Part shown: piece by piece, positions 1-64,000 of the stretch
Layout: every line of letters begins with the position of its first letter
How positions within the stretch are numbered: position 1 is the first letter of the stretch
Assembly: GCA_963712115.1 (NCBI GenBank)
Contig: CAVQGX010000032.1
Span: 64,001-128,000, forward strand
Length of the DNA: 64,000 nt
Direction: 5' to 3'
From: an uncultured delta proteobacterium
GTDB taxonomy: Bacteria > Desulfobacterota > Syntrophobacteria > BM002
Translations under genes and position numbers: made by a program
Notes under the pieces: generated by a model
Told to the model about the DNA's origin: nothing
Databases searched by the model: none
The model's input: the letters and a program-made list of their open reading frames with translations, nothing else

Positions 1-452
1 AGTTTGAACTGGTCTTCTTCGTAGGTAGGGACAATAACCGGAACTGCGTCTGCCAATCTCACAATGTCCGGGTAGCTAACCCAGTAAGGAGCTGGGATGA
101 GGACTTCATCCCCAGGATCAAAAAGTACTTGAGCCAGATTGTATAGACTATGTTTGCCCCCGCAGGAAACCACGATTTCTTCTCGGCCATAGGAGAGACC
201 GTAGCTGCCTTGAAACTCCGAGATAATTGCATCTTTCAATTCGTCAATTCCACCTACAGCTGTGTAGCGGGTGAAACCCTCCTTAATAGCTTCAAATGCG
301 GCCAGACATATGTGTTCAGGCGTGTTGAAATCAGGTTCTCCCACACCAAAACTGATTACATCCACTCCGGCAGCTTTAAGGGCCTTCGCTTTAGTGTTTA
401 TGGTCAAAGTTGGTGAAGGCTGGATTTGTGCCATCCGCTCAGAAAGTTTCAT
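1..452 (-). CDS. Pyridoxal phosphate-dependent aminotransferase class I/II (aspartate aminotransferase-like), runs off the window edge
   Basis: Manual translation from ATG at 452: MKLSERMAQIQPSPTL...VISFGVGEPDFNTP...GFTRYT...GGKHSLYN...PGDEVLIPAPYWVSY; GGGAGG RBS upstream. Confidence 0.9.
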   Translation of the reverse strand, partial: MKLSERMAQIQPSPTLTINTKAKALKAAGVDVISFGVGEPDFNTPEHICLAAFEAIKEGFTRYTAVGGIDELKDAIISEFQGSYGLSYGREEIVVSCGGKHSLYNLAQVLFDPGDEVLIPAPYWVSYPDIVRLADAVPVIVPTYEEDQFK

Positions 453-541
453 GATCGAACCTCCCTTATTTACAAAGCGCAAAGCGTCAGAGTTAGTGAG
501 TCAGCAGACAGGAGCCAAGAGCCATAATCAGATTGACAGCG

Positions 542-599
542 GGCATAAGGCACAAGGCTGAATTAAATCAGTCTAGCCTTGCGCCCTGAGCCTTGTGCC
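542..599. repeat. Heptamer-periodic inverted repeat
   Basis: gcataag-gcacaag-gct ... agccttgc-gccctga-gccttgt-gcc. Confidence 0.6.
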
Positions 600-617
600 A
601 TTGACTCTATCCGTTAT

Positions 618-1370
618 TCAATAGCGAACTTCCAGCAAGCAAAGGCCGCGGGCTGGTGCCGTCATTCCCGCTTGCTGGCGGTTGCGGGCGGCAAGAACCG
701 CGGAAAACCCTTCCTCTGTAAGCTTTCCTGACCCCACATCCACTAGGGTACCAATTATGTTGCGCACCATGTGTCTGAGAAATCCGTTGGCCTCAATAGT
801 GATGAGCCGTGTATACTCTCCAACGGAAGTGATCTCGGAGGCCAAAACAACTCTCTCGGTACTGCGTACACTGCTCCCTGCTGCCTGAAATGAAGAAAAA
901 TCATGCCTGCCTTCGAGCAGTTTCAAACATTGCACCATAGATGACCACCTTAGGGGTCGACTGATATGCCAACCATATTGTCTGCCCAATGCCGGCGCTA
1001 TCGGTCCGTTGTGAATCCGGTATTCGTAGACCTTACTGCGCGCCTTGAACCTGGCGTGAAACTCCTTTGGTACCAAGATCAACTCCAGGGCAACGATATC
1101 ATCGGGAAGCAGACTGTTCAAACCACGCAGAAGCCGGTCTGGGGGAATTTGAGTTTCACTCAAAAAGTTTGCCACTTGGCCCCGAGCGTGAACCCCTGCG
1201 TCGGTCCGACCGGCACCTACAAGTCGCACTGGAGTTTGGGTCATAATTGCTAGCCGGGTCTCCACCACCTCTTGTATGGTCAGTAAACCTTTCTGGCGCT
1301 GCCAGCCATGGTAGTTCGAGCCGTCATATTCGAGAACGAGTTTGTAGTTCTTTCTCTGGTCATAGGTCAT
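618..1370 (-). CDS. truA: tRNA pseudouridine(38-40) synthase
   Basis: YDGSNYHGWQRQ, GAGRTDAGVHA, GFLRHMVRNIIG, TAPARGLCL motifs. Confidence 0.97.
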   Translation of the reverse strand: MTYDQRKNYKLVLEYDGSNYHGWQRQKGLLTIQEVVETRLAIMTQTPVRLVGAGRTDAGVHARGQVANFLSETQIPPDRLLRGLNSLLPDDIVALELILVPKEFHARFKARSKVYEYRIHNGPIAPALGRQYGWHISRPLRWSSMVQCLKLLEGRHDFSSFQAAGSSVRSTERVVLASEITSVGEYTRLITIEANGFLRHMVRNIIGTLVDVGSGKLTEEGFSAVLAARNRQQAGMTAPARGLCLLEVRY

Positions 1371-1398
1371 GGGTCATTGGTCATAGGTGATTAGTCAT
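1358..1398. repeat. Tandem heptamer GGTCATN x6 overlapping the truA start
   Basis: ggtcata ggtcatg ggtcatt ggtcata ggtgatt agtcat. Confidence 0.85.
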
Positions 1399-1485
1399 GT
1401 ATCATTTGTTTCACCGCGTCACCGCGTCGCCCCTTCTCCTCATCGTTCCGCAGTGCCTAGTGCGCAAGGTCTCCAGGCTTTGCAC

Positions 1486-2532
1486 CTATGGTTGCCAGGC
1501 CCTCAGCCGAAGGCCCTCAGCCTCATCAAACCCAAACATCAAGTTCATGTTACAAATGGCCTGGCCCGCTGCACCCCTGGTTAGATTATCAATGGCTGAG
1601 ATAGTTATAATTCGACCGGTGCGACTCTCTATGCGCCAACCAATATCACAGAAGTTGGTTCCACGGACGTAAAGAGTAGATGGCAGTTGCCCTTGCTGCA
1701 GAACTCTGACGAAAACCGCCCTTTCATAAGCTTCCTGGTAAAGACTGCTTATCTCCTCGTCGCTGACTTTCTTAGAAAGGTTTGCATATAAAGTGGTTAA
1801 AATCCCTCTGGACATGGGAACCAAGTGGGGCGTGAAAACCACCTTAATCGGTCTTTCGGCTAGGATGCTTAGTTCCTGCTCGATTTCTGGTGTGTGACGG
1901 TGTTCAGCCACTTTGTAGGCTGTGAATCCCTCATTGGCTTCACAGAAATGAGTAGTGAGAGTTGGAGCCCGCCCGGCACCGCTTACTCCTGACTTGCAGT
2001 CGGCTATTAGGCTATGAGGATCCACCACTCCAGCTGCCACTAGAGGGGCAGCCGCCAAAATTACTCCAGTTGGGTAGCACCCCGGATTGCCTACTAGATT
2101 AGCAGTTCGGATTTTACTGCCGTGAAGTTCAGGTAGACCATACACCGCCTCTGCCAGAAGATCCTTGGCTCTGTGCTCTTGGTACCATTTTTCATATATC
2201 TCTGGGCTACGAAAACGAAAGTCGGCACTTAAATCCACCACCCGCTTACCAGCCCGAACCAGTGGGGACACCACCTCCATAGCCGTCTTGTGGGGCAAGG
2301 CAACAAACAGGCAATCGGCTATATCCACTAACCTTTCGAGATCTATTTGTGTACAAACCAAGGAACAGATCTTTTGCAGAGCCGGGAAAACTTCACTGAT
2401 TGGCTGGCCAGCATATGATTGGGAGGTGATCGCGGTTAGCTCCACCCTAGGATGTTGGAGTAGGAGTGTAACAAGTTCAAAACCAGTGTATCCCGTACCG
2501 CCAACCACTGCAACGCGTATCTTCACCTTCAT
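1486..2532 (-). CDS. argC: N-acetyl-gamma-glutamyl-phosphate reductase
   Basis: GGTGYTG, NPGCY, SGVSGAG, DNLTRGAAGQA; likely start ATG 2532 after a G-rich RBS (ORF track starts at 2583). Confidence 0.96.
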   Translation of the reverse strand: MKVKIRVAVVGGTGYTGFELVTLLLQHPRVELTAITSQSYAGQPISEVFPALQKICSLVCTQIDLERLVDIADCLFVALPHKTAMEVVSPLVRAGKRVVDLSADFRFRSPEIYEKWYQEHRAKDLLAEAVYGLPELHGSKIRTANLVGNPGCYPTGVILAAAPLVAAGVVDPHSLIADCKSGVSGAGRAPTLTTHFCEANEGFTAYKVAEHRHTPEIEQELSILAERPIKVVFTPHLVPMSRGILTTLYANLSKKVSDEEISSLYQEAYERAVFVRVLQQGQLPSTLYVRGTNFCDIGWRIESRTGRIITISAIDNLTRGAAGQAICNMNLMFGFDEAEGLRLRAWQP

Positions 2533-2600
2533 CCCCCCTCGATCTCTGGGAAACCTAACGATATCCCCATTAAAGGGTTTCAATCTATCCGATACTGAGG

Positions 2601-2720
2601 ATTGCTGATTTTAGATTGTAGATCTCAGATTTAAGAATGATGTTTGGAGGGAGTCATGAGATTCCGAAAACCACAATCTGCAATCCGAAATCATAAATCT
2701 TAAATTCCAATTCTCCAATT
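2601..2720. repeat. Heptamer-periodic inverted repeat (GATTnnA / nAATCnn)
   Basis: gattgct gatttta gattgta gatctca gattt ... aatctgc aatccga aatcata aatctta aattcc. Confidence 0.75.
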
Positions 2721-2785
2721 CAAGTTGGATTCCACCCAGCAGCTACCAAAACGTATGATATCACCGAAAGTTGGTGCTTCCGAGC

Positions 2786-2812
2786 AAAAAAAAGGAGGGC
2801 CGAGCCCTCCTT
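2786..2812 (-). terminator. Intrinsic terminator after rpsI
   Basis: Minus strand aaggagggc-tcg-gccctcc followed by T8. Confidence 0.9.
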
Positions 2813-2835
2813 CACAATCCAAACTGTGTTCAAGT

Positions 2836-3228
2836 CTAACGTTTCGAGTATTGGAATCTTTTCCTGGCTCCGGGTTGGCCGTATTTTTTTCGCTCCTTCA
2901 CCCTCGAGTCACGGGTTAGGAAGCCTGCCTTTTTCAACAGCGGCCGAAAATCAGGATTGACTTCGAGGAGGGCTTTGGAGATGCCATGTTTAATCGCGCC
3001 AGCCTGGCCCGAAATGCCACCGCCCCGGACATTGACATGAATATCGTATTTTCCCAGGGTCTCTGTCAATTCTAACGGCTGACGAATAACCATCTTGGCG
3101 GTCTCGCGCTTTAGATAGTCGTCAATGTGACGTTTGTTTATGGTGATGTTACCATCTCCCGGCATGAGCCATACCCGGGCGACGGCTGTCTTCCTTTTGC
3201 CAGTGGCGTAGTGGCGTTCCTCACTCAT
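2836..3228 (-). CDS. rpsI: 30S ribosomal protein S9
   Basis: [26 protein letters not shown]...QYSKR. Confidence 0.99.
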
Positions 3229-3244
3229 TAACTAGCTCCTGTCC

Positions 3245-3679
3245 TCAGTAGGGTAGATCGAGCGGCTGAGGCTGTTGGGCCTCATGGGGATGATCTGTCC
3301 CAGCATAAACCTTGAGTTTTTTATAAAGCTGGCGCCCGAGACGATTTTTGGGCAACATGCCCCATACCGCGTAACGCACCAGATCTTCTGGTCTCTTTTC
3401 TCTCAGTTTCTTAGCGGTTATTGCCTTGATCCCGCCCATGTAGCCCGAATGGCGATAGTAGGTTTTTTGTTCCCACTTCCTACCGGTCAATTTGACCTTT
3501 TCAGCATTGATAACAACGATGAAATCGCCAGTATCCGCATGGGGTGTGAAACTGGGCTGATGCTTGCCCCGCAGTCTGCTAGCCACTTGACTGGCCAGTC
3601 TACCCAAAGTCCGATCGGCGGCATCCACCACATACCACTTGCGGTTCTCGGGAATAGTCTTGGCACTGAGTGTTTTCAT
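3245..3679 (-). CDS. rplM: 50S ribosomal protein L13
   Basis: [27 protein letters not shown]; start MKTLSAK at 3679 with GGAG RBS. Confidence 0.98.
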
Positions 3680-3714
3680 GGTTCGACTCCGTAAAGAAAA
3701 GTTACGAATCGGGT

Positions 3715-3743
3715 ATATAACCATGCTTGTTGACACTTGTCAA
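3715..3743 (-). promoter_or_regulatory. Candidate sigma-70 promoter of rplM-rpsI
   Basis: TTGACA (3743-3738), 17 bp, then TTATAT preceded by TGG; the -10 is imperfect. Confidence 0.6.
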
Positions 3744-3755
3744 GAAAAACTAGCA

Positions 3756-3803
3756 CAGGAGTTTCCCCAAAAATATTTTTGTGACATAGGCCACGGGGAA
3801 GCT
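3756..3803. mobile_element. Family C MITE-like terminal fragment
   Basis: caggagtttccccaaaaatatttttgtgacataggccacggggaagct closely matches 58951-58999 and the reverse complement of 32498-32545. Confidence 0.85.
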
Positions 3804-3805
3804 GC

Positions 3806-3835
3806 GAACCGCTGATCGTCCGGCTCATCCACATA
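3806..3835. repeat. Exact 30-bp duplicate of lptD 3' coding sequence (3890-3919)
   Basis: gaaccgctgatcgtccggctcatccacata occurs at both positions. Confidence 0.95.
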
Positions 3836-6076
3836 TCAGAATGTCTGCGCCTTAAGCTCACCAACCCCGTAAAGTTTGATACCCACTGTGAACCGCTGAT
3901 CGTCCGGCTCATCCACATAGCTGAAGGAGATGCCCCAACATTGCCTCTCTATGATCAGATTGTATTCGTTCTTGATCTTTTCGTTCGTGTCTAGCCGGTA
4001 GTTAGCTCGAAGATTCAGAGAAACTCCCTCCCACAACTTCAGACCTAGTTTGGCGTCGATCTCATCCAAAAGGGTCTTGCCGTCTCGGTCGAGTTGCCGC
4101 TGGTAGTCAATATTCAGGCTATCTCCTCGCTCGTCCCAAAGCGCCGCCAACAGGTTATGACTCTTAAACTCTTCATCATAAAGCGACAGCTCGTTCTTGT
4201 AGGTTAGGGTTATATAGCGTCTGGGGGTGAGGTCTAGCTGCGTGAAGACGTTTGAAAAGGGGCGCTTCCTGGTGGTGCTAGGATCATCTTCTCCCCCGTC
4301 GGGCTGGCTGATATCGTAGTGCTGGCTCAGCAGCAATCGAGCGACGTCAAGGTATTCCACCTGGTCGGGACTCTTGTCCAGGCGAGCGGAAAAAAAGTTG
4401 GTCAGGCTGTAGTTTAAACGATTCCTACTGTTAATCCTGTCGGTGGCGTCAAAAAAGGGCAATTTGCTTTGGCTTACTTCAGGCCTGTATTCATAAAGGA
4501 TATTCGGCCTCACCGTGTGTTTGGTCTTAGTCCATGTCTCTCCCTCCATCTCGAAGATCCTCACGATTTCGGCCGATCCTTCCATCCCCGTCTCGAAGAT
4601 TTCTCGGCTCTGAAAGGTCTTTTCTTTAACCCTGCTGTCTGCAGACTCGTCGTACTGGTCAATTAAGTAGAGTGTCTCCAAAAAACCAACAAAAGGCTCG
4701 AGTTCCAGGTACCCGCCCCTACGAAGCGGTAAGGACAACCGTGGAGTAGCGTTCAGTCGATTGCCCCTGGTACCTTCTGGCCTCCAGTAATTTACATAAC
4801 CCGCATCTGCTTCGATAAAAAAGGGCCCCCCCAATAGCGGTTGTCTGGAAGCGTTGTAGGTAATTAAGGGAAGCTGCTGTAGCTGGGTTTCGTCCAAATC
4901 GCTGTCCAGGTTCTGATAATAATGCAGCTGGAAGTTGGCGGATTGGGTAGGCCAAATCTTGTTTAACAGGAGCACTGACTCCCGGGTAGTAACTGTTTCG
5001 TCATTGATTAGACCCCGGCCGAAGGTATTCCTCAATTCCTGGTCGGACTCGCGCCAGCTATTGTATCCTGTGTTAAACGCTCTGAGATAATCGGGATCAC
5101 TGACAAAATCGAGATCCAGGTTTCCCTGAACCTGATAGGGCAAAACAAAATCCTGCTTGGACCGCCACCACCAGCGATCCCGCGTTATTCTGCGGAGGCC
5201 GGCAGCGCTCTCATAGTTATCCTCTTGTAGATCACTTTTGCTTGCCTGATCATCAAGATAATTGAAACGCAACTCGCCCTTACTCTGTGAGCTGGCAGCA
5301 TAACGAAATTCGGGTCCCATCATCAGGCCGCGCTTGCTCATATAGTGGGAGTAGATAGTTGCATCCGTGCTTCTGGAAATAGCCCAGAAAAAGGGCAGGT
5401 CAAAGTCGTATCCCAGCCGTTCACCTAATCCAAAGCGGGGCATCAACAGCCCGGTTTGTCTCTTTGTTTTGGCTGGAAAGGCCAGATAGGGGCTGTAGAG
5501 CACAGGGGCGCGTCCTAGATGAAATCTTGCGTGTTTGGCAAAACCGTATCCTTCCACAGTAACTTTCAGGTCACTGGTTCGGAAATGCCAACTGGGCTCG
5601 TCGCCGTCACAGGTAGTGAAGGTCCCATCCCTCACATGGTAGGTTTGCGGACCTAGCTTTTCCACCAGGGCACCACTGAAGTGAAAATTACCATCCGCGA
5701 GGAAGCCTCTGCCAAACTCGATTAGACCCGTTTCCTTCTCCAGGTCCAGATAGGCACTTTCCCCCTCCAACCAGTCCTTATCCTTCTCTATGCGAATATC
5801 GCCTTCAACTATGGCCTCCATGCTGGCTGCATCCAAGCGAATCTGGTCTGCAAATATAACACTACCCTTGGCGTGCAAAATGACATTACCACTGGCCGTG
5901 TAGATATCCTGCCTTTCATCGTAGGAGAAATTGTCGGCCCTCAGCCGGTAGCCAGAATCCTCTTCCCCCTGAGCGGTGAATTTTTCAGCTCTGTCCTTTG
6001 ACTCTGCGGGCAGTTTGGCAGGGAATAAGAATGTCACAAATAGGCAAAGCCCGAGCATTCTTATTGTCCTTCTCAT
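3836..6076 (-). CDS. lptD: LPS-assembly outer membrane protein
   Basis: Signal peptide, OstA-like N-terminus, FTTCD..PSW, KRQTGLLMP, C-terminal QCW beta-barrel region; 746 aa. Confidence 0.9.
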   Translation of the reverse strand: MRRTIRMLGLCLFVTFLFPAKLPAESKDRAEKFTAQGEEDSGYRLRADNFSYDERQDIYTASGNVILHAKGSVIFADQIRLDAASMEAIVEGDIRIEKDKDWLEGESAYLDLEKETGLIEFGRGFLADGNFHFSGALVEKLGPQTYHVRDGTFTTCDGDEPSWHFRTSDLKVTVEGYGFAKHARFHLGRAPVLYSPYLAFPAKTKRQTGLLMPRFGLGERLGYDFDLPFFWAISRSTDATIYSHYMSKRGLMMGPEFRYAASSQSKGELRFNYLDDQASKSDLQEDNYESAAGLRRITRDRWWWRSKQDFVLPYQVQGNLDLDFVSDPDYLRAFNTGYNSWRESDQELRNTFGRGLINDETVTTRESVLLLNKIWPTQSANFQLHYYQNLDSDLDETQLQQLPLITYNASRQPLLGGPFFIEADAGYVNYWRPEGTRGNRLNATPRLSLPLRRGGYLELEPFVGFLETLYLIDQYDESADSRVKEKTFQSREIFETGMEGSAEIVRIFEMEGETWTKTKHTVRPNILYEYRPEVSQSKLPFFDATDRINSRNRLNYSLTNFFSARLDKSPDQVEYLDVARLLLSQHYDISQPDGGEDDPSTTRKRPFSNVFTQLDLTPRRYITLTYKNELSLYDEEFKSHNLLAALWDERGDSLNIDYQRQLDRDGKTLLDEIDAKLGLKLWEGVSLNLRANYRLDTNEKIKNEYNLIIERQCWGISFSYVDEPDDQRFTVGIKLYGVGELKAQTF

Positions 6077-6118
6077 AGCCCACCCTGTACCGACGGTTGC
6101 CTGGAATTAAGAAAACTT

Positions 6119-6227
6119 GCTTCATCCCGGATTTGCTTGGATGGTCGTCTTTTGACCATTGATACCATGGCTACCCTGTCCCACCCAGTTCTTTCATCAT
6201 CGCATCCAAGCAAATCCCGGATGACCC
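6119..6227. mobile_element. Family B MITE, copy 1 (109 bp)
   Basis: TIR tcatcccggatttgcttggatg / catccaagcaaatcccggatga; exact 8-bp flanking direct repeat GAAAACTT at 6111-6118 and 6228-6235; second copy at 15278. Confidence 0.85.
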
Positions 6228-6287
6228 GAAAACTTTAGCTAATCTCCATCCAGAATCTCATGATTCACCTTAGCAATATGTATGCAA

Positions 6288-7571
6288 CTAGGTGTTTTCT
6301 TCTTTGATCTCTTTGACTTCGCCAATAAAATAGAGAGAGCCAGTAACCACTACCAGATCTTCGGAAGTGGCCAGAGTCATAGCCCTTTGCAGGGCCTGCG
6401 GAACTGATCTAATCAACTCAGTTTTGTTGGCAAATTCCCCCGCCACCTCCCTTAGGGATTCCGGCTCTGCTGCCCTTTCATATCTGGGGCGAGTGAGAAT
6501 AATGTGATCAGCCAAAGGAGCTAGCTTGTGCAGCATGCCCCGGAGATCTTTATCTGCCATGATTCCTAAAACTATGATTAGTCTTTTATAGGTGTACTCT
6601 TCCCGCAAAGCTTTACGCAGAGACACTATACCCGCATTATTGTGGGCACCATCGAGAAGAACTGGAGGCCGCTCGCTAAAACACTCCAGCCTTCCAGGCC
6701 AGCGGGTTTTCCTCAAACCCTCTTGAACTTCTTGTGCAGTAATCGGCTGAAGACGGCCCAGCTGCTCTAAAACCTCCAGAGCACCCAATGCAGTGGCGGC
6801 GTTGAGCAACTGGTGGCGACCAGCCAGGGGCAACTGCAAGTTCTCTAGGCGCCATTTCAGACCCCGATAGGAAAAGCACCGTTTACCCCTAGACCTAACT
6901 TTGATTTGCTGGCCAATCCTGTAGCAGGGAGCATCAAGGGCCGAACAGCGTTCTTTTATGACCGCCAAGGCCACGGGCTGCTTCACCGCGGTTATAAGTG
7001 GGACCCCCTTCTTAATGATTCCCGCCTTCTCCCGGGCAATGCTCCCTAGAGTGAAGCCAAGGAATTCTTGGTGATCAAAGGCAACGTTGTTGATGATCGT
7101 AATCTGCGGCTGAATAACGTTGGTGGCGTCCAACCGCCCACCCATACCGACTTCCAGAATGGCCCAGTCTACTTTCCCTTCTGCAAAAAGGCTGAGAGCC
7201 ATAGCTGTGGTCATCTCGAAAAATGTGGGAGGTTCGCGCTCATTGACTACATCTTTCACCTGAAGGAAGACATCCATTATTCCCCGGTCGTCCACGTCTT
7301 GGTCGTTGATTCGGAAACGTTCGTTGAACCTTACCAGGTGAGGTGAGGTATACAGACCAACCCGCATACCTATCCGGGCCAGGATGGCGGAGAGCATTGC
7401 TGCAGTAGACCCTTTGCCGTTGGTACCGGCAATGTGTATTGCTCTCAAGTTCTTATGAGGATTCCCAAGGCGTGCCAGCAGGTTGCTGGTACTGGAAAGA
7501 CCAAACTTGATGCCGTATTTTTGCAGATCGTAAAGGTAAGATAAAGCCTTATCATAACTTTCGCCACCCAC
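6288..7571 (-). CDS. folC: Folylpolyglutamate synthase/dihydrofolate synthase
   Basis: HIAGTNGKGST, LEVGMGGRLDATN, LDGAHN. Confidence 0.97.
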   Translation of the reverse strand: MGGESYDKALSYLYDLQKYGIKFGLSSTSNLLARLGNPHKNLRAIHIAGTNGKGSTAAMLSAILARIGMRVGLYTSPHLVRFNERFRINDQDVDDRGIMDVFLQVKDVVNEREPPTFFEMTTAMALSLFAEGKVDWAILEVGMGGRLDATNVIQPQITIINNVAFDHQEFLGFTLGSIAREKAGIIKKGVPLITAVKQPVALAVIKERCSALDAPCYRIGQQIKVRSRGKRCFSYRGLKWRLENLQLPLAGRHQLLNAATALGALEVLEQLGRLQPITAQEVQEGLRKTRWPGRLECFSERPPVLLDGAHNNAGIVSLRKALREEYTYKRLIIVLGIMADKDLRGMLHKLAPLADHIILTRPRYERAAEPESLREVAGEFANKTELIRSVPQALQRAMTLATSEDLVVVTGSLYFIGEVKEIKEENT

Positions 7572-7611
7572 CTGCAGCCTTCCTCCATCTGACCCGACAA
7601 GGGGATTTCAA

Positions 7612-7774
7612 ACCACAGAGATATGGAATTTTAGATTGTTGATTGTAGATTGCACCCGCCCGCCTCGCCTGAAGGCGAAGCCGATGGCGGGCAGGGATTG
7701 CAAAGTCTTCCAGTTCCTACTTGTGTCAATCTTCAATCTCAAATCTCAAATAGCCTCTGTGGACTCTGTGGTTA
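7612..7774. repeat. Nested 9-mer/7-mer periodic palindrome
   Basis: aaccacagag ... gattgtt gattgta gattgc ... aatcttc aatctca aatctca ... ctctgtggactctgtggtt. Confidence 0.7.
7654..7696. repeat. 43-bp GC-rich REP-like hairpin, copy 1
   Basis: Exact reverse complement of 16545-16587. Confidence 0.9.
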
Positions 7775-7792
7775 ATCTCCCTTTCTCTCACT

Positions 7793-9928
7793 TTAGTATA
7801 TTGAACCAACGCGCTCCAGGGGCGCGAAGCCTAGATGGAGCAACCTGGTGCGCCCATCCTCAAACTGAATCTGCACCTTCACCCTGTCAGGGACGGCAAT
7901 TACCCTTCCTCTCCCAAAAAATGGATGCCGTACGGCATCTCCGGGACTGAATCCGGTTTCTTCTTCCAGCTCAGCCTTACTAACTGGAGCGGTATAAGCT
8001 TCCACTTCGTCTCCGTCATGGAAATAGTTGCCCCCTGGAAGTTCTCGTAAGAAGAGGGAAAGCGGGGCGGAATGAAAACCCGTTCTTCGATCATAAATAC
8101 GACGGGGGCAGCAGAGGTAGAGGAACTCTTTTGCTCGGGTTACTGCCACATAGAGCAACCGCCGTTCCTCTTCCAACACATCTTCATCAGCGTAAGCGTG
8201 GCTGGGAGGCAAGCGCCCCTCCACCGCAGAAATCAAAAAGACTGCACGCCACTCCAATCCCTTGGCCGAATGAATGGTGGAGAGCACCAGGTGGTCCTTG
8301 GCTAAATCTGGATGGTTTTCGGGAATGTTAGAACTTGGTGGCTCCAGGGCAACGTCCGCCAGGAACTCCTCCAAGCGCTCGTACTTCAAGGTCCAGTCTT
8401 GCAGATAATCCAACTCTCTTAGTCGTTTCGGATAGTCGTCATATTTGCTCACCAGAACTGGTTCGTAGTAGTCGCGGACCGCCCTTACTTGCTGGCTTAC
8501 GGTGAGACCAGCTTTGGAAAGTTCTTCGAATAAGTGCACCAGACGGTGAAGACCATGTTTGGCAGGAAGTTTTCGAGCATATGAGGCCAGTCTCTCTAGG
8601 CCCTTGCTGCTCTGACCGAGGTATTGAATAATTTCCTGACTGCGTTTGCTTCCTACCTGGCTGACTAGAAGTAGCAGCCGATTCCAACTGATTCGATCGC
8701 CGGGGCTTTTGAGGGCGCGCAAATGCGCCAGTAGATCTTTCACATGGGCCGACTCTATGAATTTAAAGCCACCATATTTCACAAAATTAATTCCCAGCCT
8801 AGTCAAGGCCACTTCGAGGTCGAAGGAATGGTAGCTCGCCCTGAAGAGCACGGCGATTTCCTTCAGGGGCACCCCTTTAAGTTGCAGTTCCTTTATTTTC
8901 CTGCAGATGTAATCGGACTGAGCGGACTCGTCCTCTGGCCTTAATAACCAAGGACGCTCTCCCTCGGCCTTGCGGGTGTAAAGACACTTAGTGTATTTCT
9001 GCCGCGACGACTGAATTATGCCATTGGCGAGGTCGAGCACAGGTTGAGGACTGCGATAGTTCTCCTCCAACTTCAAGACTCTCGACTGGGGAAACAATTT
9101 AGGAAAGTCCAAAATATTGCGGAAGTGAGCACCCCGAAAAGAATAAATCGACTGGCTGTCGTCGCCCACCACCATGACATTCTGATGAGACGTTGCCAGA
9201 GCTTGAACTATTTCAGCCTGCAAAATATTGGTATCCTGGTACTCATCGACTAGAAGGTAACTGTAGTGGGCAGAGAGCTGCAAGCAAACCTCTTGGTGCT
9301 CCCGCAGCAACCTGCTGAGATATACCAGCAAGTCGTCAAAATCCAACATCTGATGCTGACGTTTGTATGAGTTATAATGCTGCCGTAATTCCGACAGTTC
9401 TACCTGATATTGGAGGAACTGCTCATATTCACAAGTAAGCACCTGCTCCAGAGTCTCAGCCCGATTTACCGACTTACTAAAGATGTCCGAGATAGTGGAC
9501 TTCTTGGGAAAACGTCTGTTTTGCTCACGAAAGCCAAGATTTCCCACCAGAAAATTCAACACATCTTCCGCATCTGACCGATCGATGATACTGAAATCAG
9601 ATCCGAGAGAAAGGTATGTGCCATAGCGGTGCAGCACCCTGTTGGCAAGCCAGTGGAAAGTTCCTCCCACCACCTTTTGACAACGATGATCGAGCATCGA
9701 GATTGCTCGAGATATCATTTCGCTGGAGGCTCTCCGAGTGAAGGTTAAGAGCAGAATGGATCCCGGGTCCACCCCTTGCTCCACTAGCCAGGCAACCCTA
9801 TAAACCAAGGTTCGGGTTTTACCGCTACCCGCACCGGCTACAACCAGCATCGGCCCATCCCCTGCAGTGACCGCTTGGTATTGGGCTTCGTTTAGCTCAC
9901 CTTTGTAGTTGATACGTCTCGTTGTCAT
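7793..9928 (-). CDS. UvrD/PcrA/Rep family ATP-dependent DNA helicase
   Basis: AGAGSGKT, VDEYQD, GDDSQSIYSFRGA, STIHSAKGLEW, EERRLLYVAVTRA; C-terminal Tudor-like GDAVRHPFFGRG. Confidence 0.93.
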   Translation of the reverse strand: MTTRRINYKGELNEAQYQAVTAGDGPMLVVAGAGSGKTRTLVYRVAWLVEQGVDPGSILLLTFTRRASSEMISRAISMLDHRCQKVVGGTFHWLANRVLHRYGTYLSLGSDFSIIDRSDAEDVLNFLVGNLGFREQNRRFPKKSTISDIFSKSVNRAETLEQVLTCEYEQFLQYQVELSELRQHYNSYKRQHQMLDFDDLLVYLSRLLREHQEVCLQLSAHYSYLLVDEYQDTNILQAEIVQALATSHQNVMVVGDDSQSIYSFRGAHFRNILDFPKLFPQSRVLKLEENYRSPQPVLDLANGIIQSSRQKYTKCLYTRKAEGERPWLLRPEDESAQSDYICRKIKELQLKGVPLKEIAVLFRASYHSFDLEVALTRLGINFVKYGGFKFIESAHVKDLLAHLRALKSPGDRISWNRLLLLVSQVGSKRSQEIIQYLGQSSKGLERLASYARKLPAKHGLHRLVHLFEELSKAGLTVSQQVRAVRDYYEPVLVSKYDDYPKRLRELDYLQDWTLKYERLEEFLADVALEPPSSNIPENHPDLAKDHLVLSTIHSAKGLEWRAVFLISAVEGRLPPSHAYADEDVLEEERRLLYVAVTRAKEFLYLCCPRRIYDRRTGFHSAPLSLFLRELPGGNYFHDGDEVEAYTAPVSKAELEEETGFSPGDAVRHPFFGRGRVIAVPDRVKVQIQFEDGRTRLLHLGFAPLERVGSIY

Positions 9929-10103
9929 AATGGAAAGAGAGAACTTGAGCTCTTAGTGTGTGGTTTTTTCCCACCGTCTGGAAGGATGAGAGTCGATGGA
10001 GTATTGGAGTGCACTGCTCCAATATAGTCTGAGTCGTAAGGCAACAACAAATGATTAATAGCAAAGTTTATTGTTTTAGCCTGCACGGTGTGGCTTCAGC
10101 CAG

Positions 10104-11630
10104 CTACGACCGGCTGAAGTATTCCACAACTTCGGCTGTCAGAGCTTCGGTGGTGTATTCTTCTGGCATAATGTTGACCTCTAAACCATGCTCGCGGGCT
10201 GTCTGTGCAGTGATTGGCCCTATGCAAGCAATGGAGGCCTTCTCCACCAGGGATGGCAGATCGTCCTCAGCAAACATTTCCGCGAAGTTCTGTACGGTGG
10301 AGGAACTAGTGAAGGTGATACAGGAAATAACCCCTTTTTTTAGGAGGTCTCTAACTTCTTCTCTTTTCCCGGTTGGACGAATAGTCTCATAGACAGTTAC
10401 TACATCTATCCGCCCACCCATCTCTTCTATCATTTCCGGCAGGATTTCCCTCGCCTTTGCAGCCCTCGGCAATAGAAACCTCTTACCACGCACCTCGTCT
10501 GCACCCAGCCCGTCAATCACTGCCTCGGCCCGATACTCTGCCGGGATAAAATCAAGTCGTAAACCACGTTCCTCCAGACCTGCAGCAGTTTTGGGCCCTA
10601 TGGCACCGACTTTGATGCCGTGAAGAGCCCGCACATCTTCGCCTTTTTCTTGGAGGCGTTGAAAAAAGAAGCGCACGCCATTGATGCTGGTAAAAATTAC
10701 CCAGTCATAGTGGTCGAGGTTCTGAATAGCTTGATCGACTGGGCCCCAATTGGCGGGAGGTATCACCTCAATAGTTGGAAACTCAAGACATTGGGCGCCC
10801 TGCTCCTCTAGTAAAAGGCGAAAATCACTGGCCTGCTCTCGCGCCCTGGTCACAACCACCGTCTTGCCAAACAGTGGCCTCTCCTCAAACCAGTTGAGAT
10901 GTTGCCGCAATCCTGCGACCTCTCCAACCACGATGATGGCGGGGGGCTTGAGCCCAGTTGACTCTGCGATCCCGGCAATATTGCCAAGTGTCCCAACAAC
11001 TGTTTGCTGTTCTGCAGTCGTGCCCCACCGAATTACTGCCACTGGGGTTTCCGCTGCCCTCCCATGAGCGATCAACTGAGAGGCGATGAACTCCAGGTTC
11101 TTCACTCCCATTAGAAATACCAGGGTTCCCACACTGGTGGCCAGTCGATCCCAGTGGATTTCGGACTTCTCCTTTCCAGGCATTTCATGTCCGGTTACGA
11201 AGGCCACCGAGGCAGAAAGTCCTCTGTGGGTCAGGGGAATGCCTGCGTATGCCGGAACAGCAATAGCCGATGTAACCCCTGGCACGACCTCAAATCTAAC
11301 ACCAGCTTCCCTCAGGGCAAGAGCTTCTTCTCCGCCGCGACCGAAGATGAAAGGGTCTCCCCCCTTTAGACGGACCACCACCGAACTGCGCCCTTTCTCC
11401 ACCAGTAGAGCATTTATTTGCTCTTGACTCATGGCGTGATCCCCTGCTTTTTTCCCTACATAGATCCGCTCCGCCTGAGGAGGGGCGAATTCCAGCAGTT
11501 TGTCACTGGCTAGGTAGTCGTAGATAATCACCTCTGCCTGCTGAAGACAAGCTACTGCTTTAATAGTAGCAAGGGCCGGATCACCTGGACCGGCCCCAAC
11601 CAAATATACCCTACCTTGCTGCGCTTCCAA
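10104..11630 (-). CDS. cobA: Fused uroporphyrinogen-III C-methyltransferase / uroporphyrinogen-III synthase (CobA-HemD)
   Basis: VGAGPGDP, RLKGGDPFIFGRGGEE, then VVVTRAREQA, FTSING, IGPKTA, FTSSSTV. Confidence 0.95.
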   Translation of the reverse strand: MEAQQGRVYLVGAGPGDPALATIKAVACLQQAEVIIYDYLASDKLLEFAPPQAERIYVGKKAGDHAMSQEQINALLVEKGRSSVVVRLKGGDPFIFGRGGEEALALREAGVRFEVVPGVTSAIAVPAYAGIPLTHRGLSASVAFVTGHEMPGKEKSEIHWDRLATSVGTLVFLMGVKNLEFIASQLIAHGRAAETPVAVIRWGTTAEQQTVVGTLGNIAGIAESTGLKPPAIIVVGEVAGLRQHLNWFEERPLFGKTVVVTRAREQASDFRLLLEEQGAQCLEFPTIEVIPPANWGPVDQAIQNLDHYDWVIFTSINGVRFFFQRLQEKGEDVRALHGIKVGAIGPKTAAGLEERGLRLDFIPAEYRAEAVIDGLGADEVRGKRFLLPRAAKAREILPEMIEEMGGRIDVVTVYETIRPTGKREEVRDLLKKGVISCITFTSSSTVQNFAEMFAEDDLPSLVEKASIACIGPITAQTAREHGLEVNIMPEEYTTEALTAEVVEYFSRS

Positions 11631-11700
11631 CGGTAGATCACCCTTTCTCTGGTGGCTAAGGCAGTGCTTAACTCACCTTCGGAAAATTACTCCATTTTGC

Positions 11701-12642
11701 CTAGTGGTTGCCGTATATCTCCGCCAAAATTTCTCTTCCACCTGATTCCAGAACCACTTCCGCCAAACTTTCTCCAACAACCTCTGGCTGTCGGGCATCC
11801 CCGCGCATTTCTTTACGGATCAGCCGGACACCTTTCAGATCGGCTACCATTCCGGTGAGGATCAGGGTTTCACCCTCCATGGTCGCGTAACCGCCAATGG
11901 GCACCTGGCAACCACCTTCCAATCTCTTCAGAAAAGCACGTTCCGCCCTGACTGTGGTCACGGTTTGCTGGTGAATGAGGCTCGCCACTATTTCGTTTGT
12001 AGAAACGTCACCAATTCTTGTCTCTATTCCCAATGCTCCCTGTCCAACCGCCGGCAGTATCCGCTCCGGTTCAAGGTACTCGGAGATAACTTGGCTTAGT
12101 TCCATCCGTTTCAGCCCTGCAGCGGCCAGCACAATAGCATCTAAACCTTCACTTTCCAGCTTGCGCAACCGGGTATCCACATTTCCCCTCAAGGTTTCAA
12201 TGCGTAAATCAGGGCGCAGGTGAAGGAGTTGGGCAGCTCGCCGCAAACTACTAGTACCCACTCGAGCTCCATGGGGCAACTTATCAAGACCTGCGCCGTT
12301 TTTACTAATGAGCGCATCCCGCGGATCTTCCCTGGGCGGCATTGCCGCCAGGTGCAGCCCCTCGGGAAGCTCGGCCGGCATATCCTTAACGCTATGAACG
12401 GCCAGGTCTGCCCTACCGTCCAGCAGGGCCTCCTCGATCTCTTTGACAAAAAGACCCTTGCCTCCAACCATTGCCAGAGGAACGTCGAGGATCTTATCGC
12501 CCGTGGTCTTGATGACCACCAGTTCTACGATAAGTTCTTGCTGCCCTCTCAGCAGTTGAGATTTTACCCACTCTGCTTGCCACAGAGCTAGGGCGCTGCC
12601 CCGGGTTCCAATACGCAACCGTCTCTGCTCAGTCATGGACAT
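11701..12642 (-). CDS. hemC: Hydroxymethylbilane synthase
   Basis: IGTRGSALALWQA, GKGLFVKEIE, GTSSLRR, LEGGCQVP. Confidence 0.98.
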   Translation of the reverse strand: MSMTEQRRLRIGTRGSALALWQAEWVKSQLLRGQQELIVELVVIKTTGDKILDVPLAMVGGKGLFVKEIEEALLDGRADLAVHSVKDMPAELPEGLHLAAMPPREDPRDALISKNGAGLDKLPHGARVGTSSLRRAAQLLHLRPDLRIETLRGNVDTRLRKLESEGLDAIVLAAAGLKRMELSQVISEYLEPERILPAVGQGALGIETRIGDVSTNEIVASLIHQQTVTTVRAERAFLKRLEGGCQVPIGGYATMEGETLILTGMVADLKGVRLIRKEMRGDARQPEVVGESLAEVVLESGGREILAEIYGNH

Positions 12643-12660
12643 ATTTCTAATTCGTGGCAG

Positions 12661-12894
12661 CTAGTTGCAGCTGCCGCAATTGGTAGCGGCACAGCCGCTG
12701 CAACCACTTGCTCCACTGCCCATCCTGCTGCTCGCTGCACCTTTGTCTCCGCCACTTTTAAAACCAAATACGGATAGTACTCGCTGGACATTGTCCGTGC
12801 TGCACGTCGGACAGGCCACAGGGTCAGAGGAGCGAAATACTAGAGTCTCAAATTCTCTATCACAGCTCTCACAATAGTACTCATAAATGGGCAT
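12661..12894 (-). CDS. FmdB-family zinc ribbon protein
   Basis: MPIYEYYCESC...CPTC...CSGCAATNCGSC. Confidence 0.88.
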   Translation of the reverse strand: MPIYEYYCESCDREFETLVFRSSDPVACPTCSTDNVQRVLSVFGFKSGGDKGAASSRMGSGASGCSGCAATNCGSCN

Positions 12895-12961
12895 GAGTAT
12901 CTCCTGAATTGTCAGGTGCTTCTAGCCCGCATACTGACTTGCTTGTATACACCAAACGTGA

Positions 12962-12990
12962 ATAATAGCAGCACAAGAGACTGCTGACAA
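12962..12990 (-). promoter_or_regulatory. Candidate sigma-70 promoter of the FmdB-hemC-cobA unit
   Basis: TTGTCA-17 bp-TATTAT with extended TG. Confidence 0.55.
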
Positions 12991-13038
12991 CAAACTACTG
13001 AAAGCATTACTCCCCGGGATTTTTCGCCAATATCCAGG

Positions 13039-13410
13039 CTAAGCCCTTTCTATCCTCACTGATGTGCCTGAGGCGACAGACAAAAACCCCTTGGGATCAT
13101 CCAAAAGCTGGCCCACTAGGTTGACCGCACTGGCAGGCCGAATTTCCCCAGGGCCGCTAATGGGTGTGGCACCGAAGAAAATACAAAAGGCTTCACCCTG
13201 CGGCCAGTAACCCAAATCTCCTAACTGTACAAGTTCTCTGGCGTCAGTTTCTAGATCCTGCGACACCGGAATCCGAAAATAGATTTCTTCTCCCCAGGTG
13301 TTTGCCGAACCTTCGATCGGCAAGGCTTGCCATATGGCCCCGGCTGTCGGCGACTCGTTGAGTTCTGCCCTAGCCTCTACTTCGCCGGCCTTTATCAAAA
13401 TTTTCTTCAT
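13039..13410 (-). CDS. Cyclophilin-like fold protein
   Basis: LPIEGSANTWGEEIYF, GDLGYWPQGEAFCIFFGATP; likely start 13410. Confidence 0.8.
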   Translation of the reverse strand: MKKILIKAGEVEARAELNESPTAGAIWQALPIEGSANTWGEEIYFRIPVSQDLETDARELVQLGDLGYWPQGEAFCIFFGATPISGPGEIRPASAVNLVGQLLDDPKGFLSVASGTSVRIERA

Positions 13411-13454
13411 TCCCCGCCACCTATGTCGACCGCTTTGCTCAGAGAGCAGGCATT

Positions 13455-13555
13455 GCGAGACGGGCAAGAATAGCGAGACTGGCGAGAGGCGCAAGAAAAA
13501 AATACCAATTTGGCCTTTCTCCCGCCATCGCGTCTCGCCCGACCTCCCGTCTCGC
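13455..13555. repeat. 8-mer-periodic inverted repeat
   Basis: gcgagacg ggcaagaa tagcgagactggcgaga ... tcgcgtctcgcccgacctcccgtctcgc. Confidence 0.6.
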
Positions 13556-13573
13556 TGCAGCCTAAGCTCTAAT

Positions 13574-14536
13574 TTACCCTGAATCTATTGACTCAATAAC
13601 CGCCGCTGCCAGCAGCGGAAACATGATCTCGTGGTGGCCGATAAGTTCAAAACCTTTGCCCCCTTCCTGGGTTGGACGTTTTAACACATTAACTATGGGT
13701 CTATAGTGTCGGTTGAAGTCCAGGTTAACTGCGGTGAAGTCTCGCACCTGGTGGCCCAGATTTCTTACCAAAGTTATGGCTTTGAGAAAAATCTCAGGTA
13801 GAATTACCGCTGAGCCGAGGTTCAGATATACGCCTCTTTCCAGTGAAGCCACTAAACCGGCAAAAATTCGGAAATCCAGGTGGGTTGCGCTACCGGTCGC
13901 TGCTGGATCCAGGCTTGGATGCAGGTGAATAATGTCGGTGCCCAAGGCAACATGCACTGTTACGGGCACTCCAAGTCTCACCCCCTCGGCAAGAATCGAT
14001 TTTTCTAAGTGAGGGGCTTTGGCCCGCAAGAGTGCCCGTCCTACCGCCGCACCCAACCCGAGATCCCCCTCCCTTTCTTGGGCTACGGCTCGGTTCAGAA
14101 AATCCGCAGTCTCATGGCTCATGCCAAAGCTGCCATCCGCAAGTGACTCGGCCACATCCTCTGAAGTCTTGCCGGCCATGGCCATTTCAGCGTCATGTAT
14201 TATGCCAGCGCCGTTCATGGCCACACCGCTCAGTACTCCCCTTTCCATTAGATCGATAATTATCGGACTGAGTCCAACCTTGATAGGGTGCGCTCCCATA
14301 CCAAGCAATACCAGTCGGTTCTGCTCTCTAGCCTTACATATCCTCCGTACCACTTCCCTCAAGTCAGCCGCCCCCAGGACGGAAGGAAGCCGTTTTAAAA
14401 ACTCGCCAAAAGGTTGCCCTTTGTCCCAGGTCTGGCCGATGTCGGCCAATGACACCTTACTTTTTCGTTCGCCAAGATTGGAGGTGCGAATCCCTTCAAG
14501 TGAAATGGGTTTGCTTTTGTAACTATCTTTACTCAT
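13574..14536 (-). CDS. Deoxyhypusine synthase-like protein of unknown function
   Basis: GMGAHPIKVGLSP, NGAGIIHDAE, HVALGTDIIH, NLGSAVILPEIFLKA, GHHEIMFPLL; overlaps the gmhA stop by 4 bp. Confidence 0.65.
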   Translation of the reverse strand: MSKDSYKSKPISLEGIRTSNLGERKSKVSLADIGQTWDKGQPFGEFLKRLPSVLGAADLREVVRRICKAREQNRLVLLGMGAHPIKVGLSPIIIDLMERGVLSGVAMNGAGIIHDAEMAMAGKTSEDVAESLADGSFGMSHETADFLNRAVAQEREGDLGLGAAVGRALLRAKAPHLEKSILAEGVRLGVPVTVHVALGTDIIHLHPSLDPAATGSATHLDFRIFAGLVASLERGVYLNLGSAVILPEIFLKAITLVRNLGHQVRDFTAVNLDFNRHYRPIVNVLKRPTQEGGKGFELIGHHEIMFPLLAAAVIESIDSG

Positions 14537-15126
14537 GGAGATGAAAGCCTCTGGAAAAGTTGGTAATCTACGAGTTCACAGATGATATGGGCCATGGTGA
14601 TGTGACACTCTTGAATCCGAGCGGTATTTTCCGCATCCACCCTAAGCAAAACCTGCGCAAATTCGGCCATCTTCCCGGCGCCTGAGCCGGTCATGCCAAT
14701 AGTGCGCAGTCCTCGATTCCGAGCAACCCTCAATCCGGCTAGGACATTGGCCGCCTCTCCACTTGTACTGATGCCCCAGGCCACATCTCCTTCCATGCCC
14801 AGCGCCTTTATCTGCTTGCTGAAAATGTCATCGAAGTTGTAATCGTTGCCCACGCTCGTAAGAATAGAAGTATTTGTGGTCAAAGCCATGGCAGGTAGCG
14901 GCGGTCGTTCGATCATAAATTTGTTAACAAATTCAGCCGCAATGTGCTGGGCATCGGCGGCTGAACCGCCATTGCCAAAAATCATCAACTTACTTTCATT
15001 GTTAAAAGCTTCCACAATCACGGTGGCGGCACGGATCAATGACTCTTGATTGTTTTTTAGGCATCTCCGCTTAGCCTCGATGCTTTCCACAAAACTCCGC
15101 TCGATAATACTTTTCATTTCCTCCAT
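14533..15126 (-). CDS. gmhA: Phosphoheptose isomerase (SIS domain)
   Basis: GNGGSAADAQHIAAE, GND, GISTSG, TARIQECH. Confidence 0.92.
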   Translation of the reverse strand: MEEMKSIIERSFVESIEAKRRCLKNNQESLIRAATVIVEAFNNESKLMIFGNGGSAADAQHIAAEFVNKFMIERPPLPAMALTTNTSILTSVGNDYNFDDIFSKQIKALGMEGDVAWGISTSGEAANVLAGLRVARNRGLRTIGMTGSGAGKMAEFAQVLLRVDAENTARIQECHITMAHIICELVDYQLFQRLSSP

Positions 15127-15212
15127 AGATGCACCTTGCTATCCTCTTGGAGTTATGGGTCCTTCTATCTATATGACCAACCCATCCTTGTCAATCTAAA
15201 GTGCTAAAAGCT

Positions 15213-15460
15213 ATTTATCATATATCATTGCCCATTTCTCATTTTCCATTCGGGGATAAAACCAAAAGCTATTTTTGGGTTCATCGGGTATTTGCTTGGA
15301 TGGTCATCTTTTGGCCATCAACACTGTGGCCACCTTGGGACAGGGGGAGGTCCGAGAACTCCCCTTGTCCCATCCACGTCTTACATCATCGCATCCAATC
15401 AAATCCCGAATGAAGCTAATTTTAAAAAGAATAATGAAAAATGCGAAATGACAAATGTGC
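15213..15460. repeat. Heptamer-periodic inverted repeat enclosing Family B copy 2
   Basis: tcatata tcattgc ccatttc tcatttt ccatt ... aatgaaa aatgcga aatgaca aatgtg. Confidence 0.7.
15278..15416. mobile_element. Family B MITE, copy 2, with an extra internal hairpin
   Basis: Colinear with 6119-6227; TIR ggttcatcgggtatttgcttggatg / catccaatcaaatcccgaatgaagc; degenerate 8-bp flanks tatttttg / taatttta. Confidence 0.8.
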
Positions 15461-15508
15461 TTAGTGTCTTGTTTTCACCAGGCTGTCTGCTTCCAACTTT
15501 CGTTGTAC

Positions 15509-16492
15509 TCAGTCGCGATCAAATACCGGGGTATGAAGCTCTGAATTGCTTCGAATATCCTCTTCCAACAACTGTCGAAGCAGATAGTAGATCTCTCCGG
15601 GTCTTCCGGAGCCGATAGAATGACCATCAAACATCACAGCTGGCAGGATATCGAATGTAGTCCCGAAGAGCAGAATTTCAGAACCACAGTAAGCCTCGTT
15701 TAGCGTTATGTCTTCAAATATCACTTGTCGTAATTTGCCTGCTTCAACCAGTGACTCCGCCAACTCCGCCGCCCTTGTTACGGTGGTGCCTCTAAGAATC
15801 CTACTAAATCTCGGAAAATTCAGCACACCTTCCGAGGTCACCAAACCTACATTTTCGGTAGATCCCTCACCCAGAAAGCCGTTCTCGTCCATGGAAATAG
15901 TATACTGCACCCCCGCATCCACCGCCTCCTTCTTCATCAGCACATTAGGAAGGTAGTTACAACTCTTGATGTTGGCAAAATAGGACTTTTTAATCGGAAT
16001 GCTGCTGCTCTTAACAAAAACGCCTTCGGTCGCGTGCTCTGCTGGTGGTGAACTGGGACTACATACAACGATATAGATCTGTGAGGTTGGACACTCGTAA
16101 GGATTGGTGGTGAAACCACCCGGACCACGAGAGGCGAAAAGCCTAATCAGACAGTCCCGGGCTCCGGCAATGCGTATTGTCCCTATAACCAAGTTGGTTA
16201 TTTGTTCCAGCGTAGCTGGTAAAGCAAGGTACACTGCCCTGGCAGAGCGCTCCAAACGTTTCAGATGAGCTTGAAGATTATAGATATTACCGTTGACGCA
16301 CTTGAAAGCCTCGAAAATCCCATCCCCGCGGTGAACCATATGATCGTCTACAGGGATGGTCATAAGAAAGGGGTGGGTGACCACACCCCCCAGAACACTG
16401 TTGTACATAGCCAAATAATTCTGATGATAGGGTCTAACAAATTCCTTTGCCAAACTCTGGCAGTCCTTCAAATCCAGGTGGCGCAAGGTCAT
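15509..16492 (-). CDS. Aminotransferase class IV (D-amino acid / branched-chain / PabC-like)
   Basis: HRGDGIFEA, IKSCNYLPN, EGSTEN, ILRGTT. Confidence 0.88.
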   Translation of the reverse strand: MTLRHLDLKDCQSLAKEFVRPYHQNYLAMYNSVLGGVVTHPFLMTIPVDDHMVHRGDGIFEAFKCVNGNIYNLQAHLKRLERSARAVYLALPATLEQITNLVIGTIRIAGARDCLIRLFASRGPGGFTTNPYECPTSQIYIVVCSPSSPPAEHATEGVFVKSSSIPIKKSYFANIKSCNYLPNVLMKKEAVDAGVQYTISMDENGFLGEGSTENVGLVTSEGVLNFPRFSRILRGTTVTRAAELAESLVEAGKLRQVIFEDITLNEAYCGSEILLFGTTFDILPAVMFDGHSIGSGRPGEIYYLLRQLLEEDIRSNSELHTPVFDRD

Positions 16493-16544
16493 GTTTCACT
16501 CCTCTTCTCTCATAGGGAAGACAAAGTGGTAGGCGTTTTATGGT

Positions 16545-16587
16545 CCCTGCCCGCCATCGGCTTCGCCTTCAGGCGAGGCGGGCGGGT
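16545..16587. repeat. 43-bp GC-rich REP-like hairpin, copy 2
   Basis: ccctgcccgccatcggcttcgccttcaggcgaggcgggcgggt; exact reverse complement of 7654-7696. Confidence 0.9.
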
Positions 16588-16649
16588 CTGCGACCTCTTT
16601 GGTTCAATCGCCTCCTGCAACCACTCGAGCGCTGGCTCGAATGACCTCT

Positions 16650-16678
16650 ACAATAGGGAATCCCGACTCTTCCGTCAA
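16650..16678 (-). promoter_or_regulatory. Candidate sigma-70 promoter of the class IV aminotransferase
   Basis: TTGACG-17 bp-TATTGT. Confidence 0.55.
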
Positions 16679-16726
16679 TCCTTCCTTAGCCAAGATAACA
16701 TCCACTAGCCGTCACAGCCTCCGCTA

Positions 16727-16906
16727 ACCCGGTTGTTTCATGAGTTGATGTCGCGAGACCATGAAGATGGGTGGGCCACCGGGTAACCGCAGGGTGTTGG
16801 TTCCGAGGCGTACCTGAACGGTAAGTCGCAGGAGCCGACACCCGAGGACGCCCGGAAGGACGGCCATATCCAGGGTCGCAGCAAACAATTCATGAAACAA
16901 CCGGGT
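16727..16906 (+). mobile_element. Family A MITE-like structured element, copy 1 (180 bp)
   Basis: 17-bp perfect TIR acccggttgtttcatga; flanked by TA on both sides; highly similar to 41011-41190 and 63275-63475. Confidence 0.9.
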
Positions 16907-16992
16907 TACAAGCATAATCATCCACCGGTGTCTATTTGTCCCCCGCCATCACTGAGATAGTATTTCAGCAACTTTATCATGGCCACGGCTTC

Positions 16993-17988
16993 TTAAGGGA
17001 GCCAAAGGTACATAAACTGGGGTGCTTGTCTCTGGGGTAGAAGCTCTCCTCGTTGTATACGCTCTGCCCAACTCCATGCCTCTACCTGGGACATTGAATA
17101 GATGTTGTCCACATATGCTCCAGGGCGGTGGTACATGACCACCTTTGCTCGCTCCATCCCTACAGCATTTTTCGCCCAGTTAACAGCGTCGTTTAGATAG
17201 CCCAATTGGTCCACCAGACGTAGATTAAATGCCTGGGTGCCTGTAAAAACCCGCCCGTCGTTCACTTTAGCCAAATCAGCCTCTGTCATATTCTTTCTTC
17301 CCGCCCTAACCACCTCTAAGAATCTACCCTGGTATTCGTCGATGATACTCTGCAAAATCTTCTTTTCCTCACTGGTGGCCGGCCGGAACGGTGTCCACAT
17401 ATCCTTTTTATCTCCTGATTTTATCGTCTCTTCCGCAACACCCACCTTTTCCATCAAACCTTCCACATTGAATTTTAACGCAATGGTGCCGATGCTTCCG
17501 GTCAATGTGGTTGGCTGGGCGACGATGTGATCGGCCGCGGTGGCTATATAGTATCCTCCTGAGGTGGCCATCCCAAGAAAGCAAGCAACAACAACGACAT
17601 TCCGCTTTTTCTTGAACTCCTTTATCTCATGGTAGATAAGATCGCTTGCGTTCACCGTCCCACCCGGAGACTGAATACGGAGAATCAGAGCCTTTATTTC
17701 ACCATCTGTGGCGGCTTTGCCGAGTTCCTCCTTCATCCTGGCAACCAAGTTGATCTCTTCTCTGAAACTGCCTTCTTTCTTCTTCTCTTCGTAAGCCAGC
17801 ACTCCGCTAACATCCATTACCAAGACTTTACCGGGCCCCTCTCCTTCAATTACCTTTTCCTGTAGCGGTAAGGCTGGTTGATAAAGGCTCACATTAACAA
17901 AGGCACACCCGGATGCAGTAACGGTAAGCAAAGCCGCAGCCAAACACCATTTCATAAAACCATTTCCCTGCTTCTCCAGTATTTTCAT
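16993..17988 (-). CDS. sppA: Signal peptide peptidase SppA (S49), lipoprotein
   Basis: Lipobox TASGC, IQSPGG, ATSGGYYIA, TGSIG, DGRVFTG; likely start 17988 after AAGGAG. Confidence 0.92.
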   Translation of the reverse strand: MKILEKQGNGFMKWCLAAALLTVTASGCAFVNVSLYQPALPLQEKVIEGEGPGKVLVMDVSGVLAYEEKKKEGSFREEINLVARMKEELGKAATDGEIKALILRIQSPGGTVNASDLIYHEIKEFKKKRNVVVVACFLGMATSGGYYIATAADHIVAQPTTLTGSIGTIALKFNVEGLMEKVGVAEETIKSGDKKDMWTPFRPATSEEKKILQSIIDEYQGRFLEVVRAGRKNMTEADLAKVNDGRVFTGTQAFNLRLVDQLGYLNDAVNWAKNAVGMERAKVVMYHRPGAYVDNIYSMSQVEAWSWAERIQRGELLPQRQAPQFMYLWLP

Positions 17989-18247
17989 GTTCATCTCCTT
18001 CTCTTTTCTTCTTCCTTGTTTCCTCTTCCCTATTAGTTTAACTTCTGTAATGATCAAACTCTTTCGGGCTAGACTTGCCTCAAACCTTAGAAGTATTGGT
18101 GAAAGTGATTAGGATCGGTTTTGAGCAACCGCCCGTTGACGGTCAATCCCAGTTCTGCTATGAGGCTAAAATGTTAGATTTTTTCCCGTTCCATTAGAAT
18201 GGCCATCCTGGCAAGGCAACCAGCATACATTGGTGAGGATTAAAGCC

Positions 18248-19453
18248 ATGGTTAAAATTGACAAAATAAACCAGGCAGCAGAAATCCTAAAGGGTATCGT
18301 CTTTGAAACCCCACTAGTATATTCCAATTACCTCAGTCGGCGATTTGACGCCAGAGTCCATCTCAAACTCGAGAATCTGCAAAAGACAGGCTCCTTTAAG
18401 TTTCGTGGAGCCTACCACAAACTGGCTAATATCCGGGAGGACCTGGGGCCAGAGGGTGTGGTGACAGCCTCAGCTGGAAACCACGCCCAGGGAGTAGCAC
18501 ATGCCGCTCAACTCATGTCCATTTCCTCCACCATTGTCATGCCTGAATGGGCCTCAATTAGCAAACAAACAGCCACCCGATCTTACGGTGGCCGGGTAGT
18601 ACTAAGTGGGCAGAGTCTGGAAGAAAGTTTGAACCAGGCCCACAAGTTGGAAGCAGAAGGCAGAGCATTTATTCATCCCTATGACGACGAGGATATTATC
18701 GCCGGCCAGGGGACCGTGGGTCTGGAGATCGTTTCCCAATTACCTGAGGTAGAAAAAATTCTGGTCCCTGTTGGCGGCGGTGGTCTCATCGCTGGAATTT
18801 CCGCTGCGGTAAAATCCCTTTGCCCGCAAGCATCGATCATCGGGGTGCAGGCTGCTTCCTGTGCTTCCACCGCTGCAGCTTTGAGACTCGGCAAACGAGT
18901 AACAGTTCCAGCCAAACATTCCATAGCTGACGGCATCAGCGTCAAGAAAGTAGGAAAGCTGCCTTTCGCCATCATCCGGAAGTTAGTTGACCTTGTGGTG
19001 GCCGTGGAGGAGGAGGAGATTGCCGCTGCCATGCTTGAATTACTGGAGCGCAAGAAGGTTTTGGCCGAGGGTAGCGGTGCTGTCCCCTTGGCAGCACTCA
19101 TGGGCGACCAGCTTGGAAGTATTCGTGGGCAATCGGTGGTCCTGGTGATTAGCGGCGGCAACGTTGATACTCATCTATTGGGAAGAATCCTTAGGAAAGG
19201 ATTGTTTAAAACCAACCGGATCATGAGACTCTCAGTGCAACTTAGGGATGTCCCTGGTGCCCTTGCCGACCTTCTCAAGGTGGTCGCCGACTGCCGAGGC
19301 AACATCCTCCACGTTTTCCATGACCGCCTAGGGCGGCATCTCCCCGTTGACTTGAGTAGGGTAGAATTGGAGATAGAAACACGGGGTTCGGACCACATTG
19401 AGGAACTTCTCAAAGCTCTTAGCGGCAGTGGTTACGAAGTAGATACTATCTGA
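18248..19453 (+). CDS. ilvA: Threonine ammonia-lyase with C-terminal ACT domain
   Basis: KLENLQKTGSFKFRGA, SAGNHAQG, VPVGGGGL, SGGNVD, ACT-like DVPGAL. Confidence 0.93.
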   Translation: MVKIDKINQAAEILKGIVFETPLVYSNYLSRRFDARVHLKLENLQKTGSFKFRGAYHKLANIREDLGPEGVVTASAGNHAQGVAHAAQLMSISSTIVMPEWASISKQTATRSYGGRVVLSGQSLEESLNQAHKLEAEGRAFIHPYDDEDIIAGQGTVGLEIVSQLPEVEKILVPVGGGGLIAGISAAVKSLCPQASIIGVQAASCASTAAALRLGKRVTVPAKHSIADGISVKKVGKLPFAIIRKLVDLVVAVEEEEIAAAMLELLERKKVLAEGSGAVPLAALMGDQLGSIRGQSVVLVISGGNVDTHLLGRILRKGLFKTNRIMRLSVQLRDVPGALADLLKVVADCRGNILHVFHDRLGRHLPVDLSRVELEIETRGSDHIEELLKALSGSGYEVDTI

Positions 19454-21609
19454 ACTGCGGTTATCTTTTCTTGAAGCTGGCGAACCTGCTCGTCCTCCGG
19501 GGCCATTGCCGCTGCTCGTCGGCACTGTGCCAGAGCTTCTTCCAGCTCTCGATTTTGCCAGAGCAACTCTGCCAATCTCCGGCAAAACAGCACACTATCC
19601 GGTTCCAATTCAACACTCCGACGAGCTAGAGAAAGGGCTATCTCCAGGTTCGAGTCCACCCGTCTATACAAAATAGCCAGACCGCTAAGTGCTGCCGCGT
19701 CATTACCGTTGATCTTCAGAGCTTTCTTGAACCCATTCATTGCTTCTGCGTCCTTGCCCTGCTCCAGAAAACATTCACCAAACAGCCGCCAAGCCTTGGC
19801 CCAGTGGGGTTTAAGCTCCACTGTTTGACCCAGGTAATGCAGAGCTTCCTCCAAACGGCTCTGTTTTCTGCACAGCTTAGCCAGCTGGAAATAGGGGGCA
19901 GCTCTTTTGGGCTCGAGCTTGGAAGCTCGAGTGAAGGCTTGCTCAGCCTCATCCTCCCTCCCTAGGCTCAGCAAAGCGCAGGCCAAATTGTATTGCCCCA
20001 TAAAATCACTGGGCTTCACTGAGGCTACCTGGGCAAACTCAGTGACGGCTTCCTCAAATTCGCCCATCTTGGCATAGCAAACTCCAAGGCTATTGCTGAC
20101 ATTTACATTATTGGGATCCAAGGTCAAAGCCCGCTGGAACTCTGCCACCGCCTCTTTGAGCTTTCCCCTTTCATAAAGCCGATCTCCACTAATATTAAGA
20201 CTTACCGCGTCAAAAAGAGTCTGAGTGTTAGGCCCGAAAAACTTAGTATGAATGAGGGCCTTACGAGCGTTGTCCAGCATCTCGACCTTGGCAAAGCCCG
20301 GACAGGGATGGACGCTAATGCCGATTTGCACGGTAGTACTCAGCTCCGATTTCACTAGCTGACGAATAGCACTGCCCCGCTCTTGGGCTGAATCAACATC
20401 TGCCCCTGGTAGAAACATCCCGAATCGATCAGGACCTGCCCATTCTACCACTGCAGTTGTAGGGCTCTCCTTCTTACTCACCGCCATTACACGTCTGGCT
20501 TTCCCCGCTGCCCCTCTTGAGCCGTGTTGTCGTTGCCAAACCTTCCAATCGTCAAGCTTGACCAACAAGAGGGCGCCAGGCTCATCGTTAGTGAGCAAAG
20601 GGGATAAACCTTTTTCTATGGCTGACTCGCGCTTGACCAACCCTTGTTCGAGGAGTGTCTGATAGCTGAGTATACTCTCGTCTTTATGTTCGGCCACCTG
20701 GGCCGCCAAGGTTGCCCTCCGAATCACCTCTTCTGTAGCGGTCAACCGCACTCCGTGATCACTTTTTTCCCATGGCAGCGAAGGTCCATCATCGTAAAAA
20801 TCTTCCGGAAAAGTTGCTATGCCTGCCCTCAGAGTCCACTTCTCCTCGCCATCTTTGCCCCCTGTTTCAGCCTTGCTTAAACCGCTGTGCACCTTTTCAG
20901 CCCATTGTTGGGCTTCCACAAGCTGCGCCTTTGGCCAGAAGATTCCCACGTAGCCACCTCCCAGATGCGCCGCCAGAGCCTCGTTTGGCAGGGCCTCCAC
21001 TACCTTTGGACCAAGATTTTTCCAAACTGGACCCGGTCCAGCCCAAGGTTCGGGTGCTGGGTTGACTGCAAAACAGATGAAGCTAAATTGGGCCGCCCCA
21101 GGTCTGTGGTCAAGCATTCGCCTTGAAGTCAAACTGCCGTCACTCTCGGCCAGTTCTATGGCCCGGCTCAACTCCTTTATAAGCACCTGCCGCCGCCACA
21201 GCATGGTCTCCTCGTCCCTCCACCCTCTTTTTTCCCACTGGAGGCTGTCAATGCAAAGACGAGCCAGCCTCTCCAAAAGCACCTGGTTTTCTGGATTTTG
21301 GTATTTCTTTTCAACATCTTCGGCAAAGAGCACTCCTACAACTCTTTCGCCCTGGACCAGGGGAAGAAGGAGCCAGCCAAACTCTTGATTAAAAGCAGGA
21401 CGCCGGCTAAGAACTACCTCGTTTACAAGCTTCAACAGAACTTTTGGCGAATGATGCTGACTGAGAAGACTGTAGTCGGGAAAAGGAGGCAGGATAGCGA
21501 GTTGTCGACTGCCCAATATGTCAGCCATCTCCCGCTGGAAGATTTCCTTTCGGGCTACTGCGTCTGCTGGGGTTAGATCAATGGAGTTGGATGCCATAGC
21601 TCTCCTCAA
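19432..21609 (-). CDS. Multidomain protein: GAF-like, two degenerate GGDEF-like domains, TPR array
   Basis: PL..GERVVGVL; HLGGGYVGIF...AGIATFP; WAGPDRFGMF...IGISVHP; NSLGVCY, YNLACAL TPRs; convergent 22-bp overlap with ilvA. Confidence 0.7.
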   Translation of the reverse strand: MRRAMASNSIDLTPADAVARKEIFQREMADILGSRQLAILPPFPDYSLLSQHHSPKVLLKLVNEVVLSRRPAFNQEFGWLLLPLVQGERVVGVLFAEDVEKKYQNPENQVLLERLARLCIDSLQWEKRGWRDEETMLWRRQVLIKELSRAIELAESDGSLTSRRMLDHRPGAAQFSFICFAVNPAPEPWAGPGPVWKNLGPKVVEALPNEALAAHLGGGYVGIFWPKAQLVEAQQWAEKVHSGLSKAETGGKDGEEKWTLRAGIATFPEDFYDDGPSLPWEKSDHGVRLTATEEVIRRATLAAQVAEHKDESILSYQTLLEQGLVKRESAIEKGLSPLLTNDEPGALLLVKLDDWKVWQRQHGSRGAAGKARRVMAVSKKESPTTAVVEWAGPDRFGMFLPGADVDSAQERGSAIRQLVKSELSTTVQIGISVHPCPGFAKVEMLDNARKALIHTKFFGPNTQTLFDAVSLNISGDRLYERGKLKEAVAEFQRALTLDPNNVNVSNSLGVCYAKMGEFEEAVTEFAQVASVKPSDFMGQYNLACALLSLGREDEAEQAFTRASKLEPKRAAPYFQLAKLCRKQSRLEEALHYLGQTVELKPHWAKAWRLFGECFLEQGKDAEAMNGFKKALKINGNDAAALSGLAILYRRVDSNLEIALSLARRSVELEPDSVLFCRRLAELLWQNRELEEALAQCRRAAAMAPEDEQVRQLQEKITAVQIVSTS

Positions 21610-21718
21610 GGCACAATTCGCGGAATTCCATAGGGCAAGGGTTTCGGCTTTGAGCTAGCCTCATGAAGCATCTCAAGATCTTCAGACTCGAGAACACCTG
21701 GGTTTCTGATAAATTTGT

Positions 21719-23131
21719 TCAGATGACTAGCTGGGAGGCTGCCGCAGCAATAATTTTCTCATCTCCAGGCTGCAAAGTCCTTACGTCCAGCAAAAAGAGT
21801 TCCTGTTCCACCCGGCCTATTACGGGCGTCGTATATCCTCGAAAACGAGCCTCTAGGCGAGCCGCAGACATTTCTTTGGAGCTCATGGCCACCAGTTTCG
21901 TCGGAAGGTTTTGCACGGGAAGGGCTCCACCACCTACCATGGAGAAACCATCCATTACTCCCACCCCAATTGATTCAGGAATTTTGGCCCTTAGAGCTTC
22001 GACCAGAACTCGGGCTCGATCTTCCAAAGTTTTAAGGTCGGTGGCAATCATCTTGAGGGTGGGAATGGCTTGGATGGCAGTATCTTCGTCCCGATATAGC
22101 CTGAGGGTGGCCTCAAGAGCCGCCAGAGTCAGCTTATCAACTCGAAGCGCTCTTGTGAGCGGATTTCGTCTCAGTTGCGCAATTAACTCTTTCCTACCCA
22201 AAATGATTCCCGCCTGCGTGCCTCCTAATAGTTTATCGCCGCTAAAGGTAATCACATCCGCACCAGAACGTACACTGTCCTGGACGAGTGGCTCTCCCTG
22301 GAGCCCGAACCGGGTAACATCTACAAAGCAGCCGCTGCCCAAGTCCTGCATAACAGCGACCTCATGTTTACCCCCCAGTTCCACCAGTTCCTTGAGACTC
22401 ACCTCAGCAGTAAAACCGATTATCTGGTAGTTGCTAGCGTGCACGTCAAGCAGGAGTGCGGTTTCCGGACCAATGGCTGCTTCATAGTCATTTAGGTGGG
22501 TTCGATTGGTGCAGCCCACTTCCCTGAGAATGGCGCCGCTACGAGCCATAATGTCGGGAATACGGAATGAGCCGCCGATCTCAACCAACTGCCCCCTTGA
22601 AACCACGACTTCTCTGCCCTGCGCTAGGGTGTTAAGGACAAGCACTACTGCGCCCGCATTGTTATTGACTACCAGAGCCCCTTCTGCGCCGGTTATCTCG
22701 CACAGTACTGCTTCGGCATGGACATACCGTGAACCCCTTGTTCCGGCTGCCAAATCATACTCCAAATTGGAGTAGCCGCTGCCCACGAGCTGCAACCTGT
22801 CCAAGGCATCCTGACAAAGGAGCGAGCGGCCCAGATTGGTATGGACAATTATACCTGTGCCATTAACAACGCGACGGAGGGTAAACGATGCCAGGTGCTC
22901 GAGTTCCTCGAGGATCTCATTCACCAAGTTAGCTTGGTCGAATTCCTCCGGATCAAAGGCGACTTCTCCTCTGAGGATGGCTTGTCGGTTCCGGTCCAAA
23001 ACGTTCCGTATCGCTCGCACCACCAGAGTGCGAGGATGGGTCACCACCGCATCACTGATAGCCTCCTGGTGCAATAGTTCGTCAACCGCCGGTAGAGAAC
23101 GCAGCATTTCCTTGTTGCCCGAACTTACCAC
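21719..23131 (-). CDS. selA: L-seryl-tRNA(Sec) selenium transferase
   Basis: NGTGIIVHTNLGR, SNLEYDL, SRGQLVEIGGSFRIP, FSGDKLLGG. Confidence 0.97.
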   Translation of the reverse strand: MVSSGNKEMLRSLPAVDELLHQEAISDAVVTHPRTLVVRAIRNVLDRNRQAILRGEVAFDPEEFDQANLVNEILEELEHLASFTLRRVVNGTGIIVHTNLGRSLLCQDALDRLQLVGSGYSNLEYDLAAGTRGSRYVHAEAVLCEITGAEGALVVNNNAGAVVLVLNTLAQGREVVVSRGQLVEIGGSFRIPDIMARSGAILREVGCTNRTHLNDYEAAIGPETALLLDVHASNYQIIGFTAEVSLKELVELGGKHEVAVMQDLGSGCFVDVTRFGLQGEPLVQDSVRSGADVITFSGDKLLGGTQAGIILGRKELIAQLRRNPLTRALRVDKLTLAALEATLRLYRDEDTAIQAIPTLKMIATDLKTLEDRARVLVEALRAKIPESIGVGVMDGFSMVGGGALPVQNLPTKLVAMSSKEMSAARLEARFRGYTTPVIGRVEQELFLLDVRTLQPGDEKIIAAAASQLVI

Positions 23132-23232
23132 AATAGATCGCCCTCAAAGAATTGGCCAAACTTATAACTTACAAAACTTAATAAAGATAAAGTACAAAAA
23201 ACTAGAATAGCACCCCTCTATTCGCTTAGCTC

Positions 23233-23248
23233 TGCTAGAACTATGCCA
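23233..23248 (-). promoter_or_regulatory. Candidate sigma-54 (-24/-12) promoter upstream of selA
   Basis: TGGCATAGTTCTAGCA, GG-N10-GC. Confidence 0.45.
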
Positions 23249-23387
23249 CCAAGACCATTGGCTGACTCAAGGCAGGCAGGGTCTGATCACCAACCTTGAA
23301 GCTGGCAAGTTGGCACTCTACTACTACAAAAGTGCTGAAATAGCAAGGATTTTTGCCTCCTCGGAGTACTATTCAGAATGGGCATAA

Positions 23388-23981
23388 TCAAAGAGGATCA
23401 TCAGCTTTGGACATGTGTAGTCTTTGGCGCAAAAGTGGACCCAGATAGAGCACTAGGCCAATCTTTATTAGATCCCCCGGCAAAACCACCAAACATCCTA
23501 TTTTTATTGCTGTGGACAGCGACACAGCCTTTTGCTGGATAAAATTCAGATTAAGATAAAGTACTGTTACGCCCGGAACGTAGATCGCCAAAGTGCCCGC
23601 CACCAGCGCCAAAAAAAGAAAAGAGTGCTTTAAAGAGTCACGCCTCTCGGTGATATTACCTATTATGTAAGCCCCACAGACAAAACCCAAGAGATAACCA
23701 AAAGTTGGCTGTAACACATATCCGAGTCCGCCCCCATGGGCAAAGATAGGAATGCCCATCAAGCCGACAAGGATGTAGACCAGCTGGCTGAGAGCCCCCA
23801 ACCTTCCCCCCAAAATCAAGCCGGAAAACATGACCATCAGAGTCTGCAAGGTGAGGGGCACATATGGGATAGGAATTCTGATGAATCCACCAATTCCGGT
23901 TAAAGCAGCAAAAAGAGCTACCAGGCTCAGCTCCCGGGCGCTCAGCCAGTTGGTTTTTTCTCTCTCTGCAACCAACAGCAC
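23388..23981 (-). CDS. bioY: Biotin ECF transporter S component
   Basis: VPLTLQT, GLMGIPIFA..GG, PTFGYLLGF, PGDLIK. Confidence 0.92.
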   Translation of the reverse strand: MLLVAEREKTNWLSARELSLVALFAALTGIGGFIRIPIPYVPLTLQTLMVMFSGLILGGRLGALSQLVYILVGLMGIPIFAHGGGLGYVLQPTFGYLLGFVCGAYIIGNITERRDSLKHSFLFLALVAGTLAIYVPGVTVLYLNLNFIQQKAVSLSTAIKIGCLVVLPGDLIKIGLVLYLGPLLRQRLHMSKADDPL

Positions 23982-24076
23982 TCTCCTTAAGAGAAAAAGG
24001 TCAACCTCCTCACCAGCAGGGTCGAGTCCCTATAATAACATGTTCGGCAACAGTTTCCCCAGAAGTCTCCTCGAAG

Positions 24077-24151
24077 GTAATAGGTCATGGGTAATAGATT
24101 ATTAGGTAGGAACCATCCCATAATCCATTACCTATAACCCATAACCAATAA
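24077..24151. repeat. Heptamer-periodic inverted repeat
   Basis: ggtaata ggtcatg ggtaata gattatt ... cataatc cattacc tataacc cataacc aataac. Confidence 0.75.
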
Positions 24152-24289
24152 CTCGTTTTACCCTCTTGCTTTTGGCCACCACATGCGTTAGTTTCACTGC
24201 CTACTATTGGGTTAGCTCTAGGGGTCCGTGAGCAGATTAAAAATCGATTACTAGGTGCATCCTTCCTGGCCCTCGGGGTACAACCGGTT

Positions 24290-27200
24290 ATGGAACAGGG
24301 TGAGCAGCAAAATAAGACTAAGCTAGATGACGACTGGCAACAACTGTTTGGCGGTTCCCGTCTCGAAGACCTGCATTCTGCTGTAGCTGGCGCCAGACAG
24401 ACGATCTTTGCTCAAGGGCTTAGCCGCTGGGCTCTTTGCTATGGACTGGCCCGTTTGCTGCCGCGGTTCAAACGTACTGTCCTGTTGATCACCCCCTCAC
24501 CAAAGCAGGCCTGGGAAGCACACCAAAGCCTTTCTTTCTTTCTCGGCCTTTCTGAATCTTGGACAGGGGATCCTTTGGAATGTCCCCTCTGGCATTTTCC
24601 CGCAGCCAACCGCCGCATGGCAGCGGAACCTTTCGTTGCACCTGACGTACAAGGCCAACGTCTCGCTGTTCTTTACGCGGCAGCGGCTACTAACCGGCCT
24701 AAAATCATCATTACTTCGGCCCAGGCAATAATGGAGAAGGTTCTACCCCGGCGACACTGCATGGATGCCAGTCGCTACCTGGTCAAAGGAGAGGAGGTAC
24801 GCCGTGAGGAGTTCATATCGCACCTTACTTCCATGGGCTATTACCGAACTGACTTGGTGGAGGAAGTTGGTGACCTCAGCGTACGGGGCGATATCATTGA
24901 CTTGTTTTCTCCCCTCTACCACCGTCCTTTGCGCTTGGAGTTCTTTGATGAAACCATAGAATCAATCCGCTTTTTTAATCCTTCCAACCAGCGTTCCAGT
25001 GAGCCCCTGGAAGATGTGGTCATAGTGCCGGCCCACGAAATACTGCTCAATGACTCCAGCAAGGAGCGAGCCAGCTCATCGTTGAAACTCGCCTGGGAGA
25101 AGGAAGGACAATTTCGGCGTGATCTGGAGCTATGGCTTGATCGGGTAGGCAACTCGGGCCATTTCCCCGGTATCGAGCAATTGCTGCCTCTCTATTATGA
25201 AAAGCTGGAGACCCTGTTCCATTACTTGTCACCCTCAACCCTTGTGGTGCTGAGCAACTCAGGTGAAATCAAAAAGACAATGGCCGAGCTATTAGAACAA
25301 GCTGACCTAGACCGGGATTTTGCTTGTCAAAACTCGCGCTGGACCCCCTCCCCTGAGACCTACCTGCTTGATGTAAGCGAAATAGAGACATCTCTTGAAC
25401 CTTTCCCCCAGATCCTACAGTCCAGTCTTCCGGTGGAGCACGGTTATGAACAGAAAAGCTCGGAAGTGCTCAACTTCCGCCTAGGGGATCACAGGGGGCT
25501 GCAGCGCAAAATTCAAGACCATCAACAGCGCCAGCGGCTACTTGAACCACTGGCTCAGAGACTGCAACAGTGGCAAAAGTCTGGAATAAGCCCCTTTTTG
25601 GTCTGCCGCACAGCGGAACAGGGGCGCCGCTTTGAAAAATTACTTACTGACTATGGGGTAGACGCCCACTTCAGCTCGGAACCTTTTGGGCAACTTTCCT
25701 TTCGAGCTCCGGTTACAAAAATTGTCGTGGGTCGCCTACCCTTTGGATTTATCTGGCCCGATGAGGCTTTAGCCGTTGTCACTGAAACAGAGCTCTACGG
25801 CGAAAAACCACGTCGACACAGTGTTCGTCCCCCTGAGATCGGCTCTTTTTTGGGCTCATTTGCCGATCTTCAGCTTGATGACTTTGTTGTTCACCTGGAC
25901 CACGGAATTGGCGTTTACAAAGGGTTGCTCCACCTGAAAATCAACGAGCACTCCAATGACTTTCTCTTCCTAGAATACCAGGATGGAGACCTACTTTATC
26001 TCCCGGTTGACCGGTTGGATAGGGTACAGAAATACATTGGCGTTGAAGGTTATCAACCTCGAGTGGATAAACTGGGGGGGCAGCGCTGGGCCTCTACCAG
26101 AAAACGGGTACAAGATTCAATCCAAAAAATAGCCCAGGAGCTCTTACATATCTACGCTCTACGTCAAATAAAAGAAGCAACGACTTTTTCGCCGCCGGAC
26201 AGTAGTTTTAGGGAATTCGAAGCCACTTTCCCTTATGAAGAAACTCAGGACCAACAGGCAGCCATAGAGGATGTCCTCGCCGACATGCAGCAAGACAAAT
26301 GCATGGACCGACTAATTTGCGGCGATGTGGGCTTTGGCAAAACTGAGGTTGCCCTGCGGGCTGCCTTTAAGGCAGTAATGGACGGGAAACAGGTGGCGAT
26401 ACTTGTACCTACGACGGTCCTCGCAGAGCAACATTATCTCACTTTCAAACAGAGGCTTGATGGTTATCCCGTCTTCTTGGAAGTGCTTAGCCGTTTTAAG
26501 GTAAGGTCAGAGCAGAAAAAGATACTGGCTGATCTTCAGAACGGTCTCGTGGACATCGTTATCGGTACCCACAGGTTGCTTCAGCCAGATGTGAACTTCA
26601 AAAGCCTTGGATTACTCGTTGTCGATGAAGAGCACCGATTTGGCGTTCGCCACAAAGAAAGGATAAAACAGCTCCGCGCCGAAGTGGATGTCCTGACCTT
26701 GACAGCTACACCCATTCCTCGCACCCTGCATATGTCTCTTATAGGAATTAAGGATCTAAGTGTCATTGATACGCCACCACAGGATCGCAGAGCCATTGCC
26801 ACCAGAATCTGCTCCTTCGACGACCTGGTAGTCAAAGAAGGTGTTCTCAAAGAAAAAGCTCGGGGGGGACAGGTATTTTTTGTCCACAATAACATCAAAA
26901 CCATTTATCGCATTGCCAATCACCTCCAAGAGCTTATTCCTGAAGTCACTGTGGCTGTCGCCCATGGTCAGTTGCGAGAACGGGAGCTGGAAAAAGTCAT
27001 GCTTGATTTCATCCACCACCGCATCGATGTGCTGGTCTGCACCACTATAATTGAGTCAGGTCTGGACATACCTGCTGCGAACACAATCTTTATCAATCGT
27101 GCCGACAAGTTTGGCCTGGGGCAAATCTACCAGCTTCGAGGCAGGGTGGGAAGGTCCTCGGAACAAGCCCATGCCTACCTACTTATCCCGGGTGAACATT

Positions 27201-27856
27201 TGGTAACCCGCCAAGCACAACGACGTTTACTGGCCCTTATGGATTTCACTGAACTTGGATCCGGTTTCAAGATAGCTATGAACGACCTTCAGATCCGAGG
27301 TGCTGGTAATATTCTTGGTGCCGCCCAATCCGGACATATTGCCGCAGTCGGTTATGAGATGTACGTCCATCTGATGGAGAAGGCCATCGCCCAACTCAAA
27401 GGGGAAACCCCCAGGGAGCCGGTTGAGCCCGAAATTCACCTAAACCTGGCAGCCCATCTGCCTGAAACATATATCACCAGTAGCGGTCAGCGGTTGACTA
27501 CCTATAAGCGACTCGCCTCTGCCGGCCATGAAAGTGGCCTCGCTGACCTGGAAGAGGAACTGCGGGATCGGTTTGGTCCCCTGCCTGAGGAGGCCTCTCA
27601 TCTGTTATCCCTGCTCAGACTGAAGCTGCTCTTAAGAAAACTATGGATAAAACAGCTAGATAGTGTAAATGGCGAGTTTATCCTTACTTTTGCCGAAAAC
27701 CCAGAAATAGATTTAACCAGACTCACTCGACTAATTGCAGCTGAGCCCAAACGTTTGCGTCTCACTCCCGAATACCGTCTCTATTTCAAAAGTCACTCCC
27801 CTAATGTGGTGGAATCCATCACCGAACTCAAAAAGCTCTTGCACAACTTGGTGTAA
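24290..27856 (+). CDS. mfd: Transcription-repair coupling factor
   Basis: CarD-like VHLDHGIG, GDVGFGKT, VDEEHRFGV, TATPIPRT, QLRGRVGR, TRCF C-terminus. Confidence 0.98.
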   Translation: MEQGEQQNKTKLDDDWQQLFGGSRLEDLHSAVAGARQTIFAQGLSRWALCYGLARLLPRFKRTVLLITPSPKQAWEAHQSLSFFLGLSESWTGDPLECPLWHFPAANRRMAAEPFVAPDVQGQRLAVLYAAAATNRPKIIITSAQAIMEKVLPRRHCMDASRYLVKGEEVRREEFISHLTSMGYYRTDLVEEVGDLSVRGDIIDLFSPLYHRPLRLEFFDETIESIRFFNPSNQRSSEPLEDVVIVPAHEILLNDSSKERASSSLKLAWEKEGQFRRDLELWLDRVGNSGHFPGIEQLLPLYYEKLETLFHYLSPSTLVVLSNSGEIKKTMAELLEQADLDRDFACQNSRWTPSPETYLLDVSEIETSLEPFPQILQSSLPVEHGYEQKSSEVLNFRLGDHRGLQRKIQDHQQRQRLLEPLAQRLQQWQKSGISPFLVCRTAEQGRRFEKLLTDYGVDAHFSSEPFGQLSFRAPVTKIVVGRLPFGFIWPDEALAVVTETELYGEKPRRHSVRPPEIGSFLGSFADLQLDDFVVHLDHGIGVYKGLLHLKINEHSNDFLFLEYQDGDLLYLPVDRLDRVQKYIGVEGYQPRVDKLGGQRWASTRKRVQDSIQKIAQELLHIYALRQIKEATTFSPPDSSFREFEATFPYEETQDQQAAIEDVLADMQQDKCMDRLICGDVGFGKTEVALRAAFKAVMDGKQVAILVPTTVLAEQHYLTFKQRLDGYPVFLEVLSRFKVRSEQKKILADLQNGLVDIVIGTHRLLQPDVNFKSLGLLVVDEEHRFGVRHKERIKQLRAEVDVLTLTATPIPRTLHMSLIGIKDLSVIDTPPQDRRAIATRICSFDDLVVKEGVLKEKARGGQVFFVHNNIKTIYRIANHLQELIPEVTVAVAHGQLRERELEKVMLDFIHHRIDVLVCTTIIESGLDIPAANTIFINRADKFGLGQIYQLRGRVGRSSEQAHAYLLIPGEHLVTRQAQRRLLALMDFTELGSGFKIAMNDLQIRGAGNILGAAQSGHIAAVGYEMYVHLMEKAIAQLKGETPREPVEPEIHLNLAAHLPETYITSSGQRLTTYKRLASAGHESGLADLEEELRDRFGPLPEEASHLLSLLRLKLLLRKLWIKQLDSVNGEFILTFAENPEIDLTRLTRLIAAEPKRLRLTPEYRLYFKSHSPNVVESITELKKLLHNLV

Positions 27857-27933
27857 AGTGTTATCAATTTAAATTTACCAGTTTTTGTTTTGAGGTCGGG
27901 TAGTTAGCTCAACTTAACCGACGTTGTCTTGCA

Positions 27934-28920
27934 ATGGAAATAGGCTGGAAAAATTGGCTCATCAGTGTGTGGCTTTCTCTCCTTGCCGGGGTTGTCTTGA
28001 CTCTTTCCCCATCTGGGGCAGAGGTAGTAGACCGAATTATCGCTTACGTCAATGACGATATCATCACCTTGAGCGAGCTTAATGAGAGAACAAATGCCTT
28101 TGTGGCTGCCCGCCGCCAAAATCCCTTTCTCCGCGAGCAAGAGCAGTCTTTGGAGGAGATTCGTCGCAGTATGCTCGATCTTCTCATCAACGAACGGTTG
28201 GCCGCCCAAGAGATTTCCCGCTTGAAGATCAGTGTGAGTGACGAGGAAGTGGATGGAGCCATTGACAGGATCATGCGGGAAAATCGCCTCACTCAGGAGA
28301 CTCTGGCAGCCGAGCTTCGCAAAGATGGAAAAACAGTCGAAGATCTTCGCAAGCAAATCAAGGCAAGTATGGAACAGACAAGGTTAGTCAACCGTGAGGT
28401 GAGAAGTAAGACCATAATCACCGATGAAATGATTCAGGCTTACTATGAGGACCATATAGAGGAATTCGAAAGGAAGGAACGCTGGCGTATCCAGGACATC
28501 TACCTGCCCTTCACCCCCACTGACACCCCCGAGGAGCGCACTCATTTGCGCAATGTGGCCAAACAGATCTTGGAACGCTTGCGGTCGGAAGGCGATTTTA
28601 GCTCATTGGCCAAGCGCTATAGCCAAGGCCCCGGAGCGGAGGCTGGAGGTGACCTGGGTTTCTTTTCTAAGGGCGAACTCGAGCCCGTGCTAGAGGCAGC
28701 AATTGAGGCCTTAAACCCTGGCGAAGTTAGCCCGGACATTGAAACCACTAGAGGAATACACATTATTAAACTCAAGGAGGTGGACAAAGCCCCCGCCAAG
28801 CCGTTGGAAGAGGTTGAGGGGACTATTAGGGACTTGCTTTTCGGAAGAGAAGTGGACTTCAGGTACAGGGAGTGGCTGAGCGGCCTGCGAGAACGCTCCT
28901 ATGTGAGGATTGTCTACTAG
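27934..28920 (+). CDS. surA: SurA/PpiC-type peptidyl-prolyl isomerase
   Basis: VDRIIAYVNDDIITLSEL, FSSLAKRYSQGP..GGDLGF; signal peptide. Confidence 0.85.
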   Translation: MEIGWKNWLISVWLSLLAGVVLTLSPSGAEVVDRIIAYVNDDIITLSELNERTNAFVAARRQNPFLREQEQSLEEIRRSMLDLLINERLAAQEISRLKISVSDEEVDGAIDRIMRENRLTQETLAAELRKDGKTVEDLRKQIKASMEQTRLVNREVRSKTIITDEMIQAYYEDHIEEFERKERWRIQDIYLPFTPTDTPEERTHLRNVAKQILERLRSEGDFSSLAKRYSQGPGAEAGGDLGFFSKGELEPVLEAAIEALNPGEVSPDIETTRGIHIIKLKEVDKAPAKPLEEVEGTIRDLLFGREVDFRYREWLSGLRERSYVRIVY

Positions 28921-28993
28921 ATGATCATTGATGCAATTGGGGACGATGACTGCAGCATCAAAGCCCGCGCCTTCTGCTTTTCGGAGTAGCTAC

Positions 28994-30292
28994 ATGACTC
29001 AAATTACAACCATTGACAAAGTTGGCGAGTTCGTTGGCCAGACGGTGACCATACGTGGCTGGCTTTACAATAAGCGCTCGAGCGGCAAAATCCGTTTCCT
29101 TTTGATCCGTGACGGCACCGGAGTCATCCAGTCTGTGGTGGTGAAAAATGAGTTGGCGCCAGAGGCTTTTTCCGCCACTGAAATCCTAACGCAAGAATCC
29201 TCCTTAGAGGTCAGCGGTACGGTACGTGCCGATGGTCGAGCTCCAGGCGGTTATGAGTTGCAGGTGAGCGATATGCGGGTCATCCAGGTGGCTGAAGATT
29301 ATCCCATCAGTCCCAAGGAACACGGACCTTCTTTTCTATTGGACCATCGTCATCTCTGGCTTCGCTCCTCTAAACAACACGCCATCTTGCGCATCCGGAG
29401 CCACGTTATCCAAGAAGCTCAAGCCTATCTTAACCGCGAGGGTTTCGTCCTTTTCGATGCTCCCATCCTCACACCTACTTCATGTGAAGGTACCAGCACT
29501 CTTTTCGAGACAGATTATTTCTACGGTGAAAAGGCCTATCTCTCTCAAAGCGGCCAGCTTTATGCCGAGGCCGGTGCCATGGCTTTTGGCAAGGTCTACA
29601 CTTTGGGCCCCACATTTAGAGCGGAGAAATCCAAAACCCGTAGACATTTGACCGAGTTTTGGATGTTGGAGCCAGAAGTGGCCTTCGCCGAATTGGAAGA
29701 CATTCTCTCGCTGGCAGAAGAACTGGTAACCCATCTGGTCCATTCTGTCCTGACTAACAGAGGCGAGGAACTCAAAGTTTTAGAGCGTGACCTAACAAAA
29801 CTGCAGTCAGTGGTGCCTCCATTTCCCCGTATAACCTATGAACAAGCTTTGAATCTGTTAAGGGAGAAAGGTATTTCCCACAATTGGGGTGATGATTTTG
29901 GCGCCACCGAAGATACTCTTATCTCAGAGCAGTTTGATCGCCCTGTAATGATCACTCACTACCCCCTGCAAACAAAAGCCTTTTATATGAAGAGCGATCC
30001 CCAAAAACCTGACCTGGCACTTTGTCTTGATGTGCTCGCACCTGAGGGTTATGGGGAGATTATCGGCGGCTCTCAGAGGGAGGATGACTATGATAAACTT
30101 TTGGAGAGGCTGGTGCAGCACAACCTTCCCCGGGAGTCCTTTGAATGGTATCTCGATCTAAGGCGCTACGGCTCGGTACCCCATTCAGGCTTTGGGCTTG
30201 GAATAGAACGAACCATTGGCTGGATCTGTGGCATTAAGCATTTACGGGAGACTATTCCCTTTCCGAGGCTCTTGCAGCGCATCTACCCCTAG
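28994..30292 (+). CDS. asnS: Asparagine--tRNA ligase
   Basis: [48 protein letters not shown]; start after GGAG. Confidence 0.95.
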
Positions 30293-30496
30293 CCAGAGAC
30301 TGGTGCAACCCGGCTATTGAGATAAAAAAACCACAGCAGAGGAAAAATCCCAAATCCGAACCCGGGGCCCCGCCCAAAAAGTGGGAACTCCAAAGGAGAA
30401 TTTAAAATTTTGAATTTAGCAGCCGCTAAGTTGCTCTGTGTTCTCTGTTGTTAGAGCGGTTTGAGTATTGCTTTCACCGTAACAGGTGGTGAGGTC

Positions 30497-31363
30497 ATGA
30501 AAAGGCTCGGTGAATTCCTGCGAGGAGAGCGGCAGGCACGAGGAATAAGTCTGCAACAAATAGCTGCCGATACCAGAATCAGCATGAAAATGCTTCAGGC
30601 CATCGAGGAGGGGGATACCGAGCAGCTCCCCGCCCCTGTCCTCATCAAGGGGTTTCTCAGGGCCTATGCCAAGAGGATTGGTCTTGACCCGGAAGATGTG
30701 ATTGTTGAATACCAAGATCTTATCGAGGAATTGGGTGCCCGTCAGGAAGCAATTGAGAAGTTTCACCAAAGGCTACACCCCAAATCCTCCAAGAAAAAGT
30801 TCTTTGCTTTATTTTTAGCCCTTGGGCTCTTTGCGGGTTTGGCACTCATCTGGTCCCACGCCAGCCATGAGCGGCGTCAGCCCAAGACTCCCGCAGAAGG
30901 AAAATCGCTCTCCTCAGTGGAAGTTAGGCAGAAAACTACAAGAGCTGATTTAGCTTCTGAGCTCAATGAGAGACAGACGTCTGAAGTCGGTACCAAGACT
31001 GCTGAGAAGACCGAGGCTGAAGCAGAAACCAAGAGCTCTCAGCCAAGCGTCAAGGAAGCAACTGTTGAATCACTCCCCACACCATTCGTGCTCAGGGTTG
31101 AGGCATTAGAAAGGACCTGGCTTCGTATCATCATTGATGGAAGCCGCGAGCGCGAGTACTTACTCCAGACGGGTGAGCAACTGACCTGGATACCAAGATC
31201 AGAGGTGAAGCTGCTTGTAGGGAACGCTGGCGGAATCAGGCTCTTTCTGAACGACAATCCCTTGAAACCCTTAGGGGAAAGCGGCAAGGTTGTCCGGCTG
31301 GAACTGCCTGATCCCTCTCTGATCTTTCAAGCCGATTTCGAGGGGACCGATTCAGGGAACTGA
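30497..31363 (+). CDS. rodZ: RodZ-like helix-turn-helix membrane protein
   Basis: GEFLRGERQARGISL..IEEG..KGFLRAYAK, single TM segment, C-terminal VGNAGG. Confidence 0.85.
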   Translation: MKRLGEFLRGERQARGISLQQIAADTRISMKMLQAIEEGDTEQLPAPVLIKGFLRAYAKRIGLDPEDVIVEYQDLIEELGARQEAIEKFHQRLHPKSSKKKFFALFLALGLFAGLALIWSHASHERRQPKTPAEGKSLSSVEVRQKTTRADLASELNERQTSEVGTKTAEKTEAEAETKSSQPSVKEATVESLPTPFVLRVEALERTWLRIIIDGSREREYLLQTGEQLTWIPRSEVKLLVGNAGGIRLFLNDNPLKPLGESGKVVRLELPDPSLIFQADFEGTDSGN

Positions 31364-31365
31364 CA

Positions 31366-32148
31366 ATGACTATTCGCCAGGATGAGGCGGTCATTCTCCG
31401 CACCAGGGACTACCGCGAATCGGACCGTTTGATTACATTCTTCAGCAGGAGCCAGGGGCAACTCACCGGTATCGCCAAAGGAGCACGGCGCAGTAAGAAA
31501 CGTTTCGTCCACACCCTAGAACCCCTTTCCCACGTCCTGATCACCTATGCAGACAGATCATCCTCTGGGCTAGTGCGCATCGATGCCAGCGAGCTCAGAA
31601 ACGGTTTCATTGAACTCCGCAGCGACATTGCACGTTTAGGCTATGCCAGTCTCAGCTGTGAGGTTGTGCTGGAAATGTCACCGGAACGTCAGGCCAATCC
31701 CACCCTTTTTGTCTTGCTTAATCAATACCTCAAACAGCTGGAGGGAAAAGGGGAGCCTGAAAATTCCTCCTTTTTATTCCTCCTGCGGATGCTGAGCCTG
31801 AGCGGCTATGCTCCAAATCTACAGACATGCCTTCGCTGCGGCCGAGATTCGACTGCTGGTCAGGGCTGGTATTTCTCCATTTCCCAGGGAGGGCTACTCT
31901 GCGGAAATCACCGCCCAGGGGGAAAGGTGTATCAAGTCTCCTTGGGTACAATTATGCTGCTGAGGCAAGCACAACAGCTCCCCCTCGCCAAAGTCTGGCG
32001 CCTGAGATTTCATCGTAAATCCCGGGATGAATGTCGTTTTCTTCTCTTAGACCTTGTCCGACATCATTTAGAGAAAGATCTCAAGTCTCTGAGGCTTCTC
32101 CATCAGATAGGTGCATTAGAATCAACCAACAATTCTGCCAATCCCTAG
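31366..32148 (+). CDS. recO: DNA repair protein RecO
   Basis: YRESDRLITFF, AKGARRS, GYAPNLQTCLRCG zinc finger. Confidence 0.93.
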   Translation: MTIRQDEAVILRTRDYRESDRLITFFSRSQGQLTGIAKGARRSKKRFVHTLEPLSHVLITYADRSSSGLVRIDASELRNGFIELRSDIARLGYASLSCEVVLEMSPERQANPTLFVLLNQYLKQLEGKGEPENSSFLFLLRMLSLSGYAPNLQTCLRCGRDSTAGQGWYFSISQGGLLCGNHRPGGKVYQVSLGTIMLLRQAQQLPLAKVWRLRFHRKSRDECRFLLLDLVRHHLEKDLKSLRLLHQIGALESTNNSANP

Positions 32149-32221
32149 CCTGCCAACATACAAGGCGGTTTACCCTTGGTGTGCAAAGAAAGCGGCCTTG
32201 CTGATCTCTCTTCTGTCGTTC

Positions 32222-32253
32222 CCTCCGGGGCGTAGGCCCCTATGGGCCGGAGG
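32222..32253. repeat. Small GC-rich hairpin (CCTCCGG...CCGGAGG)
   Basis: cctccggggcgtaggcccctatgggccggagg. Confidence 0.6.
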
Positions 32254-32259
32254 CCAGGG

Positions 32260-32545
32260 CTCATCCGTCTGCGGCGGAGTCACTTCTTGCCCGTCTGCAG
32301 CCGGGAAAGTGGCACAGACCTTCCGCAGTCACTCAGAAGAGACATCAGCAAAGGCCAAAAGGGGAAGCTGCCAAACAACGAGCATCTGAGCAACCTTTCT
32401 TTACGAATCTCAGCCTCGATGGGGCCTGCATGAAGATGTGGTGCTTCCTAAACAGGTACTCTGCCAATAAATGGCGCGAATATGATCGTTGTGGAGTAGC
32501 TTCCCCGTGGCCCAAGTCACAGGACTATTTTGGGGGAAACTCCTG
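32260..32545. mobile_element. Family C MITE-like element, distal end not recognisable
   Basis: Reverse complement aligns to 58951-59264 over about 240 bp; ends ...ttttgggggaaactcctg. Confidence 0.88.
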
Positions 32546-32557
32546 TGGACAATAGGC

Positions 32558-32586
32558 TTGACAGACAACCGGCAGCAAGGTAATTT
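32558..32586 (+). promoter_or_regulatory. Sigma-70 promoter of glyQS
   Basis: TTGACA-17 bp-TAATTT. Confidence 0.75.
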
Positions 32587-32630
32587 AGCCACTTGACCTA
32601 TATCCCCATCTTCTCTTTAAGGAGTCTCCC

Positions 32631-33512
32631 ATGACATTTCAGGAATTGATTTTAGCTATTGAGAAATATTGGCACGATTACGGTTGTATCATTCAACAGC
32701 CTTATGATATCGAAGTAGGCGCCGGCACTTTCAACCCGGCCACCTTGCTCAGATGTCTTGGTCCCGAACCTTACAATGTCGCCTACGTAGAACCCTCTCG
32801 CCGGCCCACTGACGGACGTTACGGCGAAAATCCCAACCGCCTCCAGCACTACTACCAGTATCAGGTAATACTCAAGCCATCTCCCATGGATCTACAGGAA
32901 CTGTACCTGGAAAGTCTGAGGACCTTCGGCATCGATCCATTGGACCATGATATTCGCTTTGTGGAGGACGATTGGGAATCACCCACCCTCGGCGCCTCAG
33001 GACTTGGTTGGGAGGTCTGGCTGGACGGCATGGAAATCACCCAGTTCACTTACTTCCAGCATGCCGGAGGTATGCCACTGGATCCCATCTCTGGAGAACT
33101 CACTTATGGCATCGAACGGATCGCCATGTACCTCCAGGGAGTGGACAACATCTTTGACCTGAAATGGAACGATGAGATCACTTATGGAGATGTCCATCAT
33201 AAATGGGAAGTGGAGTTTTCCTACTATAATTTCGACGAAGCAGATGTGGACATGCTTTTTAAGCTCTTCAACATGTATGAGGCCGAGTCCATCCGAATGA
33301 GTGAGCGTAAATTGGTACTGCCAACCTATGACTATTGTCTCAAGTGTTCACATACATTCAACTTGTTGGATGCCCGTGGAGCCATCAGTGTGGCCGAGCG
33401 CACCAACTACATAGGTAGAGTGCGAAATTTAGCTCGACTTGCAGCGAAGGGTTACCTGGAGCAGCGTGAGGAGATGGGTTATCCCTTGTTGAACCGCTGG
33501 AAAAACAAATAA
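32631..33512 (+). CDS. glyQ: Glycine--tRNA ligase alpha subunit
   Basis: [43 protein letters not shown]. Confidence 0.99.
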
Positions 33513-33575
33513 AAGAGAATTACAGATACAGTTTCTCCTATTCACTGAGGTTGAAACGAAATCGAGGGAGACTTT

Positions 33576-35642
33576 ATGGCTAGTGACTTTTTCTTAGAGA
33601 TCGGAACCGAGGAAATTCCAGCCAGTTACATCCAACCAGCTCTGGATGCCATGGCTACCATGATCAGCAAATTCCTGTCGGCTAGGCGGATTGACCACGG
33701 AACCATCCGGACCATGGCTACCCCAAGACGCTTGGTCTGGGTGATCAAAGATGTGGCCGAAAAACAAGAAGCCCAAACTGTTGAAATCACTGGCCCGCCT
33801 AAGGATGTCGCCTTTGACGAGGCAGGCAATCCCACCCAGGCCGCTGTCGGATTTGCTAAATCCCAGGGGGTGAGGCCGGAAGAACTTCAGGTGAAGCAAA
33901 CCAGTAGGGGTGAGTATGTGATAGTTAGCCGCCACGAGGCTGGAGCCTCCACCGCTGAACTCTTGAGTGGAGTTCTTACAGATCTGATCGGAAATATTCC
34001 CTTTCCCAAGTCTATGCGCTGGGGTGACTTGAAAGTCACCTTTGCCCGACCAATACACTGGATAGTTGCCCTATTGGGCCAAGAGGTGGTCCCCTTCACT
34101 TATGGCAACGTCACAAGCGGCAGCACCTCTTACGGACACCGCTTCATGAGCCCCGGCCCATTCGAGGTTACTGAGATTAAAGGCTATATGGATGGACTGC
34201 GCGAACGGTTTGTAATCGTAGACATCGAGGAGCGGAGGGAACGAATACAACAGATTGTTGCTGCCTGCGCCAAGGAAAAGGACGGCCATATCCGTGAGGA
34301 CGAAGATCTTTTGGCTGAGGTGGTTCAGTTGGCGGAATACCCCACTGCAGTGTGTGGCAGGATCGACCAGCACTACCTCGAGCTACCGCAGGAAGTTCTG
34401 ATTACTGCCATGCGAGCACACCAGAGGTACTTTGCAGTGCTGGACGATGCAGGTAAATTGATGCCCTATTTTGTCACGGTCAACAACACCTTGACCCGCG
34501 ACCCTCAAGTTGTAGCCTTGGGAAACGAACGAGTGCTCCGTGCCCGTCTTGAGGATGCCCGCTTCTATTACGTGGAGGATCAGAAGGTCTCCCTTGATGA
34601 CAGAGTTGAGGAGCTAAAGGAAGTAGTCTTTCACTCCAAGCTCGGGACATCTTACGAAAAGCTGGAGAGATTTAAAGCACTGGCTGAGTATATGGCTGAT
34701 CAGTTGGCACCGGACGACAAGGCCACAGTTAGCAGGGCTGCCTATTTGTGCAAGGCCGACCTGGTGACCGGTACTGTGGGTGAATTCCCTGAGTTGCAAG
34801 GAATCATGGGCCGGGCCTATGCTAAACTTGCCAAGGAAAACGAGGCAGTGGCAGAAGCCATTTACGAGCATTACTTGCCAACCCATGCGGGTGGCCAACT
34901 GCCAACCGGTATGGCTGGCTCCCTTGTGAGCATGGCTGACAAGTTGGACACTGTTGTTGGCTGTTTCGGTGTTGGTCAGATTCCGACTGGAACTGCTGAT
35001 CCCTTCGCTTTACGTCGCCAAGCCTTGGGAATTATTCGCATCATACTGGAAAAAGACCTCTCCATCTCTCTCTCTGACCTCATAAGCAGAGCCATTGACG
35101 GTTTGGACGGAAAGCTCACCGAGCCTGTTAAGCAGACCCATCAAGCCGTGCTTGAATTCTTCAAAAGGAGGTTGCAGCACTTCCTCATCGGCCAGGGACG
35201 CCCGCAAAATGTTGTGGACGCGGTACTTGCCCATCATCTCGATCCCCTGGTCGAGACCGTGGCAAAAATGAGGACATTGGAGACCTTCAAAGAACGAGAG
35301 GGCTTTGAACCCTTGCTGGGGACAGTCAAAAGAGTGGTCAACATCTTGAAGGAACCTGTTGATATGTCAGTAGATCCGCAGAGGTTCGTGAACCAAGCTG
35401 AGAAGGACTTGTACGAGAACCTGATTGCCTGTGAACAGGACCTAGAAAAGCCTCTGGCCTCTAGGGACTACGATGCTGTGTTGAACCGACTGAGTCAACT
35501 AAAAGCTCCAATAGATGGTTTCTTTGATGAGGTGTTGGTTCTGGACCAAGACTTGGCCTTGAGGCAGAACAGACTGGCTTTGCTCACTCGAATAGCAAAC
35601 CTTTTTCAACAAATGGCGGACTTCTCACGCATGGTCCTTTGA
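33576..35642 (+). CDS. glyS: Glycine--tRNA ligase beta subunit
   Basis: LEIGTEEIP, PKSMRW, GNERVLRARL, EFPELQG, DPFALRR. Confidence 0.98.
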   Translation: MASDFFLEIGTEEIPASYIQPALDAMATMISKFLSARRIDHGTIRTMATPRRLVWVIKDVAEKQEAQTVEITGPPKDVAFDEAGNPTQAAVGFAKSQGVRPEELQVKQTSRGEYVIVSRHEAGASTAELLSGVLTDLIGNIPFPKSMRWGDLKVTFARPIHWIVALLGQEVVPFTYGNVTSGSTSYGHRFMSPGPFEVTEIKGYMDGLRERFVIVDIEERRERIQQIVAACAKEKDGHIREDEDLLAEVVQLAEYPTAVCGRIDQHYLELPQEVLITAMRAHQRYFAVLDDAGKLMPYFVTVNNTLTRDPQVVALGNERVLRARLEDARFYYVEDQKVSLDDRVEELKEVVFHSKLGTSYEKLERFKALAEYMADQLAPDDKATVSRAAYLCKADLVTGTVGEFPELQGIMGRAYAKLAKENEAVAEAIYEHYLPTHAGGQLPTGMAGSLVSMADKLDTVVGCFGVGQIPTGTADPFALRRQALGIIRIILEKDLSISLSDLISRAIDGLDGKLTEPVKQTHQAVLEFFKRRLQHFLIGQGRPQNVVDAVLAHHLDPLVETVAKMRTLETFKEREGFEPLLGTVKRVVNILKEPVDMSVDPQRFVNQAEKDLYENLIACEQDLEKPLASRDYDAVLNRLSQLKAPIDGFFDEVLVLDQDLALRQNRLALLTRIANLFQQMADFSRMVL

Positions 35643-35758
35643 ACCTTGTATAGACAAACCTTTGGAGCTGGAAAGTTATTTTGTTCAGCCGAGGTATTTG
35701 TACCGGTTTTACCCTCACCTTTCCGCTGTCATTGGCCATGAAGCAGGAACAAGAAAAT

Positions 35759-35999
35759 CAGTAGTTTTTCCATCTTATCTATGGTTAACCATCGAGAGTT
35801 ACCCGGCAGGCCATAGCAGCTGCAGTCGCTCACCACCTGCATTAGCCAATACCACCCATAGGTAACAACTTTGCCATGCTCTGGGTAGCCGTCATTGGCT
35901 GATGACAGGGAAAGTCCAATTTCTGATTCCCTCCACTCCAGAGGCCCGTAGTCGAGCAAGTTTCCGGCCGGCCCCATTTTATTTATGGAGAAACTCCAG
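35759..35999. mobile_element. Family C-related MITE (shared TIRs, different interior, 241 bp)
   Basis: Right end tatttatggagaaactccag matches the Family C end at 17/20; left end cagtagtttttccat matches the distal TIR at 59363-59377 at 12/15. Confidence 0.6.
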
Positions 36000-36011
36000 A
36001 ATAAGAATCCC

Positions 36012-36040
36012 TTTACAAGGTTCTGCCTTTTTGTTAGCAT
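36012..36040 (+). promoter_or_regulatory. Sigma-70 promoter of smc-ftsY
   Basis: TTTACA-17 bp-TAGCAT with extended TG. Confidence 0.65.
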
Positions 36041-36054
36041 TCGTTGATTTTTGA

Positions 36055-36229
36055 ACCCGCATTATTAACCAAATGGTGTGACGAGACCGTGAAGCTGGCC
36101 TTGCCACCGGGCAATCACGGGGCTTTTACCCGAAGCTTACTCGAATAGTACATCGTAGGGTGCAAGGCCAGAGGACGGAAGGACGGACATATCCGCGGTC
36201 GCAGTAGGCGATTGCTGATTAATGCGGGT
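36055..36229 (+). mobile_element. Family A element, diverged copy (175 bp), in the smc leader
   Basis: TIR acccgcatta / taatgcgggt; shared motifs cgagaccg, tgccaccgggcaa, gaggacg, gaaggacgg, catatccgcggtcgcagta. Confidence 0.7.
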
Positions 36230-36321
36230 TGGAAGAGCTGGCCAATCCACCATGAAACCTAAAAACAGCCCACACCGGACAATCCGTTCGCACTCGGACC
36301 TGTCCTTTTTTCAACAGCCCC

Positions 36322-39300
36322 ATGCACATTAAACAGCTTGAACTCTTCGGATTTAAGTCTTTCGTCGACAAAGCCACCGTCACCTTCTCCACCGGGATTT
36401 GTGCGGTAGTAGGACCCAATGGTTGTGGCAAAAGCAACATTGTCGACGCTATTCGCTGGGTTTTAGGAGAACAAAGCGCCAAACAGCTCCGTGGCAAACT
36501 CATGGAGGAGGTCATCTTCGGCGGAGCAAATGGGCGCCCGTCACTGAATTTTACTGAAGTGTCACTTGTTCTCTCCAATGAGGACGGCAAGGCGCCCCCA
36601 CCTTACCACGAACACACCGAGATCATGGTTACCCGTCGCCTTTTTCGTTCAGGAGAAAGCGAATATCTCATAAACAAAATACCTTGCCGCAGAATGGACA
36701 TTAGTAGACTGTTCATGGATGTGGGTGTTGGGCATCGTCACTACGCAATTATCGAACAAGGAAAGATTAGTACAGTAGTAGAGTCCAAGCCAGAAGACAT
36801 TCGCGCTCTTATTGAGGAAGCTGCAGGGATCACCAAGTTTAAAATAAAGAAGAAAGCCGCTCTCCGGAAAATTGAGCTTACTAGGCAAAACCTTCTCCGC
36901 CTTGGTGACATCATCGCCGAAGTTTCACGCCATCTTTCGAGCCTTAAACGTCAGGCCCAGAGGGCAAACCGTTACCGAACCCTTAAAAAAGAAATAAAAC
37001 AAATTGAAATCACCCGAGCCCTGCATCGCTATGGACAATACAACCAGGACTTAAAGCGTCTGGAGCAAGATCTCAGCTCCTTCAACGACCGGCAAGCTGA
37101 GCGGGCGGCTAAATTGGGGAGGTTGGACGCTGAACTGACAGACCGTTCCACCCAGATGCACGAAATAGGTGAAAATTTAAGGCAACGAAGAGAAGCACTG
37201 TTTCAGATCAAGAACTCGATCGGCAGCGACGAAAACAGCCTCCTCCACTTACAACGGCAAAGCCAAGAACTGAAGGAGAGACAACAGCGGTTGACCAAGG
37301 AGATCGAACAGCAGGAGGATCGCCGCAAGCACCTGGCTGAGGAAAGAGATCGACTCACTGAAAAACAGCGTGATTTGGCAGAGGAATGTTCTAAGGCAGA
37401 AGTTCTAGCCCATAAGCTAGAGGAGGAACTAAACCGAGAGAAGTCGCGTTTGAATCAGTTGACAGATGAGCTGGATCTTGGAAAAGGTGAACTTGTTGAT
37501 CTGCTAGGCGAGATGGCCCAGGTGCGCAATGCCCAAATGTCAATGCGCAAGCATCTCGAGGATCTTGATCGCCGTCAAAGCCGGCGCAAATCTGAATACC
37601 AGGAACTCAAGGAAAAGCATGACCGGTTGCAGCCACTGAGGGAAAGCCTTGAAAGCAAAAAGACAGCCATGGAGAGAAAACTTGATGCGCTTTCTGCTCA
37701 AGCTGACTCACTCAATAAGAAAAAGCAAGAACTTGATCAAGTCCGAGATGAATGCACCGAAGTTATAAATAGTCTGGAAAGCACCTACCACCAGCAACAC
37801 TCCCAACTGCAAGTTCTAGTGGAGATGGAGAGTTCCTATGCCTGGTTTAGTGATGCAGTTAGGGAACTGATGAACGCCCGTGATGAGGATGAGCTCAAGT
37901 GTAACATCAGGGGAGCAGTAGCAGAAATGCTGGAAGTAGATGCGAGCCATCGACAAGCGGTTGAGGCGGTTCTCGGCGGCCGTTTGCAGGCTTTGGTAGT
38001 GGATTCAGTCGGAGATGCTTGTGCTGCTTTGGAACACCTGAAGCGTACTGGCGCAGGCCGGAATCACTTCATTCCCCTATCGGTCACCAATCAAAATCCA
38101 AAGCATGGACCTAGCGGAGACGGTCCGGTACCGCTTGCCGGTTTAGTAAGGCCAAGGCCGGGATACGAGCAAGTCGTCAACCACCTGCTGTCCAAGGTCA
38201 TGTTCTGCGACGATCTAAAGCAGGCCCTATCCTGGTGGCAGTCCCATCCCAATGCTTTTGCCCTAGTAACCCCCGAAGGCGATTTGGTAGCCCAGGATGG
38301 AACCCTATGGGGGGGGAGCCCGGAGCAGCAAATAAGTATCTTGGAAAAACAAGAACAGAGAAAGGACCTTGAGGAAAAGGTTTCTAAGTCAGAGAGCAGA
38401 TTAAGCACGGAACGGTCCAAGTTCCGGGAGATAGAGGATCAACTTGCCCAGACAGCTTCTGAGCTCCAGTCAATTCAAGAGGACAAGCAGAAAGGTCGTG
38501 ATCAGATTCTTGAACAAGAAAAGGAACATTACCGTTTAGAGACAGAGGAACAGAGAATTACTGAGCGGCTTGCCATGCTGGACATGGAGAAAGACCACGA
38601 AGAAGAGGAGGTTTCTCATTTGCATGTCGAACTCAGCCAAAGCGAGCAGGAACTTGAGTCTTTAGAAAAAAGGCGACAAGAATTGGACGAAGACCTGGCA
38701 GAGACAAGACATGAACGACAAGAACTGGAAGGCACAGTGGACAATCTCCAAGAAAAGGCCACGGCTCAGCAGGTCTCAGTGGGGGCATTGACTGAGAAGC
38801 AAGAGGCAGCCCGCTCAAGTTACAAGCAGTTGGAAGAGTACTACGCTGAAACCCAACGGCGACTCGAACAACTTCGAGAGGAAAGGAAAAACTGCCAGCA
38901 GCAGATAGAACTGCTTTCGGAAGAAAGGGTTCAAATCCAAGAGCGCTTAGAGCTAGCGCAGAAGCAATTGTCGGAGCGAGAAGAAAGTCTAAGGGCTGAA
39001 GAGGATGAGTGGCGAAAATTTGAAGACCATCAGCACGGTCTTGAATCGCACAGACTCCAATTGATTAAAGAGGACAGAGAAAAGGAGCAAGGGATTCAGA
39101 ATCTGCGCCAAGAAATCACTGAACTCAAACTGAAGATTCAGTATCTCGTCCACCAGATTCAAGAGCATTACCATATGGATATCACCGCTGAACCCCCGCC
39201 CGACTTAGAAGAACCAGTGGATCTTGAAAAATTGGAATCGAAACTGCAGCGGCTCCGCGATCGGGTGGCACGGATTGGCGAGGTGAACTTGACAGCTATC

Positions 39301-39900
39301 GAAGAATACGAAGAACAGCACCAGCGCCACCAATTTCTCACCGGCCAGAGGGATGACCTGGTTCAGTCATTAGAGGGGTTGAATAAGGCCATATCACGCA
39401 TCAACCGAACCACCCGCAACCGCTTTCTAAAAACACTCGAAGCGGTAAATCGCAAGCTCGCTGAGGTTTTTCCTCTGCTTTTCAATGGAGGCACCGGCCA
39501 TTTGCAGTTGTCCTCCGACCGAGATCCCTTGGAGGCTGGCGTGGAAATCTTCGTACATCCTCCCGGCAAAAAGTTGACCAGCATGAGCCTGCTTTCCGGC
39601 GGAGAGAAGGCTCTGGCTGCAGGAGCACTCCTTTTTTCCCTATATATGATCAAACCCAGTCCTTTTTGTATTCTAGATGAGGTAGACGCCCCCCTGGATG
39701 ACGCCAACATAGACCGCTTCATCGAGGTGCTAAAAAAGATTAGCCAAGAGTCGCAAATTATCTTGGTTACGCACAACAAGAGAACTATGGAGATCTCAGA
39801 TATCCTTCTCGGTGTTACCATGGAAGAGCCCGGCATCTCCAAAATAATATCAGTCGATTTTCAAGGAATACCTGAAAGTTATGGCCAGATGGTTCAGTAG
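36322..39900 (+). CDS. smc: Chromosome segregation protein SMC
   Basis: GFKSF, GPNGCGKSN, coiled coils, hinge, LSGGEK, LDEVDAPLD. Confidence 0.98.
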   Translation: MHIKQLELFGFKSFVDKATVTFSTGICAVVGPNGCGKSNIVDAIRWVLGEQSAKQLRGKLMEEVIFGGANGRPSLNFTEVSLVLSNEDGKAPPPYHEHTEIMVTRRLFRSGESEYLINKIPCRRMDISRLFMDVGVGHRHYAIIEQGKISTVVESKPEDIRALIEEAAGITKFKIKKKAALRKIELTRQNLLRLGDIIAEVSRHLSSLKRQAQRANRYRTLKKEIKQIEITRALHRYGQYNQDLKRLEQDLSSFNDRQAERAAKLGRLDAELTDRSTQMHEIGENLRQRREALFQIKNSIGSDENSLLHLQRQSQELKERQQRLTKEIEQQEDRRKHLAEERDRLTEKQRDLAEECSKAEVLAHKLEEELNREKSRLNQLTDELDLGKGELVDLLGEMAQVRNAQMSMRKHLEDLDRRQSRRKSEYQELKEKHDRLQPLRESLESKKTAMERKLDALSAQADSLNKKKQELDQVRDECTEVINSLESTYHQQHSQLQVLVEMESSYAWFSDAVRELMNARDEDELKCNIRGAVAEMLEVDASHRQAVEAVLGGRLQALVVDSVGDACAALEHLKRTGAGRNHFIPLSVTNQNPKHGPSGDGPVPLAGLVRPRPGYEQVVNHLLSKVMFCDDLKQALSWWQSHPNAFALVTPEGDLVAQDGTLWGGSPEQQISILEKQEQRKDLEEKVSKSESRLSTERSKFREIEDQLAQTASELQSIQEDKQKGRDQILEQEKEHYRLETEEQRITERLAMLDMEKDHEEEEVSHLHVELSQSEQELESLEKRRQELDEDLAETRHERQELEGTVDNLQEKATAQQVSVGALTEKQEAARSSYKQLEEYYAETQRRLEQLREERKNCQQQIELLSEERVQIQERLELAQKQLSEREESLRAEEDEWRKFEDHQHGLESHRLQLIKEDREKEQGIQNLRQEITELKLKIQYLVHQIQEHYHMDITAEPPPDLEEPVDLEKLESKLQRLRDRVARIGEVNLTAIEEYEEQHQRHQFLTGQRDDLVQSLEGLNKAISRINRTTRNRFLKTLEAVNRKLAEVFPLLFNGGTGHLQLSSDRDPLEAGVEIFVHPPGKKLTSMSLLSGGEKALAAGALLFSLYMIKPSPFCILDEVDAPLDDANIDRFIEVLKKISQESQIILVTHNKRTMEISDILLGVTMEEPGISKIISVDFQGIPESYGQMVQ

Positions 39901-40939
39901 AAAGTCTAAAGACGACACACCTGAGAGTGGTAGCGAGAATGAAGCTGAGACCCAAAAGACGGTTTTGTCCTCAGCCAAAACCGCAGATTTACCACCTCAC
40001 AAGTCTTCAGAGGCAGACCCTGAGAAACCTTCAGGGTTTTTTACTTATATGCGTTCCCGTCTGCGGAAAACGCGACAGGCTTTCATCGGGCAACTCGACC
40101 GTATCCTTCTCGGCAAAAAGGAAATTGACCAAGATGTACTGGAGGAATTGGAAGAGGTGTTGATTACCTCGGATCTCGGGGTTGAAACCACCCAAAGACT
40201 GATTGCCTCTTTGGAAGAGAAACTGCATAAGAATGAGCTCACCGATACTGATCGCTTGCTTAGTCACCTGAAAGAGGAAATCCGTCGCTTTTTGAAGGTT
40301 GAGGCACCCCCCCTGGACGTTAAAGTCCACAAGCCTTTCGTGGTCATGGCCGTTGGTGTGAATGGTGTCGGCAAAACAACAACCCTCGCCAAACTAGCCG
40401 CTCACTTCCAGGAGGCAGGCTTGCGGGTGATGCTGGTTGCAGCCGATACCTTTAGGGCTGCGGCAATAGAACAGCTTATGCGCTGGGCCGAACGGGTGGG
40501 TGCGGATTTGATCAAACAGAGCAGTGGTGCTGACCCCGCTGCAGTAGTTTACGATGCCATAACTGCGGCTCAGGCCCGTGGTGTGGACGTGGTGTTGATA
40601 GATACGGCGGGCCGTCTTCACACCAAAGTGAATCTCATGGAGGAACTCAAAAAGGTTAAGCGGGTCATTACCAGACTAATGGACACTGCGCCCCATGAGG
40701 TTTTATTGATTCTTGACGCCACAACAGGACAGAATGCAATCTCCCAAACACGTCTATTCCAACAGGAACTGGGAGTCTCAGGGCTGGTTCTCACCAAATT
40801 GGACGGCACTGCCAAGGGTGGCATCGTTGTGGGAGTTTGTCAGGAATTTCAAATTCCTATTCGTTTTATCGGCCTGGGTGAGGGATTGGCTGACCTCAAG
40901 GAATTCGACTCCGAACAGTTCGTAGAAGCTCTTTTCTGA
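39881..40939 (+). CDS. ftsY: Signal recognition particle receptor
   Basis: GVNGVGKTTT, DTFRAAA, DTAGR, TKLDGTAKGG. Confidence 0.98.
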   Translation: MARWFSRKSKDDTPESGSENEAETQKTVLSSAKTADLPPHKSSEADPEKPSGFFTYMRSRLRKTRQAFIGQLDRILLGKKEIDQDVLEELEEVLITSDLGVETTQRLIASLEEKLHKNELTDTDRLLSHLKEEIRRFLKVEAPPLDVKVHKPFVVMAVGVNGVGKTTTLAKLAAHFQEAGLRVMLVAADTFRAAAIEQLMRWAERVGADLIKQSSGADPAAVVYDAITAAQARGVDVVLIDTAGRLHTKVNLMEELKKVKRVITRLMDTAPHEVLLILDATTGQNAISQTRLFQQELGVSGLVLTKLDGTAKGGIVVGVCQEFQIPIRFIGLGEGLADLKEFDSEQFVEALF

Positions 40940-41010
40940 CCCGGTTCTTCCCTCCAATTTATTCCCCTGATCTGCAGTAGATCTATTTTCCCTTTCTCTG
41001 AAGCCCTTTA

Positions 41011-41190
41011 GCCCGGATGTTTCATGAATTGATGTCGCGAGACCATGAAGATGGGCGTGCCACTGGGTGACCGCAGGGTGTTGGTTCCGAGGCGTACGCG
41101 AGCGGTACGTCGCAGGAGCCGACACCCGAGGACGCCCAGAAGGACGGCCATATCCAGGGTCGCAGTAAGCGATTCATGAAACATCCGGGT
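41011..41190 (+). mobile_element. Family A element, copy 2 (180 bp)
   Basis: TIR cccggatgtttcatgaat / attcatgaaacatccggg; TA on both flanks. Confidence 0.9.
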
Positions 41191-41311
41191 TAGGCCATAC
41201 TTTTTCTTTAAAACCATAGACAAAAAGAATTACCATGGTTAAACTGATATTTCATTTCTTGTTCACAACCATAAAATACACAACAGTAATATTCACTTAC
41301 AGGATAGTTTC

Positions 41312-42592
41312 ATGAAAGACGTTCTAGCCTTTGTTATGGCAGGTGGTAGAGGGGAAAGGCTTATGCCACTCACAGAGGACCGTACTAAGCCTGCGGTTCC
41401 CTTTGGTGGAATTTATCGACTTATAGATTTGCCCTTGAGTAACTGTGTCAATTCGCAAATATACAAGATCATAGTTTTGCCCCAGTACAAGTCCCAGTCC
41501 CTCCACGATCATCTGGAAGACGGTTGGAACATATTCAATCGGAAGCTAGGCCATTTTCTCAAGATCGTCTCCCCCCAGCAGCGGATAGGTCTCGACTGGT
41601 ATCGGGGTACCGCCGACTCCATTCGCCAGAATCGTTATCTCGTTGAGCGCCATGGGTCGAGCCATGTCTTGATTCTTTCAGGTGATCACATTTACAAGAT
41701 GGACTACAGCCAATTTCTCAACTACCACAAAGAAAAGGAGGCCCATATTACCATCTCCCTTCTTGAGGTCGAAGCGGAACTGGCTTATCAGTTCGGCGTG
41801 GCCGAAGTGGATGAAGAATTTCGCATTCTTGGCTTTCAAGAGAAGCCCAAAAAAGACGCCAAAACCATTCCTGGCGATCCCAACCATATCCTCGCCTCTA
41901 TGGGCATTTACATCTTTCAGACCGAGGTTCTCATTGAAATATTAAAATCCGGCAATGAAGACGACTTCGGCCGTGACATAATTCCTAAATTACTGGATTC
42001 TTACCGGATCTATGCCTATCCTTACCGAAAGCAGAATAAGATTGAAGACTATATCTACGTGACCATGGAGGAGGGCGAACGGAGGTTGCAACTAGAGCCA
42101 CATACCCGAGATTCTGCCTATTGGCGTGACGTGGGCAACCTGGATGCCTATTGGAACGCCAACATGGATCTCACCGGAGTGGATCCTTATTTCAATCTTT
42201 ACGGGCAAAAGTGGCCCATTCACACCTATCAGGTTGCAGCGCCGCCCGCTAAGTTTGTATTTGCTACCGAACGGCTCGACGATTTTCGGGTGGGTAAAGC
42301 CCTTGATTCCCTGGTCGCTCCTGGTTGCATTGTTAGTGGCATAGTGCGAAACTCTGTACTGTCTCCCAACGTCATAGTTCGGAGTTGGGCTCAAATTGAC
42401 GAGTCAGTCATCATGAATAGAGTGGTGATAGGGCGACATTGTAAGATCAAAAAAGCGATTATTGATAAAAACAACTTAATCCCAGCCAAAACCACAATCG
42501 GCTACAACCCGAGCGAAGACCGAAAGCGTTTCACCGTGACCCCAAGGGGTATCGTGGTGGTACCGAAAGGGTATTTTAGGGAGGAGGAATGA
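41312..42592 (+). CDS. glgC: Glucose-1-phosphate adenylyltransferase
   Basis: AGGRGERLMPLT, KPAVPFGG, WYRGTAD, SGDHIYKMDY, YWRDVG. Confidence 0.96.
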   Translation: MKDVLAFVMAGGRGERLMPLTEDRTKPAVPFGGIYRLIDLPLSNCVNSQIYKIIVLPQYKSQSLHDHLEDGWNIFNRKLGHFLKIVSPQQRIGLDWYRGTADSIRQNRYLVERHGSSHVLILSGDHIYKMDYSQFLNYHKEKEAHITISLLEVEAELAYQFGVAEVDEEFRILGFQEKPKKDAKTIPGDPNHILASMGIYIFQTEVLIEILKSGNEDDFGRDIIPKLLDSYRIYAYPYRKQNKIEDYIYVTMEEGERRLQLEPHTRDSAYWRDVGNLDAYWNANMDLTGVDPYFNLYGQKWPIHTYQVAAPPAKFVFATERLDDFRVGKALDSLVAPGCIVSGIVRNSVLSPNVIVRSWAQIDESVIMNRVVIGRHCKIKKAIIDKNNLIPAKTTIGYNPSEDRKRFTVTPRGIVVVPKGYFREEE

Positions 42593-43485
42593 ACCCCCTC
42601 TCACTACCCTATGGTCTCTTGCAGATCTTTATCTGCTTCCTGTGGGGCGCAAATCTAGTAAGTATTCGAATAAGCAATCAGGGTATCCCACCTATGCTGG
42701 CCGCTGCCAGCAGGTCAGTAATAGCTGGCTGTTTGTTATGGTTCTATGCCAGTTTAAATGGGTTGTCCTTGTCTCTAGAGCGAAAGGACATAATCCACGG
42801 GATCATCATTGGCTGTCTTTTTGGAACTGAATTTCTCTTCATTTATTGGGGTTTGGCCTTCACCACCGCTTCCAGGTCGGTAATCTTTCTCTACACTCAT
42901 CCGTTCTGGGTAGCCCTGGGAGCACACTTCGTCTTGAAGGATGACCGTCTCACCCCTAGAAAGATAGCTGGTTTGTTTCTTGCCTTCGCCGGTATCGTAT
43001 CTGTCTTCCGAAGCCATTCCGAGCAATTGCCCAGCGGTTATTGGATAGGGGATCTCATGGAATTGGCAGCCGCTTTCTTCTGGGCGAGCACTACACTCTA
43101 TATAAAAAGAATGTCCCAAACCCGACACATCACCCACTATCAGACTCTTTTCGCTCAGCTCCTCTACTCCATCCCAATCTTGGCTGCCGGTTGGGTTATA
43201 TTTGAGAAGCTAGACGGCCCGAACCTCAATGCGCTGGTGCTGACTGCCTTTGCCTATCAGTGCCTCGTGGTTGCTTTCTTCAGTTACATTCTGTGGTTCT
43301 GGATGATCAGCCGCTTCTCGGTTAGCGTGCTGACAGCATTCACCTTCTTTGCCCCTCTTTTTGGCACGGTTTTGGGGGCAGTCGTTTTATCTGAGCCGGT
43401 AACCCCGATGGTTTGGATCGGGATGGCTCTCGTGGGTGGAGGAATATACTTGGTAAATCGTCTGCCCAAGACCAGGAATAATTAG
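42589..43485 (+). CDS. DMT/EamA family transporter
   Basis: About 10 TM segments, LWGAN, two EamA repeats. Confidence 0.88.
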   Translation: MNPLSLPYGLLQIFICFLWGANLVSIRISNQGIPPMLAAASRSVIAGCLLWFYASLNGLSLSLERKDIIHGIIIGCLFGTEFLFIYWGLAFTTASRSVIFLYTHPFWVALGAHFVLKDDRLTPRKIAGLFLAFAGIVSVFRSHSEQLPSGYWIGDLMELAAAFFWASTTLYIKRMSQTRHITHYQTLFAQLLYSIPILAAGWVIFEKLDGPNLNALVLTAFAYQCLVVAFFSYILWFWMISRFSVSVLTAFTFFAPLFGTVLGAVVLSEPVTPMVWIGMALVGGGIYLVNRLPKTRNN

Positions 43486-43694
43486 TTCTTCCCATAGTGT
43501 GGAAGTCTGCCTCCAGAGGACAGATAATAACTGCTATTCTTTTTACAATATTAATATTACACGTTAACTATATTAATATTTTATCTATTATTATAGCAGC
43601 TTAATAAATCTTTACTGCTTTTCCGTAAAGTTCTATCCTAATGGGGGTCTAGGCTTTTCGCAGAGTAGAATTTAGCTGTAGTAAAGAAGTCGGG

Positions 43695-45158
43695 CTAGGA
43701 ATTTAACGGTGGGCGGCGGTGGTGGAAATCGGTATTCTGCTCCAAGTTGTAGGCCACTTGCAGCGCCAAACCCTCCTCGAAATGCGGAGCCATTATCTGC
43801 AAGCCAATGGGTAACCCCTCACTGGTAAATCCGCATGGAACAGAAATGCCTGGAATGCCGGCCAGACTGGCTGGCAGGGTAAAGACATCGGAGAGATACA
43901 TCTGCAATGGGTCGTCCACCTTCTCCCCCAGCGGGAATGCCGCAGTAGGTGCCACCGGAGTAACCAGCACCTGGCACTGTTTAAAAACTTCCAGGAAATC
44001 TTGGCGGATCAGGGTGCGCACCTGCAAGGCTTTCTTGTAATAGGCGTCGTAGTAGCCAGCTGACAACACATAGGTTCCAAGCATGATTCTCCTTTTTACC
44101 TCGGCGCCAAAACCCTCCGATCGGCTTCTTCGGTACATCTCCATTAGGGTCTTGCCTTCCTTGTCGCGATGGCCGTATTTCACCCCGTCGTAGCGTGCTA
44201 GGTTGGAACTGGCTTCTGCCGGAGCGATGATGTAGTAGGCTGCTACCCCATATTCGGTATGGGGAAGGGAGACCTCGATGGACTTTGCACCCAGCCCCTC
44301 CAAGGTCCTGATACCATCCCGGACAGCCTGCTCCACCTCCGGATCCAGCCCTTCGAGGAAGTACTCACGGGGGATTCCAAAGGTGATGCCATTCAGTCCT
44401 TGCACCAGGCTCTGGGCGTAGTCCGGAACCTCCTTGGGAACTGAGGTAGAATCACCCTGATCATAACCTGCGATTACCTGCAACAGCAAAGCAGCGTCTC
44501 TGACATCTTTGGTAATGGGACCGATTTGATCGAGGGAAGAGGCAAAGGCCACTAAGCCATATCGGGACACACGCCCATAAGTAGGCTTAAAACCTACCAC
44601 CCCGCAATGTGAGGCAGGCTGTCGTATTGACCCTCCTGTATCCGATCCTACAGCTGCTATGCACTCATCTGCTGCTACAGCTGCTGCTGAACCGCCGCTG
44701 GAACCACCCGGTATGTATTTCAGATTCCAAGGGTTTCGCGTCGGCCCGAAAGCCGAATTCTCATTTGAGGATCCCATGGCAAATTCGTCCATGTTGGTTT
44801 TACCCAAAAGGATACCACCCGCCTCTTTAAGCTTCAGAGCAACGGTGGCGTCGTAGGGTGGCACAAAATTGGCCAGGATGTTTGAACCGCAACTGGTGCG
44901 AATTCCCTTGGTACAGATCACATCCTTCACGGCCAATGGCACTCCGGCCAGAGGTTTTGTCTTATCGTCAAAACCCCGTTTATCCCAGCCTCGTGCCTCC
45001 TCCATTGCCATCTCTTCAGCAAGGGATAAATAGGCAGCAACCATGGGCTCCAACTTCTTGATCCGTTCGTAGATGGAACCTGTCACCTCTGCCGCGGTAG
45101 TCTCTCCCTGATCCAATAGTTTACGAAGTTCGTGTATTGTCAATTCATATAGCTGCAT
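43695..45158 (-). CDS. gatA: Asp/Glu-tRNA amidotransferase subunit A
   Basis: [46 protein letters not shown]. Confidence 0.98.
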
Positions 45159-45220
45159 GGTTAGCCTCTACCACACGGTGTAACTAAAGTATGGCGAATC
45201 GCTCCCGGATCATCGACTAT

Positions 45221-45418
45221 GCACTAAGCACTAGGCACTTATAATAAGAAAATTTAACCGCTTGAAATAAAAAGTTGAATTATTCCCTTATTAGAAATTA
45301 CTTTAAATAAATTATTTGAAAATTGGAGACTTAAGCTGGACATTCGGAACCTGGATCGTTGAGCTTCTAACTGGTCTTCTTGAGTAGTGCTTAGTGGTTA
45401 TTCCCAAGTGCATAGTGG
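45221..45418. repeat. Heptamer-periodic inverted repeat with AT-rich core between gatC and gatA
   Basis: gcactaa gcactag gcact ... agtgctt agtggtt ... agtgcat agtg. Confidence 0.6.
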
Positions 45419-45440
45419 GCAAGGCCCCAATCCCTTTGCC

Positions 45441-45725
45441 CTAAATGACCCGGGGTACGACAAACTGCGCCTCATTTGCCTCTGGAGCATTGTCAAGTGT
45501 TTGCTCTCTGGGCAAAGACTCCTTGACAGCATCAGCCCGAAAAGCGTTGTGCAGATCAACCACGTGAGAGGTAGGATCGACCCCCATGGTATCCAGCTCG
45601 TTGAGCTTTTCCATATAGAGCAAAATCTTGTTCATCTGCTCTGTGAGGTTCTCTTTCTCCTCGGAGCTGATCTGCAAACGAGCAAGTCGCGCAACGTGTT
45701 CTACCTCTGCAATCGTAATTTTCAT
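45441..45725 (-). CDS. gatC: Asp/Glu-tRNA amidotransferase subunit C
   Basis: VEHVARLARL, KLNELDT, NAP....FVVPRVI. Confidence 0.96.
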   Translation of the reverse strand: MKITIAEVEHVARLARLQISSEEKENLTEQMNKILLYMEKLNELDTMGVDPTSHVVDLHNAFRADAVKESLPREQTLDNAPEANEAQFVVPRVI

Positions 45726-45747
45726 TTATATTTACCCAATATGTCAA

Positions 45748-46016
45748 ATGCCTAAAATGTCTAAAGTGAGGTAAAGTGCCTAAAATTTCTAAAGAACTAA
45801 AGATGTGGGATGTGCGATGTGGGAAAACCGGTTGAGCAAATTAGCCTAGCAGAACTCTCATATCCCTTATCTCATATCCACACATCCCATATCTTTAAAT
45901 TTCGCAATTCGAAATTGTCCTTCGGACTCCCACCCTTCGGGCGGGTTCCCGGTTTCGCAATTTAAAATTATAATCTCTGACCTCTTAGTTCTGCCGGCTG
46001 TCTGCTGTCTGCTGCC
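45748..46016. repeat. Cluster of stacked short-period repeats (9-mer tgcctaaaa; 7-mers gatgtgg/tctcata, ttcgcaa, ctgtctg)
   Basis: Read directly in the intergenic region upstream of gatC. Confidence 0.7.
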
Positions 46017-46068
46017 CGCCGCGCCCCCGAGTCTCCGCATGATCGCGTCTTTCAACAGGCACTACTCC

Positions 46069-48174
46069 TCACTGGTTGGCCGAGGACACGGGTGAGTCTG
46101 GGACGGAAGAAGCTTCTCCTGGCGATGAAAATCCGTCCCTGCTGAAATATTCCAGATATTTCCGCCGCTGTTGGCGTAACATCTCAAAATCCACCTGGAT
46201 CTCCTCCATCCGCCTCCGGTAAATAGTAATTAGAAAAGGGGGCTTGCTCACCTCTCCATCTGGGCCGACCGAGGCAGTACCCGCCACTCCAGGCAAAGCC
46301 TGTATTCGCAGGAGAGAATCACGGAGCATAGGTCGAGATGTCACCCCGGGCTGACGGAGGGCCTCCATAAGCAAGCGCATAGTATCATACGCCTGTGCCT
46401 CAGGGTACCCGGGCTTTCCCCCGAAAGTCTCCTCATAGCTCTGGACGAACTGGCTGGTGAGAGGTAGGCCGCTTCCTGAAAAAAAACCATCCACGAAAAC
46501 AGCGTCCTGAAGATAGGGTGCGGCCATCTCGACTAGCTTTTGAGAATTCCACAGGTTCGTACCCAACAGTTTCACACCTGTGACGTCGTGATATGCCAAC
46601 TGGGGGGCAATCAGGCCCACCTGACTGTAGGCATCTGGGATAAAGATAGCATCAAAGTCCACAATGGGAATCTCCTCTTCTTCAAGATCTCCGGGTGCTT
46701 CTCCCTTCAAGCCTGCTGACGAGCTTTCGCTAGCCTTCACTCCTTCTGTTCCATCGGTGGTTTCACCCTCGGGTCGAGGGTAGTAAAGACCAACCAGCTT
46801 TTTAATCTGGTCGGCAAAATCTGTCTGAGAGGGATCATAGGTTTCGATCCCTCTTACCTCAGCGCCCAACCGCTCCAGTTCATCCCAAAAGAGGTTCATT
46901 AATCTTGTGCCGTAACTGTCAGCAGGATAAAGAATGGCAAAACGTTTGTAATCAAGGCCAAGTACAGCATACTCCACCAGTGCCCTTGTCTGTTCCTCAT
47001 TGCTGAGAAAGTAGCGGAATACGTAGTTACCAATGTGGCTTATACCCTCCTTTTGGGTGAGAGTAATTATGGGAACCCAGAGTTTCTGTGCTTCCTCAGC
47101 AGCCGCCTCAGCAGCAACCCGGCTTAGAGGCCCAATAATGGCAGCAACCTTGTTATCCAGAACAAGATCACGCACTGCAGCCACGGCAAGATCTGGGTCG
47201 CCACCACTATCTTTGATAATCAACTGAATATCTCCACGGTTATTCTTGAAGTCCTGGGCTGCCATTACTAGCCCCCGCAAAATCCTATCACCATAGGATT
47301 GATAGCGACCACTCAGAGGCAGTACGCAGCCGACAGCGGTCATATCAACTTTCAGCCACTCTTCAACTTTTTCGCTCATCCCTTTCCAGGTATCGACAAG
47401 TGGATGGTCAGGCAATCTCTCGATTAGTGCCTGTAATTGCTCTTGCGCCATACCAAACCGCCCACTCTCCATGTCTATTTCCACCAGACGGGTCTGCAGT
47501 TGAAGATTGGGAAAGGTGTCTGGATACTCAGCTACCAGCGCGTCTACTTCGTCTCTACCGAGGTGCTTTAGGACGATGTCCACCTTCGCAGCCAGAAAGA
47601 TATGTTTGTCTTCCTCGGCGAGTTCGTATGACTTGACGTACCACTTTACTGCCTTGGCATAGTTGAGTCGGGCCGCCTCAGCGTCACCCACAACTTCGGC
47701 AGCCACTGCTTTTTGAGATTTCTCAGGTAAATATTTTGTCAGAGACCTCCCGGTCTCCACCGCGTCATTGAAACGTTCCAGCTTGAGATAGCAACGAAGC
47801 AGCCAGAGACGTGCCTCATCCCCCTCCGGCCTGACGGGGAACTCATTTATCACTTGTTGAAACCAGGAAGCAGCCTTTACGTAACTCTCCAAACGATAGT
47901 CAATTTCTCCTTGTCGAAGCAAGGCCCTCGCTGCCTGGGGACTTCGCGGAAAGGCCATAGCAAGCTCCCGGTACCGCTGGGATGCCTCCTCCAGGTTGCC
48001 CTCCTTAAAAACCTCTTCTGCCATAGCCAGCTTCTGTAGGGCCTCTTCATCGCCTACCTCAACTGGAGCCTTCACTGCTACCTCTTTTCTTGGCGGTAAC
48101 AATGCACAGCCCATTAGAATGAATGGCAATAGCCAGAGAACCAATCCCCGGAAGATTTCTGCCCTAGAGTTCAT
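46069..48174 (-). CDS. LpoA-like lipoprotein (TPRs plus periplasmic binding protein type 1 domain)
   Basis: Lipobox LMGC, TPRs, VGCVLPLSG, IIGPLS, DAIFIPD, LLGTNLWNS. Confidence 0.8.
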   Translation of the reverse strand: MNSRAEIFRGLVLWLLPFILMGCALLPPRKEVAVKAPVEVGDEEALQKLAMAEEVFKEGNLEEASQRYRELAMAFPRSPQAARALLRQGEIDYRLESYVKAASWFQQVINEFPVRPEGDEARLWLLRCYLKLERFNDAVETGRSLTKYLPEKSQKAVAAEVVGDAEAARLNYAKAVKWYVKSYELAEEDKHIFLAAKVDIVLKHLGRDEVDALVAEYPDTFPNLQLQTRLVEIDMESGRFGMAQEQLQALIERLPDHPLVDTWKGMSEKVEEWLKVDMTAVGCVLPLSGRYQSYGDRILRGLVMAAQDFKNNRGDIQLIIKDSGGDPDLAVAAVRDLVLDNKVAAIIGPLSRVAAEAAAEEAQKLWVPIITLTQKEGISHIGNYVFRYFLSNEEQTRALVEYAVLGLDYKRFAILYPADSYGTRLMNLFWDELERLGAEVRGIETYDPSQTDFADQIKKLVGLYYPRPEGETTDGTEGVKASESSSAGLKGEAPGDLEEEEIPIVDFDAIFIPDAYSQVGLIAPQLAYHDVTGVKLLGTNLWNSQKLVEMAAPYLQDAVFVDGFFSGSGLPLTSQFVQSYEETFGGKPGYPEAQAYDTMRLLMEALRQPGVTSRPMLRDSLLRIQALPGVAGTASVGPDGEVSKPPFLITIYRRRMEEIQVDFEMLRQQRRKYLEYFSRDGFSSPGEASSVPDSPVSSANQ

Positions 48175-48246
48175 GTCCTTTTCACCGACCTCTCGTCTGG
48201 TAGCGCGGAGCGCTGTGCCCTTTGCGTTCTCCTTTGTGCACCTAAC

Positions 48247-48295
48247 AAAAAAAGGGTGCCTAACCTCACAAAACGAGGTCTTTGTAGCACCCTTT
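48247..48295 (-). terminator. Probable terminator after dnaK
   Basis: Minus strand aagggtgc...gcaccc followed by T7. Confidence 0.6.
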
Positions 48296-48324
48296 GGCGG
48301 AATTAAGCAAGTGCCTATTGCCGA

Positions 48325-50247
48325 TTACTTCTTATCTTCGTCAACCTCCTCAAATTCTGCTTCCACCACTTCTTCCTCACTACCAGCAGCGCCAGAGGCG
48401 GCCTCACCCGGCTGTTGCTGAGCCTCCCCTTCCCTAGCTTTGGTTGCCTGCTGATACATCGCCTCCGCCACTTTATGAGAGGCCTGCATAAGTTCCTCTG
48501 AGCCCCGTTTAATGGCTTCGGCATCATCTCCTTCCATCGCGGTCTTAAGCTTTTGAACATGCTCCTCTATGTTCTGCTTGGTAGCTCCGTCAACCTTGTC
48601 TCCCATTTCTCTTAGAGTTTTCTCAGTGTGATAAATCAGGGAGTCGGCATTGTTCTTGGCCTCAACCAACTCTCTCTTTTTCTTGTCCTCATCGGCATGC
48701 ATTTCCGCTTCCTTGACAGCCTGCTTGATCTCCTCCTCACTCAAGCCACTGGAAGCGGTTATGCGGATTGACTGCTCTTTGCCCGTTCCCAGATCCTTAG
48801 CCGAGACGTTCACAATGCCATTTGCATCGATGTCGAAGGTCACCTCGATCTGTGGGATTCCCCTTGGTGCCGGCGGAATGCCTACCAATTCAAAGCGGCC
48901 CAAGGTCTTGTTGTTGGCTGCCATCTCCCTTTCTCCCTGCAGCACATGGATAGAGACAGCCGGTTGATTGTCAGCAGCCGTGGAAAAGATCTGGCTCTTG
49001 CGAGTTGGGATGGTGGTGTTCTTCTCGATGAGCTTAGTCATCACTCCGCCAAGGGTCTCAATTCCCAGCGACAGGGGGGTAACGTCCAGAAGCAGGACAT
49101 CCTTGACGTCGCCTTTCAGCACACCGGCTTGAATGGCAGCCCCTACGCCAACCACCTCGTCAGGGTTCACTCCCTTGTGTGGCTCCTTGCCGAAGAACTC
49201 TTTTACCTTTTGCTGTACCCGCGGCACTCGGGTCATGCCGCCTACCAGTATGACTTCATCAATATCGGAAGTTTTCAAACCCGCATCTTTGAGGGCGGTT
49301 TGCATGGGGGGTAGCAACTTTTCAATAAGGTCTTCCACCATCGCTTCCAGTTTGGATCTGGTCAATTTTATGTTCAGGTGCTTTGGACCGCTGGCGTCGG
49401 CGGTGACAAAGGGCAGATTGATCTCGGTTTCCATGGAGGTGGAAAGTTCCATTTTTGCCTTCTCCGCAGCCTCCTTCAACCGCTGAAGCGCCATCTTGTC
49501 ACTTCGCAAGTCGATCCCCTGGTCCTTGCGGAACTCATCCGCCAGCCAATCGATGATCCTCTGGTCAAAGTCCTCGCCACCCAGGTGGGTGTCACCATTT
49601 GTTGCCTTTACCTCGAAGACGCCTTCGCCAATCTCCAGAATAGAAATATCATAAGTTCCGCCACCCAGGTCAAAGACTGCAATCTTCTCGTCTATTTTCT
49701 TGTCTAGACCGTAGGCCAGTGAAGCTGCCGTGGGCTCGTTAATGATCCTCAGGACGTTCAGTCCGGCAATTTTCCCTGCATCCTTGGTGGCCTGGCGCTG
49801 ACTGTCGTTGAAGTAAGCAGGTACGGTAATCACAGCATCAGTCACTTTCTCTCCCAGGTAGTCTTCAGCGGTCTGCTTCATCTTCTGTAAAACCATGGCC
49901 GAGATCTCCGCCGGGCTGTACTCCTTACCTCGAATCTCAATATGGGCATCTCCATTTTTGGCCTTAATAATTTTATAAGGACAAACTGTGATGTCTTGCT
50001 TTACCTCGGCGGAATCGTATTTTCTACCTATCAAGCGTTTGACTGCATAGACGGTATTTTCTGGATTGGTGATGGCCTGCCGTTTTGCCACCTGACCCAA
50101 AAGACGTTCACCACTCTCGGTGAAAGCTACAATAGAGGGGGTCGTGCGGCTTCCTTCGGCATTTGTGAGGACCTTGGCCTCTTTTCCTTCCATCACCGCA
50201 ACGACTGAGTTTGTGGTCCCCAAATCAATGCCGATAATTTTTCCCAT
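48325..50247 (-). CDS. dnaK: Molecular chaperone DnaK
   Basis: [29 protein letters not shown]. Confidence 0.99.
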
Positions 50248-50304
50248 TTTTTTCCTCCTTAATCTCCCATCCCGAATTTGGTTTCTTAGTCATGCCCCGC
50301 CTTA

Positions 50305-51009
50305 CTAAGCCTTTCTTACTGGTATTTTTACCTCGCCACTTTTTGCTCTCTTAGTCTCGGTGGGGTTTTGATCTCTTGTATCTCTTTCCGCCTCACTGGC
50401 TTGCTTGGACACAATTACCATGGCTGGTCGTAACAAACGTTCTTTGAGCATGTAACCTTTTTGAAGCTCCTTCAGCACAGTGTTGGGCTCCACTTTTGAA
50501 CTTTCCTCCTGAGACACAGCTTCGTGGAAGTTGGGGTCAAAGGTTTTTCCTATCGCCTCTAATACGGTACAGCCAAGTCTAGCCAGGGCGTCAATGAAAA
50601 CCTTGAGGGTCATGTTCAGACCCTCCACCAAACCCTCCTGATTAGGTGCGTCTGCTGAGTGTTGGAGGGCTCGTTCTAGGTTGTCTATCACTGGAAGCAG
50701 TTCGCGCATAAAGGTTTCGTTGGCGTAGCGAGTTTGCTCTTCTTTTTCTCGCTGCAGCCTTTTTTTGAAATTTTCAGCATCAGCAGCAGTGCGAAGTACC
50801 CGCTCCTCAGCTTGCTCAAGTCGACCCTCCAATTCCTTGATTTTCGACAGAAGACCATCCCTGTCAGCAGTCTCAGGGTCGAAAAACTCCTCTGCTTCCA
50901 CTGCAGCTTTAGCTCTATCATCTTTCTCAGAAGTAACTTCCACCTGCTGCCCTTGCTCTTCCTCATCTTTTTCCTGAGGCTTTGCTGTTCGCTCTTTGTC
51001 CGAAACCAC
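50305..51009 (-). CDS. grpE: Nucleotide exchange factor GrpE
   Basis: AADAENFKKR, LLPVIDNLERA, FDPNFHEA, GYMLKERLLRPAMV. Confidence 0.97.
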   Translation of the reverse strand: MVSDKERTAKPQEKDEEEQGQQVEVTSEKDDRAKAAVEAEEFFDPETADRDGLLSKIKELEGRLEQAEERVLRTAADAENFKKRLQREKEEQTRYANETFMRELLPVIDNLERALQHSADAPNQEGLVEGLNMTLKVFIDALARLGCTVLEAIGKTFDPNFHEAVSQEESSKVEPNTVLKELQKGYMLKERLLRPAMVIVSKQASEAERDTRDQNPTETKRAKSGEVKIPVRKA

Positions 51010-51137
51010 CCTGCATCCTCCATATGCTTCTATTAATAACGATTAGCGCTCAGTCAAGACCCTCTGCCTTTATTACAAAACAAAGCTCCCCAAAAAATTA
51101 GGGAGCCAGTAAAAAAAATAGAATTTTTTAATTAAAT

Positions 51138-52181
51138 TTAGAGAGTTTCTTCCAACATTTTGCTCAAGAGTTTGGCAGTGTAGTCCACTAAAGGAATAAT
51201 CCGAGAATAGTCCATTCTAGTCGGGCCAATCACGCCGAGAGTGCCCAGAATTTCATCGCCGCTCGCATAAGGAGAAGTAATAAAGCTCACACTTTCCATG
51301 TCCAGCAACTCACTTTCAGAGCCAATAAAAATGTTTACTCCCCCAGCCGACATACTTTTGTCCAAGAGATCTATTATCCTACTCTTTTCCTCAAAAGCAT
51401 CAAAGATGCGCCTCATCTGCACAACGTCAGCAAATTCTGGATTATCCAGGAGATTGGTCCTGCCTTCTATGTAGATCTCGCTATCTTCTATGTTCTCCTG
51501 CAAAGCTTTCTGACTTAATTCCAAGGCCTTGGAGAGTAAGCGTTCAAATAGCACTTTTTCCTTTTTCATCTCGTCCAGAAGCCGCGCCTTAACTTGATGG
51601 AGAGTAAGATCCTGTAGCATATCATTGAGATAACGGCTGTACTTATCCAGCTCCTCCTGGGAAATATCTCCATCGATCTCGAAAATCGTGTTGTGCACGA
51701 TCCCGGCCTGAGAAACCAGAATGGTCATGACCATCTTTGCCCTCAGACGGACGAACTCAATCCGCTTGAACACCGTCAGAGATAGTCGAGGTGTCAAGAC
51801 CACACCAGCCTGATTGGAAAAGGATGAAAGAACCTTGGAGGTTTCTTTTAGCAACCCCTCAACCCGAGCCACTCCGCCTTTATAGGATCTCCTGATCCTT
51901 TCTCGATCTGCGTTGCTGAGTTGTTTTATTTTTAGGATCGAGTCTATATAGACCCTGAGGCCGAGCTCGGTGGGAATCCTGCCAGCCGAAGTATGAGGTT
52001 GATAAAGCAGACCGAGTTCCTCAAGGTCTGCCATGACATTACGGATTGTTGCCGGGCTAACGTTCAAGCCGTAGCGTTTAGCTATAGCTCTGGACCCCAC
52101 CGGCACACCACCGTTTATGTACTCGAGGATAATTGCCTCAAGTACTCGTCGAGTTCTTTCTCCCCGCACTAATTGTTTCAT
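51138..52181 (-). CDS. hrcA: Heat-inducible transcription repressor
   Basis: PVGS, SPATIRNVMADLE, QPHTSAGRIPT, GVIGPTRMDY. Confidence 0.98.
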   Translation of the reverse strand: MKQLVRGERTRRVLEAIILEYINGGVPVGSRAIAKRYGLNVSPATIRNVMADLEELGLLYQPHTSAGRIPTELGLRVYIDSILKIKQLSNADRERIRRSYKGGVARVEGLLKETSKVLSSFSNQAGVVLTPRLSLTVFKRIEFVRLRAKMVMTILVSQAGIVHNTIFEIDGDISQEELDKYSRYLNDMLQDLTLHQVKARLLDEMKKEKVLFERLLSKALELSQKALQENIEDSEIYIEGRTNLLDNPEFADVVQMRRIFDAFEEKSRIIDLLDKSMSAGGVNIFIGSESELLDMESVSFITSPYASGDEILGTLGVIGPTRMDYSRIIPLVDYTAKLLSKMLEETL

Positions 52182-52193
52182 GGCCGCTTTATA

Positions 52194-52220
52194 TTAGCAC
52201 TCATGTCTAAGGAGTGCTAA
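52194..52220. promoter_or_regulatory. CIRCE operator
   Basis: Perfect TTAGCACTC-N9-GAGTGCTAA immediately upstream of hrcA. Confidence 0.97.
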
Positions 52221-52222
52221 GG

Positions 52223-52251
52223 AAATTAGCAATCGGTCGATCCTTTGTCAA
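52223..52251 (-). promoter_or_regulatory. Sigma-70 promoter of hrcA-grpE-dnaK
   Basis: TTGACA-17 bp-TAATTT just upstream of CIRCE. Confidence 0.8.
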
Positions 52252-52313
52252 GACTCAAATAGTGCGCATCTGGGCAAATACATAAGGTTGAACTTAGTTT
52301 CTCCATTAGCCCC

Positions 52314-52353
52314 AAAAAAAAGACCGTCTGGACGGGGCCACATCCAGGCGGTC
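52314..52353 (-). terminator. Intrinsic terminator of the candidate sRNA
   Basis: gaccgcctgga-loop-tccagacggtc followed by T8. Confidence 0.85.
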
Positions 52354-52433
52354 GGAGAAAGGAGAAAAAGAGTTGAAGAGTCAAGAAGGCAGGGCTTTCA
52401 TCATTATGTTAACCTTACCATCCTTACTCGTTT
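52314..52433 (-). ncRNA. Candidate sigma-54-dependent small RNA (~120 nt)
   Basis: Bounded by a -24/-12 promoter and an intrinsic terminator; CU-rich tract CUCUUUUUCUCCUUUCUCC; no sizeable ORF on this strand. Confidence 0.65.
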
Positions 52434-52443
52434 CTACAATGAT

Positions 52444-52459
52444 AGCAAATTCCTTGCCA
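52444..52459 (-). promoter_or_regulatory. Sigma-54 (-24/-12) promoter
   Basis: TGGCAAGGAATTTGCT, GG-N10-GC, close to consensus TGGCAC-N5-TTGCW. Confidence 0.8.
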
Positions 52460-52555
52460 TTGCAACCCGTGGATTGCATATTTATATCATATTGAAAAAG
52501 CTAATATTTTTTTTACTACTATCTACAACTTTTTAAATTAACTACCTGTGGAATG

Positions 52556-52599
52556 CATAATCAGGACATAATCCGGACATAATCCGGACATAATCCGGA
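52556..52599. repeat. 11-bp direct repeat CATAATCCGGA x4 (putative enhancer)
   Basis: cataatcagga cataatccgga cataatccgga cataatccgga, abutting the regulator stop codon. Confidence 0.9.
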
Positions 52600-54045
52600 C
52601 TATTTGAGAACATATCGAGTGCTCCGACCTCCGCCAACTCTTGCCACTATCTCCATTTCCACCAGCTGACTCAGATCACGTCGGGCATGGCGATCGGAAA
52701 TTTGGTTGATTTGGATATAGTAGTCGTTGGTTATATAACCGTTTTTCCTTATGAAATTTATTGCTTTGACTTGGCGTGAATTCAGACCAAGATAGGGGAG
52801 CAAATCCCCAGATCCGTTCAGCTCTGGTCCTTTCAGGGCTTCCTCCGATGGTATGTCAGTGATCCCTGGAAGTCTTTTCTGTAATAACTCTTCCGCTAAG
52901 TCCTGGGGCCGAATTTCGTTACCGTCGCAGAGAATTACTGCCCGTTCAATGACATTCTCTAGTTCGCGGACGTTACCTAACCAGTCATACTGGTAAAAAT
53001 ACTTAATTGCCTCATGGCTTACATTTTTTAATGGAAGCCCGTTGGCCTTGGCCACCTTTCTGAGAAAATGGTGAACCAAAAGTGGTATGTCATCACGCCG
53101 TTCTCTGAGGGGGGGAATGTTGATGTGGACAACCTTCAAACGATAATACAAATCCTCCCTGAAACGTCCGAGCTCCACCTCCCGCTTGAGATCACGGTTG
53201 GAAGCGGCTACCAAGCGAGCATCCACCTGCAAGGTCACAGTACCGCCCACACGCTCAAATCTCATTTCCTGCAGAACCCTTAGTAACTTCACTTGCAGAG
53301 CAGGAGACATATCACCTACTTCGTCCAAGAATAAGGTTCCGTTATGAGCCAGCTCGAAACGACCTTTTCGTCTAGTGACAGCCCCGGTAAATGCACCCCT
53401 CTCGTGGCCAAAAAGCTCGCTCTCCAGCAGCGTTTCAGGTAAAGCTGAACAGTTAACCGAAACAAACGGTTTATCACTCCTGGGGCTGTTGAAATGTATA
53501 GCCCTGGCGATAAGTTCCTTGCCTGTACCTGACTCTCCGGTGATCAGCACTGATGCCCGTGTTTGCGCTACCTTCTCAATAATCTCATACACCTGGCGCA
53601 TGACCTTGCTTTTGCCCACAATGTTGCCGAACTTGAAGCGCTCCTGCAGTTCCTGGCTGAGCAAACGGTTCTCTTCCTTGAGCCGGTGCATCTCTAGGGC
53701 TTTACGGATGGTTAGTATCAGTTCTTCATTTTTGAAAGGCTTAGTAATGTAATCAAAAGCGCCCCGCTTCATAGCTTCCACAGCTTTTTCCACTGTGGCG
53801 TAGGCTGTCATCATGATCACAGGGATTTCCGGTTGAAGACCCCGCAATTGAACCAAAAACTCCATCCCGTCCACACCTGGCATCCTCATGTCAGTTATGA
53901 CCAGATCCAGGTCATGACTGGTTATAACCTCAAGAGCCTCACTGGCATTGTCACAGGTAATCACCTCATAACCCGCGTCTGCCAAGAGTACCTCTAGAAC
54001 CAGGAGATAATTCTTTTCGTCGTCAACGATGAGAATGGTTTCCAT
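52600..54045 (-). CDS. Sigma-54-dependent response regulator (REC-AAA+) with atypical C-terminal winged HTH
   Basis: ILIVDDE, DMRMP, GESGTGKE, GAFTGA, LFLDEVG, WLGNVRELEN; C-terminus is not Fis-type. Confidence 0.93.
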   Translation of the reverse strand: METILIVDDEKNYLLVLEVLLADAGYEVITCDNASEALEVITSHDLDLVITDMRMPGVDGMEFLVQLRGLQPEIPVIMMTAYATVEKAVEAMKRGAFDYITKPFKNEELILTIRKALEMHRLKEENRLLSQELQERFKFGNIVGKSKVMRQVYEIIEKVAQTRASVLITGESGTGKELIARAIHFNSPRSDKPFVSVNCSALPETLLESELFGHERGAFTGAVTRRKGRFELAHNGTLFLDEVGDMSPALQVKLLRVLQEMRFERVGGTVTLQVDARLVAASNRDLKREVELGRFREDLYYRLKVVHINIPPLRERRDDIPLLVHHFLRKVAKANGLPLKNVSHEAIKYFYQYDWLGNVRELENVIERAVILCDGNEIRPQDLAEELLQKRLPGITDIPSEEALKGPELNGSGDLLPYLGLNSRQVKAINFIRKNGYITNDYYIQINQISDRHARRDLSQLVEMEIVARVGGGRSTRYVLK

Positions 54046-54113
54046 GCTTTTCTCTTGATGTGCGACCTGACCGAGCAGTAATGTCTAACTTACAAATACC
54101 AAATTCCTAGCCA

Positions 54114-54203
54114 CCATGCATCACGCATGGAGCATAGGGCATGGGGCATGGAGTTAATATGTTGTTTATTTTTACGCTATGCTCCACGCTCCATGCGCCA
54201 TGC
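54114..54203. repeat. Heptamer-periodic inverted repeat
   Basis: gcatgga gcatagg gcatggg gcatgga ... ctatgct ccacgct ccatgcg ccatgc. Confidence 0.75.
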
Positions 54204-54235
54204 TAACTCTGCTTGCTGCCAGCTTTTCGCAGTGC

Positions 54236-55696
54236 CTAATGTTCTGGGTTCACCGGCAAAGCAATGATAATAGCTGTTCCTTTGCTCTCTAACTGCGAGA
54301 GCTCTTCCGGGGGTGGACTCTTGATATCGACCGTGCCTCCGTGGCTTTCGATTATGTTTCGGACTATGGGAAGTCCTAACCCGGTTCCTGTCTTGCGGGT
54401 AGTGAAGAAGGGATCGAATATTTTCCCTATATTATTCCCAGAAATACCACAACCGGTGTCCACTATGATGACCTCAAGGAAATCCTCTCGGGGGTCCCGA
54501 TACCGAGTTACTACCCGGATAGTGCCCCCATCGTCTAAAGCTTCCATGGCATTAACGAAGATGTTCAGAAAGGCGCGATAGAGAAGATCGCCATCGGCGA
54601 TGACTGGCCTGCCATTTTCGGCAAAGCGAAGTTCCACCCTTATGCCTCGTCGCTTGAGTTCAACCTCCAGGAACTTCAGGTTTCTTTCCAGAACCTCATC
54701 TACTCTGCATTCAGAGTAGTTCGGAGTGGTGGGACGGGCAAAATCCAGAAAATCAGTGACGATCGAGTTGAGACGACTAGTCTCCTCCATAATTATTTCA
54801 CCCAACTGTTTTTTGGGGTCATCCTCCTCCATTTTATGGTGTAGGAGTTGGGCGGTGGAACCAATGATTCCAAGTGGATTCCGGATCTCATGGCTGATGC
54901 CAGCCACCATCTTACCTAAGACAGCCATCCTCTCAGCCTGATTAAGCTGATCCTCCAAGCGGCGCCTCTCTTCGGCTCTTTTAGCGATGATCCTTTCTCC
55001 CCTCTTTACAATGAAACGTAAGACGAAAAACAGAAGACTCATCACCCCCAGAAAACTCGCGATAATTATGTTCTGGAAACGGGTGATGGCTGCATAATCC
55101 TCAGAGATATCTTGGGTAATTTCGAACACCCCCAGAATACGGCCATGGCCCCGCCCCAGAGGTCTTTCCATGCGAAATGGGATGTAAGTCTTGAGCTGCC
55201 TTTGCTTCGCCACTACTCCCAACTCGAAACCAAGAAAGCTTCCACGAGAAATCAGCTGGGATGAGGATTTGCCCTCCCGGGCCAACTTAAAATCGATTCC
55301 CCCCAACCCTGTGAGCCCAACTAAGGAACGATCGGTACTATAAGTAACCACCTCATTTATATCATAGACATCCACCCTGTATAGATTGAATCCGTGAATG
55401 GTGCTACTAACTACCTTGTCCATAAGATCATATTGTTTGGGGTTGGCAAGCTGTATCCGACCGTATTTGAGCACCGTGGGCAGGACAAATTGGGTGAAAA
55501 CTTGGTGGTTCAAGTTTGTGGCCACGAAGAGGGCGTATTGCTCGCTTTTTCTGAGAAGTTCGTTCTTGGCCCGTTGAGAGATGAAAATGGAGAGCAATAA
55601 GGTCGGGATGAAGATCACCACCAAACTGGTCAATGAAAAATACTTGACCAATCTAAAAGGCTTGATGCTTTCCCTGGCGTCCGCACCTAGCTGCAT
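54236..55696 (-). CDS. Membrane sensor histidine kinase (NtrB-like)
   Basis: Two TM segments, SHEIRNPL, NAMEA, DTGCG, FDPFFTT, GTGLGL. Confidence 0.94.
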   Translation of the reverse strand: MQLGADARESIKPFRLVKYFSLTSLVVIFIPTLLLSIFISQRAKNELLRKSEQYALFVATNLNHQVFTQFVLPTVLKYGRIQLANPKQYDLMDKVVSSTIHGFNLYRVDVYDINEVVTYSTDRSLVGLTGLGGIDFKLAREGKSSSQLISRGSFLGFELGVVAKQRQLKTYIPFRMERPLGRGHGRILGVFEITQDISEDYAAITRFQNIIIASFLGVMSLLFFVLRFIVKRGERIIAKRAEERRRLEDQLNQAERMAVLGKMVAGISHEIRNPLGIIGSTAQLLHHKMEEDDPKKQLGEIIMEETSRLNSIVTDFLDFARPTTPNYSECRVDEVLERNLKFLEVELKRRGIRVELRFAENGRPVIADGDLLYRAFLNIFVNAMEALDDGGTIRVVTRYRDPREDFLEVIIVDTGCGISGNNIGKIFDPFFTTRKTGTGLGLPIVRNIIESHGGTVDIKSPPPEELSQLESKGTAIIIALPVNPEH

Positions 55697-55768
55697 GTAT
55701 GCAACCCCTACCCTTTTGGCCTATTTTACACTACCTTTTAGATATTTTCTGCCCGTCCCTTTTTCCAA

Positions 55769-56701
55769 CTAAAAGCTCAAACGTAAGTGGAGCGCCAGTC
55801 GATCTTTCCCAGGTTCCATACCGAAAGAAAGCCGGTATTTTTCCTTGAGCTCCCGGCGATATTTACTTTCATCTTTCTGATTCTCTTCTCTGGCTGCTTG
55901 GGCTGCACTCCGAATTCCGCCTACATACCAGCCCAATTCGAAGAATACCAGGATTCCGCCAAGAACCGGGCTGTCATGTTCAAAGGCCAAAACTGCTCCG
56001 GCTATAAAAAGAGTGTTGAGTAAAAAAGATGAGGCAGCCTGTCCTGGGCGACCCGCATAAAGGTGGCCTGAACCTGGCAAAACCGCGGACAGTGCTCCTG
56101 CCATTACTGGAGACCTCTCCTTTTCTTCCGGCCGCTGGTGCAATGCTTGGCGAAGTGATCTTGCTCTGGGATAGTGTTTACTCTGTGGCTGGATCCGCTC
56201 AAGGGTTGCCATTGCTGACTTATATCTGCCGCTGTCGATCTGGAGCCACGCCAAGCTTAGGTACACGTTATCAAGTTCTGTATAGTCGGGATACCTCTCA
56301 ATAAACTGCTTGGCCCAATAGATGGCCCTCGGGTAACGTTCCTGTTCCTCCCGGATCGCTATCATTTCTAACAAGGCCTCAGGCCCAACCGGCTCTTCCG
56401 CCCTAGAATTGAATAATCTGATCAGGTAACTAAAAGCTTTATCACCCTTACCCTCCCGACGATAGCACCTGCCAATTTGGAGTTTGGCCTGATCATTCCT
56501 GTCATCTTTTGGAAAGAGAAAGACAAAACGTTGGTACTCACTCGAGGCCCGGTAATAGTCTTGCTTGTCATACAGGTGATTTGCAAAGTCCCACAGACGA
56601 TCCGCCCTTTCCTCAGCCGCGACTGGCTGGGCCAGTACCGTGAAGTGTAAAAGAAAAATCCAGCACCAGCCAAATCTGCCTAGTAATAGGGAGCGAACCA
56701 T
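55769..56701 (-). CDS. TPR (BamD-like) envelope protein with C-terminal hydrophobic motif
   Basis: Signal peptide, TPRs (YQRFVFLFP), LSAVLPGSGHLYAG. Confidence 0.7.
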   Translation of the reverse strand: MVRSLLLGRFGWCWIFLLHFTVLAQPVAAEERADRLWDFANHLYDKQDYYRASSEYQRFVFLFPKDDRNDQAKLQIGRCYRREGKGDKAFSYLIRLFNSRAEEPVGPEALLEMIAIREEQERYPRAIYWAKQFIERYPDYTELDNVYLSLAWLQIDSGRYKSAMATLERIQPQSKHYPRARSLRQALHQRPEEKERSPVMAGALSAVLPGSGHLYAGRPGQAASSFLLNTLFIAGAVLAFEHDSPVLGGILVFFELGWYVGGIRSAAQAAREENQKDESKYRRELKEKYRLSFGMEPGKDRLALHLRLSF

Positions 56702-57258
56702 TGCCTCATCCGCTTTAACTCTTGAGTGGATTGATCGTCCTCATCTACCTTCTTTTCCAAAGCTTTCTCTATCTTCTTTTCTATGTTTTCTCGGTTATTC
56801 CGCCGCTCAACATAGTCGCTGTCTAACTCCCGGGCCTTCAGATAGGCTTTGCCCGCATCCATATAGCGTTTCTGGTGGAAGAGAGCCACTGCCAAATTGT
56901 ATTGCGCTTTGCAGTACTGCGGATTTAGTCTGACAGCCTGGCGAAACTCCCTCTCTGCCTGGTCGGGGAGCCTTTGCTTGAGATAGACAACTCCTAGATT
57001 ATTGTGAGGAATCGGGTAGGTACCGTCAAGTTCGATTGCTTTTGTGAAATGAGTTTCCGCTTCTTGTAGATCTCCCGACTTGAGGTAGTAGTAGCCAAGG
57101 GCATTCCAGTAGGGAGCTTTCTGTGGATGGGTCTGGACGAGCTTTTTGTAACGTTCGATACCACGGGCCGCCGGCAATTCACTATCCTTCGCCAACAGAG
57201 GCACAGTGTTGATCAGCATAAGAAATGTCAGTATGCTAACAATCCTTCTAGGAGTCAA
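56680..57258 (-). CDS. Secreted TPR protein
   Basis: Signal peptide; NALGYYY, HNNLGVVY, YNLAVAL. Confidence 0.8.
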   Translation of the reverse strand: MTPRRIVSILTFLMLINTVPLLAKDSELPAARGIERYKKLVQTHPQKAPYWNALGYYYLKSGDLQEAETHFTKAIELDGTYPIPHNNLGVVYLKQRLPDQAEREFRQAVRLNPQYCKAQYNLAVALFHQKRYMDAGKAYLKARELDSDYVERRNNRENIEKKIEKALEKKVDEDDQSTQELKRMRQWFAPYY

Positions 57259-57349
57259 ACTTCTTTCTGTCCTCTCTCACCTGGTAATATGGCACTGTGC
57301 CGCGGGACGGGAGGTCGCACCCATCTCACAGTTTATTGTCGTTTACTGC

Positions 57350-58768
57350 CTACTCATTTCCACCTTCCGTCTTCTGCTCTCTGTCTTCTGCCCTCTGTCT
57401 TCTGCCCTCTGCCTGCTTTCCCCTACTCCCCGTCCTCCGTCTTTGGCGCTCTTCCCGAACCTGGTGGCGCCAGTGCCTCAAACGCTCTGCCAGAGTCACC
57501 TCATAGCCTCGACTTGTGGGCTGGTAAAATTTAAGGTGCTGCAAATCCTCCGGCAGGTAACTCATGGGTACGTGAGCCTCCGGAAAATCATGAGGATAAC
57601 GGTAGTCGCGGCCATAACCCAACTTGCGCATCAGGCCCGTCGGTGCGTTGCGCAGCTCCATTGGTACTGGCAAGCTGCCCCTTTCCTCGGCCTGCCGGCG
57701 AGCTTCGGAGTAAGCCTCATAAAGGGCATTGCTTTTTGGCGCCGTCGCCAGATAGATTGCTGCTTCAGCCAGGGCCAGATCTCCTTCAGGCCGTCCCACT
57801 AAATGAAAGGCCTGCTGGGCTGCCACCGCTACCATAAGAGCCCGAGGATCGGCTAAACCCACATCTTCCGAGGCGAAACGCACCATTCTGCGAGCAATGT
57901 AAAGAGGGTCCTCTCCCGCCTCTAGCATTCTAGCAAGCCAGTAAAGGGCCCCGTCCGGATCGCTTCCGCGCAAACTTTTGTGGAGAGCCGAAATCAGGTT
58001 GTAGTGTTCCTCGCCGTCTTTGTCATAAATAAGAGACTTCTTCAGGATCGCATCTGCCATTGCCTGGCGGTCTACTTGACGATAACCACTCTCATCCTCA
58101 GCAGTAGTCTGCGCCGCCGCCTCCAAGCCACTCAGGGCCAAACGGGCATCTCCTTTTGCCGCTCGGATCAAATAAGTCAGGGCGTCATTGTCCACCTTGG
58201 GTCTCAGACCTCCCAATCCCCTTTCTTTGTCAGCCAGGGCGCGACGGAGAATAAGTTCCAGATCGGACTCATTCAAAGGTTCGAGCACCACCACTGGTGC
58301 TCGCGAAAGGAGTGGCGGAATGACTTCAAAGGAAGGATTCTCTGTGGTTGCCCCGAAAAAAGTTACCGTACCGTTCTCCACATATGGGAGGAGTAGGTCC
58401 TGCTGGGCCTTGTTGAAGCGATGAATTTCATCCACAAATAGTATAGTGGGCCTACCTATTTTTTGCCTGGCTTCATCTATGGCAGCACGAACGTCCTTGA
58501 CTCCAGCAGTGACAGCGGAAAGGTTTATCAGGTGAGCATGATTCTCTTGCGCTATTAACCGGGCCAGAGTGGTTTTACCGCAACCTGGTGGTCCCCAGAA
58601 AATTAGGGATTGCATCCGACCATGCTTGAGCAGACGGCCCAAAAGCTTTTGAGGAGCCATGATTTGCTCCTGCCCCACAAACTCAGCCACGGTGGTAGGC
58701 CGCATTCTCTCTGCCAGTGGTGCTTCTGACTCCCTGCCAGCCGTTGCAAAAAAATCCTCTTGTTTCAA
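57350..58768 (-). CDS. rarA: Replication-associated recombination protein A (MgsA/RarA)
   Basis: [47 protein letters not shown]; repeat-derived tail. Confidence 0.96.
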
Positions 58769-58796
58769 AGCCCCATCCGCCCATATTAGGAATTAA

Positions 58797-58871
58797 TCAG
58801 CAGCTAGCTATCAGCCATCAGCAAGATATGATCTTGCATCAGCTGACCACTGAAATCTGATAGCTGACAGC
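58797..58871. repeat. Heptamer-periodic inverted repeat in the rarA leader
   Basis: gctatca gccatca gc ... gctgacc actgaaa tctgata gctgaca gc. Confidence 0.65.
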
Positions 58872-58908
58872 TCGACTATCATTAGTGATTTCAAGGGATT
58901 TGAGCGAA

Positions 58909-58937
58909 ACCTTACCCCAAGCATACTGGTTTGTCAA
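58909..58937 (-). promoter_or_regulatory. Sigma-70 promoter of rarA
   Basis: TTGACA-17 bp-TAAGGT. Confidence 0.7.
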
Positions 58938-58950
58938 TGGAGGTAGGCAA

Positions 58951-59377
58951 CAGGAGTTTCGCCAAGAATATTATTGTGACATAGGCCACGGGAAGGCTAC
59001 TCCACAACGATCATATTCGCGCCATTTATTGGCAGAGTTCCTGTTCAGGAAGCACCACATCTTCATGCAACCCCTTTCAAGGCTGAGATTGTTAAGGATA
59101 GGTTGCTCAGATGCTCGTTGTTTCGCAGCCTCCCCTTTCGGCCTTTGCTGATGTCTCTTCTGAGTGACCTGCCCTGTTGAATCCCACCTTCGGTGGGTCC
59201 GCGGAGCGGAATTCAACAGGGCTAGCGGAAGGTCTGTGCCACTTCTCCGCCGACGGCGGATGAGACTCGGAACTATAGAAGAAACACCAGGAAACCATTT
59301 TTGTTTCCAAATCACCCACAACTCTATAATGAGCTGAATCCACAGCCACGAGGCAAGAAATTTTGGAGAAATTACTG
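58951..59377. mobile_element. Family C MITE, apparently complete copy (427 bp including a nested hairpin)
   Basis: Imperfect TIRs caggagtttcgccaagaata / aaattttggagaaattactg; degenerate 10-bp flanks aggtaggcaa / aggcaggtag. Confidence 0.8.
59169..59224. repeat. Hairpin inserted within the Family C element
   Basis: gccctgttgaat...attcaacagggc; absent from the 32260-32545 copy (gtgac-t-gcggaagg). Confidence 0.85.
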
Positions 59378-59451
59378 AGGCAGGTAGGTGAGTAATGCGA
59401 GGGACTTTCGCTAATTACTAAGCGGGTGTAGTGGCTAGTGAGAAATCTTCC

Positions 59452-60159
59452 TTACTCTCCCAAATAGGCCTCCCTTACCTTGGGATTTTCCAACAGGGAG
59501 CGAGCCTTGTCTTCGAGTACAACCCTTCCAGTCTCAATAACATATCCGTAGTCAGCCAACTCCAGGGCAGCCTGGGCATTTTGCTCTACCAGAAGAATGG
59601 TAACACCCTGCTCCTCCCTGATCTGGCGGATTATGCCCATGATATGTTCTACTATCAAGGGGGCCAACCCCAAGGAAGGTTCATCCAGCAGAAGCAGCCT
59701 TGGGGTACTCATCAAACCTCTGGCAATGGCGAGCATTTGCTGCTCGCCCCCGGAAAGGGTCCCACCCACTTGCTTTCGTCGCTCCTCTAGAATGGGAAAA
59801 AGGGAAAAAGCCCTCATGAGGGAGTCATTGATCCCTTTTTTGTCCTTCCTCAAGTAGGCGCCAAGGGTAAGATTTTCCTGCACAGTGAGCAGTGGAAAAA
59901 TTCTCCGTCCTTCAGGTACCTGTACGATCCCCCGCCGCACGATCTCCTCAGGAGCGCGGCCATTGATGGCTTTTCCTTGGAACTCTATATCACCTGAGGT
60001 AATCCGCTGAATGCCGCTAATGGACATGAGGGTGGTGGATTTGCCTGCACCATTAGCACCTATGAGGCAGCAAATACTGCCCTCCTTGACCTCCAAGGAA
60101 ACTCCCTTCAAGGCGTGAATCTGCCCATAGTAGCTTTGGATTTCTTTAAGTTTTAGCAT
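59452..60159 (-). CDS. livF: Branched-chain amino acid ABC transporter ATP-binding protein
   Basis: GANGAGKST, VPEGRRIF, LSGGEQQMLA, LDEPSLGLAP, VEQN; likely start 60159. Confidence 0.95.
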   Translation of the reverse strand: MLKLKEIQSYYGQIHALKGVSLEVKEGSICCLIGANGAGKSTTLMSISGIQRITSGDIEFQGKAINGRAPEEIVRRGIVQVPEGRRIFPLLTVQENLTLGAYLRKDKKGINDSLMRAFSLFPILEERRKQVGGTLSGGEQQMLAIARGLMSTPRLLLLDEPSLGLAPLIVEHIMGIIRQIREEQGVTILLVEQNAQAALELADYGYVIETGRVVLEDKARSLLENPKVREAYLGE

Positions 60160-61345
60160 CAGCCGAGCCCCTGCCGAGATAAGCTTCAATCACCCTCGGA
60201 TTGGCCCTGATTTCATCCGGGGTTCCTTGGGCAATGAGCACACCGTGATCAAGGGCATAGATATGGTCGGCTAGGTTCATCATCACTTTCATATCATGCT
60301 CGATGATCAGTACTGTGATCCCTTGGTCGCGGATTTTGCGGATAAGCTGCATGAGCCGAGATGACTCCTGGGGATTCATCCCTGCTGCCGGCTCATCCAG
60401 TAGTAGCAAGCGGGGGTGGGAAGCCAGGGCTCGAGCCAATTCCAGTCTCCGCTGCTCACCATAAGCCAGGGCCCCAGAAAGGTCGAAAGCCCTGTGCTCC
60501 AGACCCACGAACCTGAGATGCTCCAAGGCTTCTACTTCTATCTTTTTTTCTTCGTCTCGTTGGGAATGGGTGCGAAAAAGGGTGCCATATATTCTTTGAG
60601 CCATTCTTCCGTGAGCACCTATCCTGACGTTATCCAAAACACTCAAAGTAAGAAAGAGACGGATGTTCTGGAAAGTCCTGGCCACGCCCAACCTGTTAAT
60701 TGCGTCCGGGCCCAACCTGAACCCATAAAGATGACGCACTTCGCGCAGGAGCAACTGCCAGCCGAGATATGTGCTGAAGGCAATGGCCAGGATAGACCAC
60801 GGCAAAGCCAAATATGTCAGCGGCACCGCCACGCCAGGCAGGTGTCCCAGGGAAGCGGGGTGGGTCAACCACCAGATAGCCAGATAAAGGTCTCCCAGAA
60901 TAAAGACGAACATGGTGCTCCAGGCCCAAATTTCAAACTCTCTCAGGCCCCGCACCACGACCATCCGTATACTCAAAATAAAAATGGCCAGTAGAGTCAG
61001 CTCAACTTTAAAAAAGGTTCTGGGTAAGAAAAAAGACCAGAAGAGTACAATCCATGCCAGACTTAGAATTATAAAGAGCCAAGAAAGCCGCTGGACGAGC
61101 GCTGCTTTTCGGCTCGAAAGTTTTGGCACAACCGACTTTTCTTGAAAGAGCACTTGGCCTTCCGTGGGATAGTAAAGCCCCGTAAGGCAGTTAAAAAGAG
61201 TGGTCTTTCCTGCGCCGTTGGGCCCGATAATGCCCACGATCTTGCCGGTCTCCACCTCTAGACTTACCCGGCTCAGGGCGCTGAGGCCCCCGAAAACTTT
61301 GGAAAGCTCACTAACCCTGAGGATAGAATCCATACTAAGGTTCAC
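60146..61345 (-). CDS. livG: Branched-chain amino acid ABC ATP-binding protein with inserted hydrophobic domain
   Basis: GPNGAGKTT, ARTFQNIRLF, LAYGEQRRLE, LDEPAAG, IEHDM; ~135-aa insert. Confidence 0.9.
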   Translation of the reverse strand: MNLSMDSILRVSELSKVFGGLSALSRVSLEVETGKIVGIIGPNGAGKTTLFNCLTGLYYPTEGQVLFQEKSVVPKLSSRKAALVQRLSWLFIILSLAWIVLFWSFFLPRTFFKVELTLLAIFILSIRMVVVRGLREFEIWAWSTMFVFILGDLYLAIWWLTHPASLGHLPGVAVPLTYLALPWSILAIAFSTYLGWQLLLREVRHLYGFRLGPDAINRLGVARTFQNIRLFLTLSVLDNVRIGAHGRMAQRIYGTLFRTHSQRDEEKKIEVEALEHLRFVGLEHRAFDLSGALAYGEQRRLELARALASHPRLLLLDEPAAGMNPQESSRLMQLIRKIRDQGITVLIIEHDMKVMMNLADHIYALDHGVLIAQGTPDEIRANPRVIEAYLGRGSADAKT

Positions 61346-62346
61346 TCCTTGCTACCAAGGGTTGCTAAACGCTGCCGGATTCGTGCCGCCTTACTCTCCT
61401 GCGCCCTATCAAAGGGAATAAGCCCTGCAGGACGCCAGCGCATCATCAAAACTAGGATCAAACCATAGATTAGATAACGGGCACTAAACATTCCTTGGGG
61501 CAAAATGGCCCGGAGAACCTCGGCCAGGGGAATGAGGATAAGGGCTCCGAGCATGGTACCGGTGATACTCCCCATGCCGCCGAAGACTATTAGGCAGAGG
61601 ATGAGGATGGATTCCCAGAACTTGAACATATCAGGGTGGATAAACTTGAACCACCTGGCGAAGAAAGCACCTCCCATCGCACCAATGGAGGCGCTTATGG
61701 CGAAGGCAATAATTTTGTAACGGATGAGGTTAATCCCGCAACACTGGGCGGCTATCTCATCCTCCTTTATGGCAAACCAGGCCCGCCCGAGGCGCGAGTC
61801 TTCTAGCCTGCTAACCACCAACATCACTAGCATCAGGAGTAGGAGCACCAGATAGTAAAACTCCCATTCCAGCTTCAGAGGGTGGCCAAAAATAACAGGA
61901 GGTGAAATGCCTGGAAGCCCCATGGGTCCGCGGGTAAGCCAAAGTTCATTGCGGATCACTAAAACCACAAGCTCAGAGAAGCCAAAGGTTACAATGGCAA
62001 AATAATCTCCCGTGAGGCGTAGTGTAGGTGCCCCGAGTAAGATCCCCCACATAGCGCCGTTTAGGGCGGCCAGCGGCAGAATCACCCAAAAGCTTAGATC
62101 GTAATGGATGGTGAGCAACCCTGCTGTATAGGCGCCTATCCCATAAAATCCCACGTAGCCGAGGTCTAAAAGTCCGGTAAATCCCGGCACAATATTAAGT
62201 CCCAATGCCAGGATCATATAGAGTATGGCAGTGGTAATCACCCTGAGAAAATAATTTGTCGAAGTGCCCAAAGGCAACCAGGGCAAAACAATGGCAAATA
62301 CAAGAATAGCCGCGAATTTCCACCGGGGAGACATCTTGGGCATCAT
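61342..62346 (-). CDS. livM: Branched-chain amino acid ABC permease
   Basis: GLNIVPGFTGLLDLGY, RLTGDYFAIVTFGF, SRLGRAW..IKEDEIAA. Confidence 0.94.
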   Translation of the reverse strand: MMPKMSPRWKFAAILVFAIVLPWLPLGTSTNYFLRVITTAILYMILALGLNIVPGFTGLLDLGYVGFYGIGAYTAGLLTIHYDLSFWVILPLAALNGAMWGILLGAPTLRLTGDYFAIVTFGFSELVVLVIRNELWLTRGPMGLPGISPPVIFGHPLKLEWEFYYLVLLLLMLVMLVVSRLEDSRLGRAWFAIKEDEIAAQCCGINLIRYKIIAFAISASIGAMGGAFFARWFKFIHPDMFKFWESILILCLIVFGGMGSITGTMLGALILIPLAEVLRAILPQGMFSARYLIYGLILVLMMRWRPAGLIPFDRAQESKAARIRQRLATLGSKE

Positions 62347-63257
62347 ACTTTCTCCCCCAATATTTGCCCTATGAGACCCGAGGGTTTGAAAATTATAACT
62401 AAGATCATAACAGCATAAGAAATGCCGTCCCGATAGGAGGAGGAAAGATAGCCTGCTCCTAGAACCTCTGCTATCCCCAAGACACCTCCACCTAGCATGG
62501 CTCCCGGCACACTGCCAATGCCTCCGAGCACCGCTGCAGCGAAAGCCTTTACTCCCGCAATGTACCCCATAGTGGGGAAGATGGCGTTATAGTAAAGGCC
62601 AACAAGTATTCCGGCCATACCTCCCATGGCCGAGCCGATGGCGAAAGTAAAAGAGATGACTCTGTTGACTCCTATGCCCATGAGGGCGGAGGTAACCTTG
62701 TCCTGCGAAATGGCACGCATGGCCATGCCCACTTTGGTCTTGTGAATAATGAGGTGCAAAATGAGCATAAAGATTACGGTGACTGAAAGGATGAAGACCT
62801 GGAGCCAAGTCAAGGAAACATCCCCCACAGTGAGTGCCGCTTTGTAGAATACGGTGGGCAGGACGTCTCGCGGGAAGGACTTAATCTGGGACCCCCAAAT
62901 GAGCAAGGCAAGATTCTGGAGGAAAATGGACATGCCAATAGCAGTAATCAAGGCCGCTAATCTCGGTGCTGTTCGCAGTGGGCGATAAGCGACATAGTCT
63001 AAAATAACTCCAAAAACAGCGCAGATCAAAAGCGTCGTCAGGAACGCCACAAAAAACGGCAGCCGCAATACGCTCACCTGAGTGTAAGCCAGAAAGGCCC
63101 CCAACATGTAAATCTCGCCGTGGGCAAAATTTATCAGCTGGATCACTCCATAGACCATGGTGTAGCCCACAGCAATAAGAGCATAAACCCCACCCAAAGT
63201 GATGCCGTTGACCATTTGCTGGAGAAAAAGGCTTGATATGTCCAGAAGGTTTTCCAC
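62343..63257 (-). CDS. livH: Branched-chain amino acid ABC permease
   Basis: NGITLGGVYALIAVGYTMVYG, NFAHGE, KAFAAAVLGGIG. Confidence 0.95.
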   Translation of the reverse strand: MENLLDISSLFLQQMVNGITLGGVYALIAVGYTMVYGVIQLINFAHGEIYMLGAFLAYTQVSVLRLPFFVAFLTTLLICAVFGVILDYVAYRPLRTAPRLAALITAIGMSIFLQNLALLIWGSQIKSFPRDVLPTVFYKAALTVGDVSLTWLQVFILSVTVIFMLILHLIIHKTKVGMAMRAISQDKVTSALMGIGVNRVISFTFAIGSAMGGMAGILVGLYYNAIFPTMGYIAGVKAFAAAVLGGIGSVPGAMLGGGVLGIAEVLGAGYLSSSYRDGISYAVMILVIIFKPSGLIGQILGEKV

Positions 63258-63274
63258 TGAAAGACCTCGACTTA

Positions 63275-63475
63275 ACCCGGATATTTCATGAATTGCTGTC
63301 GCGAGACCGCGCAGATGGGCGTGCCACCTGGCAACCGTCCCGCGCTACCGCGGGATTGGCTCCGAGGCGTACCTGAACGGTACGTCGCAGGGACCGACAC
63401 CCGAGGACGCCAGGAAGGACGGCAATATCCGCGGTCGCAGTCACGCCAGGGCGTGAATTCATGAAATATCCTGGT
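63275..63475 (+). mobile_element. Family A element, copy 3 (201 bp, two internal mini-hairpin replacements)
   Basis: TIR acccggatatttcatgaatt / aattcatgaaatatcctggt; TA flanks. Confidence 0.88.
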
Positions 63476-63476
63476 T

Positions 63477-63510
63477 AAAAAAGGGCAGGCCAAATATTGA
63501 CCTGCCCTTC
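63477..63510 (-). terminator. Hairpin/terminator after the substrate-binding protein gene
   Basis: gaagggcagg-loop-cctgccc followed by T6. Confidence 0.75.
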
Positions 63511-63528
63511 AGCCAAATCCTCTAGCGC

Positions 63529-64000
63529 CTATTGCAGTTGCTCTTTAGAGCTAACCCACTTGCCATTTTTGATCTCCTTGATAAAGGCGGCTTTGAGGCA
63601 ATCACCGTTTTCGTCAAAGTAGGTCTTGCCTGTAACTCCCACATAAGCCTTATCTAGGGAGTTGATCCCTGCCAGATAGGCCTGGATCTTTTCTCGGTCC
63701 ATGCCTACTGCCTTGATGGCTTCCGCTGCCATGCCCACCGCATCGTAAGTGTTCGCGGCAAACCAGTTGGGATCCTTCCCGTAAACCCGCTTGTAAGATT
63801 CGATGAACTGAGCGGCCTGCGGCCCTGCCTTGTCCGGCAAAAATGGTGTGGTGACAAAGAGTCCCTCGGCGTCGGGATTCTTGACCATAAGGTCGTCGTC
63901 AAGACCGTCAGCCCCAAACATACCAACCTTCAAACCTAGACTGATCGCCTGGCTAGCAATAAGGGTTCCCTGGGGCGCGTAGCCCGGAATGAATATGGCA
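63529..64000 (-). CDS. Branched-chain amino acid ABC substrate-binding protein (LivJ/LivK-like), 5' end beyond the window
   Basis: Frame open to the window edge; FGADG, ANTYDAV, GVTGKTYFDENGD; upstream of livHMGF. Confidence 0.85.
   Translation of the reverse strand, partial: AIFIPGYAPQGTLIASQAISLGLKVGMFGADGLDDDLMVKNPDAEGLFVTTPFLPDKAGPQAAQFIESYKRVYGKDPNWFAANTYDAVGMAAEAIKAVGMDREKIQAYLAGINSLDKAYVGVTGKTYFDENGDCLKAAFIKEIKNGKWVSSKEQLQ

Follow-up and report, generated by a model that had tools for sequence, protein, structure and literature searches.

The minus strand of contig CAVQGX010000032.1 (assembly GCA_963712115.1, from an uncultured delta proteobacterium) carries, within the 64,000-nt stretch that was analysed (referred to here as the window), the gene of a histidine kinase, the gene of a REC-AAA+ sigma-54 activator, four tandem 11-bp repeats, an AT-rich spacer and a -24/-12 promoter, in that order. 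Downstream of the promoter, some 120 nt lacking any conserved ORF lead to an intrinsic terminator, which is followed by the promoter of hrcA with a CIRCE operator (Table 1). Every element that the original prediction for this DNA had named, including the four repeats upstream of the predicted start, a spacer at 52480-52545 and the -24/-12 promoter, is found in the sequence where it had been placed.

Table 1. Features of the locus, in the direction of the minus strand.
Feature	Position	Strand	Basis
Sensor histidine kinase	54236..55696	-	Pfam HisKA and HATPase_c
Region between the kinase and regulator genes, containing inverted repeats of the GCATGGAGC/GCTCCATGC type	54046..54235	-	Sequence
Response regulator/sigma-54 activator: REC, AAA+ with GAFTGA, C-terminal winged helix	52600..54045	-	Pfam, translation, model
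Probable enhancer (UAS), four head-to-tail 11-bp units: TCCGGATTATG three times, then TCCTGATTATG	52556..52600	-	Tandem Repeats Finder (TRF)
Conserved AT-rich block TTTCAA-N4-ATAKAAAT in the enhancer-promoter spacer	52480..52497	-	Alignment of 19 upstream regions
Palindrome TGCAA-N8-TTGCA	52461..52478	-	Sequence
Predicted sigma-54 promoter TGGCAAGGAATTTGCT (GG 52458-52457, GC 52446-52445)	52444..52459	-	Sequence
Predicted sRNA, about 118-121 nt	52314..52434	-	Fold, alignment, covariance model
5' hairpin, purine-rich arm GAGUAAGGAUGGUAAGG and pyrimidine-rich arm	52378..52429	-	MFE and centroid fold
Single-stranded C/U-rich stretch AACUCUUUUUCUCCUUUCUCC, 21 nt; invariant core UUUUCUCCUUU at 52368-52358	52354..52374	-	Fold, alignment
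Intrinsic terminator: 12-13-bp G+C-rich stem, conserved GGCCCC in the loop, T8	52314..52353	-	Scan, fold
hrcA promoter TTGACA-17-TAATTT and CIRCE operator (52220-52194); neighbouring unit, outside the module	52194..52251	-	Sequence

What kind of two-component system is this? Pfam and the translations bear out the kinase and the REC-AAA+ regulator with its intact GAFTGA. The N-terminus of the kinase has two transmembrane helices around a single extracytoplasmic PDC/PAS-like domain (about residues 41-205), followed by HisKA and HATPase_c; the extracytoplasmic part matches no Pfam family. In an AlphaFold model of residues 1-245 (mean pLDDT 78), a long N-terminal helix and then a five-stranded PAS-like sheet lie between the two membrane helices, and the top PDB folds retrieved with Foldseek are the WalK extracellular domain (1.9e-8 to 5e-7), DctB (2e-5) and CitA (1e-4). 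Judged by this model, the kinase carries a PDC/Cache-type extracytoplasmic sensor. Its gene is immediately upstream of the regulator gene in 27 of 30 loci, and the region between the two genes contains 7-bp repeats, which TRF also reports at the equivalent place in relatives.

The regulator matches Response_reg (5.9e-33), Sigma54_activat (9.7e-74) and AAA_lid_14, a composition that, together with GAFTGA, marks it by sequence as a predicted NtrC-type bacterial enhancer-binding protein (EBP). How would it recognise DNA? A search of its last 95 residues finds no Fis-type HTH (Pfam HTH_8), even at E up to 10. The C-terminus (residues ~423-481, recognition helix 451-463) is a probable DIP2311/DeoR-type winged helix, with HTH_DeoR at 22.0 bits (cut-off 21) and DIP2311-like_C at 25.6 bits, just under the cut-off of 27. 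The model of this domain is a winged helix with pLDDT >95 throughout, for which 3lmm is the top hit in the PDB (rmsd 0.8 A over 58 columns, 29% identity, E 1.1e-3); on the model, it is of the DIP2311/MarR-like kind. The domain occurs only once in the genome. Among 17 proteins with homologous winged helices, picked by length from the 150 representatives listed, the domain sits on AlbA_2/HATPase_c_4, Fic, TIR and TPR proteins and never on an EBP (0/17). The named NtrC-family equivalogs of NCBIfam were rejected as identities for the regulator, all scoring below their curated cut-offs (AtoC, the best, 500.7 against 714 bits; GlrR 379.9 against 763; LuxO 392.2 against 800), and no match to an equivalog of this family extends over the C-terminus.

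The 11-bp array (4.1 copies, 97% matches in TRF) begins at the stop codon of the regulator gene and spans -123 to -167 relative to the predicted start at 52433. Sigma-54 activators bind enhancers about 80-200 bp upstream of the promoter, with a spacer that IHF can bend, and the predicted sites fit this range. When up to 3 mismatches are tolerated, a pattern of two repeat units has no second occurrence in the genome of 4.9 Mb. Across genomes, TRF finds 11-bp arrays of 2.8-5 copies at all 19 sRNA-bearing loci and at none of 11 distant ones. The repeat unit also co-varies with the protein: regulators with the recognition helix ISDRHARRDL have units of TCCGGATTATG or GGCCGGATTATG, those with SVMKTQAK-EL units of CGACCGATTA. 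One species, G007, has a REC-AAA+ core 92.7% identical to that of the analysed genome, whereas its DNA-binding domain is only 58.5% identical to the analysed one and 87.7% identical to that of G018, and its repeats are of the G018 type. This swapped domain-plus-repeat cassette marks the repeats as the probable enhancer and the units as candidate sites of the activator.

Between array and promoter, the conserved AT-rich block might be bound by a DNA-bending protein, for instance IHF. The palindrome of the original prediction is present but not conserved beyond the closest relatives (G006, G002, G016), and is probably without function. The promoter motif taken alone carries little information: TGGCA-N6-TTGC has one match in the window against 0.78 expected, and at least one in 50 of 100 shuffles, so its evidential weight comes from position and conservation. 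TGG(C/T)A-N6-TTGC stands at the equivalent position in 19 of 19 loci. The GG/GC spacing, the location about 12 nt before the start and the presence of rpoN in the genome (two matches) all agree with a predicted sigma-54 promoter.

The start of the RNA was placed 11-13 nt past the -12 GC and its end within the T-run. The predicted sRNA folds at -38.3 kcal/mol (z -3.79) into a 5' hairpin, a C/U-rich single strand and a terminator hairpin, and is matched by covariance model R1 with 141.6 bits (E 3e-27). The terminator consists of a stem at 52353-52322 and a T8 at 52321-52314 (a consensus scan gives the inner part, 52347-52328); 96.7% of its cells in the alignment are paired, and 6 of its 12 pairs show double-sided changes. 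The 5' hairpin is paired in 86.6% of cells and has almost no covariation, because its sequence is conserved. For the whole structure, four observed measures are reached by 0 of 500 shuffles each, namely the share of paired cells, the number of pairs with double changes, the number of cells with double changes and the covariation score; for further pair types, 32 of 500 do so. The claim that the ~120 nt hold no real ORF stands as well, as the sole in-frame micro-ORF (6-7 codons, M-x-x-LPS), found in 12 of 18 aligned RNAs, is absent from the other 6. The Rfam search that the original prediction had proposed as a check (release 15, 4227 models) gave no match in the window at gathering thresholds; within 52150-52700 the best score is 21.9 bits where the threshold is 90, and E exceeds 2 for all models, so the label of unannotated sRNA holds. 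Promoter, terminator and lack of a conserved ORF fit a gene for a trans-acting sRNA, as far as the sequence of a predicted transcript can tell. RNA-library contigs of X16, X17 and X19 cover the sRNA gene but extend beyond both its predicted start and its terminator (record 25 of X19, record 17 of X17, loose ends in X16), and in X15 the depth is 0 across 52381-52507; these contigs could be read-through transcripts or DNA carry-over.

How widespread is the arrangement? Repeats, promoter, RNA and terminator occur together at every one of the 19 loci that have a close regulator ortholog (regulator at least 62% identical and downstream DNA included; two families of one class of Thermodesulfobacteriota), and G024 has them too. 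The original prediction had staked itself on conservation of the -24/-12 motif and the terminator downstream of orthologous regulators, and their retention at all of these loci supports a sigma-54-driven sRNA as the output of the two-component system. Of 122 genomes in the class, R1 picks out 21 as carriers of the RNA; by family, the matches are 18/21 in f1, 2/3 in f4, 0/1 in f2, 0/6 in f3, 0/9 in f5 and 0/81 in f6. Over the whole 321-bp region, 15 of 17 genomes of the genus match at 72-86%, and its 3' part also matches in other genera and in the second family. Such recurrence is more than chance. In three other families, where the regulator orthologs are about 60% identical and have a DNA-binding domain of the same type, neither repeats nor RNA follow the gene, so the link to the RNA is not universal for this two-component system. 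The genomes that bear the RNA belong to uncultured marine and estuarine sediment bacteria. One of them, G013, has a second copy elsewhere in its genome, a lineage-specific duplication.

Taken together, the kinase and the activator most likely switch on the adjoining RNA of about 120 bases. In the proposed mechanism, the membrane kinase, through its single PDC-type sensor domain, would phosphorylate the REC-AAA+ activator, whose winged helices would bind head-to-tail on three to five helically phased 11-bp direct repeats that lie some 120-170 bp upstream of the start site, beginning at the stop codon of the activator gene itself. The activator would then reach the sigma-54 holoenzyme at TGGCA-N6-TTGC across the AT-rich spacer, where the conserved block probably takes a bending protein, and this contact would drive synthesis of a non-coding RNA ending at the intrinsic terminator. 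And what would the RNA do? The core of the single-stranded stretch is unpaired in the fold, invariant in 18 of 18 sequences and shares 9 nt (CTCCTTTCT) with the anti-Shine-Dalgarno 3' tail of the genome's own 16S rRNA. It is proposed as a seed that mimics this tail, and the identity suggests translational repression through pairing with ribosome-binding sites. Two ribosome-binding sites in the genome contain a perfect 16-nt complement of the seed. At k=13 there are 20 sites, 7 of them near starts, against 2-12 with 0-3 near starts in controls, a modest excess. For the best target, complementarity extends to no more than three to four close species, and in these the leader is conserved as a whole. 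Neither Hfq nor CsrA was found in the genome (94% complete), and the most likely pairing partners of the seed are purine-rich ribosome-binding sites of mRNAs, whose translation it would repress without Hfq.

Could the transcript be real and yet work in another way? One option is that it acts through its micro-ORF, as a micro-peptide or leader, and not by base pairing. The ORF ends in frame at the conserved CTTCTTGA in the 12 RNAs that have it, and purine-rich, Shine-Dalgarno-like AAGG motifs of the 5' arm lie 9-12 nt before its ATG. Of the 18 sequences, however, 3 have no start and 3 more (other genera, second family) lack the motif while keeping core and terminator; the conserved letters of the ORF are those of the hairpin's 3' arm, and the stretch with the strongest conservation in the RNA, identical in 18 of 18, falls after the stop, which makes this option very improbable. 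Hardly less doubtful is a role as a cis leader or insulator of the hrcA-grpE-dnaK operon, in which relieved termination would let sigma-54 transcription enter hrcA and link the signal to heat shock. HrcA is confirmed by Pfam, hrcA and CIRCE follow the terminator in the analysed genome, in many species of the genus and in G020, and the contigs of X17 and X19 cross the terminator into the hrcA leader. Yet RNA and two-component system stay linked in G010, G018 and G026, where neither CIRCE nor hrcA is seen within about 450 bases after the RNA; the sequence after the RNA of G024 is unrelated, with the link kept, and the second copy in G013 has another place in that genome. The terminator is strong and the fold shows no alternative anti-terminator, while hrcA has its own sigma-70-type promoter and operator. 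The GC stem with U8 claimed as an insulator of the hrcA promoter is present, conserved in 19 of 19 loci and supported by covariation, but hrcA is not always the gene downstream.

Base-pairing sRNAs usually have a single-stranded pyrimidine seed flanked by two hairpins, and this counts against the idea that the RNA pairs with no particular mRNA and instead titrates a protein or the ribosome, say as a decoy for a protein that binds C/U or by mimicking the 16S tail. The 9-nt identity with that tail, the GGCCCC conserved in the terminator loop, the lack of Hfq and CsrA and the modest target enrichment would suit such titration; no known protein is a candidate partner, and perfect 16-nt complements at two ribosome-binding sites are hard to obtain by chance. 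Titration is therefore unlikely. Is an RNA needed at all? Regulatory DNA alone, such as a binding platform where the regulator gene ends, might account for RNA-library contigs that showed no transcript ends and for a promoter motif that is not significant by itself. Against this, the terminator stem stays paired in both families through compensatory changes, a pattern that points to constraint on RNA or single strands and not on duplex DNA sites; the distance from promoter to core is nearly fixed (87-88 nt in the genus, 76-80 nt in other genera), and the letters with the highest conservation fall within the predicted transcript. A DNA-only function is barely credible. The reading preferred here, a self-contained module running from kinase through sigma-54 activator and repeat enhancer to a base-pairing RNA of ~120 nt, has a probability of roughly 75%.

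This kind of circuit is already known, and its architecture has been published for GlrKR-GlmY, Nla19-Pxr and Desulfovibrio DVU0653/DVU0679; the RNA family and the DNA-binding part of the activator are new variants. According to the cited descriptions, the mapped target of DVU0653 and DVU0679 in D. vulgaris Hildenborough is a ncRNA gene directly downstream with a sigma-54 promoter before it (Rajeev 2011, PMC3333781; Kazakov 2015, PMC4641369), and all EBPs of this organism but one have a Fis-type HTH, the exception, DVU0151, being a one-component regulator (PMC4641369). As far as these descriptions go, the present locus is alike in phylum-level group, sigma-54-dependent regulator and downstream ncRNA, and is set apart by its predicted DIP2311/DeoR-type winged helix with a probable 11-bp direct-repeat enhancer and by an RNA that matches no Rfam family. 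In Enterobacteriaceae, as described, the genes of the kinase and sigma-54 activator GlrK/GlrR (QseE/QseF) adjoin the sRNA gene glmY; GlrR binds several sites upstream of the sigma-54 promoter, with IHF in between, and phosphorylation raises sRNA synthesis (Gopel 2011, PMC3045617), while GlmY is described as a protein decoy and not a C/U-seed RNA (PMC7073468). On that account, the two modules share a kinase and a sigma-54 activator beside an sRNA gene; the RNA here has no Rfam GlmY/GlmZ match, and the regulator is under the GlrR cut-off. The order also differs, with glmY upstream of the kinase gene and the sRNA here downstream of the regulator, and the GlrR sites are inverted repeats read by a Fis-type domain.

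Vibrio LuxO is likewise an NtrC-family sigma-54 activator whose main outputs are small base-pairing RNAs, the Qrr RNAs, as is proposed here. LuxO is fed by a phosphorelay and not by an adjacent kinase, and the Qrr RNAs depend on Hfq, which was not found in the analysed genome. OmpR/PhoB-type regulators place winged helices head-to-tail on direct repeats one helical turn apart, like the array here, but are sigma-70 activators without an AAA+ domain, whereas the DIP2311/MarR-like winged helix here is fused to a sigma-54 AAA+ motor. The myxobacterial Pxr gene is described as intergenic, downstream of Nla19, a sigma-54-dependent regulator, with its own sigma-54 promoter, and its product as an RNA of three stem-loops that governs development and was duplicated in a lineage-specific manner (PMC5568312). 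By that description, it resembles the present locus in the sRNA downstream of the regulator, the several stem-loops and the duplication (here in G013); it differs in phylum, and the RNA here has no Rfam match (Pxr being covered if in the release).

Sigma-54 two-component systems with a neighbouring sRNA as output are known from few model organisms, and those in relatives among the sulfate reducers have been mapped but are blank as regards function. With this locus comes a conserved and well-delimited RNA family absent from the databases. Its enhancer is unusually easy to read, as one-turn direct repeats are tied to a winged helix by co-variation and by a natural swap, which offers a simple system for studying the assembly of an AAA+ hexamer on head-to-tail sites. 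The seed, which points at ribosome-binding sites, is testable, and the compact module (~3.4 kb), with apparently a single target, is a candidate orthogonal switch. A bolder, tentative reading, which we hold to be possible though improbable, joins these features: in a class-specific two-component system, a DIP2311-type winged helix reading the 11-bp array would have replaced the Fis-type HTH, domain and array would form an exchangeable cassette, and an RNA with an anti-Shine-Dalgarno core would be the only output in these genomes. Since the core copies the 16S tail, the RNA would compete with ribosomes for strong ribosome-binding sites, and these bacteria would throttle translation without Hfq instead of controlling a transcriptional regulon.

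How widely is this arrangement kept? The module laid out in the table is real and conserved. Its coordinates and distances had been read correctly in the original prediction, with the repeats at -123 to -167 relative to a start at 52433, and the reading of an RNA output of the adjacent two-component system is supported by the relatives. A tblastn search placed regulator orthologs at 30 loci; at 19 of them identity reaches 62% or more and the sequence downstream is covered. In each of these 19, a tandem array with an 11-bp unit (2.8-5 copies) sits at the stop codon or overlaps it, and the proposed conservation of the -24/-12 motif and terminator holds in every one: TGG(C/T)A-N6-TTGC, the RNA core (the invariant single-stranded C/U-rich part) and the terminator are present in 19/19. 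The locus of genome G024 has the same arrangement. Within the genus, the 321-bp region 3' of the regulator is 72-86% identical in 15 of 17 other genomes; the 3' part of this region, which comprises the C/U-rich stretch and the terminator, has matches in a second family too, as well as in three more genera of the same family.

Features of the module and its surroundings (window coordinates)
Feature	Position	Strand	Basis
Two TPR-repeat proteins	55769-57258	minus	
Histidine kinase, 486 aa	54236-55696	minus	HisKA, HATPase_c (Pfam)
Kinase-regulator gap, 190 bp	54046-54235	minus	sequence
Response regulator, 481 aa	52600-54045	minus	Response_reg, Sigma54_activat, AAA_lid_14 (Pfam); GAFTGA intact in translation
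11-bp repeats, four units: TCCGGATTATG x3 + TCCTGATTATG	52556-52600	minus	TRF, 4.1 copies, 97% matches
Sigma-54 promoter TGGCAAGGAATTTGCT	52459-52444	minus	sequence
Predicted transcript, ~120 nt	~52433 to ~52316	minus	sequence
5' hairpin of the RNA	52429-52378	minus	fold
Unpaired 21 nt, AACUCUUUUUCUCCUUUCUCC	52374-52354	minus	fold
Terminator, G+C-rich hairpin + eight T	hairpin 52353-52322	minus	consensus scan + fold
CIRCE operator with hrcA promoter TTGACA-17-TAATTT	CIRCE 52220-52194	minus	sequence

The repeat array begins directly at the TAG stop codon of the regulator and is separated from the promoter by an AT-rich spacer; past the terminator, on the same minus strand, come the hrcA promoter and CIRCE, then hrcA, grpE and dnaK. 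The TPR-repeat proteins are encoded immediately ahead of the kinase, at a distance of 72 bp, and may belong to the same operon. The kinase-regulator gap holds inverted repeats of the GCATGGAGC/GCTCCATGC type, where relatives have 7-bp GTTATTA-like repeats; these may form a hairpin or act as an internal regulatory site. In a structural model, kinase residues 1-245 cross the membrane twice, with one PAS/PDC-like domain (about residues 41-205) outside the cytoplasm between the two helices, the nearest folds to the sensor domain being the WalK extracellular domain, DctB and CitA.

Could such a promoter and array arise by chance? The promoter motif alone is no more than chance, with one match to TGGCA-N6-TTGC in the window against 0.78 expected. 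The repeat array is more than chance, because the two-unit pattern, allowing up to three mismatches, occurs in the 4.9-Mb genome at this locus only. Two rpoN matches in the genome mean that sigma-54 is present. Both genes are full length (C17:13955-14431 and C58:2538-3014, open frames of 493 and 511 aa); since assembly contamination is 6%, one copy may belong to another organism.

What would bind the repeats? A Fis-type helix-turn-helix was considered for the C-terminus of the regulator and rejected, as Pfam gives instead, for the last 60 residues, HTH_DeoR (22.0 bits, cut-off 21) and DIP2311-like_C (25.6 bits, cut-off 27). The AlphaFold model of this domain (pLDDT above 95) has three helices and a beta wing. 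In the PDB it comes closest to the DIP2311 C-terminal domain (3lmm; rmsd 0.8 A over 58 columns), with winged helices of the MarR type next. The domain occurs once in the genome of the window; a whole-regulator search of the contigs gave, among the matches listed, paralogs through the conserved AAA+ part that end near residue 380-400. Elsewhere, related domains sit on AlbA_2/HATPase_c_4, Fic, TIR and TPR proteins, and no sigma-54 activator was among the 17 representatives sampled from 150 listed.

The recognition helix, at residues 451-463, and the repeat unit change together. ISDRHARRDL goes with TCCGGATTATG; units of GGCCGGATTATG are found in G012, where the helix is again ISDRHARRDL, and in G026 and G024, where it is VSDRHGRREL; ISGRHARRDL is paired with GTCCGGTTTGT-like units and SVMKTQAK-EL with CGACCGATTA. 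The relative G007 offers the most telling case. Over the REC-AAA+ core, its regulator shares 92.7% identity with that of the window; over the DNA-binding domain, it shares 58.5% with the latter and 87.7% with that of G018, from another genus. The repeats and spacer match the G018 type, promoter and RNA the genus type. This natural domain/repeat swap is the strongest evidence here for the repeats as the activator's predicted sites. At the same locus (L031, 2946-2989) the regulator frame runs into the array, so that the enhancer encodes a 15-residue tail. The 11-bp spacing would place successive winged helices head to tail on one face of the DNA, which is the layout of PhoB/OmpR-type regulators; sigma-54 activators are not known to use it. 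Between enhancer and promoter, a conserved block, TTTCAA-N4-ATAKAAAT (52497-52480), may take a bending protein. It resembles the E. coli IHF consensus only in part and is thus a candidate IHF site. A palindrome put forward in the original prediction is not conserved across the alignment of relatives and was discarded as a conserved element.

The 121-nt stretch of the predicted RNA has a folding energy of -38.3 kcal/mol (z -3.79 relative to shuffles) and forms a 5' hairpin, an unpaired segment and the terminator. In the 18-sequence alignment, 91% of cells are paired, and 6 of the 12 terminator pairs have changes on both sides; the 5' hairpin contributes little covariation because it is too conserved. 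None of 500 shuffles matches the observed paired-cell share, double-change pairs, double-change cells or covariation score, 32 of 500 reach the count of further pair types, and slid controls are all far lower than the observed alignment structure. Both the core UUUUCUCCUUU and GGCCCC in the terminator loop are invariant in 18/18 sequences. Is the transcript perhaps a short message? A micro-ORF (M-x-x-LPS) is present in 12 of the 18 RNAs, and because it is missing in the other 6 a coding role is unlikely. The claim that the RNA is unannotated agrees with an Rfam search, which gave no match at the gathering threshold or at E up to 10. Three more units of like build lie in the same genome (L204, C11:63142(+); L205, C37:33156(+); L203, C5:12488(+)). 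In each, a TGGCA/TGGYA-N6-TTGC promoter precedes a C/U-rich RNA of 85-120 nt that has no ORF and ends in a strong terminator. Those on C11 and C37 look like siblings, with a PilZ-domain gene just upstream of each; no activator gene adjoins any of the three.

How might the RNA act? The genome's own 16S rRNA ends in ...CACCTCCTTTCT..., and because CTCCTTTCT is common to this tail and the core, the core seems to copy the anti-Shine-Dalgarno tail. A perfect 16-nt seed complement falls exactly at the ribosome-binding site of two genes, encoding a DUF6476 secreted protein (137 aa, contig C21) and a pentapeptide-repeat protein (155 aa, contig C4) that is a member of a large paralogous family. Among relatives, only G007, G012 and, in part, G014 retain the C21 complement, and their whole leaders are alike. 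Homologs of 51-58% identity have lost it; its conservation is thus confined to close species. In k-mer counts, seed complements are modestly enriched relative to reversed and shuffled seeds, and neither Hfq nor CsrA was found in the 94%-complete genome.

Expression evidence comes from Logan contigs of four metatranscriptome runs, from which neither the ends and strand of a transcript nor its level can be read. Contigs of X16, X17 and X19 cover the RNA gene; because they extend past the predicted start and terminator, they speak neither for nor against a discrete RNA. Those of X15 do not cover 52381-52507, which carries no weight either way.

This kind of system is already known, since several examples have been described. 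According to PMC3333781 and PMC4641369, the D. vulgaris Hildenborough sigma-54 response regulators DVU0653 and DVU0679 target an ncRNA directly 3' of their own genes; PMC4641369 gives them a Fis-type helix-turn-helix, in contrast to the winged helix here, and a search for the term 'direct repeat' in that paper, the only one searched for it, gave 0 occurrences. Likewise, in PMC5568312 pxr follows the gene of the sigma-54 regulator nla19 and has a sigma-54 promoter to itself, and in PMC3045617 GlrR activates glmY from three upstream sites, with IHF. We put the probability of the full chain, from kinase through activator, repeats and sigma-54 promoter to a base-pairing sRNA, at about 0.75; that the RNA gene exists is surer than this, and an anti-Shine-Dalgarno mechanism less so.

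A covariance model built from the 18 RNAs was searched in 122 genomes of the class and found the RNA in 21 (families f1, 18/21; f4, 2/3; f2, 0/1; f3, 0/6; f5, 0/9; f6, 0/81), usually once per genome and twice in G013. There, two copies of repeats, promoter and RNA (L157, L149) lie ~63 kb apart; only the last codons of a regulator gene, then an N-run, precede the second copy, which is a duplication or an assembly repeat. In G021, a decayed 3' half of the RNA without promoter or T-run (L156, C274, ~8242-8355) abuts an apparent coding sequence and is a possible remnant after module loss. A weak second match in G010 (L158, C116, ~3770-3900; E 1e-5) is a different short RNA with its own TGGTACCATCTTTGCA promoter, C/U-rich stretch and terminator. 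At L033, also in G010, 12.9 tandem copies of the 7-bp unit AGATTGT (3251-3340) directly follow the sRNA terminator, replacing the hrcA promoter.

At 11 loci of f3, f5 and f6, with regulators ~60% identical, no repeats, promoter or RNA were found within 650 bp downstream, nor 11-bp arrays in the 1.5-kb flanks. In 27 of the 30 loci, distant families included, the kinase gene immediately precedes that of the regulator, and the regulator's linker and DNA-binding domain occur in 14/14 sampled genomes of the class versus 2/387 others of the phylum, which the nearest Atlas clusters indicate to be Thermodesulfobacteriota. Sediments, among them marine and estuarine ones, are the source of the DNA runs in which the stretch occurs. 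The two-component system thus occurs class-wide, with the repeat-promoter-RNA unit a feature of two of the class's families.

Follow-up and report, generated by a model that had tools for sequence, protein, structure and literature searches.

A Tn5-like MITE family found at a fixed short distance upstream of predicted sigma-70 promoters in an uncultured delta proteobacterium

In a stretch of DNA from an uncultured delta proteobacterium (Desulfobacterota; Syntrophobacteria; BM002), the same terminal repeat lies beside four genes, each time 12 or 13 bases from a -35 hexamer. Does a transposon choose the base pairs just upstream of sigma-70 promoters, or does the promoter word belong to the element itself? 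The stretch analysed here (the window) comprises 64,000 nt, namely positions 64,001 to 128,000 of the forward strand of contig CAVQGX010000032.1 in assembly GCA_963712115.1; the whole genome contains 4.9 Mb in 70 contigs and is 94.4% complete. A sequence-only reading of the window had attributed the pattern to a MITE family that targets promoters. The four-site observation behind that proposal was confirmed, and its interpretation was partly supported.

The repeat and the promoters in the window

A scan of the window with the 20-mer repeat, allowing up to three mismatches, yielded four matches, at 3756 (+), 32545 (-), 35999 (-) and 58951 (+), compared to 0.02 in shuffled sequences. All four previously noticed sites were thus recovered, with 0 to 3 mismatches. 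NCBIfam agrees with the names of all four genes (rplM, glyQ, smc and the rarA-like gene), and the intervals of 12, 12, 12 and 13 unrelated bases between the element end and the -35 box were reproduced. The -35 and -10 hexamers, separated by 17 bp at each locus, were read directly from the sequence and rescored with the promoter score used below.

The copy upstream of the rarA-like gene is a MITE of 427 bp (58951..59377, plus strand) with its End-A TIR at 58951-58969. Its second TIR, which had already been proposed, is real, although degenerate (59359-59377, 4/19 mismatches). Over the first 222-292 bp, this copy is 88-95% identical to about 20 other copies in the genome. It is flanked by a degenerate 10-bp target duplication, whose promoter-side copy AGGTAGGCAA (58941..58950) and other copy AGGCAGGTAG (59378-59387) are identical by eye at 7/10 positions. 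The predicted promoter of the rarA-like gene (58909..58937, minus strand) has its -35 box TTGACA at 58932-58937, 13 nt from the element end, and, after a 17-bp spacer, the -10 box TAAGGT at 58909-58914; the gene downstream of it encodes a rarA-like AAA ATPase (57350..58768, minus strand). The leader between promoter and ORF (58769-58908, about 130 nt) is conserved across the genus, with 94% identity over 68 bases in one relative (G013), and may hold a regulatory RNA element; Rfam has no match there.

Upstream of rplM, an End-A remnant of about 49 bp remains (3756..3804, plus strand; TIR 3756-3774; HMM positions 2-49), 12 nt from the predicted promoter (3715..3743, minus strand; TTGACA 3738-3743, 17 bp, TTATAT 3715-3720). 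Metatranscriptome contigs from four runs (window positions 2900-4100) cover rplM, and some continue through the promoter into the TIR, although contigs of this kind cannot show transcription starts. Beside glyQ, a MITE copy without its End-B terminus (32120..32545, minus strand; End-A TIR 32527-32545) likewise ends 12 nt from a predicted promoter (32558..32586, plus strand; TTGACA 32558-32563, 17 bp, TAATTT 32581-32586). The recO ORF (31366-32148) ends within this truncated copy, and its last codons and stop apparently come from the element (32120-32148).

The fourth site carries the TIR of a divergent related element (35981..35999, minus strand; 3/20 mismatches), the interior of which has no match to the MITE HMM. 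The predicted promoter upstream of smc (36012..36040, plus strand; TTTACA 36012-36017, 17 bp, TAGCAT 36035-36040) begins 12 nt from this TIR, and smc itself was assigned to 36322-39900 by NCBIfam. The second TIR claimed for this element at 35759-35773 was absent at up to 6/19 mismatches, and by eye about 12/19 positions match. Within the same element, a 94-bp stretch (35822-35913) is 83% identical to positions 58024-58117 of the same contig (C32), outside the window; these two stretches may represent a second small repeat family.

The MITE family and its autonomous partner

Seven full elements bounded by the repeat were found genome-wide. They measure 437-528 bp, have 19-bp TIRs and contain GC-rich internal hairpins as well as sub-terminal regions of two kinds, End A and End B. 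An nhmmer search with the element HMM produced 45 genome matches; combined with a TIR scan, these gave a curated set of 26 elements with 36 ends in all, and many of the elements are remnants with a single end. In the pooled set of genome and external copies, 23 elements have clean repeats, with target duplications of 8 bp (1 element), 9 bp (7), 10 bp (10) and 11 bp (5). The elements are thus short, non-coding and multi-copy, have TIRs and target duplications, and share their ends with an autonomous insertion sequence (described below), as MITEs do. A structured RNA, such as an IscB/TnpB guide RNA or a HEARO-like RNA, was also considered as an identity for the repeat and rejected: at the Rfam gathering thresholds there were no matches in the window, and the TIR and duplication anatomy leads to a MITE.

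Scanning one genome per species for the exact 19-mer retrieved at least 114 stretches. The records listed come from Syntrophobacterales, Deltaproteobacteria, Desulfobacteraceae, Verrucomicrobiota, Acidobacteriota, Aminicenantales, Brocadiaceae and others, and among these matches the same ends enclose many different interiors. In three loci from Bacteroidetes and Crocinitomicaceae records (L035, L069 and L110), the context of the 19-mer is conserved on both sides between species; there the 19-mer seems to belong to a gene and not to the end of a transposon, and such loci dilute the census reported below.

At two loci among the matches listed, a transposase gene lies between the ends: a 1.46-kb autonomous insertion sequence with a single ORF (L124, positions 4-1475) and a deleted copy (L048). 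The search for an autonomous element with the same TIRs, which the sequence-only reading had called for, therefore succeeded. The TIR begins with CAGGAG, and the ORF encodes a 417-aa DDE transposase with at least 1568 homologues of about 417-419 aa, most of which have a precomputed PF01609 match. Among 14 aligned homologues, D99, D186 and E310 are invariant (spacings 87 and 124), and the motif Y-x2-R-x3-E-x6-K (Y303, R306, E310 and a K seven residues on) is present in 13; the L124 transposase has a 3-residue insertion at this motif. A profile search against the PDB returned Tn5 transposase entries alone (E 8e-6), and Foldseek with a predicted model placed Tn5 transposase at the top (E 3e-12, TM 0.53). 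The mean pLDDT of this model is 61.9; its core is well predicted, and the N- and C-terminal domains are below pLDDT 50. An extra domain is not visible in the compact 417-aa protein, the terminal parts of the model being of low confidence.

Members of the IS4 family are distinguished by D(60-110)D(100-150)E spacing and a Y(2)R(3)E(6)K motif, according to the accessible text of De Palmenaer et al. 2008 (PMC2266710). Like the IS50/Tn5, IS10, IS231 and IS4 elements treated in that text, the L124-type element combines this DDE spacing and the YREK motif with a single ORF, CA ends, a duplication of about one helical turn, and sequence and fold likeness to Tn5. Unlike the catalogued IS4 subgroups, it does not reach the curated cut-offs of the models: its best score against the NCBIfam IS4 models is 34.9 bits (about 35 for the group, with cut-offs of 152-250), and Pfam DDE_Tnp_1 (PF01609) gives 19.9 bits, below the cut-off of 23. 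Judged by these sequence features, the L124-type element is assigned to the IS4 family as an uncatalogued or distant subgroup. The proposal that the window contains MITEs of an IS4-type element was accordingly upheld by TIR and duplication anatomy, transposase motifs and Tn5 matches.

The window has no cognate transposase, as had been noted, and none was found in the whole genome by protein search or in this genome and 40 relatives by profile search (E 1e-10). Two kinds of candidate were rejected: a solo TIR at position 66968 of contig C46 has no transposase beside it, and none of the ten PF01609 loci of this genome (L001-L010) has paired TIRs. The MITEs of this genome are orphans in the assemblies searched.

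Promoter distance, register and competing explanations

To plot distances from the element to promoter words, ends with up to three mismatches were pooled from this genome (33) and from loci L011-L124 among the matches listed (150). Removal of near-identical flanks left 173 ends, some of them chance or gene-internal 19-mer matches like those in the Bacteroidetes loci. GTCAA (TTGAC on the gene strand) occurs 11-14 nt outside the end in 53 of these 173, with counts of 6, 24, 15 and 8 at offsets 11, 12, 13 and 14 (mode 12) and at most 2 at every other offset from 0 to 65; TTGAC in the opposite orientation has no peak over the same range. A sharp peak upstream of -35-like words therefore exists both in this genome and across phyla. 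When the 53 sites were aligned on TTGAC, T18 (36 sites), A19 (37), T23 (28) and G16 (23) stood out, a profile that reads as a 17-bp spacer followed by a -10 box, in many cases an extended one; the bases between the end and the -35 box differ between sites. A simple two-box promoter score, based on E. coli frequencies, reached at least 7 in 79 cases at offsets 11-14, compared to 1.1 per other offset. Because 46% of the ends score and only one end per element faces a given promoter, most elements sit at a promoter. In this genome, 17/26 elements face a promoter at a score of at least 7, and 9/26 score below 7 on both sides.

The same behaviour was observed in autonomous metagenome copies whose transposases are 48-83% identical to that of L124. 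Here, the promoter box is found mainly at the end downstream of the transposase gene (18/41 right sides vs 5/44 left sides, two of the latter sharing a flank).

The distance can be resolved further. In the clean-duplication set, subtracting the duplication length from the TTGAC offset leaves 3 in 10/10 cases. TTG starts exactly 3 bp past the duplication in 20/23 elements (22/46 flanks), and every other TTG spacing from 0 to 8 is found in at most 2 elements; as three of the 23 elements represent one orthologous site, 18/21 independent sites obey the rule. The spread of 11-14 nt thus results from variable duplication length and not from a loose tether. Of the 12-13 bp ruler suggested earlier, the distance holds; the true ruler is 3 bp measured from the duplication, and the remainder is the duplication itself. 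The 3-bp spacer is C-rich and T-poor across the 53 sites (T 1/53 at -1; C 22-25/53 at -1 to -3), compared to 24-34% C and 23-36% T in the spacers of control promoter-like sites of the genome. In some targets (e.g., L085 and L071), the sequence upstream of the -35 box, T-rich and then C-rich (TTTCCCC-TTGACA), resembles the TTTCCCC at TIR positions 7-13; the DNA-binding surface that grips the TIR may perhaps also touch the target.

A fixed distance to TTGACA could hint at a composite unit in which the -35 box is part of the element, or the repeat could be a regulatory motif instead of a transposon. Comparison with relatives makes this reading almost certainly wrong. At the rarA site, five relatives without the element keep the -35 word (TTGTCAA on the plus strand) and the conserved downstream sequence; in another, a different insert of about 300 bp starts 12 bp from the box, and its ends resemble related TIRs by eye. 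The glyQ site is empty in 14 of 16 genus members and occupied in 2, and TTGACA-N17-TAA(T/C)TT is present in 16/16. At the rplM site, 12 loci could be assessed, 9 of them empty and 3 occupied (one 2 bp further out), and the promoter is kept in 12/12. Empty orthologous sites thus retain TTGACA-N17-TAnnnT, the promoters are host-derived, as had been supposed, and TTGACA does not arrive with the element. The promoters are older than the insertions. Moreover, the target duplication does not include the box, the bases in between vary from site to site, and autonomous copies with a transposase gene exist.

Some sites carry more than one insertion history. One orthologous site, recognised by the same flanks and duplication, is found at 81783-82219 of contig C21, at 3257-3690 of L032 and at 1302-1787 of L046; likewise, L088 corresponds to L106. 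At both sites, orientations are opposite or interiors different across genomes (by eye), which suggests repeated insertion or end-to-end inversion. At five loci (L039, L133, L138, L141 and L197), two element ends abut, exactly 9-10 bp apart. In L039 (7477-7830), the spacer between the ends is the target duplication of the promoter-proximal MITE, which fits a promoter that was hit twice and left intact by insertion. As an alternative, abutting ends in short metagenome contigs could represent a circular or tandem form of the insertion sequence, which would be unusual for a Tn5-like element.

These observations bear on a further explanation, namely that insertion is nearly random and that selection or deletion bias leaves the promoter-adjacent copies. 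Many copies are indeed one-ended remnants, and in this genome the end that was kept faces a promoter-like site in 9/16 at a score of at least 7, or in 11/16 if borderline scores of 6.7 and 6.9 are included, as would be expected if deletions reaching into the promoter were counter-selected. Decay seems to spare the promoter-side end, although this trend is not significant. Five of the one-ended copies are just about 50 bp long. On the other side, selection cannot give rise to a single-base register, one site holds different elements or orientations in different genomes, and intact insertion sequences show the same behaviour. We regard near-random insertion as very improbable, and true insertion targeting of promoters as highly probable.

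What the transpososome recognises is a separate issue. In the simplest account, it reads TTGAC and the C-rich spacer 3 bp outside the cleavage site on naked DNA, and the accompanying -10 boxes reflect survival, insertions upstream of real promoters being harmless enough to persist. The exact 3-bp register and the spacer composition relative to control promoters agree with this account. Perfect TTGAC is expected in roughly one in five sigma-70 promoters, and the 53 ends that carry it, out of about 80 promoter-facing ends, are well above that level. Furthermore, TTG is mirror-symmetric on both sides in three elements (L084, L090 and C30 64315-64591), and a symmetric dimer could read both.

The -10 boxes were compared with intergenic controls, which come from one genome with crude ORF calls, whereas the sites are drawn from many genomes. 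Of the TTGACs at element ends, 16/53 are followed by TANNNT after a 17-bp spacer, vs 154/2308 intergenic TTGACs of this genome (p 4e-7). Where the box is weak (TTGnnn other than TTGAC), 16/32 ends carry TANNNT at spacers 16-18, vs 1761/31755 (5.5%) of intergenic TTG sites and 7/71 TTGs that lie at other offsets of those flanks (p 2e-12). The 120 ends that lack GTCAA show a TANNNT peak at a distance of 35-37 nt, with 27 matches vs about 2.3 per other offset. Since weak-box ends have a -10 box as often as TTGAC ends do (26/53 at spacers 15-18), the target is the whole promoter. This speaks more for docking on RNA polymerase bound at the promoter than for mere reading of the sequence. Selection could also enrich promoters, but harmless TTG sites outside promoters should be plentiful, yet they go unused. 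Intact autonomous copies, which have perfect duplications and are presumably young, conform to the pattern as well. For these reasons we lean towards docking and consider readout of naked DNA alone possible, though somewhat doubtful.

By the 3-bp rule, strand transfer on the promoter side takes place exactly 3 bp ahead of TTG in a sigma-70-type -35 box, and the other strand transfer 8-11 bp further upstream, producing the target duplication; these positions leave the element end 11-14 bp from the -35 box and the promoter intact. Under the docking reading, the transpososome would locate its site via the promoter-bound RNA polymerase holoenzyme, probably through sigma region 4, with the register set where it touches the -35 DNA and the C-rich spacer of 3 bp. 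With the hexamer numbered -35 to -30, the duplicated segment covers about -47 to -39. Class II activators, which touch sigma region 4, occupy about -47 to -39, so that the transpososome would take their place. Two points count against docking: direct DNA readout would account just as well for the exact register and for the abundance of perfect TTGAC, and the transposase is compact, with no visible extra domain. We give an even chance to involvement of polymerase or sigma in targeting. The full explanation, in which MITEs of a Tn5-like insertion sequence are targeted to promoters by a transpososome that docks on the promoter-bound holoenzyme, is the best available and in our judgement about equally apt to be right or wrong. 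That a large Tn5-like family (at least 1568 homologues in several phyla) as a whole docks in this manner, at the class II activator place and with the -35 box as a single-base ruler, is a more tentative proposal, to which we assign somewhat less than even chances.

The sequence-only reading had further suggested that the A/T-rich element end acts as an UP element for the genes. UP elements occupy the region of roughly -40 to -60. At these sites, host DNA makes up the 12 bp adjoining the -35 box, the G/C-containing CAGGAGTTTCCCC extends over about -48 to -60, and the A/T run begins only at about -61. The A/T-rich part (about -61 to -75) would thus fall outside the UP region, and the idea finds no support.

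Relation to known systems and biological meaning

Promoter targeting by bacterial DDE transposons has already been published for Mutator-like elements. According to the accessible text of PMC3942029 (citing Brochet et al. 2009), the p-MULT elements, namely TnGBS, the ISLre2 family and the ISKra4 group, share an insertion site 15-17 bp ahead of sigma-A promoters; for the TnGBS group it was proposed there, by analogy with Ty3, that the RNA polymerase initiation complex is contacted. As far as that text goes, the elements described here resemble them in being DDE transposons placed at a fixed short distance upstream of a sigma-A/sigma-70 -35 box, with oriented insertion when the two ends differ and insertion both ways when they are near-perfect repeats. 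The transposase is different: those of TnGBS, ISLre2 and ISKra4 are Mutator-like, whereas the one found here matches solely DDE_Tnp_1/IS4 and Tn5, and the habit is therefore convergent. In comparison with the same text, the element end lies closer to the -35 box, at 11-14 bp (mode 12) instead of 15-17 bp; this distance breaks down into exactly 3 bp and a duplication of variable length, and the habit is carried on by orphan MITEs.

For the IS4 family, the accessible text of PMC2266710 reports target consensus sequences of subgroups, and the word 'promoter' is absent from its main text. No report of promoter targeting by an IS4-type element was found in the literature searched, which included few subscription journals and lay outside supplements, ISfinder and TnPedia; within that literature, promoter targeting in bacteria was found described solely for Mutator-like elements. 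The yeast elements Ty3 and Tf1, which had been invoked as a parallel, also integrate at a fixed place near promoters under guidance of the transcription machinery. Unlike the present element, however, they are eukaryotic retroelements whose integrases bind TFIIIB/TFIIIC or activators, and they share neither homology nor chemistry with it.

By aiming at promoters, a transposon avoids killing genes and gains the ability to rewire expression or insulate it. A Tn5-like family with the same habit as the Mutator-like elements means that promoter targeting has evolved more than once, and the rule of 3 bp from TTG provides a precise thing to explain. The question now rests on the best-understood transposase scaffold, which readily allows in vitro tests in the presence and absence of RNA polymerase. 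If the docking reading is true, these elements would be convergent with the Mutator-like TnGBS group and homing to promoters would be a safe-harbour strategy, and the Tn5 scaffold would open the mechanism to structural study and perhaps to engineering. In uncultured bacteria, moreover, the ends of such elements mark real promoters of core genes.
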